This document shows positions 1 to 47,063 of a stretch of DNA of 47,063 bases, in pieces. The stretch covers positions 1 through 47,063 of the forward strand of contig CAMVRX010000001.1 in assembly GCA_947170005.1 (NCBI GenBank), read 5' to 3'. How positions within the stretch are numbered: the stretch's first letter is position 1; each line of letters opens with the position of its first letter. The position numbers and the translations under genes were made by a program. The DNA is from an uncultured Elusimicrobium sp. (GTDB taxonomy: Bacteria; Elusimicrobiota; Elusimicrobia; Elusimicrobiales; Elusimicrobiaceae). The notes under the pieces are model-generated. The model worked only from the letters and a program-made list of their open reading frames with translations, had not been told where the DNA came from and did not search any database.

Positions 1-692
1 AGGTATCGTTCTATGTGGTTATATAACATAGGGATGGCAAAGCTGTGTGCCGGATAAAACACTTCAATGCCGTCCAGCCCGGCTTCTACCCAGGCGGGGA
101 AATCCCATTTTTCGGTTACCATGCCCGGGTGAGCAATCACCGCAATACCCCCGGCCTTTTTGATTTGGGAAATGGCTTCAATCGCGCTTACGCCGATAGC
201 GGGCACATAGCCCGGTTGGCCTTCCAACAAATACTGCCGAAACGCCGCTTGGCGCGAATGAGCATAGCCTTTGGCCTTGAGCGCATCGGCTACGTGGGCG
301 CGAGAAACGGTGTTGGGCGCGCGGGAAAAGACGTCCTCTTCGCTTAGTTCCACCCCGGCCGCTTGCAGCTGTTTAATCACTTGCTTGATGCGCCCTTGCC
401 GGGCGGTGCGGTTAGCGGCTAAAAAGGCTTGGAAGGGGGCGTTTGCGGGGTCTATGTTATAGCCGGTAAAGTGCAGGTGGTCGTGATCCCGTGTGCTGAT
501 TTCCACCCCGTACACAAAACGCAGCTTGCGCTCCTCTGCCAAGGCCGCCGCACGGGCGGTGCCGTCCAAGGTGTCGTGGTCGGTAAGCGCCAAGAGCTGT
601 ACGCCCCTTTTTAAGGCAGCGTGAACGACCTCTTCGGGCGAGCCGGTTCCGTCGGAAAAGTAAGAGTGGGTGTGCAGGTCAACAACGGGCAT
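1..692 (-). CDS. PHP-domain metal-dependent phosphoesterase (TrpH/YciV-like); 3' end runs off the window
   Basis: Absent from the ORF track because it has no stop in the window. Manual translation from the ATG at 692 gives MPVVDLHTHSYFSDG...LALTDHDT...GLDGIEVFYPAH, which are the PHP motifs. Confidence 0.85.
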   Translation of the reverse strand, partial: MPVVDLHTHSYFSDGTGSPEEVVHAALKRGVQLLALTDHDTLDGTARAAALAEERKLRFVYGVEISTRDHDHLHFTGYNIDPANAPFQAFLAANRTARQGRIKQVIKQLQAAGVELSEEDVFSRAPNTVSRAHVADALKAKGYAHSRQAAFRQYLLEGQPGYVPAIGVSAIEAISQIKKAGGIAVIAHPGMVTEKWDFPAWVEAGLDGIEVFYPAHSFAIPMLYNHIERY

Positions 693-698
693 ACAGGG

Positions 699-923
699 TT
701 ATACGCGTTCTACCGCGGTAACGCCGGGAACGACTTCTTTGATGCGGCGTTCTACTACGGCTTGCAACGTCATCTGTGCGTGCGGGCAGCTGCCGCAATG
801 GCCGCGCAGCCCGACGGTTACAATGCCGGTTTTCTCGTCCACGCCGATGAGTTGGATGTCCCCGCCGTCGCTTTGCAAAATGGGGCGGATTTCGTTAATT
901 ACTTTTTCTACAGCTTCTTTCAT
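699..923 (-). CDS. NifU/Nfu-type Fe-S cluster carrier domain protein
   Basis: IRPILQSDGGDI...GHCGSCP (CxxC) Nfu signature; SD-like GAGG upstream. Confidence 0.9.
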   Translation of the reverse strand: MKEAVEKVINEIRPILQSDGGDIQLIGVDEKTGIVTVGLRGHCGSCPHAQMTLQAVVERRIKEVVPGVTAVERV

Positions 924-1072
924 ACAAATACCTCTTTGGATTTTTTTATATTATAGCTTTTTTGCTGCCCGTGCGGATAGCGGGCTTTTTTGGAAAAACA
1001 CTTGCAAAACAGCGGGGAGTATTGCTATACTTTGGGTATAGGATTTTCTATTGCATCTAAATGAGGAGAATT

Positions 1073-1540
1073 ATGAAAAAACTGATTGCTTTGTTTGCTC
1101 TGTTCGTACTCGTGGCTGTTCCGGCAGCGGCGCAAAAATATGCCAGCGTCAACGCCAAACGGGCCAACATCCGTGAATGTGCCGGCACAAACTGTGCGAT
1201 TAAATGGTATGCCTGGCGCTATACCCCGGTCATCATGCTGAAAACCAACGAAGAAAAAGACTGGGTACTGGTCAAAGATTTTGAAGGTTACCAGGGGTGG
1301 ATTTCCGCCACGTTGCTCAGCCCCAAGGGGGGAATGTCCGCCAAGACCGATTTGAACGTGCGCGCCAGTGCCTCGGCCAATGCCGATATTGTCTGCACGG
1401 TCGAAAAAGGATATCCCTTTAAATACCTTTCCCGCCATGGGAAATGGATTCAAGTGCAGGATGAACCTGTCAACGCCAAAGACGGCGTGTGCAAGGGGTG
1501 GGTGTATAACGCCAACCTGTGGGGATTCTTTAAGCAATAA
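1073..1540 (+). CDS. Secreted protein with two bacterial SH3-like domains
   Basis: Signal peptide; NIR...W..V.D.EG..GWI and NVR...WIQV...GWV repeats; GAGGAG SD favours the ATG at 1073. Confidence 0.8.
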   Translation: MKKLIALFALFVLVAVPAAAQKYASVNAKRANIRECAGTNCAIKWYAWRYTPVIMLKTNEEKDWVLVKDFEGYQGWISATLLSPKGGMSAKTDLNVRASASANADIVCTVEKGYPFKYLSRHGKWIQVQDEPVNAKDGVCKGWVYNANLWGFFKQ

Positions 1541-1618
1541 TTAACGACCCCGGTGAAGTGGCTTTGTAACGGTAGGGTTTCAAATATTTTACATATTTGA
1601 AACCCTGCTCGTTTCCCG

Positions 1619-1754
1619 GGCAACAATTTGCCATATTTGAGCATCTTTGCACCGACTTGCCACTCGCAGTACCTGTCAGTGCAGCTTCGGGCAACTTACG
1701 GTGCAAAGCTGTCTCAAATCTGACAAATCAGCCTACTAAATATTTTACGCGGTG
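1619..1754. repeat. Dispersed long imperfect palindrome (REP/MITE-like), copy 1
   Basis: Arms atttgagcatctttgcaccg / cggtgcaaagctgtctcaaat; alignable with 23969..24126. Confidence 0.7.
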
Positions 1755-1874
1755 AAGGGACAGACGGCACTTGCCCATCAAACTAGGCTAGATTTTGAAA
1801 AATCATCTTATCTTCTATTTTGCTCGGTGATGTTGCGGACGGCCAAGGCCTAGACACATTGGGTCCAAAGGCCC

Positions 1875-1904
1875 TTGCAATACGTATGTTGTTTAGGGTA
1901 AAAT
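1875..1904 (+). promoter_or_regulatory. Sigma70-type promoter, probably for a leaderless mRNA
   Basis: TTGCAA-N18-TAAAAT, then 6 nt, then the ATG at 1911. Confidence 0.6.
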
Positions 1905-1910
1905 ATAAGT

Positions 1911-2384
1911 ATGAAAAAGATTATTGCCTTATTAATTGCGCTTATTTGCGGCGGGGTGTATTACCATTATAAACACCTGCCGGTGCAAGAGGGGCGTTTT
2001 AATGTGGCCGGCGTGGTAACGGTGCCGCAGCGCCTGTTGGACTTGGCACAAGCCGATAATAATTCGTGTGCGATTATTGTGAAGAACGAGGCCGATGTGC
2101 CGGTGGCCATTAAGCGCGTAGTAAACCCGAAATTCCCGTTGGAATTTACGTTGGGGGAAGAAGATTTGTTAGCCGAAAGTGTGGACGGCGATTTGAAGCT
2201 GGAAGTGCAAATCAACAAGCACGGGCAGCTGGGCATTATTAAAGAAGGCGATGTGTTTGGTAATGTGGAGGGGATGATTTCTGCCCACACCAAAGGCATT
2301 GAAGTAGAGGCCGGAAAGACGCTGGGTAAAGTGCAACTGGCCAAAAACGTCAAAGGCAATTTCTTTCGCACAGCCGCACGGTAA
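1911..2384 (+). CDS. Membrane-anchored protein resembling the CcmI/CycH C-terminal Ig-like domain
   Basis: N-terminal TM; PVAIKR...FPLEFTL..EDL...GDVFG pattern (family recalled from memory). Confidence 0.5.
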   Translation: MKKIIALLIALICGGVYYHYKHLPVQEGRFNVAGVVTVPQRLLDLAQADNNSCAIIVKNEADVPVAIKRVVNPKFPLEFTLGEEDLLAESVDGDLKLEVQINKHGQLGIIKEGDVFGNVEGMISAHTKGIEVEAGKTLGKVQLAKNVKGNFFRTAAR

Positions 2385-2407
2385 AATTTTTGACACCGTA
2401 TCATGAT

Positions 2408-2433
2408 ACTCCCCGCCTTGTAAGGCGGGGAGT
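2408..2433. terminator. Hairpin between convergent genes
   Basis: actccccgcctt-gt-aaggcggggagt. Confidence 0.7.
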
Positions 2434-2458
2434 GCTGTTTGTGTAAGGGCGGAGCTTT

Positions 2459-2971
2459 TTATGCTACATCATCCACGTATTTCCAACCGAAGGGTTCGTA
2501 ATGCTTGCAGATTTTACGGCCCAAGTCTTTGTCTTGGGTTGTGCAGGCTTGATACCAACCACCCACAGGGGAATCGTCATTAAAATCATTGGGGGCAGTG
2601 GTTGCTATAAAAGCGTAAGAACTGTTGTTTGCATACACTTCTATAGATGCTCCATCACGATTAATGAAGGCATTATACTGAAAATGAGGAGTTAAATATT
2701 GGTCCTCCTCCCACTCCCCACCGGAAAGTTCTACGTTGGCAAAGTCTTTATAATAGACCGTGTTACCCGCATCTAGCAATCCATGTTCCAATATGTACAG
2801 TTCCATTTGCCGTTTCATGGTAGAGATGTTGGTCATCACTTCCGTTACGCGGGCTTTTTCCACCGCCACTTGGTACTGTGGCAACGCCACTGCCGCTAAG
2901 ATGCCGATGATTAAAACAACAACTAACAACTCAATGAGCGTGAAACCCCGCCGGGTATTACTTTTTGTCAT
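2459..2971 (-). CDS. Type IV pilin-like (PilE-like) protein 1
   Basis: RRG|[25 protein letters not shown]-methylation motif; C-terminal Cys pair. Confidence 0.93.
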
Positions 2972-3027
2972 ACGTTTTCCTCTTTGTGTTTAATTTGCAA
3001 TTTAGTCCGCCTTGGAAAAACGCATGC

Positions 3028-3236
3028 AAAAACGGCTGTCCTCTATGAGCCTTCTCAAGTGTCTCAGCGACAACAGCCGCGGTCTCCCGTTTTTACACGG
3101 GAAACACTCGGTACAACCAGCTGTACGGGCCGGTTGTACCTCATATCGGCTGTCTTTGGACTTGAGAAGGATTTTGGGGTTTCCAAAATACATTCCGTAT
3201 ACTTTCTACACGGTTCCAAAAACAGATCAAATTGTC
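3028..3236 (-). ncRNA. Pilin leader attenuator-like structured RNA, copy E1
   Basis: acaatttgatctgtttttgga ... tccaaagacagccg ... cggctgtt ... gacagccg-ttttt; P1 ccttctcaagt/acttgagaagg; TAGAAT upstream. Confidence 0.75.
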
Positions 3237-3369
3237 TTTTTACGTCACCTTTATTCTACATAATTTCTGCCTAATTTGCACCGTTTTATGGAGTGGATGC
3301 TTTGCCTTTGCATTTGAAATTTCCGCGCGCGCGTTCTAAGAATATAGTAAAATGATAATAAGGATTTTT

Positions 3370-4077
3370 ATGAAACGCGGCTTATTTTTATTGGCAACCG
3401 TTACGCTTTCCTCGGCCCTGTACGGGCAAAGTATCCTCACGCGCGAACAGGCACGCGAGGTGTTTGCCGCGTATAACCCGGCACTTTTGGAAGCGGCCGC
3501 TCAAAACGAGCCGTTAAATCAGTTGCTGGAGCAGCTGCTTAGTACATATACCGGGCAAAACTTGCCCGATACGTTGGAAAACCGCTATACGCTTATTGCG
3601 CTGGCGCGTAATTTTGAAAATTCGTTAGCGCTTAACGCCGCGTTGGAGCAATATCAGCAAGCCCTTCTTTATTCGCAAGTGGGGGGGAACGTGCAAGAGG
3701 CCGCGTACGCGCATGCCCGAAGAGCAGTGGACGGGGTGTATCCGCGGATTTGGGCGGTCAGCGTGCAAGTAAAAGAAGATTTACTCAAACAATACAAAAC
3801 CCGCCGCCGGGCACTGCAAGCGGATGAAAATTTATCCGCACAAGATAAGAAAGCCCGGTTGGAAGAAGTAGATTTATCTATCCAAGCGCTGCAAGCGGAT
3901 TTAAAGCAATTAAATACCAATGTAGGGCCGCAACTGGTGCAACTGAGAAATGAGACCCTGGCGGAAGCACAAGAGCGGGTGCAGCAAGCGGTTTTGCAGC
4001 TGCGCAGCGCGCAAGAGGTGAAACAAACCGCCAATTTACAAGTGAAAACCAAACATAAAAAACCCGTGGCCGGGTAA
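3370..4077 (+). CDS. Hypothetical secreted helical/coiled-coil protein
   Basis: Long ORF; signal peptide from MKRGLF; AGGA upstream. Confidence 0.75.
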   Translation: MKRGLFLLATVTLSSALYGQSILTREQAREVFAAYNPALLEAAAQNEPLNQLLEQLLSTYTGQNLPDTLENRYTLIALARNFENSLALNAALEQYQQALLYSQVGGNVQEAAYAHARRAVDGVYPRIWAVSVQVKEDLLKQYKTRRRALQADENLSAQDKKARLEEVDLSIQALQADLKQLNTNVGPQLVQLRNETLAEAQERVQQAVLQLRSAQEVKQTANLQVKTKHKKPVAG

Positions 4078-4122
4078 GCGGTTTTTGGTTGTTTTACCCA
4101 TTTTACTTGAAAGGATTTTGAT

Positions 4123-6720
4123 ATGATACAAACTGTAATTAACAAAATTTTTGGAACGAAAAGCGAACGCGACTTAAAGAAAATTCAACACTATGTAGAC
4201 AAGGCTAACGCCTTGGCCCCGCAGATGGAAGCCTTAACCGACGACCAGCTCAAAGCCAAAACACAAGAGTTTAAAGACCGTTTGGCACAAGGCGAAACGC
4301 TGGATGATATTTTGCCGGAAGCCTTTGCCGTGGTGCGCGAGGCAGCTAAGCGTGTGATCGGTTTGCGGCCGTATGATGTGCAGCTTTTAGGCGGCATTGT
4401 GCTCCACCAGGGCAAAATTGCCGAGATGCGCACCGGGGAAGGGAAAACACTGGTAGCGGTGCTGCCTTCGTACCTAAACGCATTGACCGGCAAAGGGGTA
4501 CACGTAGTCACCGTGAACGATTACCTGGCCAAGCGTGACCGCCAGTGGATGGGCCCTATTCACGAATTTTTGGGTTTAACAGTGGGGTTTATCGGGCACG
4601 ATATGGAAAATACCGAGCGGCGTGAAATGTACCAAAAAGATATCACCTACGTAACCAATAACGAACTGGGGTTTGATTACCTGCGTGACAATATGGTGAT
4701 TAACCGCCAAGACCGCGTACTGCGGCCGCTTAATTACTGCATTGTGGACGAAGTAGACTCTATTTTGATTGACGAGGCCCGCACGCCGCTGATTATTTCC
4801 GGCCCGTCGGACCAAAGCACCGATAAATACTATATTGTCAACCGCTTAATCCCGTCTTTAAAAGTGCGCCTAATTACCGAGAAAGACGAAGTAAAAGCCA
4901 AGTATGAAGGCATTAACTTGGACGAAGGGGTGGACGCGATTATTGACGAAAAAGCCCACACCGCTACCCTAACGGACACCGGGATTGCCAAGGCGGAAAA
5001 GTTCTTGAATGTAACGAATTTGTATGATGATGTGCAATCGGAGTGGGTACACCACATTAACCAGGCCTTGCGCGCCCACCACCTCTACGAGCGCGATGTG
5101 GATTATGTGGTCAAAGACGGCGAGGTAGTGATTGTGGACGAATTTACCGGCCGCTTAATGCCCGGGCGCCGTTGGAGTGACGGCTTGCACCAGGCCGTGG
5201 AAGCGAAGGAAGGACTAGCGATTAAAGAAGAAAACCAGACGTTGGCAACCATCACGTTCCAAAACTTCTTCAAGCTGTATAACAAGCTTTCCGGCATGAC
5301 GGGGACGGCCATGACCGAGGCCAACGAGTTTTGGCAGATTTACAAACTGGATGTGGTGGAAATCCGTCCCAACCGGCCTTCCAAACGTATCGATCATCCG
5401 GATTTGGTGTACTTGACCGAGCGTGCCAAATTTAATGCCATTGTGCAAGAAGTGGAAGATTTATGGAAAAAAGGAGCCCCCGTACTGGTAGGTACGCGCA
5501 GTATTGAAAAATCCGAAAAACTCAGCCAAATGCTGCGCCAAAAAGGGATCCCGCACAAAGTATTAAATGCCAAATATCACGAGATGGAAGCCCAAATTAT
5601 CAGCCAAGCCGGGCGCAAAGGGGCGGTAACGATTGCCACCAACATGGCCGGGCGCGGAACGGATATTGTGCTGGGCGGCAACCCTGCCACGCAAGAAGAA
5701 CAAGATAGCGTAGTGGCGCTGGGCGGGCTGCATGTGATTGGCAGCGAACGGCACGAAAGCCGCCGTATTGATAACCAGCTGCGCGGTCGGTGCGCGCGCC
5801 AGGGGGACCCGGGGTCTTCGCGCTTTTACATTGCGCTGGATGACGAACTGATGCGCTTGTTTGCCAACTCGCAGAAAATAGCATCTATTTTGTCGCACGT
5901 GGGGATGCAAGAGGGGGAGGCGATTGAGTCGTTTATGCTGACCCGCCAAATTGAAGGAGCGCAGCGCATGGTGGAAGGGCGCAACTTTGATATCCGCAAA
6001 CAGCTCTTGGATTACGATAAAGTAATGAACCAGCAGCGCACGGCTATTTACGGCTTGCGTAACGCCATTTTGGATGGGGAAGATATGACGGAAAAATCCC
6101 ACCAGATGATGGAAGAAATCGTAGCGGAACTGGTGGAACAGTATTATCATCCTCAGCATCCGCAGCAAAGCGATTTTGGGGCCCTTAATGCCAATTTGCA
6201 CCGGTTTTTCCCGCTGCCTTTTGAACTGACCCCCCAAAGCGTGGGCAAGAAAACACACGAGCAATTAATTGCCCAAATTATGGATTCGGTCAAAGAGCTT
6301 TATGCGCAGCGTACGGCTTATTTTGCCGAGCAGGGCATCAATTTTGGGGAAATAGAACGGATGCTTTTGTTGCAAATTATTGACAGCGCCTGGAAACAAA
6401 ACCTCTATGAGCTGGACCAACTGCAAAACAGCGTCAGCTTGCGCGGTTATGCCCAAAAAGACCCGCTGATTGAGTACCAAAAAGAATCCTATAAGCTGTA
6501 CGAATCGATGATGAACCGCATCCGCGATTTGATGGTAAGTTATATCTTCCGCTTGCAATTGCCGCCGCGGCAAACGGCCGCCCAGCGTGCACAAGCGGCG
6601 GCTGCTAAAAACCCGCAAGCAGGCGAGCAAGCCCCGGTGCAAAAACGCATCGGCCGTAACGACCCGTGCCCTTGCGGAAGTGGGAAAAAATATAAGAAAT
6701 GTTGTGGAGCCAACCAATGA
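4123..6720 (+). CDS. secA: Preprotein translocase ATPase SecA
   Basis: MRTGEGKT, DEVDSILIDEARTPLIISG, SEC-C motif GRNDPCPCGSGKKYKKCC. Confidence 0.99.
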   Translation: MIQTVINKIFGTKSERDLKKIQHYVDKANALAPQMEALTDDQLKAKTQEFKDRLAQGETLDDILPEAFAVVREAAKRVIGLRPYDVQLLGGIVLHQGKIAEMRTGEGKTLVAVLPSYLNALTGKGVHVVTVNDYLAKRDRQWMGPIHEFLGLTVGFIGHDMENTERREMYQKDITYVTNNELGFDYLRDNMVINRQDRVLRPLNYCIVDEVDSILIDEARTPLIISGPSDQSTDKYYIVNRLIPSLKVRLITEKDEVKAKYEGINLDEGVDAIIDEKAHTATLTDTGIAKAEKFLNVTNLYDDVQSEWVHHINQALRAHHLYERDVDYVVKDGEVVIVDEFTGRLMPGRRWSDGLHQAVEAKEGLAIKEENQTLATITFQNFFKLYNKLSGMTGTAMTEANEFWQIYKLDVVEIRPNRPSKRIDHPDLVYLTERAKFNAIVQEVEDLWKKGAPVLVGTRSIEKSEKLSQMLRQKGIPHKVLNAKYHEMEAQIISQAGRKGAVTIATNMAGRGTDIVLGGNPATQEEQDSVVALGGLHVIGSERHESRRIDNQLRGRCARQGDPGSSRFYIALDDELMRLFANSQKIASILSHVGMQEGEAIESFMLTRQIEGAQRMVEGRNFDIRKQLLDYDKVMNQQRTAIYGLRNAILDGEDMTEKSHQMMEEIVAELVEQYYHPQHPQQSDFGALNANLHRFFPLPFELTPQSVGKKTHEQLIAQIMDSVKELYAQRTAYFAEQGINFGEIERMLLLQIIDSAWKQNLYELDQLQNSVSLRGYAQKDPLIEYQKESYKLYESMMNRIRDLMVSYIFRLQLPPRQTAAQRAQAAAAKNPQAGEQAPVQKRIGRNDPCPCGSGKKYKKCCGANQ

Positions 6721-7148
6721 AAAAAATGATCAAAAATATGATGCTGTTAGTTTTTACGGTGGGGGTGGTGTTTTTAATTGCCTTGTTTTTAAAGAACGAC
6801 TCTCCCATCCCGGTCAATTTGGTAAAAATAGATGCCAAAGAATTGGCCGCTAAAAAGGAGGCCGCTGCCCAAGAAGCTAAAAAAGAACATCGCAGACAGC
6901 AAGCCCAACGGGTCACTTCGTGCAAAACCGATGCGGATTGTATTATTGTGGATAAAGACCCGTGCGGTTGTTTTATCGGCCCCAAAGGCGTAACGGCCAT
7001 TAACGCCAATTATGTGGTGGATTTTAATGCCATTAACAACCAACAATCGGTTATGAAAGCTTGCCCGGAAAAACCGTCTACTGTGAAAGAATGTAGCCCC
7101 TCGGCTCGTCCGGTTTGTAAGGCGCGCAAGTGTAAAATTGCTTATTAA
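6717..7148 (+). CDS. Hypothetical membrane-anchored Cys-rich protein
   Basis: N-terminal TM, eight Cys in the C-terminal domain; overlaps the secA stop (ATGA). Confidence 0.75.
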   Translation: MKKMIKNMMLLVFTVGVVFLIALFLKNDSPIPVNLVKIDAKELAAKKEAAAQEAKKEHRRQQAQRVTSCKTDADCIIVDKDPCGCFIGPKGVTAINANYVVDFNAINNQQSVMKACPEKPSTVKECSPSARPVCKARKCKIAY

Positions 7149-7150
7149 GT

Positions 7151-8773
7151 ATGTCCCGTAAGCCCCGCTGTGCTGCTGCGGCAGTATCCGCTACTCCGGT
7201 TCCCAGCCGTTTTCAAACCGTGCTGGAACGTGTGGACCGCTATCTGTTTTTAGCGGTATGCGTGTGCGGCACAGCGGGGCTGTTTTTTATCAGTTATCCA
7301 AAAGTTTCTTTTTCCTTTGCGGCGTGGTTGGTATGGGCTCCGTTTGTGTGGGGGATCAGCCGGCTGCGCAGCCCGTGGGGGGCACTGGGGTATGGCTGGG
7401 TAACGGGCCTTGTGACCCAGGCCGCCCTGTTGGGATGGATTTATGATACGTGTTTGTATGGGGGCGGTCTTTCCCGGGCGCTATCCGCGGCGGCTTGGCT
7501 GGGGCTGAGTGGCCTCATGGCGGTGCCGTTTGCCGTATTTGCCGCAGCGTGTTATTTTTTGCGCAAAACGGGGGGCTTTTTCCCGCTTTTGGCCGCTTGC
7601 GGTTGGGTGGCACTGGAATGGTTGCACCAAGTAATTGCGTTTTATGGCTTGGGGTTCCCGTGGGTGGTGTTGGGGTATACCCAGTGGAATGTGCCGCAAG
7701 TGCTTTACCTGGCTTCATTTACCGGGGTATATGGGATTAGTTTTGTGTTGACTTGGGTAGGCGCTTGTATAGGGGATTTTTTTGCTGAACCGAACCTCAA
7801 AAAAGGGCTGGGCCCATTAGCGGTGGCGGTTCTTATTTTTGCTGCGGTGTATGGAACCGGGGCATACTGGCAACATACGGGGAAAACGCAGCGTTCCCAA
7901 GCTTCTTTGCAGCTGCAAGCGGCTATTTTACAACCCAACATTGACCAGTACAAAAAATGGACCCCGCAGTATGAGGACGAAATTGCACTTACGTTGGAAG
8001 GGCTGGGAAAATTACTGGCACAAGAAAATATTTATTTAGCCGTATGGCCCGAAAGTACCGTGCCGGGCAATTTAACCGATCCGCGCTATACCCGGCTATT
8101 TACTCAAATTGCCCAACAAAGCGGGGCTTACCAGGTAATTGGTTCGAATATTGAAGGAGAAGAGGGCGAGCAGTATGTAGGGGCGTATTTGATGCCGCCC
8201 ACCGGGGACCATTTGTCCGCTTACCGCAAAATGAAATTGGTGCCGTTTGGCGAGTTTATTCCCTTTGAAAAAATCGTCAAATACATAGTTAAAGATGTAG
8301 AGGTCATGGGGGCTTTGGGCGCTTTTATGCCGGGGCCCGTGCAACAGCCGCTGTTGGATGCGGGCGGGGTAAAACTAGGCAGCACGGTGTGTTATGAGTC
8401 TATTTTCCCGCAGTTGTGGCGCGCCCAGGCCCAAAACGGTGCCCAGCTGTTTGTAAACATTACTAATGATGCGTGGTTTTTGGATACGGCGGCCCCGTAT
8501 CAGCATTTGGCCGTGAATGTGTTGCGGGCGGCTGAAAACGGCCGGCCCGTATTGCGGGCAGCCAATACGGGGATTTCCGCTTATGTGGATGCGTTTGGCC
8601 ATATCCGCCAGCAAACGCCGTTGTTTAAGACTAAAATTTTAACGGCTACGGTGCCTCTTTCTGTGCGGGAAGGCAATACCTTTTACACCCGGTGGGGCGA
8701 TTGGTTTGCGTGGATTTGTGCCGTGTTATTTTTTACCATAGGGATTTCTACGGTGGTGTTTTTCTATGAATAA
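7151..8773 (+). CDS. lnt: Apolipoprotein N-acyltransferase
   Basis: [40 protein letters not shown]. Confidence 0.97.
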
Positions 8774-9887
8774 TGTGGAATTTAAAGATGTGGAACAAAA
8801 AATAGAAGAATTGGCAGCGCGCGTGGCCAAAATAGAAGCTATTGACCGGGTGGCCGGCAAACAGCGCGAACTGGCTGTGCTGCAGCAGCGCTCCGCCGCG
8901 CCGGAATTTTGGAATGACCCGCAACAAGCAAAAGAAATTTCCCGCCAAATTGACGAATTAAAAACCGCGGTAGATACTTTTTTTGAATTAAAAAAACGGA
9001 TGGAAGATGCCGGGGCACTTTTTGAACTGTGCAAAGAAATGCAAGACCAGGCCGAGCTCCAAGCCCTGTTTGAAAGTTTAGTCCAAACGGAAAAACAAGT
9101 GGCGCAAAAAGAGGCTGCCATCCGCCTGAGCGAGCCTAACGATAAGCTCAATGCCATTTTAACTATTCATGCCGGGGCCGGGGGGACGGAGTCGTGTGAT
9201 TGGGCGCAGATGCTGGTGCGTATGTATACGCGCTGGGCCGAGCAGCACGGGTTTAAGTTTTCTATTTTGGACTCCCAACCCGGTGATGAGGCCGGGATTA
9301 AAACGTTGTCGGCCATGGTGGAAGGACCCTTTGCCTACGGGTATTTAAAGGGTGAAAACGGGGTGCACCGGCTGGTGCGTGTATCGCCTTTTGATGCCAA
9401 TGCGCGGCGGCATACGTCGTTTGCATCGTGCGATGTGCTGCCGGATATTGATGAAGATATTAATATTGAAATCCCGGAAAGTGATATTGAGCTGGAAACT
9501 TCCCGCGCCGGCGGCCACGGCGGGCAAAACGTAAACAAAGTGGAAAGTGCCGTGCGTTTGTTGCACAAGCCGACCGGGATTGTGGTATCGTGCCGCATTG
9601 AGCGCAGCCAGCTGCAAAACCGTCAAACCGCGATGAAAATGCTAAAGGCCAAACTCTACGAAATGGAGTTGGATAAAAAACGCGGCGAAGCCGAAAAACG
9701 CTACGGCCAAAAAGGGGAAATTGCCTGGGGGCACCAAATCCGTTCGTACGTGTTTATGCCGTACCAACTGGTGAAAGATTTGCGCAGCGGGCACGAAACC
9801 AGCCAAATTAACGCCGTGATGGACGGAGATTTGGACCCGTTTATTTTGGCGTATTTGAACTACCAGGCCCAACGTAAACAAGCATGA
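8766..9887 (+). CDS. prfB: Peptide chain release factor 2 (continuous ORF)
   Basis: SPF motif (VSPFD), [19 protein letters not shown]. Confidence 0.97.
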
Positions 9888-10996
9888 AACGCGGGTTATA
9901 CATACACATTCCCTTCTGCAAACAAAAGTGCAATTATTGTGACTTTGCTTCCTACGCCGGGCAAGAAAGCCAACTGGATGCCTATTTGGGGGCGCTGGCG
10001 CACGAGGCCGTTTTATATAAAGAAATTGGCTGCCGCACCTTATATGTGGGCGGAGGTACGCCCAGCTTGCTGGCCGAACACCAACTGCGCCGTTTAGCTA
10101 AAATTATCCGCAAAAATTTTAAAGAAATTGCTCAATTTGATGAAAGCACCTTGGAAGCCAACCCCGAAAGTTTAACGCCTGCCAAAATTCAAACCCTGCG
10201 TGAGTTGGGGTTTAACCGCTTGAGCATAGGGCTGCAAAGTTTTAATGACAGCGAGCTAAAAACCTTGGGCCGGGTGCATAACGCGGCGCAGTTTACAGCG
10301 GCGTATCAAGCTGCGCGGGAAGGCGGTTTTACGAACATCAACGTGGATTTAATAGCCGGGCTGCCGGGGCAAAGTTTAGAGAGCTTTTTGGGTAGTTTGC
10401 GGCACTTGGTGGCACTTCGGCCGGAGCATATTTCGGTTTATGGGCTTCAAATCGAAGAAGGAACGCCGTTTTTTAAGCAAGGGGTGGTGTGTGACGACGC
10501 TTTGATGCGCCGTATGTTGGAAGAAACAAGAGCCTGTTTAACACAGGCGGGGTATCACCATTATGAAATTTCCAATTTTGCGCTGCCGGGATATGAGGCC
10601 CAACATAATACCAACTATTGGCAAAATGGGGAATATTTGGGGCTGGGTTGTGCGGCGGCTTCGTATCGCTGCGGCGTGCGGCGGCAAAATACGGCAAATG
10701 TAGAGGACTATATTTTTGACATGGAAAACGGGAAAACGCCCATTGTGTTTTCCGAGCGGCTTACCGGGCCGGCACAGGAGGGGGAAAGCTTGCTCTTGGC
10801 GCTTCGGCAGCTGGACGGCGTAGAGCCTACCGCCGGACAAATGCAACTTTTTGGCCCCGCGATTGAAAAGCATATTCAAAACGGGCTTCTCACCCGCGTG
10901 GATAAAAAGATAAAATTAAGCGAAGAGGGGCTTTATTTGGCCAGTGAAGTGATGCGCAGTTTTGTGGCCCCGTTTGATGAGGAAGCATGCAAGTAA
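9884..10996 (+). CDS. hemW: Radical SAM heme chaperone HemW (HemN-like)
   Basis: [28 protein letters not shown]. Confidence 0.9.
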
Positions 10997-11700
10997 CGGC
11001 CGTACATACGGAAGTGTTTGTAGAAAAAGCCGATTTGCCGGCTTTTATCACGCGGTTTATTCCGGCGGTGCGCGAAAATACGGTGCTGGCCGTGTCCTCA
11101 AAAGTAGTGGCTCTTTGGAAAGGGTGTACCGCAGCGTATGAAAATGCAGCACAAAAAGAGGCGCTGATCGTGCAACAAAGTCAGGCGGCCCTTAAGACCC
11201 CGCTGGCGTGGTTGACGATTAAGGACGGCATGGTAATGACCAACGCCGGCATTGATGAAAGCAACGCGAAAGGGAAACTGATTTTTTTGCCGGATTGTTA
11301 TGCGTGCGCGGATGAACTACGCACGGCCTTATGCCGGGCGTGGAAGGTGCAAAATCTGGGCGTTGTGGTTACGGACAGTATGATTTTACCGCTGCGTGCG
11401 GGCGTAATCGCCGCGGCCGTGGGATATAGCGGGTTTAAGGGTGTGAAAGATTTGCGCGGCAAGCCGGATCTTTTTGGCAAACCGCTGCAAACGACGTTGG
11501 TGGACGCGGCGGACAGCTTGGCCAGTGCGGCGGCGCTTGTTATGGGCGAGGCCGACGAGCAAAACCCCTTGTGTGTGATAGAAGATGCGCCCGTGGTATT
11601 TGCGCAGCAAACCGACCGGGACGAGCTAAAATACCCGGCTCAAAACGATTTGTACACGCCCTTACTCAGGGCGGCAAAATTAGTAGGAAAGGAGAATTAA
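10987..11700 (+). CDS. CofE-family gamma-glutamyl ligase (probably folate-related)
   Basis: SSKVVA, NAGIDESN, VTDS..PLRAG, DLRGKPDLFG, MGEADE. Confidence 0.8.
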   Translation: MQVTAVHTEVFVEKADLPAFITRFIPAVRENTVLAVSSKVVALWKGCTAAYENAAQKEALIVQQSQAALKTPLAWLTIKDGMVMTNAGIDESNAKGKLIFLPDCYACADELRTALCRAWKVQNLGVVVTDSMILPLRAGVIAAAVGYSGFKGVKDLRGKPDLFGKPLQTTLVDAADSLASAAALVMGEADEQNPLCVIEDAPVVFAQQTDRDELKYPAQNDLYTPLLRAAKLVGKEN

Positions 11701-12162
11701 ATGAAAGGTGTTGCAAGTGAATTCAAGCAGTTCATCATGCGCGGCAACGTGATTGATATGGCAGTTGGTATCATCATTGGTGCCGCGTTTACCAAGATTG
11801 TAAACTCGATGGTGGCCGACGTGCTGATGCCGCCGTTGGGGCTGCTCTTGGGCAAAGTGGATTTTTCCAACTGGTTTATTGTGTTAAAACCGGGTGCCGA
11901 CGGCGTGCGCAATTTTGCCACCATGGCCGCCGCGCAAGATGCCGGTGCTACCACTTTGAACTTGGGCTTGTTTTTAAACGCTATTATCAGCTTTTTAATT
12001 GTAGCGTTTTGTGTGTTTTTGCTGATTAAAGCGATCAATAAGCTCAACAAACCGGCCCCGGCCCCTGCTGCCGCGCCGACCACTAAAAAATGCCCGTTCT
12101 GCTGCAGCGAAATTGCTTTAGAAGCCACCCGCTGCCCGCACTGCACGAGCGAAATTAAATAA
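11701..12162 (+). CDS. mscL: Large-conductance mechanosensitive channel with C-terminal Cys4 ribbon
   Basis: EFKQFIMRGNVIDMAVGIIIGAAF; tail CPFC..RCPHC. Confidence 0.96.
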   Translation: MKGVASEFKQFIMRGNVIDMAVGIIIGAAFTKIVNSMVADVLMPPLGLLLGKVDFSNWFIVLKPGADGVRNFATMAAAQDAGATTLNLGLFLNAIISFLIVAFCVFLLIKAINKLNKPAPAPAAAPTTKKCPFCCSEIALEATRCPHCTSEIK

Positions 12163-12181
12163 GTAATTATTGCTATTTACT

Positions 12182-12216
12182 AACGCCCCGGAATGAATTG
12201 TTCCGGGGCGTTTTTT
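12182..12216 (+). terminator. Intrinsic terminator after mscL
   Basis: aacgccccggaa...ttccggggcg-tttttt. Confidence 0.85.
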
Positions 12217-12242
12217 CTAGGGTGTTATTTTATGCCTAGTTA

Positions 12243-12824
12243 TTAATATAACCAATCTTCGGAATTGTCGTTTATAGAGTTTTCTTTCCCTGTTTCGCTG
12301 CGGCAGATAGAAACACCTATATTTTTATTGTAAGCTTTACAATAAATTTTCCCCTGGGAATTACTATGATTCAAATAAATTATGTACCCTAAAAACAAGG
12401 AATTATCATTGTAGAGCCGGCATCCTACCTGTGCATTACTGGGGCCTTTATTTAAGCTGCAATTTCCCCAATTATAGTCATAAGTTGTTTGTGTTCCACT
12501 AGTAGTGCTAGAAAGAGGGGTAGGCAATGAAACATCCAGGTTTTCTATGCTGTCGGTATATTCTTCATTTGCTAAGTAGTAAATTTCTTCGGCCTTAGCA
12601 ATAGTGTGGGCAAGTGTTTTGGCTTGAGTAAACCGAGTTTTCCATACTGCTTTTTGATATTGCGGCACAGCTACCGCGGCTAAGATGCCGATAATCAGTA
12701 CCACGACAAGTAGTTCAATGAGCGTAAAGGCAGATTTATGCCCCTTAGCCGGGGCATTGTCAGGCAGTGCCTGACCTACCCAATTGATTTGCGTGAAACC
12801 CCGCCGGGTGTTGTTATTTTGCAT
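12243..12824 (-). CDS. Type IV pilin-like protein 2 (extended leader peptide)
   Basis: [12 protein letters not shown]...[27 protein letters not shown]; AAGGA SD supports the start at 12824. Confidence 0.9.
   Translation of the reverse strand: MQNNNTRRGFTQINWVGQALPDNAPAKGHKSAFTLIELLVVVLIIGILAAVAVPQYQKAVWKTRFTQAKTLAHTIAKAEEIYYLANEEYTDSIENLDVSLPTPLSSTTSGTQTTYDYNWGNCSLNKGPSNAQVGCRLYNDNSLFLGYIIYLNHSNSQGKIYCKAYNKNIGVSICRSETGKENSINDNSEDWLY
12759..12779 (-). repeat. GTAG-type REP-like palindrome inside the pilin 2 leader peptide
   Basis: Minus strand GTAG-GTCAGGC-ACT-GCCTGAC. Confidence 0.5.
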
Positions 12825-12858
12825 TTTGTTTTTCCTTTTATGTTTGCCGAGCCCAAAC

Positions 12859-13078
12859 AAAAACGGCTGACTTGTTTGGACTAACACGAGTAAATCCAAC
12901 GCAAAACAGCCGTAGTTTACTGTCCTTGCGGACAGTAAACACTCGACACAAAATCCCGGGTTTGCAAGCCGTTATTTTGTGTCTAAAACAGCTGTTTTTA
13001 GACTCGTGTTATGTCTTTAGTTGCTTAAAGACGTATTGTGCCCCCTAGGCACAATTCCAAAAACAGTATCAAATTGTA
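12859..13078 (-). ncRNA. Pilin leader attenuator-like RNA, copy E2
   Basis: tacaatttgatactgtttttgga; P1 taacacgagt/actcgtgtta; P4 gtttactgtcc-gcaa-ggacagtaaac; cagccg-ttttt. Confidence 0.75.
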
Positions 13079-13183
13079 TAAAAGCGCGCGTGCGCGGTGC
13101 TGCATCCCTCCTAATTAAGAACTACCCTTATTGTAGCAAATTGTGCTATTTACCAAGTGCCCCACTTTTTCTACACTATAAGT

Positions 13184-13873
13184 ATGATTTATTTTTCCCA
13201 CCGCGGCGCCAATACGCTGCGTGTTCAAAATACCGCAGCCGCGTTTGCCCTGGCCCATGCGCAAGGGGCGCGGTACTTTGAGCTGGATGTGCATTTGCTT
13301 AAAGACGGTGCGCTGGCCGTTCATCACGATTATTCGCTGCTTAGTACTGCGGGGGCGGACGTAAAACTAAAAGATTTGACCGCCGCGGATTTAAGAAAAT
13401 ATCCGCTTAAAAATCCGTTCACGCAAGAGCCTGCGTACGTGCCGCTATTTGTGCAGGTATTGCCCGTGCTGGTGCCGGAACTGGAACTGCTAAACATAGA
13501 GCTTAAAAATGACGGGAATATCTACCCCGGGTTAGAAGAAACGGTGCTGCGCGCCGTGCCGGAGAAATTGTTGCCGAAAATTTTGTTTTCCAGTTTTGAT
13601 TATCCCACGTTGCAACGCTTGCGCACCCTGGCGCCGCAAGTGCGCATCGGGCAACTGACGCGCGCGTTTAACGTGCAAGAGGCGTTGAACATCCATGCGC
13701 AGAGCGTACACCTGAATTATATACGTTTCACGCCGCAAATCGCGCAAGAGTGCCACGCAAACGGGCTCAACGTGTATTGTTATACGGTAAACGACTGCGC
13801 GCTGGCGCGGCGATTGGAAAGGGAAGGCGTGGACGGAATTTTTACGGACGACGTAACGCAATTTACGCCTTAA
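13184..13873 (+). CDS. Glycerophosphodiester phosphodiesterase family protein
   Basis: SHRGA, ELDVH, HHD, NIELK, SSFD, GVDGIFTD. Confidence 0.92.
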   Translation: MIYFSHRGANTLRVQNTAAAFALAHAQGARYFELDVHLLKDGALAVHHDYSLLSTAGADVKLKDLTAADLRKYPLKNPFTQEPAYVPLFVQVLPVLVPELELLNIELKNDGNIYPGLEETVLRAVPEKLLPKILFSSFDYPTLQRLRTLAPQVRIGQLTRAFNVQEALNIHAQSVHLNYIRFTPQIAQECHANGLNVYCYTVNDCALARRLEREGVDGIFTDDVTQFTP

Positions 13874-13899
13874 AAAACCCCCACTTGCGCTGGGGGTTT
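13872..13899. terminator. Bidirectional terminator
   Basis: aaaaaaccccca-cttgcgc-tgggggttt between convergent genes. Confidence 0.75.
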
Positions 13900-14308
13900 A
13901 TTCTTCGTAATCGGCTTCGCCGCCGTCGGTGCTTTCTTCTTGCATGCCGTAGTATTCATCCGGCGAGTAGCGGCGCGGCTTTTTCCACAGGCGTTTTTCT
14001 TTCTTGTAATCTTGGGCGGAATAGACACCGGGAATTTGCGGGTTTTGGCGTTTGTCAAAGAAATACACGCGGTTATCCAAATCCGCTTGCGGTATGACAT
14101 TAAAAATATAGTCGGATTCTTTATTGGGTTGGAGGGTGCGGCGGTCCAGCTCGGCCACGTTTTTGATGTCTTCCAAATAGTCTTCTTTGGTGAGGTAGAT
14201 TTTTTTGGCGTAGCGTTTGCCGTTAATCTTTTTGGTGCCGCGCGGACCGCAGGCTGTTAATAGCCCGGCTACTGCAAAAACAATGAGAAATAAGCCCGCC
14301 TTCTTCAT
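13898..14308 (-). CDS. Hypothetical lipoprotein
   Basis: Lipobox LTAC after a hydrophobic signal; coupled to folD. Confidence 0.8.
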   Translation of the reverse strand: MKKAGLFLIVFAVAGLLTACGPRGTKKINGKRYAKKIYLTKEDYLEDIKNVAELDRRTLQPNKESDYIFNVIPQADLDNRVYFFDKRQNPQIPGVYSAQDYKKEKRLWKKPRRYSPDEYYGMQEESTDGGEADYEE

Positions 14309-15165
14309 AAACCCCTCTCTTTTGAGCGTACCATATTTTCCAGCAGTACCGCAAGCGTAACGGGCCCCACTCCGCCGGGGACCGGGGAATAATGCACGCC
14401 GCGTGCGGCTAAGGCAGCCGGGTCCGTGTCGCCGGTGAGTTGGTTGTTGTGCCAGTTGGTGGAAATGTCTATTACCGTGCAGCCGGGTTTAAGCCAGGCG
14501 GCATTGAGCAGGCCGGGGGTTCCGGCGGCGGAACAGATAATATCGGCATCTTTAACGGCGCGGGGTAAATCGGTTTGGCGGTGGCAGAGTTTGACCGTGG
14601 CATTTTTGCACGTGAGCAAGTGCGCCAGTGGACGGCCTACGGTGGACGAGCGGCCGATGACGACTATCTCTTTGCCTGTCAGGGCGATATGATGAAATTC
14701 CAATAATTTAATAACGGCCATGGCCGTGCACGGTACAAAGCCGGGCAGTGCTTCTATTTCCGCCCAGGTTTTACACAAAAACAGGTTGCCCATATTGATG
14801 TTGGACATACCGTCCACATCTTTTTGCGGGGCCAAATAGGCGGCGTAATCGGTAGCCGCCAAATGGGCGGGCAGCGGGCGCGGGATTAAAATAGCATCGG
14901 TGTTTGTATCGGCTGAAAGTTTTTTGACAAGCGCCACAAAATCGGCCGCCGGGGTTTGGCTGTTTACTTCAAAAATTTTAGTTTGCAGCCCGATTTTTTG
15001 CGCCGCGGCTACTTCTTTTTTAAGATACATGTGCGCGCCAAAATCGTCGGTAGAGCCGATGGCCGCTAAAGAAATCGGCCGGCCGATTTTTTGGTGCACG
15101 GCAGCGGCCCTTTGGGCTAAGGGTTCACGGATTTGGGTTGCTAGTGTGCGGCCTTCTAAAATCAT
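14305..15165 (-). CDS. folD: Methylenetetrahydrofolate dehydrogenase/cyclohydrolase
   Basis: KDVDG, PCTA, GRSSTVGRP, PVPGGVGPVT. Confidence 0.95.
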   Translation of the reverse strand: MILEGRTLATQIREPLAQRAAAVHQKIGRPISLAAIGSTDDFGAHMYLKKEVAAAQKIGLQTKIFEVNSQTPAADFVALVKKLSADTNTDAILIPRPLPAHLAATDYAAYLAPQKDVDGMSNINMGNLFLCKTWAEIEALPGFVPCTAMAVIKLLEFHHIALTGKEIVVIGRSSTVGRPLAHLLTCKNATVKLCHRQTDLPRAVKDADIICSAAGTPGLLNAAWLKPGCTVIDISTNWHNNQLTGDTDPAALAARGVHYSPVPGGVGPVTLAVLLENMVRSKERGL

Positions 15166-15183
15166 ATTATTATTGTAGCAAAT

Positions 15184-17013
15184 CTACTCCTCATCAATTT
15201 TGAGCATGGCTACGAAGGCTTCTTGCGGAATGTTTAAGCTGCCAATGCTTTTCATGCGCTTTTTGCCTTCTTTTTGTTTCTCGAGCAGCTTGCGTTTGCG
15301 CGTAATGTCGCCGCCGTAACATTTGGCAATCACATCCTTGCGGTAGGCAGGGATGGTTTCGCGCGCAATCACTTTGCCGTTAATGGCGGCTTGCACGGCT
15401 ACTTCAAATTGTTGGCGGCCGATGAGCTCTTTTAACTTGGCGCACAGCGCGCGGCCGATGGTTTGGGCTTTGTCTTTATGCACGACGGTGGAAAGCGCAT
15501 CCACCGGCGTGCCGTGCAGTAAAATTTCCATCAGCACGACGTTGGAGCTTTTAAAGCCGGCTACTTCGTAATCAAACGACGCGTAGCCTTTGGAAACGGA
15601 TTTTAGTTTGTTGTAAAAATCGATGACCATTTCGCCCATGGGCATTTCGTACTTAATAATCACGCGTTGGTTAGACAGGTGGTCCATGCTCATAAACGTG
15701 CCGCGTTTTTCTTTTAAAAGGGTCATCACGCCGTCCATAAATTCCACGGGCGTTACAATCGTGATATGAATGACGGGCTCTTTGATGTCAATAATATCGC
15801 CGTAGGGCGGAAAATTGGCCGGGTTATCGATAATTTTATAACCGGGGTCGTCGGGCGCTTCGGGCAAGGCGGCGAGCTCCTGCGAGTGGGTTTTGCGCGG
15901 CGTAAACTTCACGTGATACACCACGTTGGGCGACGTGGCAATTAAAGATAAATTGAACTCACGCTCTAAACGTTCCTTTACAATTTCAATATGCAAAATG
16001 CCCATAAATCCCAGGCGGAACCCAAAGCCTAGGGCCTTGGACGTTTCGCTTTGGTATTGGAAGGAACTGTCGGACAAGTGCAGCTTTTCAAGCGCTTTGC
16101 GTAGTAGCGGGAAATCGGTCGTTTCTACAGGGAAAATACTGGCAAATACGACGGGTTTGGCATCTTCGTAGCCGGGCAGAGGTTTCTGGGCCGGGTTTTC
16201 GGCCAAAGTAATCGTATCACCTACTTTTACTTGGTGAATGTCTTTAATCCCAGCGGCCAAATAGCCTACCTCTCCGGCGGATAGGACATCACATTTGTGC
16301 AACTGCTTGGGGGTCATAAAGCCGATTTCTTCGGCTTTATAAGAAGCCCCGGAAGACATAAATTGGATTGTTTGCCCCGGCTTAAGTGTACCGTCTACCA
16401 AGCGGATGTACATAATGACACCGCGAAAAGCATCATAGTAAGAGTCAAAAATCAGCGCACGCAGCGGTTTGTTCGGGCTGCCCTGCGGGGCGGGAATATC
16501 GGTAATAATACGGTCTAACAGATGTTCAATGCCCAGGCCGGTTTTGGCGCTTACGCGCTCGGCCTCAATGGGTTCGCGCAAAATATCCCATAGCTGTTCT
16601 TCTGAAGCGTCTGCATCGGATTGTGATAAATCTACTTTATTCATCACGGGGATAATTTTAAGGCCTAAACTTTGCGCTAAATGCGCGTGGGCTACGGTTT
16701 GGGCTTCTACCCCTTGCGAAGCATCCACCAGCAGCAGTACGCCTTCGCACGCACGCAGCGAACGGGAAACTTCGTAGGAAAAATCCACATGGCCGGGCGT
16801 GTCGATTAAGTTTAAAATATAGTCTTTGTATTGGATGCGCACGGCCTTGGCTTTGATGGTAATGCCGCGCTCGCGCTCCAGGTCCATACCGTCCAACAGC
16901 TGCGCTTGCATTTTGCGCTTGGGTACGGTGCCGGTATCTTCCAGGATGCGGTCCGAAAGCGTAGTTTTGCCGTGGTCAATATGGGCCACAATAGAAAAAT
17001 TACGAATTTTCAT
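15184..17013 (-). CDS. lepA: Elongation factor 4
   Basis: IRNFSIVAHIDHGKTTL, DTPGHVDF, KCYGGDITRKRKLLEKQK. Confidence 0.99.
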   Translation of the reverse strand: MKIRNFSIVAHIDHGKTTLSDRILEDTGTVPKRKMQAQLLDGMDLERERGITIKAKAVRIQYKDYILNLIDTPGHVDFSYEVSRSLRACEGVLLLVDASQGVEAQTVAHAHLAQSLGLKIIPVMNKVDLSQSDADASEEQLWDILREPIEAERVSAKTGLGIEHLLDRIITDIPAPQGSPNKPLRALIFDSYYDAFRGVIMYIRLVDGTLKPGQTIQFMSSGASYKAEEIGFMTPKQLHKCDVLSAGEVGYLAAGIKDIHQVKVGDTITLAENPAQKPLPGYEDAKPVVFASIFPVETTDFPLLRKALEKLHLSDSSFQYQSETSKALGFGFRLGFMGILHIEIVKERLEREFNLSLIATSPNVVYHVKFTPRKTHSQELAALPEAPDDPGYKIIDNPANFPPYGDIIDIKEPVIHITIVTPVEFMDGVMTLLKEKRGTFMSMDHLSNQRVIIKYEMPMGEMVIDFYNKLKSVSKGYASFDYEVAGFKSSNVVLMEILLHGTPVDALSTVVHKDKAQTIGRALCAKLKELIGRQQFEVAVQAAINGKVIARETIPAYRKDVIAKCYGGDITRKRKLLEKQKEGKKRMKSIGSLNIPQEAFVAMLKIDEE

Positions 17014-18739
17014 GATTATTATCTTCTACCAGTTCGCGGATTTCAGCCGAGCTACCCATTAACAAGGCGGCTTGGGCTAAATCGCAGCAATGTTCAAAAT
17101 TGAGATTGCGGATGTTGTTTTTAACGCGCAAATACATCCGCGGCGTTACCGAAAGCCCGTCCACTTGCCAACCTAACAGCAGCGGCAGCATCTTGGCATC
17201 GGAAGCAATTTCTCCGCAAATGGAAACGAATTTGCCCCGCTTGTGGGCCGTTTGGATGATGTTGTGGATGGTACGCCCGACGGCCGGATGGCAGGGGTCG
17301 TACATGTGGGCCACTTCGGGGTTGACACGGTCTACGGCCACTAAGTACTGGATAAGGTCATTGGTACCGATGGAAATAAAGTCCAGCTCGTTAATCATAC
17401 CGTCTAGCGCAATGGCGGCCGCCGGTACTTCAATCATGGCTCCCAAAGCAATTTTATTAAGCGGTTTTTGGCCTTGTTTGGCAAATTCCTCCAGCACTTG
17501 GCTAAAAGCGGCGCGTACGTGGCGGACCTCCTCCACCGAGGAGACCATCGGAATCATGATTTTAACCTGGGCCGGCACTTCGCATGCGGTGCGCACAATG
17601 GCACGCAGCTGGCAGTGCAATAGTTCCGGGTTTTTTAGAAGTAAACGCACCCCGCGGCAACCCATAAAAGGGTTGTCATCATCGTTCAGTTCGTCCAGCG
17701 GGAAATCGGGCATTTTGTCGGCCCCCAGGTCGGCCAGGCGGATGGTAGCCGGGCGCATATCAAAACGTTTGGCTACGGCCAGGTAAATTTTGTACTGGGC
17801 TTCTTCCGACGGGGGAACCGGAGTATTCATAAATAAAAATTCGGTGCGCAGCAGGCCTAGCCCGTCGGTAATGAGGGTTTTGTTGTACTTGTTGTCGGTG
17901 CGCGGGTCATAATTGACGTAGAGGTGTACGCGGCGGCCATCTTGCGTGACCACAGGCAAGTGGTTGATGGTTTTTAAAAGCGATTCGGTTTTTTTAAGCT
18001 CACGCTTGATTTGGCGGTAGTTGGCCAGGGTGTAACGGTCCGGATTGATGACCAAAAGGCCGTTTTCACCGTCAATAATCAGCATATCGCCGTTGGCTAC
18101 GTCTTTAGACGCGGTGGACAGCCCTACTACGGCCGGGATGTTTAAACTTTGGGCCAAGAGCGCCGTGTGGCTGGTTTTGCCGCCCACGTCCGTACAGAAA
18201 CCCAAAATTTGGTTTTCCGGTAACGAGATGGTATCAGAGGGGAATAAATCGTGTGCTACCAGCAAAGAAGGTCTTTTAATGGAAGCCAAAAAGTCTTTTT
18301 TGTTACCCTCTAAATTGGCTAGAAGGCGTTTGCCGGCATCAAACAAATCGTTGCGGCGTTCTTTAAAGAAGGGGTCTTCAATTTTATCAAAATTGGCTGC
18401 CAGCTCTTGCAGGGTAAGCGAAATAGCCGAGCGGGCGGTTAAATAATCGGTACAGATTTTGTGTGCCACGGCGTCCTTGAGGGCCGGGTCTTGCAAGATG
18501 AGTTTATGGGTATCCATCAAGCTGGCATACTCGGTACCCAGGGTAGAACGTACCTTGAGGGCACATTCGTCCAATTCTTGCATGGTTTTTTGCAAGGCCC
18601 GTTCAAATTTTTGCAGTTCCCCGTTGACCGCTTCCAAGGAAATGTAATGTTTGGAAACGGTTAAATTTTCGCCGGGTAACAACACCGCTTTACCGATGGC
18701 GATACCGGGGCTGGCGGGGATTCCTTTTAATACAAGCAT
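17000..18739 (-). CDS. ptsI: PTS enzyme I
   Basis: GIPASPGIAIG, GGKTSHT phospho-His motif, RTEFLF, SIGTNDL, ICGE. Confidence 0.96.
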   Translation of the reverse strand: MLVLKGIPASPGIAIGKAVLLPGENLTVSKHYISLEAVNGELQKFERALQKTMQELDECALKVRSTLGTEYASLMDTHKLILQDPALKDAVAHKICTDYLTARSAISLTLQELAANFDKIEDPFFKERRNDLFDAGKRLLANLEGNKKDFLASIKRPSLLVAHDLFPSDTISLPENQILGFCTDVGGKTSHTALLAQSLNIPAVVGLSTASKDVANGDMLIIDGENGLLVINPDRYTLANYRQIKRELKKTESLLKTINHLPVVTQDGRRVHLYVNYDPRTDNKYNKTLITDGLGLLRTEFLFMNTPVPPSEEAQYKIYLAVAKRFDMRPATIRLADLGADKMPDFPLDELNDDDNPFMGCRGVRLLLKNPELLHCQLRAIVRTACEVPAQVKIMIPMVSSVEEVRHVRAAFSQVLEEFAKQGQKPLNKIALGAMIEVPAAAIALDGMINELDFISIGTNDLIQYLVAVDRVNPEVAHMYDPCHPAVGRTIHNIIQTAHKRGKFVSICGEIASDAKMLPLLLGWQVDGLSVTPRMYLRVKNNIRNLNFEHCCDLAQAALLMGSSAEIRELVEDNNHENS

Positions 18740-18748
18740 GGGTGTACC

Positions 18749-19018
18749 TTAAAACTCTTCATTAAATTTATCGTTAAATAATTGCTCCAGCGCTTGGGCG
18801 GCCTGTACTTCGTCCGTACCGTTGGCCGTAACCCGCACGCAAGAGCCAAATTCGGCCGCCAGCATCATCACCCCCATAATGCTTTTGGCATTGATGGTGA
18901 CATTGTCTTTGGTAAGCTCAATGTTGCAAGCAAAGCCGGCTGCGGTTTGTGCAATCAAAGCAGCGGGGCGGGCATGCAAGCCCAAACGGTTTAATATCTT
19001 TAAATCTTTTTGTACCAT
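18749..19018 (-). CDS. ptsH: Phosphocarrier HPr
   Basis: GLHARPA (His15) and NAKSIMGVM (Ser46). Confidence 0.96.
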   Translation of the reverse strand: MVQKDLKILNRLGLHARPAALIAQTAAGFACNIELTKDNVTINAKSIMGVMMLAAEFGSCVRVTANGTDEVQAAQALEQLFNDKFNEEF

Positions 19019-19021
19019 ACG

Positions 19022-19849
19022 CTAAAATAAACAAACCATACAAAATACCAACATAGCCACCAGGTAAACATACATGTTGGGGATGCGCAAATCGCGCGTG
19101 ATTAAACTGATGCTGACAAAAAAGAGTACAATGACAGCCCGGGTAATAAAGGCAAGGCCAAATACTTCGTCAAGGCTGTGGACGAAATAGTAGGCCCCCC
19201 ACAATAAGAGCAGTACGGAGAAAAGAATCCCCATGCGTTTGGCATTGTAAATAGTTTTGTTCCAGTCAAACCGGGTCAGGCCGAAACAGCCGTTATTTTC
19301 GGCAAAGTAACTAAGGGAAATCCCTTGCCATTTAACAAATAGCGCAATGACGTTAAACGTGACAAAAGCCGTCAGCGCGGCCCCAAAAATTTCCCAATAA
19401 GTAAAGTGGCCGGGGATGTCCGTTTCAAAAAAGTTCAAGTCCAGCATGAGCCAAATGCACAAGGCAAAAAGTAAGGTAAACGGTTTTAGCGTACCCCAAA
19501 AAAGACGGTCCCCAATGGAGGCAGACGTAATAGAAAGACTGCGCTTGATGCCGTTCCACTCGCTTAAGCGCTGTTGGTAGGAGGTGAGGGTTTTGGCGCG
19601 TGCGAGGCGTTCTTCTTGCTTAGCCAGTGCCCCAAAACAAAAGGAAGCCATGGTGGGCTGGGTATTAAAATTTTCTAAATAACGCTGTAATACGGAGGGG
19701 AGGGCTTCTTCGTCCTTGGCGTATAAGGTACGTAAAAAGGGTTCCATCACAAAAGCCAGCCCGATGTTTTGATATTTGGAAAAATTCCACCCTGCTTGCA
19801 GGAAAAACGAGCGGAAAAACAAACGAAATTGAAGCAGACGGGTCATCAT
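19022..19849 (-). CDS. Mannose-class PTS EIID component
   Basis: RSFFLQAGWNF..YQNIG, FNTQP, SIGDRLFW. Confidence 0.88.
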   Translation of the reverse strand: MMTRLLQFRLFFRSFFLQAGWNFSKYQNIGLAFVMEPFLRTLYAKDEEALPSVLQRYLENFNTQPTMASFCFGALAKQEERLARAKTLTSYQQRLSEWNGIKRSLSITSASIGDRLFWGTLKPFTLLFALCIWLMLDLNFFETDIPGHFTYWEIFGAALTAFVTFNVIALFVKWQGISLSYFAENNGCFGLTRFDWNKTIYNAKRMGILFSVLLLLWGAYYFVHSLDEVFGLAFITRAVIVLFFVSISLITRDLRIPNMYVYLVAMLVFCMVCLF

Positions 19850-19852
19850 CGG

Positions 19853-20455
19853 TTACCTCGTTTTAAGCCGAAAGGCGGAAATGAGCGTGGTAAGCCCAAT
19901 CCACGGGACGGCCATGTAGGCAAATTTACCGGCAGCGTGTAATTGCTCGGGCAAGTGGGGCACCAGTTTGGCAAAAGCGGGGCCGATCAGCCCGGCAAAA
20001 ACAAGCATAAAAACAAAAGTGAAAATACAAGCGCAAGCCAGCGCTTGGCGGATGACGCTGCCTAGGTAGGCCGGGCGTTGGCGGATGAGATTTTCCTGGC
20101 GGGCTACCCAATTGGAGCGCTGTTTGCGCATATAAATTTCGGCGGTGGAAAATAAAATGGAACCTATCACCCCAAAAAAGAAAGCAAAATAAACGGGGAT
20201 GTGCAGCGTACACAGGGCCAGGCAAAGCGTGCAACACACGGTTGCGCTGGGGGGCAGCATGCCGCCTAAAGGGTTCATATCAATAAATAAAAGTTCCGTA
20301 AAAATGCCTATTTGCAAGCCGGTCAATACATCCCCGCACAACAGCCCCAGCAACGGCCCGGCAATAATGCCGCGTGAAAACGTCAGCTGAAATGCGTAGG
20401 TGGTGTCCAGTTCCAAAAAAGCGCCCACCGCGCACAAGAGTAAAACGGTCATCAT
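19853..20455 (-). CDS. Mannose-class PTS EIIC component (short)
   Basis: SRGIIAGPLLG..G....GL.IG...EL.F; gene context. Confidence 0.82.
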   Translation of the reverse strand: MMTVLLLCAVGAFLELDTTYAFQLTFSRGIIAGPLLGLLCGDVLTGLQIGIFTELLFIDMNPLGGMLPPSATVCCTLCLALCTLHIPVYFAFFFGVIGSILFSTAEIYMRKQRSNWVARQENLIRQRPAYLGSVIRQALACACIFTFVFMLVFAGLIGPAFAKLVPHLPEQLHAAGKFAYMAVPWIGLTTLISAFRLKTR

Positions 20456-20922
20456 GAGCGCAACTCCTGTGTGACGGAAATGGATTTGGCGTTCGGGACG
20501 GCGCGGGTTTCGATGCGAATGCCCAGGCCATCTATAATGCGCAAGAAATGCTTGTCTTGCTCATCTAAAAATACATTTTCCGCCAGTTTTTGGGCATGGT
20601 CTTTAAAGTGCATGCCGCCGATATTGACGGATTTGATTTGCAGCCCGTCTTCAATTAAATCGGCCAGTTCTTGCACCGTGCCGATGAGGGCAAAAATCCG
20701 TTTGGAAGAGTTGCGCGCATACTGCACGCAGGCGTGCGAGTCCAAAATCGTTAATCCATATTCGTAGGGCAAACTGAGACGAAGTAAATTTTTGTTAAGC
20801 AAGTGCGCCCGGTGTTTGGCACAGGGAATGAGCACTTCGTCTACGTTTAGTTCGGGCAGCCAAGCCTGTACCACTTGTCCGTGGATCAGCCTGTCGTCTA
20901 CCCGTGCAAAAATAATTGGCAT
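20452..20922 (-). CDS. Mannose/sorbose-class PTS EIIB component
   Basis: RVDDRLIHGQV, VNIGGM. Confidence 0.92.
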   Translation of the reverse strand: MPIIFARVDDRLIHGQVVQAWLPELNVDEVLIPCAKHRAHLLNKNLLRLSLPYEYGLTILDSHACVQYARNSSKRIFALIGTVQELADLIEDGLQIKSVNIGGMHFKDHAQKLAENVFLDEQDKHFLRIIDGLGIRIETRAVPNAKSISVTQELRS

Positions 20923-21329
20923 TACAGCCCCTTAATTAACAGCTCCGTTGCGTTAATAACGGCGCGCTTACCGTCGGATTCAATTTTTTCGGCCAATTCT
21001 TTGGCATTTAACTTCTTGCGGCTGTTGAGCGCCGTTAAGAGCATACTTAAATTGAGCCCTGTAATAACGTGGCAGTTGGGCAAATCTTTGCTGGCGGTCA
21101 GGGAAATGTTGGTAGCGCTGCCGCCGAAAATATCAGTCAAAATGACGGCTCCGTCCGGGCAGGTTTCTAAAAGGGCTTTGAGCTTGGCCGCTTCTTTTTC
21201 TACCGAAGAGGCCGTGGTAACGGCAAAGGTGGCCAGCCCTTCATCGGCGGGTTTGCCGATAATTAAAGCGGCCGTTTGCAGCATTTCTTGGGCCAGTTGG
21301 CCGTGTGTAACCAGTATCATTTTTACCAT
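20922..21329 (-). CDS. Mannose-class PTS EIIA component
   Basis: ILVTHG.LA, TDIFGGS..N, GLNL.ML; start re-assigned to MVKMIL. Confidence 0.92.
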   Translation of the reverse strand: MVKMILVTHGQLAQEMLQTAALIIGKPADEGLATFAVTTASSVEKEAAKLKALLETCPDGAVILTDIFGGSATNISLTASKDLPNCHVITGLNLSMLLTALNSRKKLNAKELAEKIESDGKRAVINATELLIKGL

Positions 21330-21331
21330 AA

Positions 21332-22189
21332 TCAGTTTCCTATATCGCGGTGAAATTCCGAGGCGGTCAACCCCGCTTCGTTCAAACGTTTTGCCAGTTC
21401 GTGCGCCATAAATACGCTGCGGTGTTTGCCGCCGGTGCAACCCATGGCAATGGTTAAATAGCTTTTCCCTTCTTTAATGTATTTGGGAATTAGGTATTTA
21501 ACTAAACTGGTAAATTTGGTGGCAAATTCCTTCGTTTCTTTAAACGAGGAAATATACTCCTGGACGGGTTTGTCCAGCCCGGTTTTGTTTTTAAGCGCCG
21601 GGATGTAATAAGGGTTGGGCAAAAAACGCACGTCCATGACGATATCGCAATCTTTTAAAATACCGTTTTTAAACCCAAAGGACACGACGGAAATTTGCAT
21701 GTCGTCCGTGCGCTTGGTATTGAGCACAAAGGAAAGTTTTTCTTTAAGCTCGCCTAGTTTGAGGTCGCTGGTGTCGATAACTTTGTCGGCCATGGTGCGG
21801 ATAGCGCGCAGGGCTTCGCGTTCGTGCGCAATAGCGGCGGCCAACTTTTTGTGGATGGGGTGACGGTGTTTAGTTTCCGAAAAACGGCGGATTAAACACT
21901 CGTCGGACGCATCCAAGAAAAGGACCTTGATGTCAAAGGCTTGGTTTTTAATGGTTTTAACTAAATCGGGCAAATCCTTGAGGCGGTCCCCCGCGCGCAT
22001 ATCAATCCCCAGAGCAATGTTGTTATGGTCTTTATCGCCGCCCAAGTACTCAATAAAATTTTTGAACAGGGCCAAGGGCAAATTGTCTACACAATAGAAT
22101 CCAAAATCGCCAAAGATTTTAAGCGCTTGGGACTTGCCCGCCCCGCTTAAACCGGTAATGATAAAAATGCGTTTTTTATTTTTTTTCAT
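21332..22189 (-). CDS. rapZ: RNase adapter RapZ/YvcJ
   Basis: [37 protein letters not shown]. Confidence 0.96.
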
Positions 22190-23126
22190 TTTTCTTACCC
22201 TGTTTCATTTTGTCTAAAATTTTTTGGCTAAATTCTTTGGCCGAAAAAATCCCTTGGCTTTTAAGCTGCTGGTTTAACGCAGCTACTTCAATAAGCACCG
22301 CCAAGTTGCGCCCCGGGGTAACCGGCAACAGCAACGAAGGGACTTCTATGCCTAAAATTTCGGTATTTTTTTGGTCTACTCCCAGGCGGTCCAGCGGGGA
22401 CTTGTTGGGGGAAGTGAGAACCACTTCCATATCAATTTTGGTTTCGTCCAACGTGGCCCCTACCCCGAATAGCAGTGCCACATCCAGCACGCCCAGCCCG
22501 CGCACTTCCATATAGTGCTTGAGCATAGCCGGGCAGCTGCCCATTAAATAGCGGCCGCGTTTTTGTACTTCAATGACGTCGTCGGCTACTAAAATGTGGC
22601 CGCGTTTAATCAGCTCGAGCGCGCATTCGCTCTTGCCGATACCCGCATCTCCGCGGATCAGCACGCCAATGCCGCTTACGTCCACCAGTACGCCGTGCAA
22701 GTGGGTAACAGGGGAGAGACGGTCGTCTAAAAAACGGGAAAAAGCCGCCATAAAGTCGGACGACTCCATCTCGGTCTTTAGCACAGCCACATCGGCACTT
22801 AAACTGCCTTTGCGGATGGCTTGGTGCGGGTCCAGCCCGGCCGTCATAATCAGGCAGGGCACGTCCCCTTCGCTAAGCATTTTGGTAATGTTGGCACGCA
22901 GACGGGTTTTGTTTTCTTTTTGGCAGAACCAAAACTCGCTGCGGCCGAAAACTTGCACGGCATTGGCGCGGAAATTTTCCAGTTGTCCGGCCAGCGCCAA
23001 GCCGGGGCGGTTGACGCGCGGCTCGGTAATTTCGCGCTGGATGTAGCGTTTACCGCAAACGAGCTCCAAGTGAAGGGTCTTCACTTGGAGCAGTTCGGCT
23101 ACGGTAATGGATTTTCTAAATTCCAC
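22176..23126 (-). CDS. hprK: HPr kinase/phosphorylase
   Basis: [41 protein letters not shown]. Confidence 0.97.
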
Positions 23127-23137
23127 GCAAACTCCGC

Positions 23138-23686
23138 TTATTTTTTCTTGATGGGCTTAATGAGGCCGTACGTGCCGTCTAAGCGTTTGAAAATCAAGTT
23201 GATTTGCTTGGAGCCTTCATCCAAGAACATCCAGAAGGAATATCCCAGCCGTTCCATTTCGTAGGCGGCATCTTCCGGGTTCATGGGGGTTACTTCTACC
23301 TGTTTAATGACGGAGAATTTGACGTCATTTTGCGGCAGCATCACCTCGGCAAACGGGTCCACTTCCACTACTTTAACGGATTTTTTGGACACTTTGCGCG
23401 CTTTGGCTTTGTTTTTGATTTTTTTGGCTTGCGCTTCGGCCTTGACGGCGGCAGCGTCAATGGCTTTGTAGAGGTTGGTTTCTACGGCGCTGGCGCTGAT
23501 AGTGGTTTTGGCGCCCGTATGCAAGATGATTTCGGCGCGTTGGTTGATCTTTTTTTCTACCGAGATAAGCACCTGGGCGGAAACAATGTGATCAAAAAAC
23601 GTTTCCACTTTGCTTACGCGCGTATTGATAAATTCTCGGATGGCCGGTGTGAGTTTAATGTTTTTGGCCGTAATTTTAATATCCAT
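23138..23686 (-). CDS. hpf: Long ribosome hibernation promoting factor
   Basis: N-terminal RaiA/HPF domain plus C-terminal PM..EDA...M..LGY.F..F...N..F.R.DG.YGLI. Confidence 0.92.
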   Translation of the reverse strand: MDIKITAKNIKLTPAIREFINTRVSKVETFFDHIVSAQVLISVEKKINQRAEIILHTGAKTTISASAVETNLYKAIDAAAVKAEAQAKKIKNKAKARKVSKKSVKVVEVDPFAEVMLPQNDVKFSVIKQVEVTPMNPEDAAYEMERLGYSFWMFLDEGSKQINLIFKRLDGTYGLIKPIKKK

Positions 23687-23968
23687 AACTTCCTCCCAAA
23701 ATATTTACGAGAAAACCCCGTACAGCTATTAAATCATTATCCGGGGCGGTATGTCAACTTTAATAATACGCGCGCTCGCGCGTACGGCAAACCCGCAAAA
23801 TACCGCCCTTCGCCCGCACCTGCTAGCCGGTGCGTTTAAAGGGCGGTAATTAATGTTAGCATTCTTTAGTTCATCCCTCCCAACCTTTAACTATTAGTAG
23901 TATAAGCAGAAAGTTAAAAAAATCAAGGGGGGGAAAACAACGGCGGACGCAATGCCTGTTTATACCTC

Positions 23969-24126
23969 GGCAACAATTTTCCAAATTTGGTTTATTTTGC
24001 AGTGACTTGTGCCTCACGTACTTGCCGCACTTTGTGCGGTCCGGTGGACGTACGCTACGGCCCAACTTTTCCCTGCAAACTAAACTCAAATTTGAAAAAT
24101 CAGCTTACTTTCAGTTTTACCCGGTG
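23969..24126. repeat. Dispersed long imperfect palindrome (REP/MITE-like), copy 2
   Basis: ggcaacaattt.cca.atttg ... ctcaaat.tga.aaatcagc.tact ... ttttac.cggtg shared with 1619..1754. Confidence 0.7.
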
Positions 24127-24250
24127 CTTGGGGAAATACTGGCATAAACTACAGGCTTGAGGATAAATCAGGGTACTGACTATTTTACCCGGTGTTTGGG
24201 GAAGTACTGGCACAAGCTACAGGCTTAGGGATAAATTAGGGTACTGACTG
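24115..24250. repeat. Imperfect tandem duplication, 2 x 68 bp
   Basis: ttttacccggtg.ttgggga..tactggca...ctacaggctt...gataaat.agggtactgact at 24115 and 24183. Confidence 0.9.
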
Positions 24251-24322
24251 TTGGTCTCGGCGATGAGAAAATGTTTAAATATGCAAAATTTCAAGGAAAT
24301 TATATATAATGAAAAAGACGTA

Positions 24323-24529
24323 AAAAATTTCTATCTGTTTTTGGACGCCTGCATGTAGTGTAGGTCCCGTTGGAAGTCCAACTCGAATCACTCCAAAGAC
24401 AGCCGTTTGAAGGTACCAGTTAAGCGGACTAATTACCCGTTTGATTGGTGCCGAATGTTTACCGTTTTGGTAAGCTACGGCTGTTTGTTGCTGAGGGGGT
24501 GATTCGTCTCGGTGACAAGGGCCGTTTTT
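24323..24529 (+). ncRNA. Pilin leader attenuator-like RNA, copy E3
   Basis: atctgtttttgga ... tccaaagacagccg ... ctacggctgtt ... ggccg-ttttt; P1 cgaatcactcc/ggggtgattcg; TATAAT upstream. Confidence 0.75.
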
Positions 24530-24564
24530 GTGGGCTCCTTAAATAGAGAAAAGGAGAACATAAA

Positions 24565-25098
24565 ATGAAGGAAAGAAATACCCGGCGGGGTTTCACGCTT
24601 ATTGAATTGTTAGTAGTGGTGCTAATTATCGGTATTCTGGCAGCGGTGGCGTTGCCACAATACCAAAAGGCCGTAGATAAAGCTCAGCTGATAAAAGTGA
24701 TGCCGCTAGTAGATGCTATTTTAAAAGGCCAGGAAATCTATTATTTAGCGAATGGCGAATATACCTTGGACTTATCTAACTTGGATATTGATGTTACTTC
24801 CAATTGTACTTGGGCCGGAAGTAAAAAACATCAAATATGGTGCCCGGGTATCGTATTAAATAATGGACATTTGGGAGGAAAAGTGGGAGGATCTTTGGGC
24901 TTAATTTTTTGTCCTTCTCAGCAAGATCCCTCTTCGTGGAGTGATTATTTTCCTTGTTATAATTCAAGGGAATTACAGGTTGTTTTGAATTACCAACATC
25001 CAACTGAAATATTGGCCCAAGAAGATGTAGGGAAAATAATTTGTGAAAGCACTTCTGCCCGCGGTCAACGATTAGAAAATATGTTTTGCCCCTCTTAA
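24565..25098 (+). CDS. Type IV pilin-like protein 3
   Basis: RRG|FTLIELL...PQYQKAV; [11 protein letters not shown]; AAGGAG SD. Confidence 0.93.
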
Positions 25099-25101
25099 AT
25101 C

Positions 25102-25132
25102 AAAAACCCCCGCCTTGTGAGCGGGGGTTTTT
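25102..25132. terminator. Bidirectional terminator
   Basis: aaaaacccccgc-cttgtga-gcgggggttttt. Confidence 0.85.
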
Positions 25133-25146
25133 AGTAAACAACAAAG

Positions 25147-25371
25147 TTATTTGGCGTTTACCATTTTGGCGCGGGAGATATCGCCTTTCTTGTCTAAGAA
25201 ATAGAGATATCCTTTTTCTTTTTTAATACCGCATTTTTCTACTTTTTTCGGTTTGCCACCTTTTTTGCCACCGCGGGCCATTTGCACACGGGCGATGTCA
25301 CCGTCTTTGTCGATGTAGTACAAGAAACCGTCTTCGCGGTCCATGCCAACTTTCAATACTTTTTCAGCCAT
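25147..25371 (-). CDS. Small basic protein with an internal tandem repeat
   Basis: GGAGGAG SD; KV.K.G...E.G.LY..DK.GDI.R..M occurs twice. Confidence 0.8.
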   Translation of the reverse strand: MAEKVLKVGMDREDGFLYYIDKDGDIARVQMARGGKKGGKPKKVEKCGIKKEKGYLYFLDKKGDISRAKMVNAK

Positions 25372-25588
25372 TTTAAACTCCTCCTTCAAGGATGGTCGTT
25401 AATATTAACGTACAAACGTCGTACCCCTTCACTATAATAAAAAAAAATTTTTTTTGCAAGTATTTTTTTTAGTCGGGGCTCCCTCGTAACCTTTTTATAT
25501 TAGTACGCGTACGAAATAAAAAGCCCCATTTCCTTACTATATAAGAGTGGGAAAATGGTATAATGTAACCATATCTTAGGGAAAACAC

Positions 25589-28500
25589 ATGTATTTAAAA
25601 GCTATTGAAATCATCGGTTTTAAATCCTTTGCAGACAAATCCCGCCTGGACTTTGAGCCCGGCATCACCTGCGTGGTAGGGCCCAACGGGTGCGGTAAAT
25701 CCAACGTTATTGACTCCGTGCGTTGGACCATTGGCGAAATGAGCTGGAAAGCCTTGCGCTCCGGCTCGATGGTGGATATTATTTTTAACGGGACCGCCAA
25801 ACGGGCCCCCCTTAATATGGCGCAAGTGAGTATGATTTTTGATAACGCCTCGCGCCAGCTTCCCTTGGATTTTAACGAAATTACCGTTACCCGCAAAATT
25901 TTCCGCTCCGGCGAGAGCGAATATTACCTTAATAAGGTACAATGCCGCTTGCGCGATATCCGCGATTTGTTTTTGGACACCGGGATCGGCGGCGGCGGGT
26001 ATGCTATTATCGACCAGGGCGGTGTGGAAAGTGTGCTTTCGGCCTCGGCCGAGCAGCGCCGCGAGATGTTTGAAGAAGTGGCCGGCGTATCCAAATACAA
26101 AGCCAAACGCGAGGAATGTATCCGCCGGTTGGAACGTGTGGATATGGACTTGGCGCGCTTGTCCGACACGGTGGCCTTAATTACCGAGCAAATTAAAAAG
26201 CTGGACAGCGAGGCCAAAAAAGCCCGCCTCTATCAAAAATACCGCGAAGAACTTAAAGAGAGCGAGATTGCTATTTCGCTACACTCCTTAAAAGAATCGG
26301 CTGCGCTGATTGCCAAACACACCGGCGAGTTGCAGCCTATTGTTCAAAAATTGGCCGATTTGGAAAACCGCATTTCCGCCCAGGAAGGGGCCACGGCAGC
26401 GCTGGACTTAAATTTAACCCATAAACAAAAAGAGGCCGCTGCGTTTAACGAAAAAATTTCCGCCAGCAAATACCAAGTGGGTTTGCTGGAAGGGGCCATT
26501 AAAAACTGCGATAACTTGACCGCCGAACTAACGGCGCAAATTGCGTCGTCGGGCGCGGAAGCCCAACGCGGCCAAAACCGCTTAGCCGAACTGGCCCCAG
26601 CGATTGCCAAACTCAAAGAAAGTTTAGCGGCTGTTACGGCTAAACTAAATCCGCTGCAGGAAAATTACAACGTCAAAACGGCAGACGCGCAAAAAATGGA
26701 AAACGATTTGCGCACCGCTGAGAGTGATTTGCAGCGCACGTCCAATGAACTAATGAACGTGGTGCAAAAGCAGATGGAAGTTTCCAATAAAATTGCGTTG
26801 GAAGAATCTTCCATCCAGCGCGAAGAAGAAGATTTAATTGCGGCCGAAAAAGCCAGCCAAGCGCAGCAAGAAGGGTTGAGCGCTTTGCAAGAAAGTCTGC
26901 AAGAGGTTACCTTGCGCGTGCAAGGCAAACAAACCGAGGCGGATACGTCCAAGCAAGCCATTGTGGCAGGCGAAACCGCTTTGCGCGATTTGCAACAAGC
27001 GCGCAGCGCGCTTAACGAGAAATTGTCCGCGGTAAAATCGGCCCGTGCCGGGCTTAGCGCCAAATTGGAGCTCATCCAAACCCAAGGGAAAAACGACCCG
27101 TACTGGGTGGGGGTTCAGACGGTCACGCAAGCCGGACTGCCCGGCGTAAAAGGCACCTTGCGCAAGGCGCTTAAATACCCCAAGAATTTGCAAGTAGTGG
27201 TGGAAGAAGCGTTTGGGAAATATTTGGATGCTGTGCTGTGTGACACGCAAGCAACCGTCCACAAAGCGCTGGAACTTTTGCAGAAAACCGGCAAAGCGCG
27301 CGCTAAATTTATTGTGCTGGAAAGTGTGCCGCAAGCTACGGTAGAAAAATCCGGCACGCTTAAAAAACAGCTTACCTATAAAGCAGAATTGGAAGATTTA
27401 ATTGACCTGATTATCGGCAGCTATTCTTGCCAAGCCGGGACGGTGGACGGCGGGTTTTTTATAAGCGGCGGGGACGAAAGCGTCCGCGCGCCGGAAGCCT
27501 ATTGGGGCGAAGAAGAAAGCGTCAAAGAGCAAATTGCCGCCCAAACCACCCAGGAAGAAAAACTGACCGGAGAAATTGCTCAAAATCTAGCCGATATCAC
27601 CCAGGCCGATGAACATTTAAAAACGCTGCGCACGCAAGCGCAAGAGGCGGTGGTAGCCCTTAATACCGTGCAAAACGAACGCACCAACAAAGAGCGCGAA
27701 CTTAAAGCAATGCAGGAAACCCTGCAAAAAGCTGCCGCGCGCAAACAGGAAATTACATTGCGTGTGGATAACCGCAAAGCGCAAATTAACACGCTTAAAA
27801 CACAGGTAGCCGAACTCAAAAGCCGCCACGAAGCGTGCGAAAAACGGTCGGCTCAAATCAAAGCGCACCAACAAAAATTGCGCCAGGATGCCGAAGAGCT
27901 TAAAAATGAAATTAATACGTTAAGTGCGGCTTTGTATGAAGTGCGCATCCAAAAAAACAACGTAGAGCTGGATTTGAAATCTACCGAGTATGAATTTAAC
28001 AGTTTGACTGAAAATGAAGGCAAACGCAACGAAAAAATTGCTTCTTCCAATTTGCGTTTGAAAAGTTTGGCTGATGAAAAACTTTCTACCCAGGCTAAAC
28101 TGTCCACCGAGCGCGACGCATTGGCTAAGTTGGAAATTGACGAGCACCAAATGCGTGCGGACTTGGAGGCCCTTAAAAAAGATTACGACGAAAAACTAAG
28201 CGCGCTCAATGCTTGCAAAAAAGAGTCTTCTGAGCTCACTTTGCAAAAAAACAATTTGGAAAATGCCCTGGCTAACGCCCGGCGCCAACATACCACCGTG
28301 GCCAACAGCCTTTTTGAAAGCTGGAACATTACGCCCGAAGAAGCCGAGATGAACTACGGTAAAAAAGAGGTAGATTACGAGCGCGTAAAAATGATGCGCA
28401 AACGCATCGAAAATATGGGGGCTGTCAATATGACCGCGCCCGAAGAGTACGACGCATTAAATGAACGTAACGAATTTTTAAAAGCGCAAATGGCCGACTT

Positions 28501-29068
28501 GGATGGTGCTAAAAAGGACCTCAAGTCCGCCATCAACAAAATCAACCAAACCACGCGCGAGAACTTCAAATATACTTTTGAACAAGTGCGTATGCATTTT
28601 AAGAATATCTTCCAGTCGCTCTTCCGTGGCGGGGAGTGCGACTTGGTACTCACGCAGCCCGATAATTTGTTGGAAACCGGCATTGAAATTTACGCCCAGC
28701 CTTCCGGCAAAAAGCTCTTAAACATTAACTCCATGTCCGGTGGCGAAAAAACGCTCACGGCCATGTCCTTGTTGTTTGCGTTCTTTACGCATCATCCTTC
28801 CCCGTTCTGCATTATGGACGAAGCGGATGCGGCTTTGGACGAAGCCAATGTGGAGCGTTACGTGAACCTGATTAAAGAGTTTTCCAAATCTACGCAGTTT
28901 ATTGTGGTTACCCACAACAAACGCACCATGGAAGCCGCGCGCATGCTCTACGGGATTACCATGGAAGAAAGCGGCGTATCCAAAGTCATGTCCGTCAACC
29001 TGGCCGACCGCACTAACGCCGAAGAAAACAAGAAAAAAGAAGAGTTGGAAGCATTGGTGGAGGCCTGA
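25589..29068 (+). CDS. smc: Chromosome segregation protein SMC
   Basis: GFKSF, GPNGCGKSN, coiled coils and hinge, SGGEK, DEADAALD. Confidence 0.97.
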   Translation: MYLKAIEIIGFKSFADKSRLDFEPGITCVVGPNGCGKSNVIDSVRWTIGEMSWKALRSGSMVDIIFNGTAKRAPLNMAQVSMIFDNASRQLPLDFNEITVTRKIFRSGESEYYLNKVQCRLRDIRDLFLDTGIGGGGYAIIDQGGVESVLSASAEQRREMFEEVAGVSKYKAKREECIRRLERVDMDLARLSDTVALITEQIKKLDSEAKKARLYQKYREELKESEIAISLHSLKESAALIAKHTGELQPIVQKLADLENRISAQEGATAALDLNLTHKQKEAAAFNEKISASKYQVGLLEGAIKNCDNLTAELTAQIASSGAEAQRGQNRLAELAPAIAKLKESLAAVTAKLNPLQENYNVKTADAQKMENDLRTAESDLQRTSNELMNVVQKQMEVSNKIALEESSIQREEEDLIAAEKASQAQQEGLSALQESLQEVTLRVQGKQTEADTSKQAIVAGETALRDLQQARSALNEKLSAVKSARAGLSAKLELIQTQGKNDPYWVGVQTVTQAGLPGVKGTLRKALKYPKNLQVVVEEAFGKYLDAVLCDTQATVHKALELLQKTGKARAKFIVLESVPQATVEKSGTLKKQLTYKAELEDLIDLIIGSYSCQAGTVDGGFFISGGDESVRAPEAYWGEEESVKEQIAAQTTQEEKLTGEIAQNLADITQADEHLKTLRTQAQEAVVALNTVQNERTNKERELKAMQETLQKAAARKQEITLRVDNRKAQINTLKTQVAELKSRHEACEKRSAQIKAHQQKLRQDAEELKNEINTLSAALYEVRIQKNNVELDLKSTEYEFNSLTENEGKRNEKIASSNLRLKSLADEKLSTQAKLSTERDALAKLEIDEHQMRADLEALKKDYDEKLSALNACKKESSELTLQKNNLENALANARRQHTTVANSLFESWNITPEEAEMNYGKKEVDYERVKMMRKRIENMGAVNMTAPEEYDALNERNEFLKAQMADLDGAKKDLKSAINKINQTTRENFKYTFEQVRMHFKNIFQSLFRGGECDLVLTQPDNLLETGIEIYAQPSGKKLLNINSMSGGEKTLTAMSLLFAFFTHHPSPFCIMDEADAALDEANVERYVNLIKEFSKSTQFIVVTHNKRTMEAARMLYGITMEESGVSKVMSVNLADRTNAEENKKKEELEALVEA

Positions 29069-29805
29069 TGCGCATTGGCGTGTTTTCGGACGTACACGGC
29101 AACCTGGAAGCCCTGGAAGCGTGTTTGCAAACACTGCAAGAGGCCGGTGCGGAAAAATACATTCAATGCGGGGATCTGATTGGCTATGGGCCGGATGCGC
29201 AAGATTGTGTGGACCGTGTGCGCCATCTCCCCTTGTTAGCCAGCGTAATGGGCAACCACGATGCAGTGCTGGCATTTCCGTCTTTAAGCAATTTGTTTAA
29301 TTACGAGGCAATCCAATCGCTCGAAGAAAGTTTGCCTAATTTGGCACCGGACGCGGCCAGCTATTTGCGGGCGCTGCCGGCTACCGTGCAGGGGGAAAAC
29401 TTTACGGTGGTGCATGGCTCGCCCATGGACCCGATTAAAGAGTATTTCCACAGCGCAGACCAGTTTAATGGGTATTATCACTTGTGGCAAGGGCAAATTC
29501 TTTTTGTGGGGCATACTCACTTGCAGTTTTACATGAAGGGTGCTGCTTCAACGTGTGAGATGTGCCTAACCCAGGCCCCTGAGCAAACCCTTTCTTTAGA
29601 AGAGGGTTGCCGCTACGTAATTAACCCCGGGGCCGCCGGCAAACCGCGCGACCATAACCCCGCCGCTGCGTGCGGGCTTTGGGATACGGACCAACGGACC
29701 TTTACGTTTTTTCGTTGTCCGTATAACTTTTTGACGACGCAAGAAAAAATGCGCCAAAAAGGCTACCCGGAGTATTTGATTGAAAGCCTGGCCTACGGGT
29801 TGTAA
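29068..29805 (+). CDS. Calcineurin-like metallophosphoesterase
   Basis: SDVHGN, GDLIGYG, GNHD, HGSP, GHTH, NPG. Confidence 0.92.
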   Translation: MRIGVFSDVHGNLEALEACLQTLQEAGAEKYIQCGDLIGYGPDAQDCVDRVRHLPLLASVMGNHDAVLAFPSLSNLFNYEAIQSLEESLPNLAPDAASYLRALPATVQGENFTVVHGSPMDPIKEYFHSADQFNGYYHLWQGQILFVGHTHLQFYMKGAASTCEMCLTQAPEQTLSLEEGCRYVINPGAAGKPRDHNPAAACGLWDTDQRTFTFFRCPYNFLTTQEKMRQKGYPEYLIESLAYGL

Positions 29806-29814
29806 GCTGCTTTA

Positions 29815-30324
29815 TTAAGATTCCCTCTCATCGTAAACTGTAAAACCATGGGTTTCTAAACCTTTGCATACTTTGTAGCCAATATCATCGAAAGCTTCGC
29901 AGTATGTATCACTGTTCCTTGTTCCTCCCAGAAAAGTTCCTTGAATGTTTATCTTATAGGTGGAAGAATCTGCTGTTCCACACGTGCTATCTGTATTGTT
30001 GGAACGCCAAGCAGTAATATCTGGGCCAGCAAACTCATACTGGAAATATTTTGTACAGAAGACCGTTTCTTCCTCACTCCAAATTCCGCTTGCCCAATCT
30101 ACAATATTTTTTGGGATATTTTCGTCCGAAACGCTATGTTCTAACTGCCATAGTTCATACGCATCCCGTGCATTTTTTAACATCAATACAGCCTCGGCTG
30201 CGCGGCTTTTTTCTACAGCTACTTGGTATTGTGGTACGGCTACGGCTGCCAAAATACCGATAATCAGCACCACTACCAACAGTTCGATGAGCGTGAAACC
30301 CCGCCGGGTGTTTTTTGATTTCAT
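29815..30324 (-). CDS. Type IV pilin-like protein 4
   Basis: MKSKNTRRG|FTLIELL; AAGGAG SD supports the start at 30324. Confidence 0.93.
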   Translation of the reverse strand: MKSKNTRRGFTLIELLVVVLIIGILAAVAVPQYQVAVEKSRAAEAVLMLKNARDAYELWQLEHSVSDENIPKNIVDWASGIWSEEETVFCTKYFQYEFAGPDITAWRSNNTDSTCGTADSSTYKINIQGTFLGGTRNSDTYCEAFDDIGYKVCKGLETHGFTVYDERES

Positions 30325-30370
30325 TTTATACTCCTTATTTTTGAGTTTTATTAACCCGTTTAGGAAGTAT

Positions 30371-30580
30371 AAAAAGACGGCCACTATACGAAGAGTTCAT
30401 CTCACTGTCCTCACGTATAACAGCCGGGTTTCCCGCCTAAGCGGGAAACACTCGGCACAGACAGGGCTATAGTCCCCGGCTGCGCCTAAATCGGCTGTTT
30501 TTGGAGTGAGATGAAACTTTTGGGTTCCCAAAAGTGACCCGTACACTTTCTATACGGTTCCAAAAACAGATCAAATTGTA
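30371..30580 (-). ncRNA. Pilin leader attenuator-like RNA, copy E4
   Basis: ctgtttttgga/tccaaaaacag perfect A:B; P1 ttcatctcact/agtgagatgaa; terminator cggctgttatacg...cgtatagtggccg-tcttttt; TGnTAGAAT upstream. Confidence 0.78.
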
Positions 30581-30629
30581 TTTTCCTACATTCCTATTCT
30601 AACATAATTTTTTCTTCATTGAGTGCAAT

Positions 30630-31757
30630 TTAATTAAAGAAATTTACGGCAGTAGGTAGTAATACTTCTTCCATCACGCCCAGCGCAAACGAATCCGTCA
30701 TCCCGGCAATATAGTCGGCAATCGCGCTGTCAATTTCGGCAGCGTTTTCTTTATAAAAACCGCGCATGGATTTTAGATAATTGCCAAACCCGCGGGCCGC
30801 TTGGTGGGGTTCGCGTGCGTAGGCCTCATAATCAAAGCCGTGCTGCTTAAACAGCGCGCGGAAATAATCAAACACGTCGCGCAAACATTTAGATACGATT
30901 TCTTTGCGCCGCAGCATACTTTCGCTGCAGTAAATGCGTTGGTAATTAAAATCGCGCAGTTGGGAAATTAAATCAAATTTGTCGGCCGAAAAACCGATAA
31001 AATCTTTATCTTTGGAATGGCCGATTAAATCCAGCGTAAGCGTATTGATAATTTCCCCGTTGGAGGTGCCGATTTCTTTGCGTACGTCTTGCGGAATGTC
31101 GGCACGGGTAATTAAATCGGCCTTAATGGCGTCCTCAATATCGCGCCCAAAGTAGGCAATTTTATCGGCCAGGCGCACAATACAGCCCTCGTAGGTGGAA
31201 GGCATTTGCGTTCGGCCGGTAATGGTTTCCAAATCGTTGGGGGTTTGGCCGGGGCGCAGCGCATTGTTGGCAAAATCTTCACCGCAGTGGCAGATGATGC
31301 CGTCCTTCACGGCAAAAGTTAAATTGAGGCCTTCGCCGTAGTTGGCAATATGTTCTACCACGCGGTAGCTGTTGAGTTCATGCAGAAAGCGTTTGCCGGA
31401 GGGTTTTAAGCACGCGTCAATGGCGCGTTCGCCCTCGTGGCCGAAAGGGGCGTGACCGATATCGTGCCCCAGGCCGATGGCATAAGCCAAATCTTCACTA
31501 AGCTGCCAGTTGCCGCTTTTATTAAGCCCGCGGCAGATAGTGGCCGCAATGGTAGCCACGTGCAACACGTGTTCAATGCGGGTGCAAATGTGGTCGTTTT
31601 TAGGCGCAAAAAAGACTTGCGCTTTGTGTTTAAGACGGCGAAACGGCAGCGAATGAATGATTTTAGTTTGGTCCCGGAAATACTCATCGCGCAAATCGGG
31701 CGTGTGCGCGTGGGTGCGTTTTAAGTAAATTTCATCGGAAAACGGGTTTTTTATCAT
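30630..31757 (-). CDS. HD-domain dGTP triphosphohydrolase-like protein
   Basis: RD..KIIHS.PFRRLKHKAQVF, TRIEH, GHDIGHAPFGHEGE, DYIAGMTD; start re-assigned to MIKNPF. Confidence 0.9.
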   Translation of the reverse strand: MIKNPFSDEIYLKRTHAHTPDLRDEYFRDQTKIIHSLPFRRLKHKAQVFFAPKNDHICTRIEHVLHVATIAATICRGLNKSGNWQLSEDLAYAIGLGHDIGHAPFGHEGERAIDACLKPSGKRFLHELNSYRVVEHIANYGEGLNLTFAVKDGIICHCGEDFANNALRPGQTPNDLETITGRTQMPSTYEGCIVRLADKIAYFGRDIEDAIKADLITRADIPQDVRKEIGTSNGEIINTLTLDLIGHSKDKDFIGFSADKFDLISQLRDFNYQRIYCSESMLRRKEIVSKCLRDVFDYFRALFKQHGFDYEAYAREPHQAARGFGNYLKSMRGFYKENAAEIDSAIADYIAGMTDSFALGVMEEVLLPTAVNFFN

Positions 31758-31803
31758 AAAATTATGATACCATAATAGAAAGCCTACGTATAGAGGAGTT
31801 TTT

Positions 31804-32271
31804 ATGAAACCAGTGGTATTCCCCGGTAGTTTTGACCCCGTTACCAACGGGCACTTGGATTTAATTAAACGTGCCCGCGCTATTTTCGGCGCGGTAGTGG
31901 TAGTTGTGTTGCACAACCCTCAAAAACAAACTAAATTTACTGTGCAGGAGCGTGTCTCTTTATTAAAAGAAGCCCTGCGCGCGGAAGAAAATATCACGCT
32001 AGACAGTGCCGAGGGCTTACTGGCGGATTATATGAAAACGCACGGGTACACCACCGTAGTGCGCGGGCTGCGCAGCGCCCACGATTGGAACCAGGAACGT
32101 ACCCAAGTGTATTTTAACAAACGGTTTAACCCCGCGTTGGAAACGGTGTTTTTGCCGGCAGATGAAAAATATCAGTTTATCAGTTCTTCTGCGGTGAAAG
32201 AAGCCGTGGCGGCAGGGGGGGACGTGTGCGACTTAGTGCCCCCGTGTGTAGCCGATGTGCTAAAGAAATAA
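31804..32271 (+). CDS. coaD: Phosphopantetheine adenylyltransferase
   Basis: FPGSFDPVTNGHLD, VRGLR, ISSSAVKE. Confidence 0.97.
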   Translation: MKPVVFPGSFDPVTNGHLDLIKRARAIFGAVVVVVLHNPQKQTKFTVQERVSLLKEALRAEENITLDSAEGLLADYMKTHGYTTVVRGLRSAHDWNQERTQVYFNKRFNPALETVFLPADEKYQFISSSAVKEAVAAGGDVCDLVPPCVADVLKK

Positions 32272-32292
32272 AAAAGGATTTTATACAAACAC

Positions 32293-32322
32293 ACAGGCCC
32301 CCTTCGCAAGAAGGGGGCCTGT
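32293..32322. terminator. Hairpin between convergent coaD and tRNA-Gly
   Basis: acaggcccccttc-gcaa-gaagggggcctgt. Confidence 0.8.
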
Positions 32323-32326
32323 TAAA

Positions 32327-32400
32327 TGGAGCGGGCGAAGAGAATCGAACTCTCGTCTCAACCTTGGCAAGGTCGCGTTCTACCATTGAACCACGCCCGC
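32327..32400 (-). tRNA. tRNA-Gly (GCC)
   Basis: gcgggcg...gacc-ttGCCaa-ggtt...gttcgat...cgcccgc-tcca cloverleaf with encoded CCA. Confidence 0.97.
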
Positions 32401-32455
32401 AAAAACGGTTTATGCTACCTCTATAGTATAGCACTTTTTGCGCCCACGTGCAACC

Positions 32456-33334
32456 TTATTTTTTGGGGGAGGTAGTTTGTGTTTCCAGCAGTTGCGGGGC
32501 AATGCTTTTTAGGTAATAGTTTTCCGTCACCGCTTGGCGCACGGCCGGGTTTTGCTGCAAATCTTCCAACACCGGGTTGGCGTGGATAATTTTAACCGCT
32601 TCTTGCGGATGATCGCGGTAATATTTAACGGCTTTGCTGGTGAGCAAATAGCTCATAAACCGGCTGCCGCCGATTTTGCGTACTAGCTCCGGGTTGGCTA
32701 AAATTTGTTGTACTACATCACTGTAAAAAAAGTCGTTCATCGCTGCGGCATCTTGGGCAAATGCCGCGAGTAATTGCGGGTCGGCCAGTAAGGGGGCCAC
32801 ATCCCCGCGGGTAATGAAGGCTTCGCCTACTTCCTGGCGGTTAAGCAGGTAGCGGATAAGTTCCGGGTCTTTGATATTAGCGGAGAGGTTTTCCGTCAGT
32901 GCCCACGGTGCCATACCGATAATGCCATAGTTTTTGGCGGTAATGGATTGAAAATTAAACCGGTTAATAACTGGCAGCGTGGTGCCCAGTTCGTCCACGG
33001 CTACGTTACGGTCCTGCCCTTCGTAAATTTGTACGTAGGTCACATTTTTGGACGGATTAAACTCGGCCTGGGCGGCGGGACCTTGCAGCTGTTGGGGGTT
33101 TATAGAGTCCAGGATATTATCCGCCCGCGTTTTTAAATTGCTGGTAATCAACCAAACCAAAGCGGCTATCACCACCACTGCGGCAGCCAGACCCAAGGCC
33201 AGCATAGTTAAGAAAGAGTGCTCTTTAAGCGGCCTGGGCTCTTGGGTTTGCAGCACGTCTTTTTGCAACGTAGCCGGCATTTTGTAGTACTTTTGCGGGT
33301 GACGCAAGCGGTCTATAATTTCTTCGGTTTTCAT
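32456..33334 (-). CDS. Hypothetical single-TM protein
   Basis: Long ORF with one hydrophobic segment near residues 41-63. Confidence 0.75.
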   Translation of the reverse strand: MKTEEIIDRLRHPQKYYKMPATLQKDVLQTQEPRPLKEHSFLTMLALGLAAAVVVIAALVWLITSNLKTRADNILDSINPQQLQGPAAQAEFNPSKNVTYVQIYEGQDRNVAVDELGTTLPVINRFNFQSITAKNYGIIGMAPWALTENLSANIKDPELIRYLLNRQEVGEAFITRGDVAPLLADPQLLAAFAQDAAAMNDFFYSDVVQQILANPELVRKIGGSRFMSYLLTSKAVKYYRDHPQEAVKIIHANPVLEDLQQNPAVRQAVTENYYLKSIAPQLLETQTTSPKK

Positions 33335-33404
33335 ATCCGTTCACCTGATAAATCAAGTATAATTTATTATATGAAATCTTGCAACACCTAAAAAGAGGAG
33401 CCCT

Positions 33405-33785
33405 ATGCAAAAAACTATTTTTTACCATGATACCGATTGCGGAAATGTGGTCTATTACGCCAATTACTTAAAATACTTTGAGGAGGCCCGCACCTTGTAT
33501 ATGGCTCAAAAAGGGTTTTCCGTGCCGGACTTAATGCAGCGCGGGAAGTACTTTGTGGTGGCCCGGCAAGAGGTGGAATATAAGTATCCCGTGCGCTACG
33601 GGGACGTTATTACCGTAGACACGAAGGTATTGGAAATTTCGGACATTAAAATTGTATTTGAAAATGTAATTACTAACCAAAACGGTCGCTTGTGCACCAA
33701 GGGAAAAACGACCCTGGTATGTGTGGACAGCAACGGGGTGCCTACGGCCATGGGTGTGGATGTAAAGGCCGCTATGTCCCGGTAA
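33405..33785 (+). CDS. YbgC/4HBT-family acyl-CoA thioesterase
   Basis: YHDTDCGNVVYYANYLKYFEEART; GAGGAG SD. Confidence 0.9.
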   Translation: MQKTIFYHDTDCGNVVYYANYLKYFEEARTLYMAQKGFSVPDLMQRGKYFVVARQEVEYKYPVRYGDVITVDTKVLEISDIKIVFENVITNQNGRLCTKGKTTLVCVDSNGVPTAMGVDVKAAMSR

Positions 33786-33797
33786 GATTGGAGTGCC

Positions 33798-33838
33798 AAA
33801 AAAGCGGGCGGAACCTATTTGAGGTTCTGCCCGCTTTT
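33798..33838 (+). terminator. Intrinsic terminator
   Basis: aaaagcgggcggaacct-atttg-aggttctgcccgctttt. Confidence 0.85.
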
Positions 33839-34004
33839 ATGGATAAAAGTCTAAAGTCTGCTTTGTACCAAACAGGGCAACACGTGGGCGATCTCCTCAA
33901 CCGTGTGTGCCATGGCGGGGTTGTAGGGCACTTGGGCCTAGGCCCCAGGGACTGAAGGGGTGTAAATTAGAAAGAAATTATGTAGAATAAAGAAGAAGTA
34001 AAAA

Positions 34005-34207
34005 TACAATTTGATCTGTTTTTGGAAGCGTTTTAGAAACGCATACCTTTTTAGGTGATAGCAACGCCAAAAACAACTGCCTTAGGCATAAAGAGATGGA
34101 CCTTCGAAACCCATTTCTTTATGCTCAATGTTTATCGTTTCGTGCGGTAAACTACGGCTGTTGTATGTATGGTTTGTTGCTATCCCATAGGTGCAGTAGC
34201 CGTTTTT
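34005..34207 (+). ncRNA. Pilin leader attenuator-like RNA, copy E5
   Basis: tacaatttgatctgtttttgga; P1 gatagcaac/gttgctatc; terminator cggctgttgtat...gtgcagtagccg-ttttt. Confidence 0.75.
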
Positions 34208-34263
34208 GCATGCGTTTTCCGGACAGGTTAAATTGTAAAAATTAAAAACAAAGAGGAAAACGT

Positions 34264-34755
34264 ATGACAAAAAGCAACACCCGGCGGGGTTTCACGCAGC
34301 TAGTTGTTCTTCCCAAAGGCTTTACTTTAATTGAGCTCTTGGTGGTAGTGCTGATTATCGGCATTTTGGCGGCGGTGGCAATACCACAATACCAAAAGGC
34401 GGTAGCCAAAAGCAGGTTTACCGAGGCGTTTGTAAACCTAAAATATCTGGCCCAAAGGACCCAAGTGTATAAGTTGGAACACGGGGAAAACCCTGAAGGC
34501 CAGCTATTTTGGGATGAGGTAAGAGACAGCGACAACTTTTTTTATAATGCGGGAGATGGTAATGGTAATAACTATGTACTAGCATCAGTCGGTTACAAAA
34601 AAGAAGAAGTGTGTATTTGCTATACCAAAGACCAAACATTTGTACTTTACCAAGACAGAGAAAATTCTAATTGTGCCCAAAACCCGGCCTCTTACGATTA
34701 TGCACAATTATTAAATATCCCGGAGGTGGATGAAGATACGTGTATGTGTTGTTAA
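34264..34755 (+). CDS. Type IV pilin-like protein 5 (CxCC C-terminus)
   Basis: [13 protein letters not shown]|FTLIELL; ends CMCC. Confidence 0.92.
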
Positions 34756-34769
34756 ACAAATCAGTCTAA

Positions 34770-35531
34770 TCAATTAGGTTTGTTTAATGCCACGTGCCAC
34801 AGAAATTCGGTGTTGCCGTGGGTGCCTTTGATGGGGGACTCAATCACATCCCCGCCCACGGCATTATATTGGGTGCGTAAATTTTCTTCAAAATAGTTTT
34901 GCACGCGCGCAATAGCCAGTTGGCGGTTTTCGTCGGTTTTGACAATGCCGTGCGGCACTTGTTTGGGGGTCAGCTCAAATTGCGGTTTAATTAAAAAGAC
35001 AATTTCGCTTTGAGGGGCCATCACTCTAAATAATGGTTCCATAATCATGGTAAGCGAAATAAAGGACACATCCACCGCCGCAAACTGCGGGGGCGTATCA
35101 AACAAATCCGGCGTCATATAGCGGGCGTTGGTTTCGGGTTTGAAAATAAAATTGTTATAGCGGCGCATTTCGTCCGCCAGTTGGCCCTTACCTACGTCTA
35201 CGCCGTACACGGTTTTTGCCCCGGCTTGAATCATACAATCGCTAAACCCGCCGGTGGCTACGCCAATATCCACACATACTTTGCCTGTTAAATCAATGTG
35301 CCAATGTTTGAGTGCGTGTGCCAATTTTAAGCCGCCGCGCGAAACGTAAGGGCATGATTTTTCTTTGAGGGCAATTACATCTTCGGGCAAAATGGTGCGG
35401 TCGGCGCGGGTTTCCACTTGGTTATTAACAAGCACTTCGCCCGCCATAATGGAGGCCTGCGCGCGCGTGCGGCTGTTAAAAAAGCCTTGCTCCACCAGCG
35501 CTTGGTCCAAGCGCAGTTTATTCTTCGCCAT
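34770..35531 (-). CDS. tlyA: TlyA family rRNA methyltransferase
   Basis: S4 domain, YVSRGGLKL, DIGVATGGF, DVSFISL, LIKPQFE, SPIKG..GN.EF. Confidence 0.94.
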   Translation of the reverse strand: MAKNKLRLDQALVEQGFFNSRTRAQASIMAGEVLVNNQVETRADRTILPEDVIALKEKSCPYVSRGGLKLAHALKHWHIDLTGKVCVDIGVATGGFSDCMIQAGAKTVYGVDVGKGQLADEMRRYNNFIFKPETNARYMTPDLFDTPPQFAAVDVSFISLTMIMEPLFRVMAPQSEIVFLIKPQFELTPKQVPHGIVKTDENRQLAIARVQNYFEENLRTQYNAVGGDVIESPIKGTHGNTEFLWHVALNKPN

Positions 35532-35766
35532 CTGCTCCCTCGGCCAGTTCGGTATCAAAAGGTTCGGCTACCAGCTCACTCCCTTTCTTTTTAAGTTCTT
35601 GTACTTTGAATTTAACCGTTTCCAATTTTTGCGCCAATTCTTTGGAAAGAGTGATGCCTTCTTCAAAGAGTTTGACGGAAGCATCTAAATCCGTTTGTTC
35701 TTCTTCCAAATTTTGCACAATTTCTTCCAAACGTGCCAGTTGTTTTTCAAAAGTTAGTTTAGGCAT
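35518..35766 (-). CDS. xseB: Exodeoxyribonuclease VII small subunit
   Basis: TFEKQLARLEEIV..LE....LD.SV.LFEEG; downstream of xseA. Confidence 0.94.
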   Translation of the reverse strand: MPKLTFEKQLARLEEIVQNLEEEQTDLDASVKLFEEGITLSKELAQKLETVKFKVQELKKKGSELVAEPFDTELAEGADGEE

Positions 35767-36971
35767 TATTTAACCTCCGTATGAATCATACCGTCTTGTA
35801 CTTGTACGTAAATCTTTTCGCCGGGGACGGTCTGTCCCACGCGGCTGATGACAGTGCCGTCTTGCTTGCGCGTAATGCTGTAGCCGCGTTTTAATACCGC
35901 TTGCGGCCCCAACGCGCGAAGTTTTTGGCAAGCTACGTCAAAGCGGTGCACAAAATTAGTGAGTTTTTCCGCCCAAGCGGTTTCCAAACGCAAAGAAAGT
36001 TCGTCCAGCTCCTGCTCTTTGGCTTGCGTTAAAATTTCCGGGTCTTTTAACACGCGTGAATTTACCGCCAAATCAAAGCGGCTTTTGAAACGCTCGTAAA
36101 ATAAAGACACGGCTTGTAACATCCGTTTTTGCAAATTGGCAATTTGCGTAGCGGTGTTTTGGGAGTTTTGCACCACCAGTTCCGCGGCTGCCGATGGGGT
36201 AGGGGCGCGCAAGTCGGCCACAAAGTCGGCAATGGTAAAGTCCACCTCGTGCCCCACGCAGGAAATGACCGGGATTTTGCTCTTAAAAATAGCGCGGGCG
36301 ACAATTTCTTCGTTAAACGCCCACAAATCTTCCAAACTGCCCCCGCCGCGACCCACTAAAAGCACATCCAGCGTGGGCGTAAAATGGTTCAAGTCTTCTA
36401 CGGCCTGTGCAATTTGCGCGGCGGCTTCGTCCCCTTGCACTAAAACAGGGGCAATGAACACTTCCAAGTGCGGGTTGCGCCGTTTTAACACGGACAAAAT
36501 ATCGCGCACCGCGGCCCCGGTGGGCGAGGTTACCACCCCAATACGCTGCGGGTAAGCGGGGATTTCTTTTTTATGTTCGGGCGCAAAAAGGCCTTCGCTC
36601 TCCAGTTTCTTTTTAAGCCGTTCAAATTCCAAATACAAGTTGCCCTTGGCCAACGCTTCTACTTTTTTAACAATAATTTGATACCGGCCGGACTTGGCAT
36701 ACACGTCCAAGCTGCCCCACACGCGCACTTGCACTCCGTCCTGGAGTTCCAGCGAGTATTTACGCGCATCCCACTTGAACATCACGGCGGCCAGCAGGGC
36801 CTCGCGGTCTTTTAAGTTGAAATAGAGGTGCCCGTTGGCGGACTCGCTTAAGCTGCTCACTTCTCCCTCTACAAAAATGTCACGGAACACGCCGCCCATC
36901 ATTTGTTTGACGGCCAGCGTAAGGGCAGTAACGGTAAAAACTTGACCTCTAAACGGGGCTTCGGGCTCCAT
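35766..36971 (-). CDS. xseA: Exodeoxyribonuclease VII large subunit
   Basis: GHLYFNLKD, VTSPTGAAVRD, RGGGSLEDLWAFN, GHEVD, RAPTPSAAAE. Confidence 0.97.
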   Translation of the reverse strand: MEPEAPFRGQVFTVTALTLAVKQMMGGVFRDIFVEGEVSSLSESANGHLYFNLKDREALLAAVMFKWDARKYSLELQDGVQVRVWGSLDVYAKSGRYQIIVKKVEALAKGNLYLEFERLKKKLESEGLFAPEHKKEIPAYPQRIGVVTSPTGAAVRDILSVLKRRNPHLEVFIAPVLVQGDEAAAQIAQAVEDLNHFTPTLDVLLVGRGGGSLEDLWAFNEEIVARAIFKSKIPVISCVGHEVDFTIADFVADLRAPTPSAAAELVVQNSQNTATQIANLQKRMLQAVSLFYERFKSRFDLAVNSRVLKDPEILTQAKEQELDELSLRLETAWAEKLTNFVHRFDVACQKLRALGPQAVLKRGYSITRKQDGTVISRVGQTVPGEKIYVQVQDGMIHTEVK

Positions 36972-38216
36972 TTATTCTCCTTTGAGTTCCTTGAGTTTTT
37001 GGATGAGCGCAGCCTCGCGCCCCAGGGTGCCCGGCTCAAAGAATTTGACGGGGTCGGGCATATAGAGTTGTTTGACGTAATGGTTTTTGAAATCGTGTGC
37101 GTATTTATAGCCGCGGTTTTTACCGCCACTTCTGAGGTGGTCGGGCACCGGGCGGTAGCGGCCTTCGCGCACTTCGGCCAGGGCCTTATCCACCGCCAAA
37201 TAGGCTGAGTTACTTTTGGGGCAGCATGCCACGTAAATAGCGGCGTGTGCCAAGGGAATGCGCACTTCGGGCATGCCCAGTTCTTCGGCCGCAGCAAAGG
37301 CGGCTTGGGCAATCATCACGGCGTAGGGCTCGGCCAGGCCGACGTCCTCGCACGCGCAAATGAGAATGCGCCGGGCGATAAAGCGCGGGTCCTCACCGCT
37401 TTCAAGCATACGGGCCAGCCAATAGACGGCGGCATCGGGGTCCGAGCCGCGCATGGACTTAATGAAAGCGGAAATAATATCGTAGTGTTCGTCGCCTTTT
37501 TTATCGTAGCGCAGGTGGCGCTTTTGAATGCACTCTTGGGCAATTTCCAGCGTGATATGTTTTTTGCCTTTTTTGTCGGGCGCGGTGGTAACAAACGCCA
37601 GTTCGGCGGCGTTTAGCATTTTGCGCGAGTCGCCGTTGGCTTGGGTGATAAAAAATTCGGCCGCGTCTTTGTCTATTTTGGCGTTTTCGTTTTCGGCCGC
37701 GCGCGTTAAGATTTTAAGTAAATCTTTGTCACCAAGCGGCTTAAATTCAAACACCGAAAAGCGCGAGAGTAGCGCATTGTTAATGTAGAAATACGGGTTT
37801 TCGGTCGTAATGCCGATTAAAATAATATCCCCGCGCTCCACGGAGGGCAGCAGTACATCTTGCTGTGTTTTATTAAAGTGGTGGATTTCGTCTAAAATCA
37901 CCAGCGTGCGGCGTTGGTCAAAGGAAGGGGTTACTGCGCGCTCTTTGGCTTCGGCCAGCACTTTTTTAAGGTCCGCCACGCCGGCAGCGGCGGCGTTTAA
38001 CTCCACCGTGTAGGCTTGTGTGCGCGAGGCAATATAGCGCGCCGTAGCGGTTTTACCGCAACCGGGCGGGCCAAAGAACACTGCCGATTTAATCATATCG
38101 GCTTCCAGCAAACGGCGCAGCATTTTACCCGGGCCCAACAGGTGCGGTTGCCCGGCAAAATCCTCCAGTTTTTTAGGGGCTTGGCGTGCGGCCAAGGGCA
38201 TGGCTTCGGTGTTCAT
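36972..38216 (-). CDS. rarA: Replication-associated recombination protein RarA/MgsA
   Basis: GPPGCGKT, DEIHHFNKTQQD, TTENP, SAFIKSMRGSDPDAA. Confidence 0.95.
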   Translation of the reverse strand: MNTEAMPLAARQAPKKLEDFAGQPHLLGPGKMLRRLLEADMIKSAVFFGPPGCGKTATARYIASRTQAYTVELNAAAAGVADLKKVLAEAKERAVTPSFDQRRTLVILDEIHHFNKTQQDVLLPSVERGDIILIGITTENPYFYINNALLSRFSVFEFKPLGDKDLLKILTRAAENENAKIDKDAAEFFITQANGDSRKMLNAAELAFVTTAPDKKGKKHITLEIAQECIQKRHLRYDKKGDEHYDIISAFIKSMRGSDPDAAVYWLARMLESGEDPRFIARRILICACEDVGLAEPYAVMIAQAAFAAAEELGMPEVRIPLAHAAIYVACCPKSNSAYLAVDKALAEVREGRYRPVPDHLRSGGKNRGYKYAHDFKNHYVKQLYMPDPVKFFEPGTLGREAALIQKLKELKGE

Positions 38217-38503
38217 TTGGTTTCCTGCGCGGCTTTTAATTTCAAAATCAGTTCATCCAGGCGGCTGAGTTCTTCCTGGCGTTTGCCGCCCTCGTTTTGG
38301 CTTTTTAAGTAGGCTTGTCCGGCAAAATACAAGGCGGCGTGCAGGGCTTGTTTTAACGTGTCAATTTCGCCGTCCATTTGCACTTGCAGCATGTAATTTT
38401 CCACTTGCGCGGCCAATTCGGTCAGTTCCATTCCGCCCAGGCCCGAGTTTTCCACCTCCAGCGGGATGCGCTTGATTTCTACTTGGACGATATCTTTTGC
38501 CAT
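38213..38503 (-). CDS. zapA: ZapA-like cell division protein
   Basis: Size and pattern V.VEI...ELA..V...M......DT....L.AAL..A plus a C-terminal coil. Confidence 0.65.
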   Translation of the reverse strand: MAKDIVQVEIKRIPLEVENSGLGGMELTELAAQVENYMLQVQMDGEIDTLKQALHAALYFAGQAYLKSQNEGGKRQEELSRLDELILKLKAAQETK

Positions 38504-38551
38504 ATAGTTTATTGTACTTTATTTTTGGAACTTTATTTATTATACTATACA

Positions 38552-38742
38552 TACAATTTGATCTGTTTTTGAGCCGTATAGAGCATACGGGTTACTTCTT
38601 GGAAGTATTCAGCAAAGTCAAAAACAGCCGATTAGGTGCACAAAGGCGACGGCCCGCGTGCGCCGAATGTTTTCCGCTTGGCGGAGAGCTACGGCTGTTA
38701 TGTTGGGTTATTTTGCTGAAACCGAATGTATCAGCCGTTTGT
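38552..38742 (+). ncRNA. Pilin leader attenuator-like RNA, copy E6
   Basis: tacaatttgatctgtttttga / tcaaaaacagccg (compensated); P1 ttcagcaaagt/attttgctgaa; TATACT just upstream. Confidence 0.75.
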
Positions 38743-38786
38743 ACGTCCTCAAAACTGAAAGAATTGAAATAAAGAGGAGGATGTAT

Positions 38787-39326
38787 ATGAACAACAAAAA
38801 TACCCGGCGGGGTTTTACGCAATGTTGTTTTGCCAAGGGCTTTACGCTTATTGAGCTTTTGGTGGTGGTGCTGATTATCGGTATTTTGGCAGCGGTAGCC
38901 GTGCCGCAATACCAAAAAGCAGTAGTAAAAGCACGGTTTGCGGAGGCTATTACCGTATTAAAACAGATAAAGCAAGCAAAAGATATTTGCCTCTTAAGTG
39001 GAAAGGGTGGAAATGAGTGTAACAAGTTGTCAAATCTAGATATTGATTTTCCAGGTGGAAATCAATACGGTTTCACAACCACACATTTTGATTTTACGTC
39101 GTACGATGGTTACAACGGGTTTCCCGGTCCTACGGCAGCCTATTTAGATGAAGATGTATGTTTGTGTTACTATAATGACGCCAACGAAGATAGTTATGAG
39201 GAAAGCGTGCATTCCCAATTAACTATTTCACAAAATACAGAAACGTGTGGAACGCCCCACACTAGTTTTGATTATGCAAAACTGCTCAACATCCGGGAAA
39301 TAGAGGATGCTTGCGGTTGTTGTTAA
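38787..39326 (+). CDS. Type IV pilin-like protein 6 (CxCC C-terminus)
   Basis: [18 protein letters not shown]|FTLIELL; GAGGAGG SD; ends CGCC. Confidence 0.92.
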   Translation: MNNKNTRRGFTQCCFAKGFTLIELLVVVLIIGILAAVAVPQYQKAVVKARFAEAITVLKQIKQAKDICLLSGKGGNECNKLSNLDIDFPGGNQYGFTTTHFDFTSYDGYNGFPGPTAAYLDEDVCLCYYNDANEDSYEESVHSQLTISQNTETCGTPHTSFDYAKLLNIREIEDACGCC

Positions 39327-39350
39327 AAACAAAAAGAAAGGCTTTTGTAT

Positions 39351-39422
39351 TTCCCGCACGCGTACATACGCGTGCGGAATTTTCATCGCCAAGGTGTTGT
39401 TGGTGCTACGCGTGCGGAATTT
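39351..39422. repeat. Palindrome plus 16-bp direct repeat upstream of pheS
   Basis: ccgcacgcgta-ca-tacgcgtgcgg; tacgcgtgcggaattt at 39367 and 39407. Confidence 0.7.
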
Positions 39423-39436
39423 ACTATAATATTACC

Positions 39437-40477
39437 ATGACCATTTTAGAATTCAAATCCGCGTGCGAAACCATCGCACAAGAATACAAAACCAAAATCA
39501 ATGCCGCACAATCCGCCGCCGAGGTGGAGGAGCTTCGTGTGGCTGCCCTGGGGCGCAAAGGCGCTCTTACCGACCTGTTAAAAGGCCTTAAAGACTTTTC
39601 TATAGAAGACAAAAAACAAGCCGGCCCTTTGGGCAACGCCCTCAAGGCCGAGCTGACCGCCGCATTGGACGAAAAAGCCGCTTTTTTTGCTGCCAAAGAA
39701 ATCAACGACGAGCTCAACAAAACCAATATTGATTTAACACTGCCCGGTTACCCCGTAGCTTGCGGGCACAAACACCCCTTGTCTGTAGCGCAAGACCGCA
39801 TGACCACCATTTTGGCGCGCCTGGGTTTTGAATGGGCCGAAGGGCCGTGGGTGGAAGATGAAAAACACAATTTTGATTTGTTAAACGTGCCGCTGCACCA
39901 CCCGGCACGCGATGCGCAAGATACCTTTTTTGTAGATACCAAGGCGCCGCTGGTGCTCCGCTCGCACACGTCTAACGTGCAAAGCCGGTATATGGAAAAA
40001 CACAAACCGCCGCTGCGCATTATGGCACCGGGGCGCGTGTTTCGCAACGACAGTTTGGACGCTACCCACAGCCCGGTGTTCCACCAAATTGAAGGGCTGT
40101 ATGTGGATAAAAATGTCTCCCTGGCCGACCTCAAGAGCGACCTTACGGCCTTTATGAAAGGCCTGTTTGGCGACAAAGCGGAAATCCGCTTCCGCCCGTC
40201 GTTCTTTCCGTTTACGGAGCCCAGTGTAGAGGTGGACGTCAAGTGTGTCTTCTGCCAAGGCAAGGGTTGCAACGTGTGCAAACAAAACGGTTGGATTGAA
40301 ATGCTCGGTGCGGGGGTGGTTCATCCCAACGTTCTAAAAAACTGCGGCATCGACCCGAGTGAGTTTAGCGGCTACGCCTTTGGTATGGGCGTGGAACGCC
40401 TGGCCATGATGATGCTTAACATTAAAGACATCCGCGCGTTTTACGAGAACGATGTGCGCTTACTTAGACAATTTTAG
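39437..40477 (+). CDS. pheS: Phenylalanine-tRNA ligase alpha subunit
   Basis: HPARDAQDTF, GRVFRND..DATHSP.FHQ.EG, FPFTEPS, AFGMGVERL; start re-assigned to MTILEF. Confidence 0.98.
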   Translation: MTILEFKSACETIAQEYKTKINAAQSAAEVEELRVAALGRKGALTDLLKGLKDFSIEDKKQAGPLGNALKAELTAALDEKAAFFAAKEINDELNKTNIDLTLPGYPVACGHKHPLSVAQDRMTTILARLGFEWAEGPWVEDEKHNFDLLNVPLHHPARDAQDTFFVDTKAPLVLRSHTSNVQSRYMEKHKPPLRIMAPGRVFRNDSLDATHSPVFHQIEGLYVDKNVSLADLKSDLTAFMKGLFGDKAEIRFRPSFFPFTEPSVEVDVKCVFCQGKGCNVCKQNGWIEMLGAGVVHPNVLKNCGIDPSEFSGYAFGMGVERLAMMMLNIKDIRAFYENDVRLLRQF

Positions 40478-40485
40478 GAGCCGGT

Positions 40486-42867
40486 ATGAAAATTCTATAT
40501 TCTTGGTTAAAAGATTTTATTGACGTAGACTTAACGCCCGAAGAACTGGCTAAAAAACTCACGGACCTGGGCATTGAGGTAGCCAGCATGCAAACCACCG
40601 GGGCCGATTTTGAAGGCGTGCACGTGGCCCAAATTATTAAAATTGAGGATCACCCCAATTCGGACCATTTGCATTTAGTTACCCTGGATAAAGGCAGCGG
40701 CGTCACGCAGCGCGTGGTGTGCGGCGCGCCCAATGTGGCCGTCGGCCAAAAAGTGCCGCTGGCCAAAGTAGGCGCGCGGCTGGGTAAAATTGTGCTCAAG
40801 CCGGCCGTCATCCGCGGGGTAGAATCCGAAGGGATGATTTGCTCGTCCGACGAGTTGGGCCTTACCCATACCCGGGCACACGGCATTTTGGTATTGGATG
40901 AAAACTTGCCGCTGGGAACGGATGTTTCCACCCTTTACGGCAAAGCCGACACGATTTTTGAACTGGAAATTACCTCCAACCGTCCGGACTTGCTTTCGCA
41001 CTTAGGGGTCGCGCGCGAGCTGGGTGTTTTGTTAAACAAGCCCGTTAAGCTCCCGCAAATTAAAGATATCCCCGGCCAAGGCCTGGCACTTCCCGTGGAA
41101 ATCCAAAACCAGGAAGGCTGTGGGCGCTACATCGGGCGCATTATTCGCGGCGTGAAGAATGTGCAGTCCCCCGAATGGATGAAAGAACGTTTGGCGGCCA
41201 TGGGCCTCAACCCCAAAAATGCACTGGTGGACGTAACCAACTATGTAATGTTTGAGCTGGGCAATCCGCTCCACGCGTTTGACTTGCGCGAAGTGGAAGG
41301 CGGTAAAGTGGTGGTGCGCAATGCCCAACCTGGCGAAAAATTTACTGTACTGGGCGGGCGCGAACTGGAACTTACCGAAAACTGCTTGCTCATTGCCGAT
41401 GGCAAAAAAGCCACGGCACTGGCCGGCATTATGGGCGGCGCGAATAGCGGCATCCAGGATGACACGCAAGATATTTTTATTGAGGCCGCTTATTTCAACC
41501 CGCCTACCATTAACAAAACCGTCAAAAAATTTGCTATTTCGTCCGACTCTTCGCAACGCTTTGAACGCGGCAGCGATATTGAGGGCGCACTGCTGGCCAT
41601 GCGCCGCGCGAGTGACTTGTTTGTGCAAATTTGCGGCGGCACGGCAAGCGAAATAAACGACGTTTACCCGCAAAAGTTTGAAAACAAAATTGTGGAGTTT
41701 ACGCCCGGCGAAATTAACGCCATTTTGGGCGCAAACATTCCTGAAGATAAGCTCAAAGATATTTTTGCCCGCTTGGCCGCTAAGTTTGACGGCAGCGGCC
41801 CGGTGTGGAAATTCCAAGCCCCCACGCACCGGCGTGATCTCAACCACAAGTGGGACCTGGCCGAAGAAGCGGCCCGCTTTGCCGGGTATGATAATATCCC
41901 CGTTTCGGCCACGCGCGCGCACGTGGTGTTTGCCGATAACCCTAAGGGCATTGACCTGGGCAAAATGTACGCAAGTGCCCTTATCGGTGCCGGGTTTTGC
42001 GAGTGCAAAAACATTGACTTTATTGGCGAGAAAGAACTAAAACTGTTTGGCGCGGATGAGCGCTTTTGCATCCGCGTGAAAAACGCACTTGCGCAAGGGT
42101 GGGATTATTTGCGCCCGACGCTACTGCCCTCACTTATCAAAAATGTGGAGAGCAATTTGCGCTTTGGAAGCAGTGATTTAAAACTGTTTGAAACCAGCAA
42201 AACTTTCCAAAATATCAAAGGCTTCCCGGTGGAAAATTACACCGTGGCCGGCGTGTTGACCGGAAATGTGGAAGAAAACAAATTCTTTGCCACGCCTTCG
42301 CGCCCGGTGGATTTTTACTGGCTCAAAGGCTTGATGCAAACGGTGCTTTGTAAGGCGGACGTGACGTTCGCTCCGTCTAAAACTGCGCCTGTGTATATGC
42401 ACCCTAAAATCAGTATGGATATTTTGCAAGGCGGCAAAGTCATCGGCGTGTTTGGCAAACTTCACCCGCTTACCTTAAAAGCGTTGGGCGTAAAAACCAG
42501 CGAAGTGTGGGCGTTTGAATGGGCCACCAAGCAGATTGAAAAAAATTATTCCGCGCGCGACTTTAAACCCGCAGCCGACGTGGCTGTGTTCCCGCCGTCT
42601 CTGCGCGACTTGTCGGTGGTACTAAATGCTGATGTAACCTACGCGCAAATTACCAGCGCGCTGGATAAAACACCGTTGGACGTGGAACTGGCTTATCACT
42701 TAATCGACGTGTACCAGGGCGAGCGTTTACCGCAAGGCAAAAAGAGCGTTACGTTTAGCTTGGCTTTTAGCAAAAAAGACGGCACGCTCAAAGATAAAGA
42801 AATTGACACGGCCTTTGCCCGCATTGTGGAACAGCTAAAAACCCAGGTAGGCGCGGAGCTGCGCTAA
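40486..42867 (+). CDS. pheT: Phenylalanine-tRNA ligase beta subunit
   Basis: VVCGAPNV, IRGVESEGMICS, NRPDLLS, RFERG, FDX-ACB tail. Confidence 0.98.
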   Translation: MKILYSWLKDFIDVDLTPEELAKKLTDLGIEVASMQTTGADFEGVHVAQIIKIEDHPNSDHLHLVTLDKGSGVTQRVVCGAPNVAVGQKVPLAKVGARLGKIVLKPAVIRGVESEGMICSSDELGLTHTRAHGILVLDENLPLGTDVSTLYGKADTIFELEITSNRPDLLSHLGVARELGVLLNKPVKLPQIKDIPGQGLALPVEIQNQEGCGRYIGRIIRGVKNVQSPEWMKERLAAMGLNPKNALVDVTNYVMFELGNPLHAFDLREVEGGKVVVRNAQPGEKFTVLGGRELELTENCLLIADGKKATALAGIMGGANSGIQDDTQDIFIEAAYFNPPTINKTVKKFAISSDSSQRFERGSDIEGALLAMRRASDLFVQICGGTASEINDVYPQKFENKIVEFTPGEINAILGANIPEDKLKDIFARLAAKFDGSGPVWKFQAPTHRRDLNHKWDLAEEAARFAGYDNIPVSATRAHVVFADNPKGIDLGKMYASALIGAGFCECKNIDFIGEKELKLFGADERFCIRVKNALAQGWDYLRPTLLPSLIKNVESNLRFGSSDLKLFETSKTFQNIKGFPVENYTVAGVLTGNVEENKFFATPSRPVDFYWLKGLMQTVLCKADVTFAPSKTAPVYMHPKISMDILQGGKVIGVFGKLHPLTLKALGVKTSEVWAFEWATKQIEKNYSARDFKPAADVAVFPPSLRDLSVVLNADVTYAQITSALDKTPLDVELAYHLIDVYQGERLPQGKKSVTFSLAFSKKDGTLKDKEIDTAFARIVEQLKTQVGAELR

Positions 42868-43127
42868 TGCAAGAAAAACTAAAACAGCTGGAACTTTTAA
42901 TCACGCAAACACTCGCCCGCCAAAAAGAACTGGCGGGGGAGAATGCCACGCTCAAAAACCGCCTGCGCAACTTGGAACAAGGCAACCTGGAGCTTAAAAA
43001 CCTGCAAGCCCAACTGCGCGAGCTTAAAGAGTGGAAAAAGAACACGCAAGCCGTTTTGCGCCGCCTGGCTGCCCGCGTAGATAAAGAGCTGGAAAAAGTA
43101 AAAGAAGAACAAGACAAAATTGTGTAA
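42867..43127 (+). CDS. Short coiled-coil protein (ZapB-like)
   Basis: Heptad-rich 86 aa, translationally coupled to pheT. Confidence 0.65.
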   Translation: MQEKLKQLELLITQTLARQKELAGENATLKNRLRNLEQGNLELKNLQAQLRELKEWKKNTQAVLRRLAARVDKELEKVKEEQDKIV

Positions 43128-43148
43128 ATTTTGTTGCCGTCCCATTAT

Positions 43149-43181
43149 AAACAAGCCCTTGCATTTTGCAAGGGCTTGTTT
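43149..43181. terminator. Bidirectional terminator
   Basis: aaacaagcccttgca-ttt-tgcaagggcttgttt. Confidence 0.85.
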
Positions 43182-43186
43182 GCTAT

Positions 43187-43669
43187 TTAACAACAGGCAC
43201 AAGGGCTGCTTCCTTTTGCATCCTCTTCGGGGAGCCCCAATAATTGGGCATAATCAAAGGAAGTTTCATCACCGAGACATGAATCGTTTTGTTTTATCCA
43301 AATTTCTCCGTTATTCATATAACATAAACATACGTCTTCTTTTTTGTACACAGCATAGGCGGAAACATTGGGCATAATCCCCTGTGCACTTGGATAATAA
43401 AAGAAATTATCCGTTTCTATGAGATTTCCAAGGTCGGTTCCCGCTTCTATATCCAATTCGCTAAAATCACATAGACTTCCCTTGTTTAGTTGACATACTT
43501 GGTCCGCGGTTCCTATTGCTTGCAATTTTGTCAAAGCCTCTACAAACCTACTTTTAACTACCGCTTTTTGGTATTGCGGCACGGCTACTGCTGCCAAAAT
43601 ACCGATAATCAGCACTACTACCAACAGTTCAATGAGCGTAAAACCCCGCCGGGTGTTTGTTTTTTTCAT
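43187..43669 (-). CDS. Type IV pilin-like protein 7 (CxCC C-terminus)
   Basis: RRG|FTLIELL; ends CACC. Confidence 0.93.
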   Translation of the reverse strand: MKKTNTRRGFTLIELLVVVLIIGILAAVAVPQYQKAVVKSRFVEALTKLQAIGTADQVCQLNKGSLCDFSELDIEAGTDLGNLIETDNFFYYPSAQGIMPNVSAYAVYKKEDVCLCYMNNGEIWIKQNDSCLGDETSFDYAQLLGLPEEDAKGSSPCACC

Positions 43670-43703
43670 TTTATGTTTCCTTATTTATTTGCCGAGCCCA
43701 AAC

Positions 43704-43922
43704 AAAAACGGCCACTTCGCTTGAGCTAATGCAAGTAACCCAATACAAAACAGCCGTGGAATATCATCTATATAGACGATAAACACTCGACACAAAACCC
43801 CTGGGTTATAAGGCCATTGGTTTTGTGTCTTAAACAGCCGTTTTTGGACTTGCATTATGCTTTTATTACTAAAAGCTCTTTGTGCCCCTTAGGCACAATT
43901 CCAAAAACAGAATCAAATTGTA
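43704..43922 (-). ncRNA. Pilin leader attenuator-like RNA, copy E7
   Basis: tacaatttgattctgtttttgga; P1 taatgcaagt/acttgcatta; close relative of E2. Confidence 0.75.
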
Positions 43923-44004
43923 TCGTGCGCGTAAACGCGGGTGTGCGGACACCTCCTCACTAAGTCTAAGGGTATTATATCATTTATTAGGGGCTTTCCA
44001 AATA

Positions 44005-44013
44005 TGCTATAAT
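44005..44013 (+). promoter_or_regulatory. Extended -10 promoter for tRNA-Val
   Basis: TGCTATAAT, divergent from the pilin 7 promoter (TGATATAAT on the minus strand). Confidence 0.6.
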
Positions 44014-44118
44014 ACTTAGGTAGCGTGTAAGTTGTACGCCCGGTTGGCGCAGCGCTTGTAAGATAAAGTTCGTTCCCGCTAAGGGAACGCGCCAACAAAA
44101 CAATTTAAGTTGTTTTAA

Positions 44119-44190
44119 GCCCAGTTGGCGCAGCGGTAGCGCGTTCCCTTGACATGGGAAAGGTCACAGGTTCAATCCCTGTACTGGGCA
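44119..44190 (+). tRNA. tRNA-Val (GAC), CCA not encoded
   Basis: gcccagt...ttccc-ttGACat-gggaa...ggttcaatcc...actgggc-a cloverleaf. Confidence 0.93.
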
Positions 44191-44192
44191 AA

Positions 44193-44225
44193 TTTAAAGA
44201 ACCACCCGAAGGGGTGGTTTTTAAA
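44193..44225 (+). terminator. Terminator after tRNA-Val
   Basis: tttaaagaaccacc-cgaag-gggtggtttttaaa. Confidence 0.75.
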
Positions 44226-44260
44226 TTTATCCAGTAGCACACCAACTGCTTGGTGTGCGG

Positions 44261-44503
44261 CAGGGATTGAAAGCCGGAGCCTTATCCGAGTTTGAACGGA
44301 GTGAAAGGCGAGGATGGCGAGGCGGGGCCGCGAGCGCCGCACGTCAGTAAGGCGACTTGTGGCCAAATCCCTTCTCCAAAATTGAGTGCAATTTCGGGAT
44401 TTGAAGGGCGGAGCGATGTTTTTGTTTGCGAAGCAAGGCAAAAACCGCGAGCCCGGGCCTTGGAGCATTTTCCGTCAAGAAAATGACGGAAAGGCAAATC
44501 CCT
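44261..44503. repeat. Two ~110-bp GC-rich units bracketed by gggat(t)tgaa...caaatccct (tRNA T-arm-like inverted ends)
   Basis: Unit 1 is 44261..44372 and unit 2 is 44395..44503; cagggattgaa is the reverse complement of the tRNA-Val ttcaatccctg. Confidence 0.6.
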
Positions 44504-44517
44504 TTTTCCTATAAAAA

Positions 44518-45084
44518 CTACCTAACTTTATATCTTTTTAAAGAAGAATCATAATATGTCAATTGACCACCAAGATCTTCACAAATTTCTTGGCTTATTT
44601 TTCTATCGGAACCAGCAAAACACCAAATTTCACCTGCTTTCATTTTTCCCACGCCTGATATAGTCGTATCTTTAAAAAAATGTAAATATGCAATTCTTTT
44701 CCCTCCAGATGGTTGATATTGTACATTAGAAAATGAATCACGAAGGCCAATTTGACCAAAATCACATTGATAATATGCCTCAATATAATTTTTTATTTTC
44801 TTACATGAATAATTTATTGGAGCTGTTATTTCTAATTCATCAATATCAGTTGCAAAAGTTCCATGCATGAGAAAATAAGACTGTTGCGCCTGAAATAAAC
44901 TTTCCACTAATAGCATACCTTTTTTCAACTGTACCTTTAAAATTGCTTTATTATAATGGGGCAAAGCAACTGCGGCCAATATACCAATAATCAAAACTAC
45001 TACCAGCAGTTCAAGCAAAGTAAAACCTAACTTGAGATTTTTATTTTTTTGTTCATTTTGGTTTATTTGTTTTTTGCTTTTCAT
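44518..45084 (-). CDS. Type IV pilin-like protein 8 (AT-rich, divergent leader peptide)
   Basis: KLG|[24 protein letters not shown]; AAGGAG SD. Confidence 0.9.
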   Translation of the reverse strand: MKSKKQINQNEQKNKNLKLGFTLLELLVVVLIIGILAAVALPHYNKAILKVQLKKGMLLVESLFQAQQSYFLMHGTFATDIDELEITAPINYSCKKIKNYIEAYYQCDFGQIGLRDSFSNVQYQPSGGKRIAYLHFFKDTTISGVGKMKAGEIWCFAGSDRKISQEICEDLGGQLTYYDSSLKRYKVR

Positions 45085-45123
45085 ATCTTCTCCTTTGCTT
45101 TTTATTTTCAAAAATCGCCAAAT

Positions 45124-45290
45124 AAAAAGGCGATCTCATTTTAAGGATATTCGAACGCTTAAAACAAAATCGCCTTCATATCTGAAAGATATGAAAAACG
45201 ACTTCATTTTTAGCTCGAATATCGACTAACAAAAGTTAGTCCGTGCCGCTCTAAACGGCCCTAAAAATCAAGTCCATCAAAAATTTTGTA
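45124..45290 (-). ncRNA. Divergent pilin leader attenuator-like RNA, copy E8
   Basis: A:B gacttgatttttag/ctaaaaatgaagtc; P1 gatattcgagc/gttcgaatatc; terminator ggcgattttgttttaag...cttaaaatgagatcgcc-ttttt. Confidence 0.65.
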
Positions 45291-45327
45291 CTTCTCTACT
45301 GCTAAATAAATTATAACAAAAAAATAT

Positions 45328-47063
45328 TTATCTCTTTTCGTTTGAATTTATATCTTCCGCTTTCAAAATTGTTTCTTCCAAATTTTTACGGCGGCTTTCC
45401 ATCTGTAAAGGAATATTTTTTTGCGCCCATTTCGGGTTTTCAAAATACAAAACACCTTCGGCAATAGTTGAGGCAAGCAAATCAATAAAACGCTGGCGTT
45501 TTAAAAGTTCTTCCTGCCAAGGTACCATCATGTATAAACTTTCAATAAGCAAAGCAGGCACTTGCGGCATACCGCGCACGACGGCAAAATCTGCCTGATA
45601 ATAACCATTATCCGGAAGGCCGATATTCTTTGAAAAACTTTTTTCCATCGCTTTTGCAAGCGGAATTCCTTGCTGATAATAATAGTAAAAAGAAAACCCA
45701 AGTTCACGTTTCAGAGGATTAATATAATCAGGCAAAGCATTTAAATGTAAACTTAAAAACAAATCCGGGTTCAATAAACCGGCACGGTAAGTTCTGTCAC
45801 TTAAACCTAATGTTTCCTTTTTATCTTTAGTAATAAAAACCAAAGCACCGTATTTTTCAAGTTCCTTCTTTACGGCAAGTGCTATTTTATAATTCATTTC
45901 ATATTCAAGCAAACCGCTGGGACCAACGGCACCATCATAAGGAACTGTCCTTTTTGGGGAGTGTCCAGGATCTAAAACAACACGTAGTTTTTTAAGAGGA
46001 AGTTTTGAAGTAAATTCAAAATCACGGGAAGTAAAAAGTTCAAAAATTAAATTATTTTCTTCGTATTTATAATTAAACCCGCGTAAACGTTTACCATTTT
46101 GAAAACGTGCCGTAATTTTTTTTGTGCTAGGTGATAAAACTTCATAATCAAGCCCGTTAATAAGTTTGGTTTTTGCATCTTTATTAAAGGTATTTATCGC
46201 CTGAGTATTATATAAAATGATACTAAAAGACTGGTCTGTTTGATCGGTAGAAAAACTAACACGCTCAGTATTTTTAATAGTTATGGTGGTTTTATTATCT
46301 TGTTCTTTTGTATCAACTTGCCAAATGATATTCCGGGGTAAAGAAACTTTTTTTGTCGTGTCTAATAAGGTTTGATCTAAATAACCTATTTTATTTTCAT
46401 CCAAAATAACTTTATAAAAACCCTCAATTTTACCTTCTGTCAAAACTGCATTAAAAATACGTGTTTGATAATCATAGCCGCCACCTTTATTAGACTGCAA
46501 ACGCAAACGCAAATTTTGACCGCGTACTTTTGCCGGTTTTATAATTTCATTTTCAGGTAAGATTTTGATTTTACCTTCGGCAGAAATTTTATCTTTGTAT
46601 TTCCCGCCGTAAGTGTAAATTTTATAAACAGGTTTTTTAGCGTTTTTTAAAATTTTATCGGCCCCTAAAATTATAGTTTTTTTATAAATGGTCGGGTTTA
46701 AAACCTCTTCCTCAAGTTCCATTTCATTAAAAAGAGGCGGCAAAGAAACCGTGACTTTATGATAGGGGCTTGCTTCCACTTTAAAAGTAATTTCAGAAGT
46801 ATTTGAGAGTTCACTATCGCCTTTAGGAAAAGCAGTACCTTCAAGCAAATGAGGTGTTTTAAAATAAGCATCTTTATCAATGCCTTGCACTTCTACATTA
46901 CGCACTGCCTGATAGGTTTTCTCACCGCCCGAATACTCAAGAACAAGTTCGTTTTTGCCCGGTTTAACCGGAACATAACCCAAATAAGCGCCCGTTGCAT
47001 ATAAATCAATTTTTTGGCCGTTTATCGTCAAAAGACCGGGACCTAAAGCCTTACCGAAAATAA
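45328..47063 (-). CDS. N-acetylmuramoyl-L-alanine amidase (Amidase_3 C-terminal domain); 5' end outside the window
   Basis: VVLDPGH, LEYEMN, FLSLHLNA, PALLIE; the frame stays open to the window edge. Confidence 0.88.
   Translation of the reverse strand, partial: IFGKALGPGLLTINGQKIDLYATGAYLGYVPVKPGKNELVLEYSGGEKTYQAVRNVEVQGIDKDAYFKTPHLLEGTAFPKGDSELSNTSEITFKVEASPYHKVTVSLPPLFNEMELEEEVLNPTIYKKTIILGADKILKNAKKPVYKIYTYGGKYKDKISAEGKIKILPENEIIKPAKVRGQNLRLRLQSNKGGGYDYQTRIFNAVLTEGKIEGFYKVILDENKIGYLDQTLLDTTKKVSLPRNIIWQVDTKEQDNKTTITIKNTERVSFSTDQTDQSFSIILYNTQAINTFNKDAKTKLINGLDYEVLSPSTKKITARFQNGKRLRGFNYKYEENNLIFELFTSRDFEFTSKLPLKKLRVVLDPGHSPKRTVPYDGAVGPSGLLEYEMNYKIALAVKKELEKYGALVFITKDKKETLGLSDRTYRAGLLNPDLFLSLHLNALPDYINPLKRELGFSFYYYYQQGIPLAKAMEKSFSKNIGLPDNGYYQADFAVVRGMPQVPALLIESLYMMVPWQEELLKRQRFIDLLASTIAEGVLYFENPKWAQKNIPLQMESRRKNLEETILKAEDINSNEKR

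Follow-up and report, generated by a model that had tools for sequence, protein, structure and literature searches.

Leaders with gene-specific barcode helices and a predicted terminator/antiterminator switch upstream of pilin-like genes in Elusimicrobiaceae

The E4 locus and the leader family

The window is the whole 47,063-nt stretch of DNA analysed here, from an uncultured Elusimicrobium sp. (contig CAMVRX010000001.1, positions 1 to 47,063). It belongs to a 1.07 Mb assembly that is 73% complete (G000). Sequencing runs carrying the E4 locus are from bovine gut or gut metagenomes, where labelled, and look-alike leaders are found in records of Elusimicrobiaceae, Elusimicrobium or Avelusimicrobium. 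At E4, a structured leader precedes a type IV pilin-like gene; leaders of the same family lie at E1–E3 and E5–E8. The features are:

30596..30604, minus strand: E4 extended -10-like box (TG-n-TAGAAT), read by eye and not called by the promoter scanner
30570..30581, minus strand: E4 conserved 5' leader segment, partner of E in read-through RNA, from sequence and predicted pairing
30559..30569, minus strand: E4 A strand, the anti-antiterminator, pairing from folding with B first and, as predicted, with E after read-through
30539..30557, minus strand: E4 hairpin H1, from folding
30516..30535, minus strand: E4 hairpin H2, from folding
30505..30515, minus strand: E4 P1a, the 5' barcode strand, left open while about 107 nt are transcribed up to its partner
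30492..30504, minus strand: E4 B strand, partner of A on the OFF path and of C plus the terminator 5' arm in the ON fold
30454..30491, minus strand: E4 long hairpin P3 with junction
30467..30473, minus strand: E4 P3 apical loop with the 6-nt palindrome CUAUAG, a predicted self-kissing site
30428..30449, minus strand: E4 hairpin H4
30407..30427, minus strand: E4 C strand and terminator 5' arm
30396..30406, minus strand: E4 P1b, the 3' barcode strand, terminator loop in the OFF fold
30369..30395, minus strand: E4 terminator 3' arm, D strand and U tract (interrupted by one C)
30350..30366, minus strand: E4 E strand, complementary to the leader 5' end and to A and predicted to lock read-through mRNA in the ON fold (duplex -13.8 kcal/mol)
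29815..30324, minus strand: type IV pilin-like gene downstream of the E4 leader, 169 aa (Pfam N_methyl, E 4e-09)
3029..3225, minus strand: leader E1, loop palindrome GUAC, barcode recurring in two genera
12860..13066, minus strand: leader E2, palindrome UUGCAA
24335..24528, plus strand: leader E3, palindrome UAAUUA
34016..34206, plus strand: leader E5, palindrome UUCGAA
38563..38741, plus strand: leader E6, GACG tetraloop
43705..43910, minus strand: leader E7, palindrome UUAUAA
45105..45285, minus strand: leader E8, a short variant that keeps P1 (45213-45223 with 45146-45156)

Read from the sequence, the overall leader order is A-H1-H2-P1a-B-P3-H4-C-P1b-D-U tract-E, with the promoter 5' of A. 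Of 253 leaders, 202 have a promoter-like site in the 90 nt that precede A (83±7 when shuffled), and the E4 leader has a folding z of -6.5. Across the whole window, Rfam covariance models gave nothing but two tRNAs at gathering score; the E4 region matched no family (best E 2.2). We found no description of the leader family, or of self-templated attenuation, in the open-licence literature, a search that left most subscription papers outside. E8 departs from the common plan: one plain hairpin replaces P3 and H4, the palindromic arm is absent and the profile search missed the leader. It is a natural control for the role of that arm.

G000 holds 125 pilin-like starts and 93 leader copies, of which 87 lie upstream of a pilin motif, five of a contig end and one of another gene. 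Copy number reaches 181 matches in G073, a near-whole sequence of 1.80 Mb that is 95% complete; within a single genus, leader pattern matches vary between 0 and 128, counts of 1–2 being near control level. Helices were parsed with Watson-Crick and G-U pairs only. Three of the 93 G000 hits stayed unparsed, and two of the remaining 90 were misparsed and left out of the loop statistics. Elsewhere, 12 of the 181 G073 hits were dropped together with six that had P1 below 8 bp, as were 5 of 89 hits in other genomes and six unparsed hits at G139 loci.

A covariance model of the leader matched 44 of 45 sampled genomes of its own family and 10 of 44 from family f13, which belongs to another class; the other 61 sampled genomes gave 0 matches. 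Among 27 f13 leaders, P1 is perfect in 24, has one mismatch in one and has unmatched halves in two. The same palindrome types recur in their P3 loops. In f13 and in low-copy relatives, the cargo includes glycosyl- and acyltransferases, sulfatase-like and outer-membrane proteins, DNA methylases, GmrSD and a dynamin-like GTPase. The leader-controlled genes, with pilins and RgpF among them, are typical contingency genes.

Some atypical matches were seen. In G202, leaders L430 and L445 have unmatched P1 halves, and a match to the P1a of L430 lies at the start of contig C59; either misassembly or real recombination between leaders may be responsible. A one-contig genome of genus g14 (G115) has a single diverged copy (L420:1501-1680) with P1, a CUAG loop palindrome and a much shorter terminator. 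Weak opposite-strand profile hits (L409:1507-1556, L407, L411, L412, L454) fall over the leader 5' part or the terminator as a result of the leader's internal symmetry and were not counted.

The P1 helix and the folding path

A preliminary description of this DNA listed a P1 strand pair for each of the eight leaders. All eight pairs are present in the window, on the pilin-coding strand. Its statement that P1 is fully paired and differs from leader to leader extends to the genome, at a level well above chance: P1 is perfect in 90/90 parsed G000 copies, with 90 distinct 5' strands and lengths of 7–15 bp (mean 10.3). Judged by energy, the best partner of each strand is its own in all 90 leaders (-13.7 vs -1.9 kcal/mol); judged by the longest perfect run with G-U allowed, it is strictly best in 56 and best or tied in 73. 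P1 reaches at least 8 bp in 371 of 381 distinct leaders pooled from G000 and related genomes and in 163 of 169 parsed G073 leaders, and measures 8–13 bp in 84/84 parsed leaders of other genomes. Its G-U share is the lowest of any helix (2.8% vs 5–20%). In all, 306 barcode clusters were counted among 361 leaders.

In the H4 consensus of the RNAalifold alignment, G-U cells far outnumber A-C cells (49 vs 2), and the structure is therefore selected on the RNA. Similar figures for A:B (75 vs 6) and B:C (88 vs 13) are partly forced by strand composition and are not relied on.

The RNAalifold consensus contains A:B and the terminator with P1b in its apical loop, as proposed earlier for the OFF fold, where P1b is on average 66% unpaired in that loop. 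P1a is indeed mostly unpaired in the nascent RNA (0.74, vs 0.36 for the whole RNA). Folding energies do not include kinetics or tertiary contacts. When 172 leaders were folded at growing lengths, A:B formed first in 171, the alternative folds were nearly tied once C appeared, and the ON fold (P1 and B:C) won after P1b in 167 by a margin of 9.3 kcal/mol. At full length, 137 of the 172 were OFF (margin 3.4 kcal/mol).

Blocking P1a in silico tips the nascent RNA towards termination. Just before D, 109 of 120 sampled leaders were ON, and the terminator arm formed in 68/120 with P1a blocked; five bases later it formed in 118 of 120, vs 77 unblocked. These results make P1 the deciding helix and P1a the exposed target, so the idea that P1 matters for switching holds up within folding models. 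The modelling predicts a leader that switches between terminator and antiterminator, with P1 as the outer part of a zipper-type antiterminator. A loop-loop contact nucleating the switch, also suggested in the preliminary description, is not needed in cis: pairing of the nascent 3' strand can advance along B and on into P1a.

A further strand, E, lies 10–55 nt past the terminator and is complementary to the leader 5' end and A. Its duplex (-12.1 kcal/mol) is stronger than with shuffled sequence (-7.5) or the next window (-7.1), and its AATTG anchor sits 18–28 nt from D in 131 of the 132 leaders having AATTG. In folding, the terminated RNA was OFF in 201 of 253 leaders; the read-through RNA was ON in 183 of 253, a figure that fell to 113 once E was shuffled. 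E2 and E7 are among the leaders in which E is weak, and the G-U excess of E equals that of the shuffled control. Because E lies past the decision point, the fold of the finished RNA is suggested to matter. E could also be a DNA-level terminal repeat of a mobile cassette.

Barcode identity, loop palindromes and candidate partners

P1 sequences are almost never shared within a genome. Across 254 leaders with 36 genome labels, a P1b 9-mer was common to 0 of 5,548 within-genome pairs vs 33 of 26,583 between-genome pairs (6.9 expected). For seven other variable elements, sharing within genomes ran at 0.6–1.6 times the between-genome rate. G073 had one shared 9-mer among 13,203 pairs, a recent duplicate: L270 and L271 (C11 and C25, first 430 bases) are a duplicated leader and pilin 5' end, 96% identical over 427 nt, at two loci with different promoters. 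This is the only identical within-genome barcode pair found, in assemblies whose fragmentation may hide more.

Between genomes, barcodes persist. Sixteen of 90 G000 barcodes recur in G073 (0.5 by chance). Of five genomes from two genera, four contain the E1 barcode as a single inverted pair, and the fifth has one arm of it. Cargo can differ as well: a barcode that stands before a pilin in one species stands before unrelated proteins in other species. Barcode and pilin type are not tied: nine scorable barcode-sharing pairs had a C-terminal score of 36.8 against a background median of 36, and this candidate was dropped. At seven loci syntenic on both flanks between G000 and G008, the barcode was common at 0/7; these loci hold different leaders whose barcodes occur elsewhere, and leader-pilin cassettes have been reshuffled between species.

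This distribution, unique within genomes and frozen between them, fits the earlier proposal that P1 insulates paralogous leaders from one another. P1 behaves like an identity tag and is likely a self-address. Cis pairing explains less well the stasis across genera together with near-total uniqueness within genomes. A frozen P1 also follows from strict cis pairing (the 2.8% G-U), and a cis model would likewise leave P1 untouched when paralogues exchange parts of their leaders. The barcodes are not optimised for orthogonality: strong cross-pairs fall mildly short of random, at 54 vs 82±14 and 259 vs 289±19, and barcodes of one genome resemble each other more than shuffled sequences do (81 vs 36 pairs with at least 8 matches). 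Paralogous barcodes are visibly related and diverge stepwise, and leaders sharing a palindrome are no more distinct in P1.

Separately, E1 (window 3072-3163, minus strand) and a leader on G000 C17 have an identical 92-nt tract between P1 strands with different barcodes; G073 has an 81-nt case. Such tracts suggest gene conversion between leaders.

The other use proposed for the barcodes, as addresses read by trans-acting RNAs or an array that select which pilin is expressed, found no counterpart in the genomes searched. Extra copies of P1 words numbered 78 in G000 (108±20 expected) and 452 in G073 (457±44), with no cluster in either. No third copy of a conserved barcode is conserved in five genomes, and orphan copies of A, B, C, D, arrays and P1 complements are at chance in G000 and G073. 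P1 compared with parts of other leaders gave 122 scattered 8-nt hits with no region standing out, as a raw count. Antisense promoter-like sites (124/247 vs 132±8) show no overall excess; a single 10-nt bin, some 40 nt beyond the terminator, contains 47 of these hits. Exact-word searches of this kind would miss a partner whose seed is short or relies on G-U pairs. With unique self-addresses, each leader would switch on its own, which is not mutual exclusion.

Selection of the pilin by barcode complements on separate small RNAs, on an array or on a cis-antisense RNA is quite improbable. A third partner would impose barcodes that are letter-identical across species, as observed, and the 47-hit antisense bin also counts in its favour; extra copies at chance without clustering, no conserved third copy and no antisense promoter excess count against it, and an antisense RNA would need no palindromic loop.

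That loop is the apical loop of P3, which is self-complementary in 84 of 88 G000 leaders vs 41.7±4.5 in loop shuffles; counted over distinct loop strings, 71 of 84 are palindromic, vs 34.6±4.2. Palindromes in other loops (H1 15/88, H2 11/81, H4 13/88, P1b 29/88) are at or near their nulls, those of H1 being somewhat above (15 vs 6.3). In the pooled set, 342 of 380 P3 loops have a palindrome of at least 4 nt, built on 13 different 4-nt cores, and 38 have none; GACG loops make up 6 of 21 non-palindromic exceptions. In 253 of the 342, the centre of the palindrome is displaced from the stem axis by +0.5 nt, which rules out a fold-back origin, and the 13 unrelated cores rule out a DNA-binding or methylation site.

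A second copy of the core occurs within its own leader in only 7 of 172 cases. A 4-nt core cannot pair within its own loop and a cis copy is rare, which makes a second molecule of the same RNA the likely partner. In 23 of 49 barcode lineages the core was swapped for another palindrome or lost, and the palindrome is retained in leaders from another class of the phylum. On sequence grounds, the P3 loop bears the hallmark of a kissing loop of the dimerisation initiation site (DIS) type, namely a palindrome that is displayed in a hairpin loop and survives changes of sequence, with the dimer itself predicted. In the part of the source available, palindromic and GACG loops are described as loop-loop dimer contacts of retroviral RNA, and HIV-1 kissing as requiring central G-C pairs in the palindrome (PMC5874298). 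The commonest palindromes here, UAAUUA and UUAUAA, are A/U-only; by analogy with the HIV-1 requirement, this would count against a kissing dimer.

Explanations and comparison with known systems

The account that we put forward, tentatively, is that a leader's own terminated transcript recognises nascent copies by a palindrome kiss and a private barcode and templates their OFF fold, giving independent, heritable phase variation by RNA only. Self-recognition as such, whether repressing or activating, is the part we lean towards. We infer that dimers form in the cell, that docking represses, and that each gene has an ON/OFF state that is inherited.

The steps would be as follows. A:B forms first. 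The lengthening 3' strand would next pair progressively along B and on into P1a, leaving the gene ON by default; were P1a not available, the terminator would win. Terminated RNA would settle in the OFF fold, where the palindrome and both P1 strands would be open to pairing, P1b on a stable hairpin. It would kiss a nascent copy through the palindromic loop once P3 is made, and the terminator loop (P1b) of the docked RNA would capture the nascent P1a before the nascent P1b appears. Capture would force termination and yield more terminated RNA, and the gene would keep itself off. Read-through RNA would be locked ON by A:E with P1 hidden; with P1 hidden and E as a lock, an ON gene would make little repressor. 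The palindrome would define a docking class and the barcode an identity, allowing at least 100 surface genes to vary independently without DNA change. Against self-repression, terminated RNAs might cancel one another out by mutual pairing; E8 does without the palindromic arm, and two of 27 distant leaders have unmatched P1 halves.

A cis-only zipper attenuator, with one global trigger (a c-di-GMP-like metabolite or a protein) acting on the conserved A/B/C strands, is somewhat less likely and is the nearest competitor. Under it, P1 would be an outer antiterminator helix frozen by the cost of mismatches, paralogues would differ by age, and the palindromic loop would be a generic dimerisation or tertiary contact. 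Folding has P1 needed in cis anyway, weak orthogonality and stepwise barcode divergence are as such a model would have them, and GGDEF genes are found in 5/5 genomes. The layout is also that of the conjugation attenuator cATT of plasmid pLS20, for which the available part of the paper proposes a protein or counter-transcript trigger (PMC13401043). Palindrome swaps (23/49 lineages), the usual lack of a cis partner (present in 7/172) and the E lock would be left unexplained by a cis-only attenuator. Also weighing against it, the junction bases are variable for an aptamer, Rfam has no match for the leader, and the 4/5 genomes with a NusG match show a single NusG without paralogue. Restriction-modification systems among the regulated genes fit one metabolite poorly. 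Counts of 0–128 within a genus imply many duplications, yet cross-genus barcodes are almost never shared within a genome.

Self-recognition could also run in the opposite direction, a docked copy activating its own gene, which we consider improbable. Terminated P1a would capture nascent P1b and so prevent closure of the terminator, or the free 3' terminator arm of the ON mRNA would block the nascent 5' arm. The palindrome, barcode and E evidence apply equally, and terminated RNA leaves P1a accessible as well (0.56 unpaired). Folding already predicts the leader to be ON by default in cis, which lessens the need for an activator, and nascent P1b is open only briefly before the terminator closes, vs about 107 nt for P1a.

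A DNA-level element, with the leaders as inversion or recombination sites or as a MITE-like cassette with A and E as terminal repeats, is the reading to which we give hardly any credence: leaders are shuffled between loci across species, the 5' end and E form an imperfect terminal inverted repeat and two leaders in G202 look chimeric, but G-U lies far above A-C in stems without another partner (H4, 49 vs 2), inverted leaders upstream of pilin starts number 0/125, a flanking direct repeat is absent in 114/134, and E4, whose leader is identical in contigs of three other studies, has no strand-changing joint listed, though contigs drop rare variants. Leader mobility may hold as well without being the switch. 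A strain-level leader swap at E4 was ruled out, the leader being identical in X2, X4 and X5, and a metagenome scan for the E4 locus gave 11 hits, one of them a distant homologue of the neighbouring gene, with no leader.

Known bacterial phase variation of large gene families works by DNA inversion, repeat slippage, gene conversion, methylation or proteins. If self-templated attenuation is real, the RNA of each gene would itself carry specificity and memory, and surface antigens would vary by a new route; it would account for how a 1.8 Mb genome (G073) manages about 190 pilin-like genes. It would name the trigger for this leader family and suggest one for zipper-type attenuators generally, and the 306 barcode clusters would be a ready set of orthogonal transcription regulators. 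Were the cis-only attenuator alone true, the leaders would be a new, uncatalogued form of zipper attenuator. A terminated leader RNA acting in trans has a precedent in SreA of Listeria.

The comparisons that follow concern the portions of each paper available to us. In cATT of the B. subtilis plasmid pLS20, read-through is the default, an oligonucleotide that breaks the antiterminator causes termination, and the trigger is given as unknown (PMC13401043). Like cATT, the leaders have a mutually exclusive terminator and antiterminator in a 5' leader (in silico, from 172 leaders and the consensus), an upstream strand that pairs with the terminator 5' stem and loop and extends a central structure (B:C and P1 here), and a competing upstream helix of near-equal energy, with default ON predicted in 167/172 (PMC13401043). 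Unlike cATT, which is a single copy before conAn1 of a conjugation operon, they precede pilin, surface and defence genes and number as many as 181 in a genome, every one with a loop-pairing strand of its own (PMC13401043). By layout, they further differ in a three-way junction centre, a palindromic loop and a downstream lock; the main text of the cATT paper contains none of the terms 'palindrom', 'in trans' or 'Elusimicrob' (PMC13401043).

As in pT181 attenuation, a 5' leader that reads through by default would terminate on RNA binding via a loop, with specificity set by loops; here this behaviour is predicted (PMC3753616). pT181 uses a separate antisense RNA, whereas sequence searches found none here and the predicted trigger is the sense terminated leader; the paper's engineered set is 7 x 7, and natural sets of at least 100 independent members are not described in the portion available (PMC3753616). 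The leaders thus belong neither with cATT, by context, nor with pT181, by its separate antisense RNA. The P3 loops resemble the HIV-1 SL1 and MuLV GACG DIS in having a 4–6 nt palindrome with unpaired flanks in a hairpin loop, GACG loops included; viral palindromes are few, GC-rich and serve packaging, whereas the leaders have 13 cores, often A/U-rich, and a predicted dimerisation (PMC5874298). GraL is likewise a prematurely terminated leader with a second life as a regulator, a role that is predicted here (PMC6829880).

Other features vary at pilin loci of G000. Among its leaderless pilin starts, 21 of 54 have a poly-T tract of 11–12 inside the promoter, and a TTGAC box followed by 11–12 T occurs at 29 sites (25 with 12 T and 4 with 11; e.g. 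C21:2347, C34:2362 and C85:3374, all on the plus strand). These promoters are likely a slipped-strand phase-variable family and so a second route of phase variation, which fits pilins being switched one by one. In 33 of the 93 leader-controlled genes, the pilin motif begins more than 15 residues into the frame. Many of these genes carry in-frame, repeat-like inserts of about 15–100 codons between the start and GFTLIELL, made of recurring blocks and resembling coding MITEs within the leader peptide; examples are at window 12243-12829 (the E2 pilin) and on contigs C9, C12 and C2. A separate family of 60–70 nt repeats (D4, D5, D12) forms tandem pairs near pilin loci (window 1696-1831 and 24068-24229) and also lies upstream of pilins with poly-T promoters.
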